Source: Octopus bimaculoides (lineage: Eukaryota). From it: 36,332 bases of DNA. Where the stretch lies: assembly GCF_001194135.2 (NCBI RefSeq), contig NC_068986.1, forward strand, positions 76,494,345-76,530,676, written 5' to 3'. The position numbers and the translations under genes are program-made. Within the stretch, counting starts at the first letter, position 1; every line of letters begins with the position of its first letter. The notes beneath the pieces are model-generated. The model searched no databases, was not told the DNA's origin, and was given only the letters and a program-made list of their open reading frames with translations. Shown piece by piece: positions 1 through 36,332 of the stretch.

Positions 1-520
1 CAAGCTCTCGTAAATATATAATAATTCTAGTGAAACACATTCACTGATTTCAAAAATAGAAATAATACATTTCTAAATCTCTCAGAGAGATTTATGCAGT
101 AGTGATGCGATAAAGTAGTTGTATGCTGTCAATTTATTGTGACAGTCCTATGAAGGGAATAATATTACTGCTATTTAGCCCTAGGAAGCAGCACCGCTCT
201 CTGTCGGCCTTGATACATTTCCTGTGTCCTTATGTTTACAAGGAGGAGACAAGCACCTCAATTTAGCTAAGCCTACATCCAGAGACTAGTTTCTGAGTCT
301 TTGCTCATCATCAGTCTGGAGTAGCATGGCTTGCTAGTTGGAGATGCCTGTCAAGCTCTTGTAAACATATAATAATTCTAGTGAAACACATTCACTGATT
401 TCAAAAATAAAAATAATATATTTCTCAATCTCTCAGAGAGATTTATGCAGTAGTATTATTCCCTTCATGGGACTGTCACATTAAGTTGACAGTATACAAC
501 TACTTTATCGCATCACGACT
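1..520 (-). mobile_element. Penelope-like (pLTR) / retrozyme-like ~350-bp repeat unit, partly tandem, with an inverted terminal segment
   Basis: 1-103 recurs at 351-453 (period 350). Segment ~96-172 recurs inverted at ~446-522. The unit contains a minimal hammerhead. Direct plus inverted repeats with a hammerhead is the known PLE pLTR / non-LTR retrozyme layout. The left end is cut by the window edge. Confidence 0.7.
273..324 (-). ncRNA. Type I minimal hammerhead ribozyme
   Basis: Minus strand reads ctac-tccaga CUGAUGA ugag-caaaga-cuca GAAA cuag UC ucugga-u-guag. Stem I is 6 bp + bulge + 4 bp, stem II 4 bp, stem III the palindrome ACUAGU. GUC triplet; predicted cut between 284 and 283. Confidence 0.8.
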
Positions 521-668
521 GTGTCACGCTGAATCTCCCTGAGAACTACGTTAAGGGTACACATGTCTGTGGAGTGCTCAGCCACTTGCATGTTAATTTC
601 ACGAGCAGGCTGTTCCGTTGATCAGATCAACTAGAACGCTCGTCGTTGTAACCGACGGAGTGCCACGA
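520..668 (+). mobile_element. SINE family A, 3' body fragment
   Basis: Matches the 3' half of the full copies at 17045-17426 and 12554-12912. Confidence 0.85.
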
Positions 669-669
669 C

Positions 670-1029
670 GACTTTTCGAACAGTTGACTGAGTACAGAAT
701 TCATTATGAACCCCCAACAAACGTGTATTTGGAGTTACATCTCTGTTCCTCGGATACATCATCGACAAGGACGTAATTCGCCTACTCTCTGTGAAAGTGA
801 AGTCGATTGTAGATTTTCCAGTGCCTGCACCACTGCGAAAACTGCATGAATATCTTGGTTTGATAAATTTTTATAGGAGTTTCAACATCGTAACAAGCAT
901 ACACAGAACTCGGCCTATAACCCTGAATGTAAACGAGTTTAGCTTTTAGGTGGTCGTGGAAGCGTGGTGAAACCATCTAATAATGGCTCCGTTCAAAAGG
1001 CTGGAATAATACATATAATCTGCCAGTGA

Positions 1030-1079
<50 letters not shown>

Positions 1080-1850
1080 CAAACGCTCTTTTCATAAACT
1101 GCAATGCTGGTGCTCCTCTTTGCTTGTTGGTTGATGTATTCGATGTCGGAATGGGGGTGTGCTACAGCAGTTAGTTAACGTTTGGCAACCATTGTCTTTC
1201 TCCTCCATGCGACTGTAGCCCACGAAATCTAAATACAGTACTTTCTCGCTCGGGAATTATTGGCAGCATACCTGACTGTTAAAAAACAATTTTGATGCAT
1301 GTTAGAAAGTACTGCTTTCTTTATGTAGCTGACAGGCCACCCGTATACACATTCTCCGTGATGCCTGATCGTTACTCCCTTAGAGAAGCTTGCTGTCGCG
1401 ACTTTACATTTCAATACACCACGGATGTACATCACATCACTGGTTTGGCTAACTCAGCGACCGACGCACTTTTTCGCATACAGCCGAACACATTGCACAC
1501 CATTGCCACTATTGATCTTCAATATATTGCGCAGCTGATCAAGAAACTGACAAAAAAACTTGTAAAACTCCAGAATTCTTTGTCCTTGAAATTCCAGCGA
1601 GTCACCTCATCTTCTACGAGTCATATTTGGTATGGCGTCTCTACTAGTCAAGAATGCTCGTTTGTACCACAGAAGCATAAACGTCAATTTTTTTTCACTG
1701 ATTTGCACTGTTTACTACATCTTGGTATCACAGAAGTTGATATCTGCCTGTTTTGAATGGGTTGGTATCACCTAGAACTCCCGTAAATAGACCAGAAGAT
1801 GCGTTACATGTCAGAAAGCTCAATTGTACCGTCTTAAGTCATGCTCATGA
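670..1850 (+). pseudogene. Decayed Ty3/Gypsy pol fragment (RT C-terminus, RNase H, integrase zinc finger)
   Basis: Frameshifted translations FLGYIIDKDVIR..KVKSIVDFPVP..LRKLHEYLGLINFYR (RT end), APLCLLVDVFDV..WQPLSF..KYSTF..ELLAAYL (RNase H), TTDVHHITGLANSATDALFRI, and LHCLLHLGI..EWVGI..CVTCQKA (HHCC). Many stops and frameshifts. Confidence 0.9.
1033..1076. repeat. (AG)n microsatellite inside the Gypsy fragment
   Basis: Perfect AG run visible in the sequence. Confidence 0.95.
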
Positions 1851-1962
1851 GGACACGTGGGGGAAATCGTTGTTCTTTGGTCGCATGTACGGATGCGTCC
1901 TCCATTGATACTGCTTTTAAAGTCTAAGAATTATTCGTACTAGAACACATGCTGAATTCTGC

Positions 1963-2008
1963 TATGTATGTATGTATGTAAATATGCATGTATGTATGTA
2001 TGTATGTA
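1963..2008. repeat. (TATG)n microsatellite
   Basis: Imperfect TATG run. Confidence 0.9.
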
Positions 2009-2262
2009 CGTCGGTTGCGATGACGAGGGTTTCAGTTGATCTGATCAACAGAACATACTGCTCGTGAAATTAACGGACAATTTCACAGACACGCTTACCC
2101 TTAACGTAGTTCTCAGGGAGATTCAGCCTGACACAAAATGTTACTGGGGCAATGGGAAATAAAATGTCTTGCTCAAGATCATAAGGCACCGCCGAGAATC
2201 AAGCTCACATCCTTACTATCGTGAGCCGAATACCCTAAACACTAAGCCACGTGCCTTCATTC
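2009..2262 (-). mobile_element. SINE family A' (family A 3' body with a different tRNA-like head)
   Basis: Family A body at 2009-2135, then gtcttgctcaag...gaatcaagctcac...taccctaaacactaagccacgtgcc (antisense tRNA-like head). Same layout as 33060-33365. Confidence 0.75.
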
Positions 2263-2265
2263 ACT

Positions 2266-2352
2266 CATACATACATACATACATACATACATACATACAT
2301 ACATACATACACACATACATACACACATACACACAGACATACATACATGCAT
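2266..2352. repeat. (CATA)n microsatellite
   Basis: Direct observation; it explains the HTYI-repeat ORFs. Confidence 0.95.
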
Positions 2353-2364
2353 GCATACCTTTGA

Positions 2365-3945
2365 AGGGTATAGCAACCAAATTCCTGATGCACAAAAGTG
2401 ACAGATTCACAGGAAAAACACCGAAATGTGATAGCCAAGTGAGAATTCGCAGAGTTAAGCCCGAAGATATTACTCACGTCGTAAGCTGTTGTCCAAAAAT
2501 GTCATCGTGTTATTATATATCCACGAGACATGATGTTGTGGCCAAGATCTTGCACAATGATATCCGTCGGAAGGTTAATCTTGGATCCTGTTGTGTCCAC
2601 CACTCTGATTGGTTGGTATTGGCGTATTTTTTTCTCTAGTTCTATTTCGCGCCAGGGTGCATACCAACCAATCGCAGCCTTCTGATAATGTCACGTAGAA
2701 TGGGTTTCTGAACCCCTGCTTGAGCCGATTTTTTCTCTTAAATAGCATGCTCGTCTGCGTTAAAGTTGTCTCGGCCTTAGACCTTCTAAGGTCTAGCCGC
2801 TGACCACAGAGCACCAGCCAGTTCCAACGACGACATGACTGCACTTCACTGGAGATCCAACACCACCGTTCAACTAACTGTTTACTACAAGCGTCTTCGT
2901 CGCCAGCATCTACACCGACATCTCTACGTACACACCACCAACAGCTCCCGCACTGTTTCTCTCAACACTGTTTGTGTGAATCGCTTCACCATGAATAACA
3001 GCCAGAACTCAACCTGCGAGAACTCCTGTACCAAGTAACCGGCTCGGCATGAAAGCCTCAACTTCTCACGACATGTGACTCTTCGACTCTGCCTCGACCC
3101 CACAACCTCTTGTACAGCCCTTCAACCTACTGTGTACCTTAGCTACGAACTGGTATTTCACATCCTTGTGTCTGGATTTTTAACGTCCTTATTTATAGAC
3201 TGTTTTCTATGCTCTGTATCTCTTACATTCACATACATATTTGTGTACACACACTTTCTGTTTACAAGACGGCCTGTATTATATTGTGTTTTATTATGTC
3301 GCATTCACTCATACACAGACATTCTAGTTGACAACCAATAAAACCTTACTTTTATACATTTTTACCGGTTGAGTCTCTCTCTTTCCTTGTTGGCACTTAA
3401 CTCATTCCATCTTTTGTTTTTTCATATTTGTGCCGACCGTGCGATGCGCTAAAGGAGCCGTTCCTTCGTCACCATCTCCTGGTCGCACGGTCGCTACACT
3501 TGAAACAAAAGATATAACAACTCACAGCATGGTAGAGACTATAACTACTCAAAATATAAAAGATTATTGGTGGAATATACCCGTGAAAACATTAAAAAAA
3601 AAAAGGAAAACAATAGACCAAACATAGAGATTGGAACAGAGAAGAGAAACTATGTACAGTGGTGGAAATCAGTTGCCCAGCGGATTTCAACATAAAGCAA
3701 AAGAAAGATTAACGAAAAAGAAAACATCTACGCTGAACTGTTGAAAAATTTACAGGTACTCTACCAGAAATTCAAGTTTAGATTTATGCCCATAATTATT
3801 AGAGCAGCATACTACCTCAGCACAAGTTTTGAGAAATTAGGTTTCTTACAACCAAAAATGGAGAAAGTTAATTAGAAGATTCCAGATACAAGTCATCAAT
3901 AGAACTGTCAAAATATGTAAAACTTTCTGGAAGTTTAACATACAA
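2365..3945 (+). mobile_element. Decayed RLE-type non-LTR retrotransposon C-terminus (R4/Dong-like CCHC finger + restriction-like endonuclease), interrupted at 2589-3498
   Basis: 2365-2588 translates EDITHVVSCCP...RHDVVAKIL (CCHC + RHD). 3499-3945 gives YWWNIPVKT, RPNIEI (PD motif decayed), VVEISCP, KENIY, LGF, TVKICKTF. Clade assignment is by motif recall. Confidence 0.8.
2589..3498 (+). mobile_element. LTR-like insertion (probable solo LTR, ~910 bp)
   Basis: Splits the RLE element. Starts TG and ends ..gctaCA, with a TATA-like ttaaatag near 2740 and AATAAA near 3337. No clear TSD, so the 5' boundary is uncertain. Confidence 0.5.
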
Positions 3946-3980
3946 GTACATATGCACATATCTAGACATGCAACTGTATA

Positions 3981-4900
3981 TAGTAGGCATCCGTCGGTCT
4001 CGAGAGAGCATGGATTTGCACCCGGAGAAATTGTGTCAGCTGCCGATGATGGTGCAGCATCAGCTGTGGCTATAGAGGCCCACATGGGAGTGGCAGTCAT
4101 GCATACGGCGACTGCATTTAAAAGAGCTCTCCACCGGGGGTACTGGTTTTTTCTTTCGTCGAGTGCGCTTTTCTTTTGTGGCAATTTCCTGTTTCTCCTC
4201 CTCTCGCTTTATCCCCTTTAGCAGTATTTGTCTCCAGCGTGGGCAATCATTTATGACCTCCTCCCATCTCAGGACGTCCAGACCTATTGACTTCACATGT
4301 CTATTGCAGACGGCCTTGAAACGAAGGTGAGGTCGTCCTCGTGCTCTTGTGCTGGAGGCCAATTCCCCATACAGGAGGTCTTTTGGGATCCTCCTATCCG
4401 GCATGTGATGTACATGACCGAGCCAGCGCAGACGGTGCTGCTAGAGCAGGGTGAATATATTGGGTGTCTTAGCGTGGCTGAGGACTTCGGTGTTGGTGAT
4501 GCGGTCGGTCCACTTGATATCCAAGATACGTTTCACCAGTACGTTGGTCTTCTTCAGAGTGATAGTCAGGCTGAATTCCTGACAGGTCTTTGAGAGTTTG
4601 TCTACAAGGTGTTGCAATTTGCTCCTCAGAGTGCACTATCAGTGCTGCGTCGTTCGCGAACAGCGTTTCTCTAATGAGTACCTGACGAACCCTGGATTTT
4701 GCTTTCAGTCTCGACAGACTAAACAGTTTACCGTTTTACCGTCTGATCTGGTGTGACGGTAGATACCATGATGTTCCAAATGCATGTTTCAACATGACTA
4801 CGAAGATGCCAAACAGTGTGGGGGCGAGCACACAGCCCTGCTTCACGCCGCTACATATGTTGAATGCCTCCGAAGAAGAGATATCAAATTGAACGATGCC
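3981..4900 (-). mobile_element. 5'-truncated, internally deleted RTE-clade LINE (BovB/RTE-1-like)
   Basis: SGVKQGCVLAPTLFGIF; GKLFSLSRLKAK..LFANDAAL (FADD decayed); KKTNVL fused to RILDIKW; RLRWLGHV..MPDRRIPKDLLYGEL..RGRP..RFK; C-terminal CHSHVGLYSH; RTE-type 3' tail cgagaccgacggatgcctacta. Confidence 0.92.
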
Positions 4901-4974
4901 TATGAGTATAAAACGTAAAACAAATATAGATCTGCACATGTACTGACTTCAAATACTTGCACACATACATGCAC

Positions 4975-5545
4975 AACTACCCTGTTCATGTTGTTGGAAT
5001 TCTAACGAAGGAGTCGTGGCTCTTGGTTAGAAAATGGTCCCTCCTCCATTGGCAAGAAATCTAGAAATAAGATTGTAGTGGCGCCTAATATCAGTCGCCA
5101 TTCTGGAGTTTATCCACGCATGCGCAGGGACTAGTCTTCCGGAAGGAATGTAGGAAGAGTCTCATGCGCATGCGTAGTCATCCAATATCCAAGCGTTCCC
5201 GCGTCTTTCGATCTCTTTTGTACGCTGAACTTCGTGGAAGCTAGACGTCACAATAGCAGCTCTCCGACAACTCTACAATGGAGCCACATAGATAACCAGA
5301 GAGGAGAGAAATGACTTCTAACCACGCAACTTCATTGACGGCGTCTCATCTAACCAAAAGGCGACATGCTACCGAATTCCCTCCTAGAGTGAGCAGAATT
5401 CTACTGTAATAAAATATTGTTGTGTTGTTAGTTTAGAGTCTGCGTTCCGTTTTCTTCCTTAAGAAATTTAATGTAAGGAATTGAGATACACCTAATGGTG
5501 TATAACCACTTCCCTACAAGATTAAATAATAACATACAGAATCTT
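4975..5545 (-). repeat. Short interspersed repeat family F, split by a solo LTR
   Basis: 4975-5073 plus 5519-5545 is the reverse complement of the units at 11450-11550 and 11655-11765. Confidence 0.75.
5074..5518 (+). mobile_element. Solo LTR, 445 bp, 4-bp TSD (Gypsy-type)
   Basis: Termini TGTAG...CTACA; AGAT at both 5070-5073 and 5519-5522; internal AATAAA near 5408; the host repeat rejoins across it. Confidence 0.85.
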
Positions 5546-6111
5546 TGTTTGGGAGAGAGGAAGAAAGAGAGAAAGTGGTATTGTCTTTTGGGTGTAAATA
5601 GTTAAATTAGGAAGGGACTGAAGAAAATAGTGATATAGGGAGATCATGAGAGGGTTGGTTATCTTGGAGTGAAGCTAGAATTGGAGAGGGAATTTGGAAA
5701 GTGTTAATGACTCAGACTAGGTAGAAAGGGAAAGTGGTATGAAATTAAGGGATAGAAAAAAAGCTGCGTAAATGGTGCTGGAGATAGGCATATCACTTAC
5801 AATGCAATTTAAAGCTATGCGATAAAAGCTTTCGTAGAACATTATTTATAGAAGAGGGATGACGTAACACGTAAGAAAGTGACGACCAGTGAGAAAGAGG
5901 TGCGAAGATAAGATTGAGAGGAGAAGGCAACGGAGCAAAAACAACGCCACGCAAGAGCCCAAATGAAGGAGAGGACTATAAATAGAAGGTGTGACAAACA
6001 GTTACACCGCACCTCGGGGCGTGTTAAAAGAGAATGTCCAAGAATCTAGACTGACCGAATTATTTGGCAATTACTAGTAAACACACATTCATAAAATATC
6101 TAATTTACACT

Positions 6112-6465
6112 CGCAGACACGGCCTTGCAGTTAAGAAACTCGCTTGGCAAACCACGTGGTTTCGGGTTCAGTCCCTATGGGCAGCACCTTGTGCAAGCGT
6201 CTTCTTCTACAATCCCGGGCCGAGCTATGCCTTGTGAGTGAATTTGATAGATAGAAACTGTGGAAGCCAATCTTATGTGTGTGTGTGTCCATTATTTGTC
6301 ACCACTTAACAAATGATAATGGTTTGGTTACATCCCCATAACATAACTTTGCGGTTCGGCAAAAGACAGCCATACAATAAGTATCACACTTAGAAAAATA
6401 AGTACTGGGGGTCGATTTGTTCGTTGCTGTCCAATGATTGAAACAAGTGAAAGAAAATAAAAGAA
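6112..6465 (+). mobile_element. SINE family B (tRNA head, CORE-like middle), diverged
   Basis: ggtttcgggttcagtcc head, caccttgtgcaagcgtcttct middle, gcggttcggcaaaag...ggggtcgatttg tail; homologous to 22697-23098. Confidence 0.75.
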
Positions 6466-7652
6466 ACAAGACACATATAGACGTATATATAGACACATGA
6501 TTTTTACTACTACGTTACCTTGCTTCGTTACTAGGTCTCGATCGTTCTGATCTTGGGCCATAAATCTGAGCGATCAACAGCAGTGACAATAAAGATAGTC
6601 ACAACTATATCAATAACCGACACAACAACAGGAAATTAAAAAACGAAGTCTACCAAATGGAATGTTGTCTTCCTCAGAGAGTTAACGTGCAGTTTTAGGT
6701 GTAATCTTTTTTTTATTTTTATATAAATCCTGCCAGAAGGAACTATACGAGGAAGTGTATGTAAACCTACTTACATAGGCATAATGATCGATTTAAAAAA
6801 GAATAAAATTAAGGCATTTCACCAGTACTCTTATGTTTTCTTTATGAAATTACGGAATATCACTTCAGCTCAATCTATTTTCATTTTTTAAAACTCTTAA
6901 ACCGCATATTAACTTCTAGAAGTCAAGTTACTATATGCTACAAGTTTAGAGATGTGAGAAACTGAGAACGATATATTTCTTTTGTTTGTTAAAAGTCAAA
7001 AATTAATTCTCTGTTTTTAACTGCCCCAAAATCTGTAAAATATCAATAAAATTAACTTCTGACGAAGCACCATATAAAAACATGCTTTCCCGTGAGGAAT
7101 ATCGGCGATTTGCTACACTCGGGTCAGCTCTTGTATCTTCATCGCTCTTAGAGTTGGTGTTGACGCCGTCGGTAGTGGTGGGTGCTGTTGATAAGTCGGC
7201 GTAACATGATACTTGATTTTGGGGGACCTGATGCAACCATGTTGAGTGAATGCTCATAGTTCACTCGTCATACTAATATAAATGTAATTTTAACAACAGT
7301 GAGAACAATGAGGAAACGACCCGAAATGCACTCAGTAAATCGAACATTTAGTAGATTAACGAAGCTTTCTGTTAAATGAATATATTTTTGCTATCATTAC
7401 TAGACCTCTTCTTTTCAATAAAATTCGTAGAGTGGCTGCTCAAGAATACAGATATATAAATCAACTGTGATGTAAAACCACACCAAACTTTCGTAGAATT
7501 TTCTAATTAAAACATAAAAATTACAAGGATAACATTGATTTCTACTGGGGGCACAAAGCAACACATTTTGGAGGTGGATGTAGTAAGATTATAATGTTTC
7601 CCTGTACACCACTGGTACTAATACTATCATACAGCTCAAATGAGGATGAAAG

Positions 7653-7795
7653 CAGGGCCGTCTTAGCAGCATTGTAGGTCCCAGGGCTAATCAGTCACCT
7701 GGGCCCTATGATATTTATTTATTGCTAGCAAGCCTCATCAGAACTGGGTCCCCAGACCCGCGAGGGCCCCGAGTAACCGCCCTAAGACCACCCAG
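7653..7795. mobile_element. Small MITE-like element with CAGGGCCGTCTTAG-type termini (hAT-like)
   Basis: Left cagggccgtcttag, right ctaagaccacccag (imperfect inverted repeat); GC-rich; TSD not seen. Confidence 0.5.
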
Positions 7796-8499
7796 TCACT
7801 CCTGCACCTGTAATATCCAAAAGCTTTTGAGGAAAAAGAAATTACAATAAAACAACAGTACAAATATATAACTTTTTATTCACCGAGCTGTCTACAATTC
7901 TGCTTATGTAATTTTTTTTCTGATTTTGACGAAGCACTATTGTCCGAAACGTTGATTTCTTCACAGCGTAATTATACATCTTGTATTCTTACTCGTTATT
8001 TTGTTTTATTTTTCTCGAGACTTCTATAATATGTATCTAAGAAACTTAGGGAAAGAAAACTTATTTCTATCCTTTGTTTGTTCCAGAATAATAACGAAAG
8101 ATAATGAGAATCAACAAAAAAGTCATCCTTCGATATTTTCTATTAATTGGTCAGGGATAGCGGTTTAATTTCCTCTATATCCGTTACTAATTGTTTAACA
8201 TATCAGTAATTCAATCTGCAAGAGTGCATTTTCTTCCTGGTTGTTTTTATATATTCAGATCCGAAACAAGAGCGTGTTTGTATTTCTCCAGCCGACCACA
8301 CCTCCAACTGTTATAGTTAGCTATAATTACAGAATGAGTGATACATCTAATTTATCAACATTTTAGCTCAGTTTTTTCTTCGTTTCGCTACACCTTCCTA
8401 CTTCACGAACAAATTCCAGTTTCGAGATTCTTAATGACCGCACAGACTACTTAATATGTAAATAGTTGGCCTCAACAAGTGGTGTGGGAGGAGTCTGGA

Positions 8500-8780
8500 G
8501 TAGCTGTATAGGAAAAAAAAAAAAAGTATCATATACGATAAATTTAACCTGTCACCTCTGCGTTTGTTCATGATGCTTGTGTCTCACTTATGAGTATCAG
8601 CGGCGTCTGAATGTAATTCACTCGTTGGTTAAAGGAAGGAAGAAAATAACTAAAAGAAAATAAAAAGTTTATTGCGTTGTGATAAATAGCAATTGTCATA
8701 GATAACATGTATCAGTGACGGCTTATCTACTCAGCGTGTACTGGTGTAGAAATATAGGTGTGTGCGCGTAAGTATGTAAA
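8500..8780. promoter_or_regulatory. Candidate promoter / 5'-UTR region with divergent splice signals
   Basis: Unique, CpG-retaining DNA. Minus-strand intron candidate 8587-8504 (AA|GTGAGA ... long T tract-CCTATACAG); plus-strand donor GC|GTAAGT at 8768. Inference only. Confidence 0.25.
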
Positions 8781-9804
8781 TACAAATACATGTATGTGTA
8801 GTTTATGTCACCAATTGAATTGTGTAGAAACTATGTTGATATATATACAAAGTATAAATGCAGTATAGTGGTTTGTATGCCAGTGTGATTATGTATGTAT
8901 TTTTTTTTCGTGAAATCACCTAGTTAAAAAATTATTGTGCAGAAAAAGTTAAAAGAAGTCATTTACATGTGGTTTTAATTTTATCAATCGCTTTGGCTGA
9001 CGTTGTTCCTGTTTGATTTTGTGGTAGGCAGTATGACTCAAGTTAGAAGTTGACCAGTATCCTTGTCTATCGATAAATGTGTTGGACCTAAATCAAGTAA
9101 GTCTATCATACTTGACCACAAACTGTTCGCATATTGACACTGACATTTCACTTTACTTAAACTCTCATACATACATATTCGTACGTTCACACATACTCTC
9201 ACGCTGATATATATTCTCACATAAACATACATATTCTTTCTGTCATTCACTTGACTGACACAAAATGGAAAGTTAATTCAATTATTTGCTCTTCAAAGAT
9301 TTCTCTTCGAGGAATTCAATGATAATATTACTGGATTTTTACCTCGCAACAGGTGCCGTATTTATTAATATCACTTTCAGTCTATTACGCCTCTATTTTA
9401 TTTTAAACATAGACCGTGTCACGGTTTCGGTTCCTGGTTGGAATCGCTTTCTTTCAGTCACATCGATGAATGTTCCTAGGGCCATTCTAGTCCATCTATC
9501 CACATTATGGATATTGGCCATGAAAAAATGATTATAAAAACGAATTGAAGTTTGTGGAAACAGTGGTTTTATAATTGTATAATTGAGGGAGTGTGTGTAT
9601 GTTTCTTTGATTTGTTTGTTTATTTGTAATTTAAAAAAAAAATGTTTACGTTTGTAAATTGTGCTTCTCCCCCTCACACACAATCGGGAAAAATAATAAT
9701 AATAATCAATCTTATGAATTACAAACGGATTGGCGCTAACATTTCGTTATATGTATATATAGACAGGACTAAGGTCATGTTCAGGTACCTCCCTAAAGGG
9801 TGAA

Positions 9805-10035
9805 CTGACCCCAGTTCTTATTCTGTCGGTCTTTTACCGAACTGCTAAGTTACGAGGATGTAAACAAATCGGTGGTAGGGGACAAACATAAACACAAAGA
9901 CACACACACACATATGCACGTAGATATACAAATCTGCGAAATCTACTCACAAAGCTTTGAGTTGGTCCGGGGCTATAGTATAAGACACCCAAGTTAACAC
10001 GCAGTAAGACTAAACCGGGAACTATGTTGTTGGGT
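9805..10035 (-). mobile_element. SINE family B, partial and diverged
   Basis: gaactgctaagttacg...ctactcacaaagctttg...gctatagta match family B. Confidence 0.75.
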
Positions 10036-10509
10036 CTTTCTGTCTGTCTCTCTCACACACACGCACATTCGTTTTCGTATTTGCTTTCCTAAATTTTTCA
10101 TTAACGTGTGTTAAAGTAAATAGTGTGATACGTTGGAAGGGTTATGGTGCCAGTGAAAAACACGCACTGGCTGTATTTCACTTCACTTTTATTATTAATA
10201 ATAGCATGAAGAAGGTGCATTAGGACACGTTCCCTTAAGCTGTGACGAAAGGCTTTAAACAAGTTAATTCTTAATTCAGTCTTATCGTCTTTTGATAAAG
10301 AAAAGTCAGTGTTGGGGTAATCCCGGGCTAATGCAGATTCGCCTTGAAAAATGCATTTTTGTGAAAAAAATTCTTCGGGTTCCTAGGATTTAGATGTCGG
10401 AGATTACGAATATGCAAAAAAAAAAATCGTTTGGAGATAGTATCCGAAATGTTAGATTGTCTATTATTTGTAATTATCATACATGAAGAAAAATCTGACT
10501 TTTATAAAG

Positions 10510-10760
10510 ACAGTAAGTTGTGATTTGAGGGAGATTTGGCTGCTGTTGCTAGCAGTTTGAACGACCGGGTAGCGGTCGTATATCACAGGTTGTAGATATT
10601 ATTGTTGGACCTATAATCAAAGATGTCACAGACTTAACCATCTCGTCTTTTTTAGGGGTATATAGGATTACACTATTTAATGTCTCTTTTTATCAAGACC
10701 CTAGTTGAGGGAGATTTGGTTGCTATTATTCGTCTTTGGAGTAACCACGTAGAAGCTTTA
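10510..10760. repeat. Dispersed repeat family H (tandem partial copies)
   Basis: gagggagatttggctgct..ctagc motif twice; related copies near 16955-17030, 19820-20100 and 31450-31800. Confidence 0.6.
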
Positions 10761-10850
10761 ATGTTCCGGTTGTCTGCTGTAATGCTGCAGTTAGCTTTCG
10801 ATTACAAGGCAGTAGTAGACTATTATAATCAATAGTGTCTGACGCAATTT

Positions 10851-11070
10851 AAAGCGGCAACCTGGCAGAATTGTTACTTCGTTGGACAAAAATGCTTAAC
10901 AGTATTTCTTCCGTTTTTATGTCCCGAGTTCAAATGTCGCCGGGGTCGACTTTGCCTTTCTTCCTTTTGGTATCGATGAAATAAATACCAGTTAAATACC
11001 GGGGTCGATGTAAATCTACTAGCTCGTCCTAACAAAATTTCAGGCCTGGTGCCTATTAAAAAAAGAATTA
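10851..11070 (+). mobile_element. SINE family C
   Basis: aaagcggcaacctggcagaa...gagttcaaat...ggtcgactttgcctttc...accag...ggggtcgatgt; homologous to 25025-25246. Confidence 0.8.
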
Positions 11071-11449
11071 CTATCAGTATTTAGTTATAGCCCTTAACGT
11101 TTTAAGTTCAAATCACAATGACATCAGCTTTTGCCTTTTAGTCCGGGCTCGATTTATTTTCTTATAATGTATTCTAGATGTGAATAGAATTATAATTAAA
11201 GACGAAGAGTTGTTATTTAACACGATAAATTTACTTTAGCCACTTTTGTAAATAAGATCTTAATGAAATTTCTTAAATAGCAATGAAGTTTGATTTTCAT
11301 CTCATTCTCCAAATACATTTATTTTATTCAATCTTATAAGTTAATATAGTTATATGGTCTATTTTATTCATTCTTTCAAACAGTTTTTGTTGTGTCCACT
11401 CGTGTATGTGTTTCACTCGTATGTGTATCCTCTCGTGTGTGTGCGTACG

Positions 11450-11765
11450 TCCTTATTCAGTTTTATTTCAAGATTTGCGAATAGAGAAAGAGCCGGTTTC
11501 TAACCTCGATCCAAGGTTCCTTCATTGGAATTTCAACATCAACAGTGTATTTTTGCATGTATGCGTGTATATGTGCAGTATTTGGAGTCAGTGCATGTGC
11601 ATATTTGTATGTTTTGTTTTATGCGTGTAATTCTCATGCGTATGTATGTATGTATGTTATTATTCAGTTTATTTCAAGATTTCTTGCCAATAGAGAAAGA
11701 CCCGGTTTTTAACCTAGATTCAAGGTTCCTTCATTGGAATTTTAACATCTACAACAGGGTATGTG
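11450..11765 (+). repeat. Two tandem copies of repeat family F among TATG/TG simple repeats
   Basis: ttattcagttttatttcaagattt...aatagagaaaga.ccggttt.taacct.gat..aaggttccttcattggaattt occurs twice. Confidence 0.85.
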
Positions 11766-11813
11766 TGTATGTATGTATGTATGTATGTATGGTTATGGTT
11801 AAGNNNNNNNNNN

Positions 11814-11871
<58 letters not shown>

Positions 11872-12048
11872 TGTTTCCTCATGACTCACTTTAAAATGCG
11901 TCTTTTAAATGACATTTGGCAGAAATGCATTTTCCAGTGTGTGTGCGCGAGCGCGCACACAAGTACAGACGTGTATGCATATCTCGATAGCTTGAGCAAG
12001 TGTATATTTCCATATGTGTATGCATCCATGTCCACCCATGTGTGTGTC

Positions 12049-12082
<34 letters not shown>
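11814..12082. repeat. (CT)n and (TG)n microsatellites next to a 10-N gap
   Basis: CT run 11814-11866; TG run ~12050-12082. Confidence 0.9.
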
Positions 12083-12083
<1 letters not shown>

Positions 12084-12553
12084 CATGAAATTTTATTTTA
12101 TTATTTACATGTCTCTGATTCTCAGTGCAAAGGTTTTCTATAACAGCACAGGACAAAACATTTTGAGGCAGTATTTTATGCCTGGATGTCCTTCCTGACA
12201 CCGATTCATTTAGCTGCCTATATACACACACACACTAACCATATTTATAACTTTTCTAATGTCATTCCAATGAATGATAATTTGACTTTAAAAAAATTAA
12301 GCTGGTTCATGATATAAACTGTCATTTCTGTTTGGCGATTGGACTCCGTATCATTCTCATGTCTTGTGGATTTCTCTCCTACCTGAATGTAATATCTGTT
12401 TTGGGTTCTGGTTCAAATCCAAACTATACCACATTCCTCTCAACTCGATGCATCTCTGTTATAACTTTGTCAACTTCCTTCAAAACCTTAACCATTAGTT
12501 AAACTTGTACTTTCCCTTCTTTACTTCATTACTTTTGTAACGGTTGACAATTT

Positions 12554-12912
12554 GTTGTTGTTGTTGGCACTCCGTCGCTTACGACGTCGAGGGTTCCAGT
12601 TGATTCGATCAACGGAACAGCCTGCTCATGAAATTAACATGCAAGTGGTTGAGTACTCCACGGACACGTGTACCCTTAACGTAGTTCTCGGGGATATTCA
12701 GCGTGACACAGTGTGACAAGGCTGACCCTTTGAATTACAGGCACAACAGAAACAGGAAGTAAGAGTGAGAGAAAGTTGTGGTGAAAGAGTACAGCAGGGT
12801 TCGCCACAATCACCTGCCGGAGCCTCGTGGAGCTTTTAGGTGTTTTCGCTCAATAAACACTCACAACGCCTGGTCTGGGAATCGAAACCGCGATCCTAAC
12901 CATTGCGCCTCC
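12554..12912 (-). mobile_element. SINE family A, near full length, 14-bp TSD
   Basis: TSD acggttgacaattt at 12540-12553 and 12913-12926; (CAA)n tail; small deletion in the tRNA-like head. Confidence 0.92.
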
Positions 12913-12964
12913 ACGGTTGACAATTTATACTGTATTGTTTATTAACAAATCTTTTCAACATCAT

Positions 12965-13185
12965 TTTAACTGTTTTGATACCAGTTCACCTAAGACTGTC
13001 CCTAGGTTTATGGTACAAACTTCCTGCTTAATGTGATCAAAATTAAAATTTTATGTTAATTTATCTTCCAAACATTGGTTTAATAAAGACAAAAGTTATT
13101 TTACTACAGACTTCACTATATTCAAAATTAATTGAAATACAGGCGTATTTCAAGAGAGAAACGGTAACAACAGGCAACCTAATGG
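12965..13185. mobile_element. Diverged piggyBac-type MITE (family G)
   Basis: Homologous to 16020-16455, 17555-17775 and the intact copy at 17978-18197. Confidence 0.6.
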
Positions 13186-13615
13186 CTACTTTCTAATATC
13201 AACTCAGATAGCTTTAACTATCTCTAATTGTTCTACTCCCTGTCTCTCTTATTTCAGCTGGACACCCTTGAGCATTGCGTTGTCATTGTAAAATTTCCGT
13301 ATTTCATTCTTGTTATCATTTTGGTAACAGGTGTGTCTTTGACATTTCAGACACACTTCATTCCAATGACAAGCTGATTAGTGCTGACACATTTTATTGT
13401 AATTTGAAACATTCTATCCTAATGACAAATATATTCTGTTTGGCTGTCTTCTAGTTCGGTGAACCTATGTTTAGCTTTCTTCTTAGCCTCTAGGTACAGA
13501 TAATTATTTGCTACTTCATTTCTTCTCATACTATCCAAATTTGTTTTATTTATATATATTTCAAGGCAGTGCTTCAGCATGACTGCAAGTACAATGATTG
13601 AAACAAGTAAAATAT

Positions 13616-13648
<33 letters not shown>

Positions 13649-13905
13649 ATGTATATATTTTTCTCACTTCTGTCTGTCTGTCTGTCTCTCTCTATATATA
13701 GTATAGATACATGGGTATTATTGATAGATAAAGCATCAACATCATTAACATCACTGTGGAAAACATGTTTAATCCACAATCTTGACTCTCTGTGGACAGA
13801 AAAAATAAGCTGTCAGTCTGACAAGATTTATTAAACCATCTTCAGAAATCGATTATCATATTTTCTGGCATGCAAATCGATTTTTTTTTTTTTTTTAGAC
13901 CAAAA

Positions 13906-14690
13906 TTAGCAGAGGTACCCAGCATTGCCTGGCATAACTCTCAATAGAGTAGTCATTCAAATGAACCAAAAGACTTCCGTCAAACATGACTGTAGAGGTA
14001 ACAATTTACATGTTTTGTCCCTAAAGAGGACCTTTGAACGTTCACTATGAAATATCTCTACTGCGGTGCTGATAGCAAAGATGAATCCGAGGGTAACAAT
14101 TTAATCTTGCTGGTCCTGAAGAGAGCCTTGGATCATTCTCTCTTAAAAGTCTCAGCAGCAGTGCTGCCAGCAAAGACAAATCCAGTGATAATTTATAGTT
14201 GGTGGTCCTGAAGAGAACCTTTTAATGTTCACTTTGAATTATCTCAGTGGCAGTGCTGCCAGCAAAGATGAATCCGATGGTAACAATTTAAACTTGGTGG
14301 CCCTGAAGAGGGCCTTGGATTGTTCACTCTTAAACTCGAGAGCTGCCAACATATAGTTGACCATGGGAGAAGCATGGTTCTTCTAAATTAAACCTTACAA
14401 CTGTCAGCACCTGACCCTGTGATTTGTTAATCGACATGGTGAAACTGAGCTGGAGAGGGAATTGCAGCCCTCTGAATGTGAAAGAAATGTCTTTACAGAA
14501 TGGAATGAGAGGTATTCTTGGTATGAAGACAGTATCCCACTTACCACATCCTGTAAATATTGTTGCCTCAATAACATGAGGCATCACCTTTTGGATGACC
14601 AGACTCGTTCCAAATTCCTGAGGAGCAATAAGTGTGGTGGCAATCCAGGAGGGTCTAAGGGAGTTAAGAAATTCTGTGGGGTAATTAACA
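13906..14690 (-). mobile_element. Helitron 3' fragment: PIF1-like helicase C-terminus, tandem repeats and 3' terminus
   Basis: 14690-14333 translates VNYPTEFLNSL...VIEATIFTG...VFIPRIPLIP...LQFPLQLSFTMSINKSQGQ...EPCFSHGQLYVGSSRV (helicase motifs V/VI). Terminus gccaggcaatgctgggtacctctgCTAA|t fits a CpG-decayed hairpin + CTRR end. Confidence 0.9.
13997..14330 (-). repeat. Four ~95-bp tandem repeats, each with a histone-type stem-loop
   Basis: Units start ~13997, 14092, 14185 and 14279; hairpins at 14017-32, 14112-27, 14204-19 and 14299-314. Confidence 0.85.
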
Positions 14691-15156
14691 ATCCACATAC
14701 AGTAAGTGTTAAAATTTACACCTGGGTTAAATTGTGCTTTCTTGGTTAGGAGCGTGAAAGGATGCCAAAGCTCAAGGAAAAAAAAAAAATTAACTCCCCA
14801 TTCCACACTTGATTGTGGTGAAATTACATGGAAACAACTGGGTGCAAAATTAAATTCAATCATCCTAAAATTAACTAAGCAAACCAAAGTTTAGTCAGGG
14901 AGATTTAAAAATTCGCTACTCCATTTGTAGGACTTGAGTAACTAATACGTCATCTTTCGTTTAAATTGACTGTTATTTCCAGAAGTTAAAATGCTTTGCT
15001 GTGACCATAATATGAACTTTAAAAGTGGTCCAAAGGGGCTCACTGCCCTTGCTAGGGGGTTCTCTTGCAGAATTCAAGTGATAAAGAATGTGTGGTACTT
15101 TATCTCATGGCAGGCAGTAACCATAATAAACTCCTGGGGTTCTGATGCTGTTTTAT

Positions 15157-15460
15157 TGTAAGCCTAGTACTTATTCTATCGGTCTGTTTTGCCGAACTGC
15201 TAAGTTACGGGGATGCAAACACACCAGCATCGGTTGTCAAGCGATGTTGGAGGAACAAACGCATACACACAAACATATACATGCGCATACATATATATAT
15301 ACGACAGGCTTCTTTCAGTTTCCATCTACCAAATCCACTCACAAGGCTTTGGTTGGCCCGAGGCTATAGTAGAAGACACTTACCCAAGGTGCCATGCAGT
15401 GGGACTGAACCCGGAACCATGTGGTTCGTAAGCAAGCTACTTACCACTTAGCCACTCCTG
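15157..15460 (-). mobile_element. SINE family B (tail truncated)
   Basis: Close match to 22697-23098. Confidence 0.9.
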
Positions 15461-16144
15461 TTAATGCTGTTGCAAGTATTCAAACTAGATGTCAAGTTTG
15501 AGGATGCTTTGAATCTTTTTCTTGGATATTCTACGCCCTCCTAGCTGCAGACAACCAATGAATCATATTTTCATTCTACCTCTCTCTCCACCAGTCTTGG
15601 AGATCCTGCTAAACAATCATAGCTATTACCTTTCTACCTCTGAAAAAGCAAAAGAGGCATAATGCTCTATATGAACGGTTGCTCTCCAACTCTATACTCT
15701 CCCTCCAATCTCCTAAGAGGCAGTAAAGATGAATTCTAGAATTCTCACTTCACATGGTCTGTCACCTAGAGACCATTTTGTCTATGATTAAATTGAAGTC
15801 TGTGAATCACTGAACTGTTTCCATTTAATATCCTCTTAAAGGTGGCAAACTAGTGGAATCACTTGAATGTTGGAAAGAATGCCTTGCAATATCCAACTGG
15901 GATCAACCTTGTATGTCATCTTTTCAGAGTTGATAAAATAAAGTACTAGTACTGAGGTTAATGGTATCAACTAATGTCCCTCCCCTCAAAATTACTAATT
16001 GTGTACCTAAATTAGAAACCATTAATCTTTTTGATATCAATTTGCCTGAGATTTTCTTTAGTTCTATGATACCAACGTCCTGTTCTAAAGTGATCTAAAT
16101 TGAAACTTTCCATCAAAATTCCATGTGAATATATGTTCCAAATA

Positions 16145-16343
16145 AGGCAGCGAGCTGGCAGAATCATTACTACACTGGACAAAATGCTCAGCAGCATTTT
16201 GCCCATCTCTACACTCTGAGTTCACATTCTAATGAAGTTGACTTTGCCTTTCATCCTTTCAAGTACCATTTGAGTACTGGGTTGGCATAATTGACTTTAC
16301 CCCTCCCCTAAAATTGCTTGCTTTATGCCAAAATGTCAAATAA
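16145..16343 (+). mobile_element. SINE family C with 14-bp TSD, inserted in a family G MITE (~16020-16455)
   Basis: TSD atatgttccaaata at 16131-16144 and 16344-16357. Confidence 0.88.
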
Positions 16344-16459
16344 ATATGTTCCAAATATCACCTTAATTATGACTAAGTTATTTTATTAAATTCTCCATTA
16401 TTTTCTAAATTGATAGAAAGAAGGGCACTTTATTTCAGTAGAAATATGGTAATAAAAAC

Positions 16460-16839
16460 ATATTTATTCCCACTTAAATGCTGATGCTCTGTTACAACAA
16501 ACTTTACTGCGGTAGATACCATGAGAGAAACTCTCATATTGGCTTTTGGTGTAAAGTGTACACGCTTGTTTACATCACTAGTGGAGAGATAAATCCCCAT
16601 CAACTTCAGTGCTGAGACCACCAGATCATGTGATTTCAACCTTCCTTGGTCTCATTGGTGATGGACACTTGACTGCTAGAAATTGCAATGACTCACCTCT
16701 CTGCCAGCAATAAACAGAAAATCAGTGCTGAACAAGTATTGATGTTGCGATTAGCTAGTGAGCTGGTTGAAAAATATATATATTAGCAACAGAAGCAGAG
16801 AGGTAAATAAAACCGCCATGTTTAAGTGGGAATAAATAT
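16460..16839. mobile_element. 380-bp element with perfect 19-bp terminal inverted repeats (unclassified MITE)
   Basis: atatttattcccacttaaa (16460-16478) is the exact reverse complement of tttaagtgggaataaatat (16821-16839). Confidence 0.65.
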
Positions 16840-17044
16840 TACTTCCCAGTATTAATACTGCTTCTGTCACTAATATATACATCTCAACATATTTTTTTTT
16901 TCTTTTTCTCACCAACCTAGAACTGAAATTATCAAATGTAGGAATTTCTCAATTTGCAAGAAATAGCCACAAAATTTCCCCCATCATATAATCTCAAATA
17001 CTGAAAGGACATGATAGATGATATAGTCCTATATGTACTCCTAA

Positions 17045-17426
17045 GGAGGCGCAATGGCCCAGTGGTTAGGGTAGCAGACTCGCGGTCATAGGATCGCGGT
17101 TTAGATTCCCAGACCGGGCGTTATGAGTGTTTATTGTGCGAAAACACCTAAAGCTCCACGAGGCTCTGGCAGGGGATGGTGGCGAACTCTGCTGTACTCT
17201 TTCACCACAGCTTTCTCTCACTCTTTCTTCCTGTTTCTGTTGTGCCTGTAATTCAAAGGGTCAGCCTTGTCACACTATGTCACGCTGAATATCCCCGAGA
17301 ACTATGTTAAGGGTACATATGTCTGTGGAGTGCTCAGCCACTTGCACGTTAATTTCACAAGCAGGCTGTTCCGTTGATCGGATCAACTGGAACCCTCGAC
17401 ATCATAAGCGACGGAGTGCCAACAAC
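17045..17426 (+). mobile_element. SINE family A, full length, 14-bp TSD
   Basis: tRNA-like head with A box (tggcccagtgg) and B box (ggtttagattcc); ends gccaacaac; TSD atatgtactcctaa at 17031-17044 and 17427-17440. Confidence 0.93.
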
Positions 17427-17977
17427 ATATGTACTCCTAAATCTTTAGGAGAACTCTCTTCTATATTAGTATTATAATCTAGATTAATAATTCTAAATGT
17501 ATTAATTGAAATAAATGATACTATTCCTAGGAATCTTAATTAGTTTCTATTTTTATTTTGACCAATTCACTTTCAACCTCCCTTGGTTCTATGATACACG
17601 CTTTCTAATTTAAAGTGATCTAAATTAAAGCCTATCAGCAATATTTCGTGTTAATTTATATTTGGAGATGCAAATTAAGAGTAACAGTTGTTTTACTAAA
17701 TTCTTCATTATTTTGAAAATTGATTGAAACAAAGGTGGTATATTTTAGTAAGAATATGGTAACAAAAAAGTTAGATTTAGACCTGGAGGTAAATAACATC
17801 AAAAGATACCTTTACCACCGATGTATAAAAGTTAGTTGTTGAGAAATTTATAAAATTGACAAGGGCTTAAATGATAGCCTGAAAAATGACAGTGGTTCAA
17901 CCAAGAATCAGGGCAAACTGTTAGTGGTTTGCATTGGCAAAAATTAGGAGGGTTTGTACAAGAGTTTGGTTCATTAA

Positions 17978-18197
17978 CCCTTTTGTTACTGTTTTTATTT
18001 TGAGATGCTCTGTGTTTTTTTCAATTACTTTAAATATAACAAAGAATTTAGTAAAATAACTTAGTTATCATTCAGCTAGTGTTAGGAACATAAATTGTGA
18101 CTAAGGTTTGGTGGAAGATTTTAATTCAAAACTTATGAAAACAAGACATTTGTACTCAGAGCCAGAGCTGGTTTCAGCCGGGTTGGTAACGAAAGGG
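17978..18197. mobile_element. piggyBac-type MITE, TTAA TSD
   Basis: TTAA|CCCTTTTGTTAC ... GTAACGAAAGGG|TTAA. Confidence 0.88.
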
Positions 18198-18290
18198 TTA
18201 ATTTCTCATGAGAAGAGAAAAATTCCAGTATTTTGTGCAGTTGTCTTGCTTGTGACCTAAATGGTATATTCTTTCTCTCTCTCTCCTCTC

Positions 18291-18859
18291 NNNNNNNNNN
18301 NNNNNNNNNNNNNNNNNNNNNNNNNNNNNNNNNNNNNNNNNNNNNNNNNNNNNNNNNNNNNNNNNNNNNNNNNNNNNNNNNNNNNNNNNNNNNNNNNNNN
18401 NNNNNNNNNNNNNNNNNNNNNNNNNNNNNNNNNNNNNNNNNNNNNNNNNNNNNNNNNNNNNNNNNNNNNNNNNNNNNNNNNNNNNNNNNNNNNNNNNNNN
18501 NNNNNNNNNNNNNNNNNNNNNNNNNNNNNNNNNNNNNNNNNNNNNNNNNNNNNNNNNNNNNNNNNNNNNNNNNNNNNNNNNNNNNNNNNNNNNNNNNNNN
18601 NNNNNNNNNNNNNNNNNNNNNNNNNNNNNNNNNNNNNNNNNNNNNNNNNNNNNNNNNNNNNNNNNNNNNNNNNNNNNNNNNNNNNNNNNNNNNNNNNNNN
18701 NNNNNNNNNNNNNNNNNNNNNNNNNNNNNNNNNNNNNNNNNNNNNNNNNNNNNNNNNNNNNNNNNNNNNNNNNNNNNNNNNNNNNNNNNNNNNNNNNNNN
18801 NNNNNNNNNNNNNNNNNNNNNNNNNNNNNNNNNNNNNNNNNNNNNNNNNNNNNNNNNNN
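18291..18859. other. Assembly gap (others: 11804-11813, 20524-20583, 23942-24357, 26053-27013, 27871-27989)
   Basis: N runs, mostly next to SINEs or microsatellites. Confidence 0.99.
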
Positions 18860-19180
18860 CCCAGACCGGGCGTTGTGAGTGTTTATTGAGCGAAAACATC
18901 TAAAGCTCCACGAGGCTCCAGCAGGGGATGGTGGCGAACTCTGCTGTACTCTTTCACCACAACTTTCTCTCACTCTTACTTCCTGTTTCTGTTGTGCCTG
19001 TAATTCAAAGGGTCAGCCTTGTCCCACTGTGTCACGCTGAATCTCCCTGAGAACTACGTTAAGGGTACACGTGTCTGTGGAGTGCTCTGCCACTTGCACG
19101 TTAATTTCATGAGCAGGCTGTTCCGTCGATCGGATCAACTGGAACTCTCGACGTCGTAAGCGACGAAGTGCCAACAACAA
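18860..19180 (+). mobile_element. SINE family A (5' end in the N-gap)
   Basis: Near-identical to 17109-17426. Confidence 0.9.
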
Positions 19181-20185
19181 CATATCTAGAAATAAATATA
19201 AATTTTAATTTTAGTAACTTAATTTATTTTCAAAATTCATTAATGCATATGGACATTGTAGTTCATTAGAAGTATGGTGAGGAAAGAATTAATCATGTCA
19301 GTCAAAAAAAACAAAAAACTTATCATGTGATCTTGCTGTTGTCATGCCATCCTGGAATGGAAATTCTGTACTCATCTAAGATGGGTATTACTTGTAAAAC
19401 TGCTCTGTAAAAAGATATTGATTGTCACTTAACCACGTATCTGTGTGTTATATGTATATAATTTTTAATGTTTGCTATGCAACGGGGTATTATATACCTG
19501 TACATGAATCAATCTGATGGAGAGTGGGGTTTCTAAATAGTGCGACAGTTGTGTGTACTAGATCTCTGAAAAATCTTGTCTGACTCACTTCTTTCTAATG
19601 TAATAATAAAATAAATTTAGATATTGATAAAATCGTATTAGACAAGTTTAAGTACCAGCTGGTCATGGGTCAAACCTTGGTGGTTGTTGTTTCAATCCAA
19701 GTCTGTTAAGCAGTTTCATAATGAAACACATCACAACTATGACCATTACAGTTTTTTCTCAACTGTAGTTTTTGTAGGATTTACATTATCCATTGTGGCC
19801 TTTCTTCTTAACACTAGCTGTATGTAGATTTGAAGAGGATTTAGCTACTGTTTCTAGCAGTCCAAATGACCATGTAGAGGGTCCCTTGTTAGCTTATGAT
19901 CTCGTTTTTTTTCTTCTTTGCACCAGGTCAATACTGATCGAGTCGAACTATAATCAAAGGCATTCCAGTTGAGACCATCCTGTCTTTGTATAGCTAAGAC
20001 AACATTGGCCAGTGTGTCCTTCCTCTTTTTTGTTTTTTAAGATTTGAAGAAAAGTTGACTGCTATTTCTGGAAGGTTGAACAACCCTGTAGATACACCCT
20101 TGTCATTTTTTTGACTCCAGGAGATTTGTATTCTGTTGTTTTTGCAGTTGAATGTGTACACCTTGCTAATGTATACTCTTTACTC

Positions 20186-20523
20186 TACACTTTTACTTGT
20201 TTCACTCATTTGACTGTGGCCATGCTGGGGCACCGCCTTTAGTCTAGCAAATCGACCCCAGGACTTATTCTTTGTAAGCCTAGTACTTATTCTATCGGTC
20301 TCTTTTGCCGAACCGCTAAATTACGGGGACGTAGATACACCAGCATCGGTTGTCAAGCGATGTTGAGGGGACAAACACAGACACACAAACACACACATAT
20401 ATATATATACATATACAATGGGCTTCTTTCAGTTTCTATCTACCAAATCCACTCACAAGGCTTTGGTCGGCCCGAGGCTATAGTAGAAGACACTTGCCCA
20501 AGGTGCCACGCAGTGGGACTGAT
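20186..20523 (-). mobile_element. SINE family B, runs into an N-gap
   Basis: Close match to 22697-23098. Confidence 0.9.
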
Positions 20524-20637
20524 NNNNNNNNNNNNNNNNNNNNNNNNNNNNNNNNNNNNNNNNNNNNNNNNNNNNNNNNNNNNCAGAAAAAAAATCAATA
20601 CTCTTTGTGTAAAGTTTCTTGCAGTATTTGCTCTGCA

Positions 20638-20850
20638 CAAGGTAACAAACTGGCAGAAACGTTAGCACGCTGGGCGAAATGCTTAGCAGTATTGCATCTG
20701 TCTTTACGTTCTGAGCTCAAATTCCACTGAGGTCAACTTAGCCTTTCATCCTTTCGGGGTTGATAAATTAAGTACCAGTTGCATGCTGGGGTCGATCTAA
20801 TCAACTGGTCCCCTCCCCCAAAATTTCTGGCCTTGTGCCTAGAGTAGAAA
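20638..20850 (+). mobile_element. SINE family C
   Basis: ctggcagaaacgttagcacgctgggcgaaatgcttagc...ttcatcctttcgggg...agtaccagttgc. Confidence 0.85.
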
Positions 20851-21336
20851 AGAATATTTGTTTTGCTCTAAGTTATAGGCACTCCAATCTCACTTTTGCT
20901 GTAAGAAATCTCATGAAACTAGTAATTATCTTCTTGAATATCTGTGTAACCAACAACAGCATTATTCAACAATTGCCTTATTAAATAGATAAATAAACGA
21001 ATAAATAACTTGGTTGCTACAACTACTTATCAATTCAATCTTGAAGTACTTGCTGATACAATCTTGAACTACCTTATTTTAATGTATATAAGGAACTCTT
21101 TTTTTGTCAAAAATCAGGTTAAAAAAAATGTGGGAGTTTCTTACCCATGGATAGTATTATAATCCCTTACAAGACCTTTTTTCCAAATTTTAAGCCCCCC
21201 CCCCCCCTCAGATTAAGGGGTTCCTTATGCATGTCAAAATACAGTACATATCACTACTAGTGAGGTTATATTATTTAGTGATGAAGTGATGTGTTGTAAC
21301 ATTGACATTGTTAAAGCTGGACCTGATTTGATTTAA

Positions 21337-21521
21337 CCTTTTAGTGTTCAGATTATTCTGTCACCTGTAATGCTTATTGACATTGTTTTGAATTAATCAT
21401 GCAATATCTTGTAGCTTTGAAATTTTGATGATGTAAGGTAGATGTGAGAGGCCTGATCTGGCCCATTTGAACATATAACAGAATATTTGGGCTGGATAAG
21501 GCTGGTTTAAATGCTAAAGAG
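21337..21521. mobile_element. Diverged piggyBac-type MITE (second family)
   Basis: TTAA|CCTTTTAG left end, TGCTAAAGAG decayed right end. Confidence 0.55.
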
Positions 21522-21613
21522 TACATGTTTTGTGTGTATATGTGTCTAAGGTAACTGCATGATAACTGAGGCTATAAGTTGTATAATTTCAATTTATTTC
21601 ACTTTGTAATATA

Positions 21614-21827
21614 CAGTAATCCCTCGCCATATTGTTGTTTACCTATCGCGGCTTAATATTTAAGCTTATGTTGATTCCTCCATGGTGTTGTTTTGCATTT
21701 ATAATAAAATAAATATATACATATTATAATGATAAAAAGAAATATACAGTACAGTACTGTTTCTACTTTGTGGATTTTCACCTATTGCATCTGGAATGTA
21801 ACAACTGCGGTAGTCGAGAGATTAATG
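21614..21827. mobile_element. Tc1/mariner-pogo (Tigger-like) MITE, TA TSD
   Basis: TA|CAGTAATCCCTCG ... CGAGAGATTAATG|TA imperfect TIRs. Confidence 0.75.
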
Positions 21828-21881
21828 TATATTTATAACATGACAGCTTTTAAACACATTAATGCTTTTGTTATGTCTTAG

Positions 21882-21929
21882 TGATATATTAAAAGTAGAA
21901 AAATATGTCAGTGAAATCCTGTTTCTCAG
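21882..21929 (+). CDS. Candidate 48-nt internal coding exon (xDILKVEKYVSEILFLx), host gene unidentified
   Basis: Acceptor gcttttgttatgtcttAG, strong donor CAG|GTGAGA, open symmetric phase 2-2 frame, not in a recognised repeat. No homology recognised. Confidence 0.3.
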
Positions 21930-22379
21930 GTGAGACTTGGTTTCATTTTAGTACTTGGAGAGCATTCAGTCAAAAACATAAAAATTTAAGTCTATTACAA
22001 TTTATCATGGTTCATGGAGATAATTCTAGAAAAACAAAACAAAAAAAAACCTGCAACAAAGTGACAAAGCAAAGATTATCCAGAATAGTTTCTGTCAAAT
22101 GAATTTCACACTAATTATTACTTTGTTGTGTCTAATACACATTAATTAAGATTCCTACCAACTCAGAATGACTGTTGGTTACCTCTCTATGTTGTCACTA
22201 TTTTCTCTGCTGTTTTGCTTGGACAAATTAACTGACTGCAACTGACTTGCTACTTACAAATTGACTAATTATTAATTTCTAACTTAGTGTTAGTAGCATC
22301 TTAACTAGTAGTAATTTACTACATAACTGCTGTGAAGTCAATAAAAATAATTCGAATATTGTCTAGAAGAAAGCTTGTA

Positions 22380-22670
22380 GTTGTTGTTTGCCATGATGGT
22401 GGTATTGGTGGTGGTGGTGATATTTATGGTTTGCAGTGGTGGTGATGGTTGTCGTTGTGGTGTAGGTGTTTGTGCTGATGGTGGTGGTAGCTGCATTTAG
22501 TAATAGTGATTGTAATTTATGGTATTGGTGGTAGTTAGAGCTACGGGGATGATGTTGGTGTTGTTCATTATGATGGTGATGATAGTGATCATGGTTATGG
22601 TGAAGACGGTTGTCATAGCTGTAATGCTAGTGGTGGTCTTGGTGGGGCAGTGGTTGTAGATAATGGACTT
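22380..22670. repeat. (GGT/GAT)-rich low-complexity tract
   Basis: Degenerate trinucleotide repeats. Confidence 0.85.
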
Positions 22671-22696
22671 CTATTTTTGAGGTAATACTCTTAACT

Positions 22697-23098
22697 CTCT
22701 TTACTCTTTCACTTGTTTCAGTCATTTGACTGCGGCCATGCTGGAGCACCGCCTTTAATCGAGCAAATCGACCCCAGGACTTATTCTTTGTAAGCCTAGT
22801 ACTTATTCTATCGGTCTCTTTTGCCGAACCGCTAAGTTATGGGGACGTAAACACACCGCCATCGGTTGTCAAGCGATGGGGGGGGGGGGCAAACACAGAC
22901 ACACAAACACACATACATATATATAAACATATATACGATGGGCTTCTTTCAGTTTCCGTCTACCAAATCCACTCACAAGGCTTTGGTCGGCCCGAGACTA
23001 TAGTAGAAGACACTTACCCAAGGTGCCACGCAGTGGGACTGAACCCGGAACCTTGTGGCTGGTTAGCAAGCTACTTACCACACAGCCACTCCTGCACC
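22697..23098 (-). mobile_element. SINE family B, full length
   Basis: Antisense tRNA-like head (gggactgaacccggaacc...ccacacagccactcctg), CORE-like cttacccaaggtgcc, CA/TA simple-repeat middle, tail tactctttcacttgtttcagtc. Confidence 0.92.
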
Positions 23099-23419
23099 TT
23101 TATTTATAACCCTTTATGTTTTAAGCCCAAATCATACTGAGATCAATTTTATCTTTTGTCTTTCAGGACTAATAAGAAAAAGTACCAGTCAAATACTAAA
23201 ATTAAATCAGTTGACTAAATTTTGTTCCTTCTGCCATTTTCCCTTTACATAACTTCTTCAGTTCTTTTCATTCTGGTTATTGGTTCAAACCAGCCTCTGG
23301 AACTGGGCTTGGATGACTGGACTGTAATAAAGATGGAGATGATGGAAATGGTGTTTATGTATGTGTGTGTAGTTGTTTGTAAATGTGCCTTTTTTTCTAA
23401 ATGTGTATGTGTGAGTTAT

Positions 23420-23930
23420 GAAGGTGTGTGGGCTAGAGGTTAGAGTGTTGCACTCATGATTACAAGATCGTGGTTTCAATTCCCAGACTGGATGTGCATT
23501 TGCTCTTGAGCAAAACACTTCATTTTCCCATTGCTCCAGTCCACTCAGCTGGCAAAAATGAGTAATCCTCTGACGGACCATCATCCCACCCAGGTGGGGA
23601 ATATATGCGCCATGGAAACTGGGAAAATGGTTCTTATGAGTTGGTATGACTCAAGAAGGAAGCTTTACCTTTTAGAGGAGGTGCATCGCTTAGTGGTTAG
23701 TTGTTGGACTCATGATTGTTAGATAGTGATTTCAGTTCTTGGACTGGGCGGCACATTGTGTTCTTGAGCAGAACACTTCATTTCATGTTGCTCCAGTCCA
23801 CTCAGCTGGCAAAAATGAGTAATCCCCTGATGGACCAGCATCCCGTCTAGGTGGGGAATAGATACGCCATAGAAACCAGGAAACTGGCCCTAATGAGTCG
23901 ATTTCACTCAAGAATGTAACTTTACCTTAA
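23420..23930 (+). mobile_element. Two head-to-tail copies of SINE family D
   Basis: Copies ~23420-23672 and ~23677-23930 share cttgagca.aacacttcattt...ttgctccagtccactcagctggcaaaaatgagtaatcc...ggtggggaata; tRNA-like heads. Confidence 0.85.
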
Positions 23931-24357
23931 TTTAAATGGGTNNNNNNNNNNNNNNNNNNNNNNNNNNNNNNNNNNNNNNNNNNNNNNNNNNNNNNNNNNN
24001 NNNNNNNNNNNNNNNNNNNNNNNNNNNNNNNNNNNNNNNNNNNNNNNNNNNNNNNNNNNNNNNNNNNNNNNNNNNNNNNNNNNNNNNNNNNNNNNNNNNN
24101 NNNNNNNNNNNNNNNNNNNNNNNNNNNNNNNNNNNNNNNNNNNNNNNNNNNNNNNNNNNNNNNNNNNNNNNNNNNNNNNNNNNNNNNNNNNNNNNNNNNN
24201 NNNNNNNNNNNNNNNNNNNNNNNNNNNNNNNNNNNNNNNNNNNNNNNNNNNNNNNNNNNNNNNNNNNNNNNNNNNNNNNNNNNNNNNNNNNNNNNNNNNN
24301 NNNNNNNNNNNNNNNNNNNNNNNNNNNNNNNNNNNNNNNNNNNNNNNNNNNNNNNNN

Positions 24358-24780
24358 TTCCATGCTAGCATGGGTTGGATGATTTGACTGAGGACTGGTG
24401 AACCAGATAGCTACACCAGGCTCCAATCTCATTTGGCAGAGTTTCTACAGCCGGATGACCTTCCTAATGCCAACCACTCCGAGAGTGTAGTGGGTGCTTT
24501 TACGTGCCACCGGCACAAAGGCCAGTCAGGAGGTACTGGCAACGGCCATGCTCGAAATGGTGTAATTTACGTGCCACCTGCACAGGAGCTAGTCCAGCGG
24601 TACTGGCAACAAACTTGCTCGAATGTCTTTTCATGTGCCACTGGCACAAGTGCCAGGAAGGCGACGTTGGTAACGATCACGCTCAAATGGTGCTAGTTAT
24701 GTTCCCCCAGCACGGAAGCCAGACAGCTGGTGCTCTGGCAACGATCACGCTCGGACAGTGCTCTTAGTGATCTACTGGTA
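24358..24780 (-). mobile_element. SINE-like family E
   Basis: catgctagcatgggttgg...tttctacagc.ggatg.ccttcctaa.gccaaccac..agagtgtagtgggtgc; other copies ~28095-28500 (-), 30134-30302 (+), 31470-31690 (-), 33528-33960 (-), 35510-35680 (-), 36240-36332 (+). Confidence 0.85.
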
Positions 24781-24867
24781 CAGATGTTTATCGATATGTC
24801 TATGCCTGTGTTTTTGTAAATATATGTTGATGTTTTTGTAAATGTGTATGTGTAGGTTTGTAAATAT

Positions 24868-25300
24868 GTTTAGGTGTGGTTGTGTGGTTAGGAAATTTAC
24901 TTCCCAACCACATGGTTCTGGGTTCAGTCCCACTGTGTGGTACCTTGAGTAAAATGTTTTCTACTCAAGCTCAGGGCTGACCAAAACCTTGTGAGTGGAT
25001 TTGGTAGATAGAAATTGAAAGAAGCCGGCGAGCTGACAGAAGCATTAGCACACCGGGCGAAATGCTTAGCGGTATTTCGTCTGCCGCTACATTCTGAGTT
25101 CAAATTCCGTCAAGGTCGACTTTGCCTTTCATCCTTTCAGGGTCGATAAATTAAGTACCAGTTACGCACTGGGGTCGATATGATCGACTTAATCCCTTTG
25201 TCTGTCCTTGTTTGTCCCTTAGCCCTTTGTGGGTAATAAAGAAATAAGAAACTGAAAGAAGCCTGCCATGTATATATGTATATATATTCTTTTACTTGTT
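24868..25300 (+). mobile_element. SINE B head interrupted by SINE C (25025-25246) with ~15-bp TSD
   Basis: agaaattgaaagaag (25010-25024) and agaaactgaaagaag (25247-25261) flank the family C copy. Confidence 0.85.
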
Positions 25301-27138
25301 TCAGTCATTTGACAGTGGCCATGCTGGAGCACCGTGTGTTCGTTACTGTCTCTTTGACTTGACATTGTGTGATAGTTGTAAACAAGTGTCACTGAATGCA
25401 AGTGGTGTCCTTCATTTTCAATATTCTGTGATATTTTGGTGAAGGGGAAATATCTTACTTGGAAACAAGTGAGAGTTGGTGACAGGAAGGGCATCTGACT
25501 GCAGAAAATCAGCCTCAGCAAAATTCTGTCCAACCCATGCAAGCTTAGAAAAGTGCACATTAAAAAACTATGATGATGATGATGATGTGGGTTTGTAAAT
25601 ATGCTTCAAGTGGTGTTGAGTGGAATAGAATTAATCTGACACCCAGTTTAACATAGACATTTGATCTTCAGATTTATCTTTAGTAGAGCTCATTCTCTTG
25701 ATCTTTGGCTGTATAGAATTAATCAGTTGCCTGATTTAACCCACTTAGCCCTTTGATGGTTTCAACAGAGTTCATTTTGACCTAATTTCTAGTCTGAAGC
25801 TAACAAGAACTTTCTCCCTTCTTCCCACCATTTGTGGAGATCCTATAAAGGGTCATGTGCTGGACCCTTCTCTGATAAAGCAATGAAAAAAAAAAATTAG
25901 ACTTTAGAAACCAGTATTTTTATTTTGCTATTTATTATACACACATACTCTTTTACTCTTTTACTTGTTTCAGTCATTTGACTGCGGCCATGCTGGAGCA
26001 CTGCCTTTAGTTGAGCAAATCGACCCTAGGACTTATTCTTTGGAAGCCTAGTNNNNNNNNNNNNNNNNNNNNNNNNNNNNNNNNNNNNNNNNNNNNNNNN
26101 NNNNNNNNNNNNNNNNNNNNNNNNNNNNNNNNNNNNNNNNNNNNNNNNNNNNNNNNNNNNNNNNNNNNNNNNNNNNNNNNNNNNNNNNNNNNNNNNNNNN
26201 NNNNNNNNNNNNNNNNNNNNNNNNNNNNNNNNNNNNNNNNNNNNNNNNNNNNNNNNNNNNNNNNNNNNNNNNNNNNNNNNNNNNNNNNNNNNNNNNNNNN
26301 NNNNNNNNNNNNNNNNNNNNNNNNNNNNNNNNNNNNNNNNNNNNNNNNNNNNNNNNNNNNNNNNNNNNNNNNNNNNNNNNNNNNNNNNNNNNNNNNNNNN
26401 NNNNNNNNNNNNNNNNNNNNNNNNNNNNNNNNNNNNNNNNNNNNNNNNNNNNNNNNNNNNNNNNNNNNNNNNNNNNNNNNNNNNNNNNNNNNNNNNNNNN
26501 NNNNNNNNNNNNNNNNNNNNNNNNNNNNNNNNNNNNNNNNNNNNNNNNNNNNNNNNNNNNNNNNNNNNNNNNNNNNNNNNNNNNNNNNNNNNNNNNNNNN
26601 NNNNNNNNNNNNNNNNNNNNNNNNNNNNNNNNNNNNNNNNNNNNNNNNNNNNNNNNNNNNNNNNNNNNNNNNNNNNNNNNNNNNNNNNNNNNNNNNNNNN
26701 NNNNNNNNNNNNNNNNNNNNNNNNNNNNNNNNNNNNNNNNNNNNNNNNNNNNNNNNNNNNNNNNNNNNNNNNNNNNNNNNNNNNNNNNNNNNNNNNNNNN
26801 NNNNNNNNNNNNNNNNNNNNNNNNNNNNNNNNNNNNNNNNNNNNNNNNNNNNNNNNNNNNNNNNNNNNNNNNNNNNNNNNNNNNNNNNNNNNNNNNNNNN
26901 NNNNNNNNNNNNNNNNNNNNNNNNNNNNNNNNNNNNNNNNNNNNNNNNNNNNNNNNNNNNNNNNNNNNNNNNNNNNNNNNNNNNNNNNNNNNNNNNNNNN
27001 NNNNNNNNNNNNNATATATATATTTAAGTGGCAATATACTACACTTTATCGTGCAGTTACTGTTAATACTTCATTTAGAGAATTAACATTGCTTGTTTTC
27101 ACCTTTTCGATATCAGTGAAGAATTTCACTTGAAAAGA

Positions 27139-27174
<36 letters not shown>

Positions 27175-27660
27175 GTATATTTACATACACATGCCATTCT
27201 CAAATTTCAAAAGCAGGAAAAAAGTTTAAAGGTCAGAAAGTTGTTTTCATTGTTGTTAGATAGACATTTGATTGAAGTTTCAGTCAAACACATAGAGGGT
27301 GGCCCACAAATATCAGTAAATTTGGCATAAAATATACTGAAGTTGTGACTTCTTATTCCTCTTACGTCATACATATTTACTTTTCTCAATTCTACAGGTC
27401 TAGATAGTTGAAATTTACACACAGAATTGTAGGACTTACACTCAGAACTGCAGGAGTTACACTTGGAATTGTAAGTATCTGTAAAGCTCACGAATTATTT
27501 ATTGTATGTATGTATCTATCTTTTACTTGTTTCAGTTATTGGATTGCGGCCATGCTGGGGCACCACCTTGAAAAGTTTACTCATGGGTACTACTTAAACA
27601 AACACTAGTTGTTAAACAGTGGGTGGGGGATACTACCCATATATGTATATATATATATAT

Positions 27661-27834
27661 GGGAGAATTTACGAAAAAACAACAACAAACGAGGACAGGT
27701 GGTGTAAACAACAAAAGGATGTATTAGTTTAACGCTTGGGAACAGAGAAAATCTTTAACGTTTCGAGCTACGCTCTTCAACAGAAAGAAATAAGGAGAAA
27801 AAAAATTAAATGTCGTGGTCAGCGATCTATCATG

Positions 27835-27838
<4 letters not shown>
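27661..27838 (-). mobile_element. Short PLE-derived repeat carrying a variant hammerhead
   Basis: Minus strand 27788-27752 reads ucuuu CUGUUGA a gagc-gua-gcuc GAAA cg UU aaaga; flanked by TA runs. Confidence 0.55.
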
Positions 27839-27870
<32 letters not shown>

Positions 27871-27989
27871 NNNNNNNNNNNNNNNNNNNNNNNNNNNNNN
27901 NNNNNNNNNNNNNNNNNNNNNNNNNNNNNNNNNNNNNNNNNNNNNNNNNNNNNNNNNNNNNNNNNNNNNNNNNNNNNNNNNNNNNNNNN

Positions 27990-28022
<33 letters not shown>

Positions 28023-28649
28023 TATATACAATGAACTCCTTTTACTTTCCATCTACCAGATCCATTCACAAGGCTTTGACTGGCCCACAGTTATCGTCAT
28101 TTAGTGCCTGCTAAATGGGTTAGACAGTTTGACTGAAACTGCTAAGCTGGAGAGCTGCACCAGGTTCCAATCTGGTCTGGTATGGTTTCAATGGCTGGTT
28201 GCCCTTCCTAATGCCAACCACTCCAAGAATGTCATGGGTGCTTATTATGTGCCACTGGCACTAGTGCCAGTTACGTGACATTGGCATCAGCCATGACTGA
28301 TTTCACTTGGCTTGATGAGTCTTCTCATGCACAGCGTATCACTGAAGATCTCAGTCACTTATCACTACCATGAGGCTCAACATTCAAAGGGTTATTTTTA
28401 TGTGCCACTGACACAGGTACCTGTTACATGACACCAGCATTGGCTATGACTACGCTTTCACTTGACAGGTCTTCTCAACCAGGTTTCACTTGGCTTGACG
28501 AGTCTTTTTTGAAGATATTTGTTGAAAGTGCTTAGCTGTGAGACTGAACCCAAGGTCATTTGGTTGGGAAGCTAGCTTCTTACCAACACAGCTATGCCTG
28601 CTTTCTATCAATGAGTCATCTGGTTTTTAAATACAGTTTGTTGGTTGTC

Positions 28650-28856
28650 TTTGTAGTTGGAGCTGTTATATTGTATGTAGTACTTGTTTATTTAAATGGC
28701 CTCCAGTTGGGACCATACAATATATGTTGTACATCTGTATTTAAATGACCTTCAGCTGGAGGTGTTATGGTGTATGCTATACATGTATATTTAAAATGGT
28801 TTCCAGCTGGTGGCCTTATAATTTTTTTTTGTACATGTACATTTAAATGGTTTCTG
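28650..28856. repeat. ~50-bp minisatellite, 3-4 diverged copies
   Basis: atttaaa(a)tg...cag(c/t)tgg...tacat units start at 28690, 28739, 28789 and 28841. Confidence 0.8.
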
Positions 28857-30133
28857 ATTTTGTTCTTTGAATTGACTACTGTAGAGTACTCATTACATAT
28901 CATTAGCAACAGTTGTCCTGAAATTCTCTAAGGTATCAAACATTCATCTCTGTTGGTGCAAACACACCTGTATGGTTAAGAATTTCACTTTGCAACTATG
29001 TAATTAATTTGAAGTTATTATCTCACTGCATAGTACCTTGGGCAAGTGTTTCCCCACTATAGTTTGGGATTGACGGAATTCTAGTCAGTGTAATTCAGTA
29101 GATGGAAACTGTAGAAACCTATCAGATGGATTGTTCTTGTTTTTGGATATCAGACCTATTCTAGTGCCCAGTTTAACGCCACCACCATACCATTAGATGC
29201 TTGTTCTAGGTTACTCTTTATTGCAAACATTCAAATATCATCTCTGGTCTGAAGAAAATTTTTTTCCTTTCCTTCCACCATTCCACCAGTCACATGGGCT
29301 CTGAAAGGATCTCATGGATGCTACCCTTCCACTCTAAAAAAGCTCATGTAAAAATTCAAAAAATCCAACTTCAATTATGGGGGAACAAGCATGCAACATT
29401 TAGTCTAACATCAGTAGAAAAGGCTCCCTGCATTTTTCCAGTCAATATGGAACTATTTGAGATATCTCAACCATCAATGTTATGAATGTTTTGTATGAAA
29501 GGCTACCAACATGATGGGTGAGTTCTGCTAAATGCTAAGGTACTGAAAGTGGAAAAAAGGAACAAGTAATGTTTCATTACTGATACAAACTTATATTTTT
29601 GCTATGTATGGAAGAAGCTGTCAATAATATGAAAGGGTTTGCCTCTTTATTAATTACTTCAGCGTTGATTAGCTTATATCTATATTATCTTTTATCTTTT
29701 ATTTGTTTCAGTCAATAGACTGTGGCCATGTTGGGGCACCACCTTGGAGAACTTTTTAGTTGCATGAATCAACACCAGTATTTATTTTTTTTTTAAGCTT
29801 GGTACTTATTCTGTTGGGTTGCTTTTGCTGAACTGCTAAGTCATGGGGATGTAAACACATCAGCACCAGTTGTCAAGTGTTGTTGGGAGACAAACACAGA
29901 TACAAAGACACACACTGCCATGAAGGTAGTATCTGATGATTGTGCTGGGACACTAGACATATTATCAAACAATGTTTGGCGTATTCACAGCACATGAAAC
30001 TAATAGTAGCACCTAAAAACATATATTTTGTCCACTAAATAATATTTATCTCTCACAAGAGGAAGTACTATTTTTTTGCTGATCTTACCATCATGGAAAC
30101 AGTGCATTACATATATATATATATATATATAAG

Positions 30134-30445
30134 CACCCACTACACTCTCGGAGTGGTTGGCGTTAGGAAGGGCATCCAGCTGTAGAAACTCTGCCAAATC
30201 AGATTGGAGCCTGGTGTAGCCATCTGGTTCACCAGTCCTCAGTCAAATCATCCAACCCATGCTAGCATGGAAAGCGGACGTTAAACGATGATGATGATGA
30301 TGATATATATGATGGGCTTCTTTCAATTACCATCTATCAAATTCACTCACAAGGCTTTGGTCAGCCCAAGGTGCTACATAGTGGGACTGAACCTGGAACT
30401 ATGTGGATGGGAAGCAAGCTTCTTACCACAGCCATGCCACGCCTA
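30134..30445. mobile_element. SINE family E (+, 30134-30302) abutting a SINE B head (-, 30305-30445)
   Basis: Family E copy ends in an (ATG)n tail; the following sequence matches the family B head. Confidence 0.85.
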
Positions 30446-30744
30446 TATTACTAAACCATTACTAATTACTTCTGTAGCAATTACCTGAGCCAGAGCTAAA
30501 TATATCTGATAAGTTAATGGTTATAAACAGGTTCGTTTACTAATTAGTGCTGTTTGACTCATCAGTATTGCTAATGATTTCTTGAGAGGAATGAAGGTAT
30601 CTTAATCTTGTTCTTTCATTCACATTGTGTTATGCTCTAACTATACACAAGGATCTTGAAATAATATTGAAAGCTGTAGAGCAACATTTAAGCTCCCTGA
30701 CAAGTTCATTAATGTTGTGTTTCCTGGTTATCCAGCTCTCAACT

Positions 30745-30785
30745 GGTGGTGATAACAATGTTAGTATTGGTGATGACAACGATGT

Positions 30786-30816
<31 letters not shown>

Positions 30817-30950
30817 GGTGGATATAATGATGGTGATAGTGATGATGAGGGTGATAGTGGTGGTGATAGTGATGATAATGATGGTGGTGGCAACGATGAT
30901 AATGATTATAATAGTGGTGGTGGTGATAGAGATGATGATAATGTTATCGA
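30745..30950. repeat. (GAT/GGT)n low-complexity tract
   Basis: Explains the poly-D/G, poly-M/V and poly-I/T ORFs on both strands. Confidence 0.9.
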
Positions 30951-31120
30951 TCATTCACTTCATTAATGGAGGCCTACTCTCCCCATCAGCAGAAATTCAT
31001 AAAGCCCACTCCCATGCTAGTTGGATCTGGTGGGGAGGCTCCTTGGATCATGGGCGTGGGGAATGGCCATATACTGACTGAATCCCTCCCCCTTAAGAGT
31101 GGTGTTGGTAGTAGTAGAAG

Positions 31121-31165
31121 AACTATGTCACTGTCAACTATGTCACTGTCAACTATGTCACTGTC
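31121..31165. repeat. Perfect 15-bp tandem repeat x3 (aactatgtcactgtc)
   Basis: Direct observation. Confidence 0.95.
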
Positions 31166-31905
31166 ATGAATGAATGATAATTTAGTAAACTGAGAGTAGT
31201 GAAGGTCAAAGGTGAGGAGGAGAAGGAAGAGGAGGAAGTCAATAGGATGTCTGTTCTTGAGATAACAGTAGCACTTGAATTAAGAAGCTGACATTTGACA
31301 AGTGTGTACCAACATATGTCAGCCAAAACTGTCTAATTCCACTGATAAATGTCACATTAATTGTATTGTCACTCAGTAGTGTGTTCTACTGAGTGAAAAC
31401 AACACAACGTGGATGGCCTAAAAGGGGCCATCTAAGCATATTGTTTAGATCTGCAAGATACAGTAGCCAAATCATCATTATCATCATTAAACGTCCGCTT
31501 TCCATGCTAGCATGGGTTGGACAATTTGACTGAGGACTGGTGAAACCAGATGGCTACACCAGGCTCCAATCTGATTTGGCAGAGTTTCTACAGCTGGATG
31601 CCCTTCCTAACGCCAACCACTCAGAGAGTGTAGTGGGTGCTTTTACGTGCCACTGGCACGAATGCCAGTCAGGCGGTACTGGCAACTCTCTATGAAATTG
31701 CATCCAACTGTCTTAAATGAAGAAAACACAAATGAGATAATGTTTTAAGGACACATTTCCATTAAAAAAAAAAAAGGATGGTTATGGCTGGGACATGAAG
31801 TAGATCAAAGGGCTGCTGCATGACAGTTGACCAGATGCTAAAGAACAAGTTGAAATTTATGAAATTTACATGGTAATTGTTGCAAGTGAAGGTTAGTGGT
31901 TTTAA

Positions 31906-32599
31906 GGGATCTTTTCTGTTTGGCTGTCTCTTTTCAATTTCTTAAATTTTGTTCCAATTGATTTCAAATTTTGTGTATTGATGTAGTTTTGTATGCTCAT
32001 TATTATCACGAAATTCATTTTTGCCATCAATCAATAAAAAATAGTTAATAACTTTCAAAGTTTGCAAATTTTAGGTAATTTTAGCCACTCGAAAGCCACA
32101 AACATAATAACAAGCCAAGCATTAGCAACTCTCCTGTAAAACCTTGTGTGTTTACAAAAAGATATTTCATTTGTTTACAGTTAAGTTTTGGGGGTCTTAA
32201 AACTATAAAATGTGTTGTTTACTCTTTTTTTCACATTAAATGCATATTGAATGCTTAAAACTACAAAATATGAGTTGTTTACTCCTTTTTTTGGTTATTT
32301 CTTGCTTATTAAATGCTTAGAATGCATGCTATCATTGCAATGTTTACGTTATTGTTTTGTCGTCTGACAATTGCAGTAACATACACAAAATGACTGCTTC
32401 CAAATCCTGTTTTCTGACTGGGTAAAAATTATCAAACTTTAAACCTCTGTAACTTTGAAAAAAAAAACAAAAAAGAAATTTCTGGAACAAGTGAATTAGG
32501 CCCTAAGATTCAGCATGAAAAATTACATCAATACACTAAATTCGAAAATTTTCTCTTAGTTCTAAAATTTCAAAAAGCGCAGCCAAACAGAAAAGGTCC
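31906..32599. mobile_element. Non-autonomous DNA transposon with ~100-bp imperfect TIRs (TTAA/TA-flanked; superfamily unclear)
   Basis: Left gggatcttttctgtttggctg...tgtgtattgatgtagtttt; right aaaattacatcaatacact...cagccaaacagaaaaggtcc; flanks TTAA / TTAT. Confidence 0.7.
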
Positions 32600-33059
32600 T
32601 TATTAAGATTTAAACACTGCTTCATCATCTTCACCACTGCCACCACCACTACTAGAATATAGAAGGATGAAACTCAGCCATTTCTATCATTCTGCTGCTG
32701 CTACCACCACCACTGCTGAGGACTGCGCCAACTTCCAATGTCTGCTTTGTTTGTGCATTGTTTGTGCAGCTGGATGTCCTTAACACCATCCACTTTATAG
32801 AGTTAGCTCACTGACACTAGTGAGGTCACCAAATAATTTGAAAGACAAGACCTCCCAACTGAATTGGGATTGGGATGTCGCATTGATAGAGGTGGCTTTA
32901 TTTCAGGTTGAGGGGCTAGATATGATAGAGGGACAGGAATAGATATCTTGCTATAGAGGAGGTATATGGGTATCCCAACTGAAAAGAGATAATAGAGATG
33001 ATGATGATGATGTGTTGGGGTATATATAATGTGTGTGTATATGTATATATGTGGCCTGG

Positions 33060-33365
33060 TACTCTGTCGGTCATGAGTGTCCTAGTTGATCTGATTAAGG
33101 GAACAACCTATTCGTGAAATTAACGTGCAAGTGGCTGAGCACTCCACAGAAACATATACACTTAACATAGTTTCCTGGGAGATTCAGCATGACACAGAAT
33201 GTGACAAAGTTGGCCCTTTTGAATTACAGATGGAACTCATTTTTGCCAGTTGAGTGGATTGAAGTAACATGAAAAAAGTGTTTTGCTCAAGGACACAATG
33301 CACCACTGGGAATCGAACTTATGATCATGAGCTGAATACCATAACCATTAAGCCACATGCCTTCC
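33060..33365 (-). mobile_element. SINE family A'
   Basis: Family A body followed by the ..tgctcaaggacacaatgcaccactgggaatcgaac.. head, as at 2009-2262. Confidence 0.75.
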
Positions 33366-33527
33366 CTTTTCTATATGTACTTGTATATCTTTCATCGGTG
33401 TATAATTGACAAAGGATGTACATATTGCTGAGAAAACCAAAAGGTGGTTTTTAAACTAGAGCTGTAGAATTGGTTCACAAAATCTCTGATTTGCACGCCA
33501 TCTCCTCAATTTATAGTATTTTCTGCC

Positions 33528-33566
<39 letters not shown>

Positions 33567-34514
33567 TATTTAACATCTGTTTTCCATGTTGGCATGGGTT
33601 AGATGGTTTGACAGTTGGCCAATCAAAGAGCTGCCCAGGCTCCATGTGTTTTGGCATGGTTTCTACAGCTGGATGGCTTTCCTAATGCCAACCACTTTAA
33701 AAAGTGTACTGGGTGCTTTTATGCTGCACCAGGATGGGTGCTTTTTACATGACACGGGCACAGGTGCTTTTTACATGGTCCCAGTGCCCACGTGCCCACA
33801 AGATTAGGATTGCTCAGCTGAAGAGGGATTCAGGAGATATGCCTGAATGCAAGGACAACCATGATTTTACTTAGCTTGACATCTTCTCAAGCAGAGCAAC
33901 CTACCAGGAGTCTCAGTCCTTTGTCATCTCTTCCGTGAGGCCCAACATCTTTATCTGTAATTAGACTAATTGTATATTTCTCATGTTGACTAAAATTATG
34001 CAACATTCATGGGCAGTGTGAATCATCAGGCTACAGTTCAGTAATCTAACATGTAAAAGTTTAGGTTTAAGCATTATAATTCTGCAGTTGTAACTTTTTT
34101 TTAAATACTATTTATTAAAGAAGTTATAAACAATTATGCACATGAGAAACTTCTAAAATAACAGAAGAAACAAAGTGAAGTCGTGTAGATATTTCTGAAG
34201 GGATCTCCCAATGAAGGGTAAAAATTAAGACTGTACATCATGAAGACTGAGTGGTTAAGAAGCTTGTTTTGCAACCAAAGGGGTTTGGGGTTCAATCTCA
34301 CTGTATAGTATCTTGGGCAAGTGTCTTCTGACCTATAACTTGTGAGTGAATTTGACAGACGAAAACTGTGTGGAAGCCTGTCGTGTCTGTGTATGTGTGT
34401 CCTTGGTCTTTAATCCTCTTGGGACACCCAGGCTATTATAATAAAGAATGCTGAAATCTGTTTGAGATTTTTGATGAAAAAAAAATTTTTTATTGTAAAA
34501 AAAAAAAATATATA

Positions 34515-34863
34515 ACACATGAATGGTTCTTCCTAAATCTGGCTTGTTCTTTACACAACAATTTGTCAACTGCTGTCCTCATCCACTCCAAAAATATCCT
34601 GTTAAAAACTTTTCCGGGAGTCAATAATAACATAATCCTTCTATAATTTCCGCAAACGCTTAAATCACCTTTTTTTTGGCAATTTTATGATGAATCCCTC
34701 TTTCCAATCATTAGGCACATTTTCTTCCTGCCATATCTTAGAAAATAATGGATGAAACATTTCTACCGCTATTTCTATAGCTGATTTCATTGCTTCAGCT
34801 GGAATATTGTCTACACCTCCCGCTTTCCCATTTTTGAGGGATTGTATAGCCTTTCTTAGTTCA
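34515..34863 (-). pseudogene. RTE-clade LINE reverse transcriptase N-terminal fragment
   Basis: ELRKAIQ/LKNGKAGGVDNIPAEAMK..MFHPLFSKIWQEENVPNDWKEGFIIKLPKK/GDLSVCGNYRRIMLLLTPGKVFNRI..EQARFRK (RT domains 0-2). Confidence 0.88.
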
Positions 34864-35677
34864 AAAAAAAAAAAGTGTTGTCATTACTATGAATGAGAAA
34901 CACTGAGATAGTTAAAAGTTTATTGTTTTTGAACTAGGTATCATAGTAATCACTGTGAGTTTCTTGATGTTAGATCATCATTGTGTGTTGCTCTTACTGT
35001 CAGCCATTTTTTTGTTTCATTGCTGTCACAGTGCTCTGGTCTGCTGCTGATTTTTTTACTGTCTGCTGACTACTGTTTCTGTGTCTGGTCCGCTGTCTGA
35101 ATCTGCCATTTTGTTCTAGTAGCTAATATGTGCTAATGTATAGTGGTAGTCTTTGTCAGAAAATGGACACCAAAGATGAAATTGTTGTTAGATCCAAAGA
35201 TGAAATTGTTGCTGATCTGCTAAGTTACAGGGGTGTTAACAAACTGACACTGGTTGTCAAGTGGTTGTGGGAGACAGACACAAAGACACATCCATGTATA
35301 AATACATATGTAAGATTATGTGTGTGTTTATATATACACAAACTGAGATGATATTTTGCGGATCAGTTGTTATTTTAATTGATGCTAGATGGATCGAAAC
35401 AACTGTAGTGATTAATAAATATTCTCGTATCTTCCATCTCTCTCATTATTCAAATATACATATCTATATCTATCTCTCCCTGTCTCTCTCTCATATGTAT
35501 ATATATCATCATCATCGTCATCGTTTAACGTCCGCTTTCCATGCTAGCATGGGTTGGACGATTTGACTGAGGACTGGTGAACCAGATGGCTACACCAGGC
35601 TCCAATCTGATCTGGCAAAGTTTCTACAGCTGGATGCCCTTCCTAACACCAACCACTCCATGAGTGTAGTGGGTGCT

Positions 35678-35990
35678 GTGAGAGAGATAAAAGCAAAGAG
35701 GCAGGTTTGGAAGAATGAGGGTAGCAGAGAACTTTACCAGGTAGCTAAAAGAGAAATTAAGAGTCAAGTCCATTTAACAATGAGAGAAGCAGAAAAGAAG
35801 AGGTTTGCCAATGTTCTACAGTGTGAGGACCAATGGCATTAGGTGTTCCACATTGCAAAGGCAGTCTATTAGAGAAAATTGAGATGTTGGAGGAGAGAAG
35901 TGTGTATGTGTGGAAGGTAATGCCATGCTTGCACCTAGTGATTTTAAAAAGAAAGAGGTATGAGAGCGCTATTATGAAGGGCTAACAAAT
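35678..35990 (+). pseudogene. Decayed LINE ORF2 fragment (RTE-X-like EN-RT linker)
   Basis: REIKAKRQVWKNEGSRELYQVAKRE..KKRFANVLQCEDQ..VF.IAK..DV.GEKCV..HYE; clade is from motif recall. Confidence 0.6.
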
Positions 35991-36332
35991 CTCCTTAATC
36001 TCCCCTCTGCATCCAACTCATTCCCTATCTCTAATCGTCAGTCACACTTTTCTCTCTCAGTGTACTTCCCTACACATCCTTTACTGCTCCTCTATCCTAT
36101 TGTCTCATATTCACCTTGTTCCTTGACCTAACATCCCTTTCTTGAGATGGGTGAGCCATGTATTCACCTCTTCAGCAAAACTCCTGCTCCTGCCCCTCTA
36201 TCTTAGTTTCTTATCTTGCCATTCTATACCCTGCTCAGTTCAGGGGGTTTTGTATTGAGTACTTGGTGACCTCACCAGTGCTGGTATCACAAAAAGCACC
36301 CAGTACACTCTGTAAAGTGGTTGGCATTAGGA

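What the first reader, a model, noticed from the sequence alone, without database searches (positions are those of the whole stretch)
14017..14314. Helitron 3' region carries four tandem histone-mRNA-like stem-loops directly after the helicase frame
Seen on the helicase sense strand: ccaa GGCCCU CUUC AGGGCC ACCA (14314-14299, ~15 nt after the stop), aaaa GGUUCU CUUC AGGACC ACCA, ccaa GGCUCU CUUC AGGACC AGCA, and caaa GGUCCU CUUU AGGGAC aaaa, spaced 95/92/95 nt. Known: replication-dependent histone mRNAs end in GGYYYU-4-nt loop-ARRRCC with an A-rich 5' flank and ACC(C)A 3' flank, bound by SLBP; a C at loop position 1 is the C. elegans variant, while most animals have U. The first two hairpins differ by stem substitutions that keep pairing. 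Inference: a rolling-circle transposon may have captured or mimicked the SLBP signal, which could tie its RNA to S phase or seed SLBP sites in host introns. I know of no description of this. Caveats: no purine-rich U7 HDE follows; the helicase frame stops at SRV, earlier than typical RepHel proteins; and they could just be duplicated Helitron terminator hairpins.
Basis: partly seen in the sequence, partly recalled or inferred. Interest (0 to 1): 0.75.

Follow-up and report, generated by a model that had tools for sequence, protein, structure and literature searches.

The report
Histone-like hairpin repeats in dead Helitron
A decayed fragment of a rolling-circle transposon (Helitron) carries a short tandem repeat whose units contain a hairpin that looks very much like the 3' end signal of histone mRNAs, but nothing here shows that the signal is used, conserved or shared by related elements.

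Summary
On the minus strand, a Pif1/Helitron helicase reading frame ends at ...LYVGSSRV*. Fifteen nucleotides later the first of four hairpins begins, spaced 95/92/95 nt. The hairpins belong to a 3.6-copy, ~95-bp tandem array (13995-14328).

The array lies inside a Helitron. The element's real 3' end is a different hairpin plus CTAA at 13906-13932, and it matches the termini of related Helitrons.

Hairpins 1 and 2 are very good histone stem-loop look-alikes. They score 27.3 and 26.7 bits on Rfam Histone3, whose gathering threshold is 34. Hairpin 2 is 24/25 identical to stem-loops that follow real H2B and H3 genes, which themselves score only about 31 bits. Hairpins 3 and 4 have lost pairing and flanks.

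The functional reading lacks support:
- Covariation among the four is no better than shuffles.
- No purine-rich downstream element follows.
- The helicase is a dead, truncated fragment.
- Ten related Helitron 3' regions have no such hairpin.
- No other copy of the unit could be found.

Best reading: an inert, satellite-like internal array that grew from one founding unit. That unit held either a captured piece of a histone 3' end or a chance look-alike. The host's own histone stem-loops and the genomic copies of this family could not be retrieved, and they remain the decisive missing data.

The parts
14333..14890 (-). Open frame holding the C-terminal fragment of a Pif1-like Helitron helicase. 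Clear homology runs 14333-14704, with weaker similarity up to about 14800. It ends at ...SINKSQGQVLTVVRFNLEEPCFSHGQLYVGSSRV and lacks the last ~25 residues that relatives have. It also lacks about 14 residues internally.
   Evidence: 370 homologues, best E 9e-35, Pfam PF21530 Pif1_2B on the hits; relatives continue GSxKNLYVYAPxGKTKNIVYxEVL after SRV; all tblastn alignments end at 14333; the fragment alone reaches no Pfam threshold.
14330..14332 (-). Stop codon TAA that closes the helicase frame. It lies in sequence that recurs in the repeat units (TTTAAGAG, as before SL3), so it is a by-product of the junction and not the native stop.
13995..14328 (-). Tandem array, unit ~95 bp, 3.6 copies, 72% matches. 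Units 1 and 3 are more alike (83.6% over 128 bp, offset 187 bp) than neighbouring units (73%), which indicates growth by duplication of a dimer.
14299..14314 (-). SL1: GGCCCU CUUC AGGGCC, flanks uccaa / accaa. Perfect 6-bp stem. Best histone stem-loop look-alike.
   Evidence: 27.3 bits, E 2.1e-5. (-11.4 kcal/mol, z -2.7). (27/28 identical to L003, 21/21 to L008).
14204..14219 (-). SL2: GGUUCU CUUC AGGACC, flanks uaaaa / accaa. One G-U pair.
   Evidence: 26.7 bits. (-6.4 kcal/mol). (24/25 identical to the stem-loops after H2B and H3 in L011).
14112..14127 (-). SL3: GGCUCU CUUC AGGACC with a C-A mismatch at pair 3 and flank AGCA. Decayed.
   Evidence: canonical hairpin not the minimum-energy fold, z +0.8..
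14017..14032 (-). SL4: GGUCCU CUUU AGGGAC with a G-A mismatch at pair 2 and no ACCA flank. Decayed. Last, partial unit of the array.
14249..14260 (-). Second small palindrome of the unit (GGCAG CA CUGCC in unit 1, GCAGC ACU GCUGC in unit 2). It is part of a second predicted hairpin in each unit.
13933..13994 (-). Non-repeated spacer between the array and the Helitron terminus.
13906..13932 (-). Genuine Helitron 3' terminus: hairpin CCAG-GCAATG-CTGG, then GTACCTCTG, then CTAA, followed by host T. It shows CpG decay relative to its relatives, and one stem pair changed on both sides (G-C to A-T).
   Evidence: 86% over 29 nt to L001 7253-7281. (L001/L002: CCCGGGCAACGCCGGGTACCTCTGCTAG). (L013: CCCGGCAACGACGGGTATTTCTGCTAG).

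Best explanation
This is a short, satellite-like tandem array sitting inside the 3' part of an old, dead Helitron remnant.

Proposed history:
1. A deletion or replacement event cut the helicase gene right after codons ...SRV. It removed the last ~25 codons and the native 3' untranslated region. (Shown by comparison with relatives.)
2. A foreign segment of about 95 bp was left between the truncated gene and the element's real 3' terminus. (Inferred.)
3. That segment contained one 26-nt stretch that is either a captured piece of a histone-gene 3' end, stem-loop without the downstream element, or a chance look-alike. I put capture at about 45% and chance at about 40%. (Inferred.)
4. The segment was then duplicated in tandem, first to a dimer and then the dimer again, by replication slippage or unequal exchange. 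(Pattern shown, mechanism inferred.)
5. Since then the units have drifted neutrally. Units 1 and 2 still look like SLBP sites, and units 3 and 4 no longer do. (Shown.)

The four stem-loops are therefore one ancestral event copied four times. They are not a conserved module of the transposon, and no function is required to explain them. If the region is transcribed in the helicase sense, SL1 and SL2 would be plausible SLBP ligands. Without a downstream element, U7-type cleavage is unlikely. (Inferred.)
For: - Array structure and dimer pattern.
- Helicase homology stops exactly at 14333, while the aligned relatives continue about 25 residues.
- The stop codon lies in repeat-unit sequence.
- A true Helitron terminus lies downstream of the array and is conserved in L001, L002 and L013.
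- Pairing decays in SL3 and SL4 and there is no covariation (438 of 500 shuffles as good).
- The hairpin core is only slightly better kept than the rest of the unit (85% against 75% for units 1-3, not significant).
- No histone-like hairpin occurs in ten related Helitron 3' regions.
- Relatives carry ordinary A/T-rich 3' regions with an AATAAA.
- Sequence identity of SL1 and SL2 to bona fide histone stem-loops.
- Helitron-superfamily elements that carry internal tandem repeats are well documented in molluscs: PMC7492417.
Against: - Only this one copy could be examined. Conservation across copies is therefore untested, not disproved.
- The hairpins are on the sense strand of the helicase, and the first lies 15 nt after a stop codon. 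That mimics histone mRNA layout and would suit a functional 3' end.
- The match is too good to dismiss lightly. The Infernal E-value, or the 38-bit exact pattern, scaled to a genome of roughly 2.7 Gb gives about 0.02 expected chance hits. That genome size is my assumption.
- Lack of a purine-rich downstream element is weak evidence. C. elegans, the organism known to use C-type loops (PMC1924863), is thought to process histone mRNA without a recognisable U7 snRNA (the U7 point is from general knowledge, not from the cited paper).
Confidence: 0.6

Rival explanations
1. Functional module. A Helitron lineage uses histone-type stem-loops as its 3' end or stability signal, or spreads SLBP-binding sites. 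This would couple its RNA to S phase.
For: The hairpins are in sense orientation. SL1 lies 15 nt after a stop codon. SL1 and SL2 score within about 4 bits of real C-loop histone stem-loops and SL2 is 24/25 identical to them. The hairpin core is slightly better conserved than the rest of the unit.
Against: The upstream reading frame is a degenerate helicase fragment of about 125 codons, with no Rep domain in the window. The stop codon comes from the repeat itself. Two of four hairpins are broken, one at the critical second pair. There is no covariation and no purine-rich downstream element. Ten related Helitron 3' regions lack it and use ordinary 3' regions. No literature precedent was found.
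Confidence: 0.08
2. Pure chance look-alike. The founding unit happened to contain a GC-rich 6-bp hairpin with A-rich and ACCA flanks, and tandem duplication then made it look like a designed set of four.
For: All four derive from one unit, so there is only one independent event. The stem-only pattern is not enriched in the window. Exact 21-nt matches also occur in plainly unrelated contexts: bacterial-looking coding DNA in L009 and L010, an AT-rich contig L004, and a non-histone eukaryotic locus L005/L007. Both scores are below Rfam's gathering threshold. A reader scanning many windows for many motifs will meet such hits.
Against: For this one motif the expected number of chance hits in a genome of a few Gb is about 0.02. 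This comes from scaling and from the information content of the pattern used. Identity to real histone stem-loops extends into both flanks.
Confidence: 0.35
3. Insertion of an unrelated mobile element or satellite, carrying the 95-bp repeats, into a Helitron copy. On this reading the array has nothing to do with the Helitron.
For: Helicase homology is lost abruptly at 14333. The array has no detectable similarity to the 3' regions of related Helitrons or to the helicase tail.
Against: No terminal repeats, target-site duplication or poly(A) bound the array. No other copy occurs in the 36-kb, repeat-rich window. The end of the helicase frame (TGTTGGCAGCTCT...TTTAAGAG) aligns with the 3' part of the unit (TGCTGGCAGCACT...TTTTAAGAG). 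This suggests the duplicated segment spanned the junction, but the support is marginal (p about 0.05).
Confidence: 0.12
4. The hairpins are duplicated Helitron terminator hairpins.
For: Helitron 3' ends carry a hairpin shortly before CTRR. Tandem copies of Helitron 3' parts exist in relatives (L013, 1288-bp period).
Against: The true terminator is present once, at 13906-13932. Its sequence is different (CCAGGCAATGCTGG + GTACCTCTGCTAA) and is shared with relatives. The repeat units have no CTRR at the proper distance and no similarity to it.
Confidence: 0.02

Closest known systems
Replication-dependent histone mRNA 3' stem-loop (Rfam RF00032, the SLBP binding site)
   Same: SL1 and SL2 have a 6-bp stem GGYYYU/ARRRCC, a 4-nt loop with U at position 3, an A-rich 5' flank and an ACCA 3' flank. 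The C at loop position 1 is the type known from C. elegans (CTTT/CTTA loops, PMC1924863). It is also found here behind real H2A, H2B and H3 genes in environmental metazoan contigs L006, L011 and L012.
   Different: It does not follow a histone gene. No purine-rich downstream element follows. It is repeated four times at about 95-nt spacing. The score is below the family's gathering threshold. Two of four copies are broken. No evidence of processing or binding exists.
Helitron-superfamily elements with internal satellite-like tandem repeats (Cg_HINE of the Pacific oyster, PMC7492417; DINE-1/HINE-type elements)
   Same: A short array of roughly 100-bp repeats lies between the flanking modules of a rolling-circle transposon, just upstream of the 3' palindrome, probably in a mollusc. 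Such arrays are variable and decaying.
   Different: Those are non-autonomous Helentrons with subterminal inverted repeats and a microsatellite. Here the element has a canonical Helitron end (hairpin + CTAA) and keeps a helicase fragment. Copy number and dispersal of the array are unknown.
Helitron gene-fragment capture (established knowledge from maize, bats and others)
   Same: A foreign segment lies between the transposase gene remnant and the 3' terminus. A small host-derived non-coding piece would fit this.
   Different: No donor gene was identified. The piece would be only about 26 nt of recognisable host sequence, without histone coding sequence.
HERV1/LTR12 elements with U7-complementary, HDE-like motifs (PMC11417402)
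   Same: A transposable element carries a sequence element of the histone 3'-end machinery.
   Different: That is the other half of the signal: the U7-binding motif, not the SLBP hairpin. It occurs in a retroviral LTR, acts on transcription, and is supported experimentally.

Membership tests
Histone 3' UTR stem-loop (RF00032) | 6-bp stem GGYYYU / ARRRCC closed by a 4-nt loop | tested here: inconclusive
   Met by SL1 (perfect) and SL2 (one G-U). Not met by SL3 (C-A at pair 3) or SL4 (G-A at pair 2)..
Histone 3' UTR stem-loop (RF00032) | U at loop positions 1 and 3 | tested here: inconclusive
   U at position 3 is present in all four. Position 1 is C in all four. C is the C. elegans type (PMC1924863). 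It also occurs behind real H2A, H2B and H3 genes in L006, L011 and L012. L006 has both a CUUC and a UUUU loop.
Histone 3' UTR stem-loop (RF00032) | A-rich 5' flank and ACC(C)A 3' flank | tested here: met
   SL1 has ccaa/ACCA and SL2 aaaa/ACCA. SL3 has AGCA and SL4 AAAA, both decayed..
Histone 3' UTR stem-loop (RF00032) | Score at or above Rfam's gathering threshold (34 bits) | tested here: not met
   27.3 and 26.7 bits. For scale, real C-loop histone stem-loops score 30.8-34.2 bits.
Histone 3' UTR stem-loop (RF00032) | Lies shortly after the stop codon of a replication-dependent histone gene | tested here: not met
   It follows a truncated helicase frame. No histone coding sequence occurs in the window.
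Histone 3' UTR stem-loop (RF00032) | Purine-rich downstream element (U7 site) about 10-20 nt after the hairpin | tested here: not met
   After ACCA comes AGUUUAAAUUGUUACC, which is not purine-rich. The host U7 sequence is unknown.
Histone 3' UTR stem-loop (RF00032) | Binds SLBP and directs cleavage after ACCA | not testable with these tools
   Needs EMSA or CLIP and 3'-end sequencing.
Helitron (canonical, Helitron1 type) | Rep/helicase protein with a Pif1-like helicase | tested here: inconclusive
   Only the C-terminal ~125 codons of the helicase are present, and they are degenerate. No Rep domain was found upstream.
Helitron (canonical, Helitron1 type) | 3' end with a short hairpin about 8-12 nt before terminal CTRR, followed by host T | tested here: met
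   13906-13932: CCAGGCAATGCTGG GTACCTCTG CTAA | T. It is homologous to the termini of L001, L002 and L013.
Helitron (canonical, Helitron1 type) | 5' end starting TC after host A | not tested
   The 5' boundary lies somewhere between about 14890 and 15150, where a SINE-like repeat starts. No other copies were available to define it.
Helitron/Helentron-borne satellite-like arrays (HINE type) | Internal tandem array between conserved left and right flanks, just upstream of the 3' palindrome | tested here: met
   The array at 13995-14328 lies between the helicase remnant and the 3' hairpin.
Helitron/Helentron-borne satellite-like arrays (HINE type) | Many dispersed copies with the same flanks and array; Helentron substructures (subterminal inverted repeats, microsatellite) | not testable with these tools
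   The host genome was not searchable. No second copy was found in the window or in the collections.

The most novel reading that the evidence does not exclude
A Helitron subfamily in a (probable) cephalopod captured a genuine histone mRNA 3' stem-loop and amplified it. The captured stem-loop may be of the C-loop type that its present host does not use, which would point to capture in another animal before horizontal transfer. On this reading, sense transcripts of its copies, including those in host introns, carry working SLBP sites that affect RNA stability or 3' end choice in S phase.
Probability: 0.06. Interest if true: 0.75.

Novelty: new member of a known kind. Interest (0 to 1): 0.3.

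Why it matters
If the hairpins really descend from a histone 3' end and occur in many copies, this would be the first transposon found to spread SLBP-binding sites. I found no report of a histone stem-loop in any transposable element. It would offer a natural experiment on what a stem-loop does without its U7 partner element.

As it stands, the locus mainly illustrates two ordinary processes. One is replacement of the 3' part of a Helitron by foreign DNA. The other is local tandem amplification of about 100-bp units near a Helitron 3' end, as known from mollusc Helitron-superfamily elements. It also cautions that four tandem look-alikes count as one event.

A practical by-product concerns Rfam's Histone3 threshold of 34 bits. 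It misses bona fide C-loop histone stem-loops, which score about 31 bits behind H2B and H3 genes.

Tried and rejected
1. Finding other copies of the 95-bp unit.
- A six-frame translation of the array, searched against 5.8 billion predicted proteins, gave nothing.
- An exact 19-mer of the unit in prokaryote genome contigs gave 5 bacterial matches, the number expected by chance.
- The hairpin pattern gave no match in viral contigs.
- Self-comparison of the window found no other copy.
- An exact look-up of the window's helicase ORF found no record, so the host assembly could not be reached.

2. Obtaining the host's own histone stem-loop.
- A search with the H2B protein of L011 returned no cephalopod or mollusc entry.
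- No histone gene occurs in any fetched Helitron locus.
- A literature search for the literal hairpin sequences found nothing.

3. The idea that the array derives from the missing helicase tail. The frame reading SKALFRATKFK vaguely recalls PKNLFIFAPGGKTK. A profile of 96 helicase tails finds no match in any frame of the array, so this is rejected.

4. The idea that the unit extends into the helicase codons VGSS. The 11/13 match is collinear, but p is about 0.05. I kept it only as a hint.

5. Duplicated terminator hairpins: rejected (see rivals).

6. Similarity between the array and the 3' regions of relatives L001 and L002: none apart from the last 29 nt, the terminus.

7. Other Rfam hits in the region (mir-310-like on both strands, snoRNAs) have E of 0.05 to 9 and are taken as chance.

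Full report
WHAT IS IN THE SEQUENCE

Read on the minus strand, an open frame at 14890-14333 ends ...SINKSQGQVLTVVRFNLEEPCFSHGQLYVGSSRV, followed by TAA at 14332-14330. Fifteen nucleotides later the first of four hairpins starts:
- SL1, 14314-14299: GGCCCU CUUC AGGGCC.
- SL2, 14219-14204: GGUUCU CUUC AGGACC.
- SL3, 14127-14112: GGCUCU CUUC AGGACC.
- SL4, 14032-14017: GGUCCU CUUU AGGGAC.

The spacing is 95, 92 and 95 nt. Tandem Repeats Finder reports a single array at 13995-14328, with period 95, 3.6 copies and 72% matches. The four hairpins are therefore the same position in four copies of one unit (alignment). Units 1 and 3 are more alike (83.6% over 128 bp at an offset of 187 bp) than neighbours (73%), so the array grew by duplication of a dimer.

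THE CONTEXT IS A REAL BUT DEAD HELITRON, AND THE ARRAY LIES INSIDE IT

The frame is the C-terminus of a Pif1-like Helitron helicase. It has 370 homologues, with a best E-value of 9e-35, and the hits carry the Pif1_2B domain and include Octopus bimaculoides proteins. On its own the fragment reaches no Pfam threshold.

The 96 relatives with a normal-length tail that were aligned all continue about 25 residues after SRV (GSxKNLYVYAPxGKTKNIVYxEVL). Every tblastn alignment of relatives to the window stops exactly at 14333 and starts near 14700. The window therefore holds only about 125 degenerate codons of the helicase, with an internal loss of about 14 residues and no Rep domain upstream.

The stop codon lies in sequence that recurs in the repeat units: TTTAAGAG, as before SL3. 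The stop 15 nt before the hairpin is thus a by-product of the junction and not a designed short 3' UTR.

Downstream of the array, at 13932-13906, the sequence CCAGGCAATGCTGG-GTACCTCTG-CTAA followed by T is the Helitron 3' terminus. It matches the ends of related elements:
- CCCGGGCAACGCCGGGTACCTCTGCTAG in L001 and L002.
- CCCGGCAACGACGGGTATTTCTGCTAG in L013.

The differences from these relatives are typical CpG decay. The histone-like hairpins are not duplicated terminator hairpins, because the terminator is present once and has a different sequence.

HOW HISTONE-LIKE ARE THE HAIRPINS?

At Rfam's gathering score nothing in the window matches. In a permissive scan of 901 nt, SL1 scores 27.3 bits and SL2 26.7 bits on Histone3, against a gathering score of 34, with E about 2e-5. 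SL3 and SL4 are not reported.

To calibrate, I scanned metagenome contigs for the exact pattern AAGGYYCTCTTCAGRRCCACC. Of ten loci, three carry it directly behind real histone genes: H2A in L006, H2B and H3 in L011, and H3 in L012. These bona fide C-loop stem-loops score 30.8-34.2 bits, so Rfam's threshold is itself too strict for this loop type.

SL2 is 24/25 identical, flanks included, to the L011 stem-loops. SL1 is 27/28 identical to an orphan stem-loop in L003 that is followed by a purine-rich stretch.

A C at loop position 1 is the C. elegans type (loops CTTT/CTTA; PMC1924863). L006 shows a CUUC loop (H2A) and a UUUU loop (H2B) on the same contig.

The stem-only pattern is not enriched in the window (4 found, 2.3 expected). 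With loop and flanks included, the expectation for one such hit in a genome of about 2.7 Gb is roughly 0.02. This comes from my scaling of the E-value and from the 38 bits of the exact pattern, and the genome size is an assumption. The same exact pattern also turns up in clearly unrelated places: bacterial-looking coding DNA in L009 and L010, AT-rich L004, and a non-histone eukaryotic locus L005/L007. A chance origin is therefore not excluded, especially for a reader scanning many windows for many motifs.

IS THERE ANY SIGN OF SELECTION OR FUNCTION?

No.
- SL1 folds well (-11.4 kcal/mol, z -2.7) and SL2 moderately. SL3 and SL4 do not adopt the canonical hairpin.
- At stem pair 3 the four units show C-G, U-A, U-G and C-A. 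That is all four combinations of two independent transitions.
- SL4 has lost the second G-C pair, which is the key SLBP contact according to established structural work. This point rests on my own knowledge.
- Pair counts are no better than shuffled controls, with 438 of 500 shuffles as good.
- The 26-nt core is only slightly better conserved than the rest of the unit (85% against 75% for units 1-3, not significant).
- After ACCA comes AGUUUAAAUUGUUACC, which is not a purine-rich element.
- Ten 3' regions of related Helitrons from other assemblies (L001, L002, L013-L020) contain no histone-like hairpin. They have no equivalent array between gene and terminus, and L001 has an ordinary A/T-rich 3' region with AATAAA.

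ORIGIN

Helicase homology ends abruptly. A profile of 96 helicase tails finds nothing in any frame of the array, so the array is foreign to the gene.

The last helicase codons (TGTTGGCAGCTCT...TTTAAGAG) align collinearly with the 3' part of the unit (TGCTGGCAGCACT...TTTTAAGAG). This hints that the duplicated segment spanned the junction, meaning the array arose in place after the truncation. Support for this is marginal (p about 0.05).

The most economical history has four steps:
1. A deletion or replacement put a roughly 95-bp foreign piece between ...SRV and the 3' end.
2. That piece contained either a fragment of a histone 3' flank or a look-alike.
3. It was amplified in tandem.
4. The units then decayed neutrally.

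Short arrays of roughly 100-bp repeats just upstream of the 3' palindrome are a known property of Helitron-superfamily elements in molluscs (Cg_HINE, PMC7492417).

WHAT COULD NOT BE DONE

I could not reach the host genome. The window's ORF is not on record. A six-frame search with the array found nothing. DNA scans of the available collections found only chance matches. A search meant to recover cephalopod histone genes returned none. Conservation across family copies and identity to the host's own stem-loops, which are the two decisive tests, therefore remain open.

I found no paper describing a histone stem-loop in a transposable element. The nearest case is LTR12 elements carrying U7-complementary motifs (PMC11417402).

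VERDICT

- The functional part is unsupported.
- Best explanation, at confidence 0.6: an inert internal tandem array in a dead Helitron remnant.
- Origin of the hairpin: capture about 45%, chance about 40%.
- A functional SLBP module: below 10%.
- Interest: 0.3.

Noticed in passing
L013 1178-3770 (ENA ERZ22157276 ctg13315l; the same place is seen in L014): Two head-to-tail copies (1288-bp period, 99.5% identical) of a Helitron 3' portion. Each holds the helicase C-terminal ORF and the terminus CCCGGCAACGACGGGTATTTCTGCTAG. This is a tandem duplication of a Helitron 3' end.
   Followed up: partly
L002 7524-7752: A 45/90-bp tandem array (5 copies, about 78% matches) starts immediately after the Helitron 3' CTAG at 7523. 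The same element also has a roughly 840-bp insertion, with inverted ends GGGGTGATCTCC...GGAGATCACCCC, relative to L001.
   Followed up: no
L006 413-458, 1578-1622, 2841-3004, 5645-6226: One 6.2-kb environmental contig links H2B and H2A genes, a U1 snRNA gene and the start of an 18S rRNA gene. The H2A stem-loop has a CUUC loop, and the H2B one has a UUUU loop and an A-U first pair. Both loop types therefore occur in one organism.
   Followed up: partly
L008 128-190 (minus strand): Two histone-like hairpins 39 nt apart (GGCCCUUUUCAGGGCC, then GGCCCUCUUCAGGGCC ACC) lie downstream of a RING-finger-like ORF, not a histone gene.
   Followed up: no
L003 1534-1579: An orphan histone-type stem-loop (31.5 bits) is followed by a purine-rich CCAGAAAGAAA, with no histone ORF within 420 nt upstream. 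It is 27/28 identical to SL1 of the window, including 5 nt of the upstream flank.
   Followed up: partly
L011, L012 (and in general): Bona fide stem-loops behind H2B and H3 genes with a CUUC loop score only 30.8-31.1 bits. That is below Rfam Histone3's gathering score of 34, so default Rfam annotation misses them.
   Followed up: yes
window 13881-13896: A run of 16 A (minus strand) lies 10 nt beyond the Helitron 3' end, after TTTTGGTCT. Its origin is unclear. It could be the tail of a neighbouring retroposon or part of the target site.
   Followed up: no
window 15156-15460, 20173-20522, 22685-23094, and weaker copies at 6130-6423, 24872-25026, 29688-29915, 30303-30444: A SINE-like dispersed repeat (about 300-360 bp, 87-90% identity between the best copies), with an ACACA-rich microsatellite, occurs many times in the window. 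One copy bounds the Helitron remnant on its 5' side.
   Followed up: partly
window 12556-12898, 17089-17427, 18860-19182 (also 513-665, 33043-33229): Another dispersed repeat of about 340 bp is present in three copies at 93-94% identity, plus shorter fragments.
   Followed up: no
window 4060-4404 (minus strand): An ORF (MPDRRIPKDLLYGELASSTRARGRPHLRFKAVC...) looks like the C-terminal end of a non-LTR retrotransposon ORF2. This is from general knowledge and was not searched.
   Followed up: no
window 11804-11813, 18291-18859, 20524-20583, 23942-24357, 26053-27013, 27871-27989: Six runs of N (assembly gaps) show that the window comes from a scaffolded draft assembly.
   Followed up: no
window 13918-13932: The Helitron terminal hairpin differs from its relatives by CpG-type transitions. 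One stem pair changed on both sides (G-C to A-T), so the hairpin still forms.
   Followed up: partly
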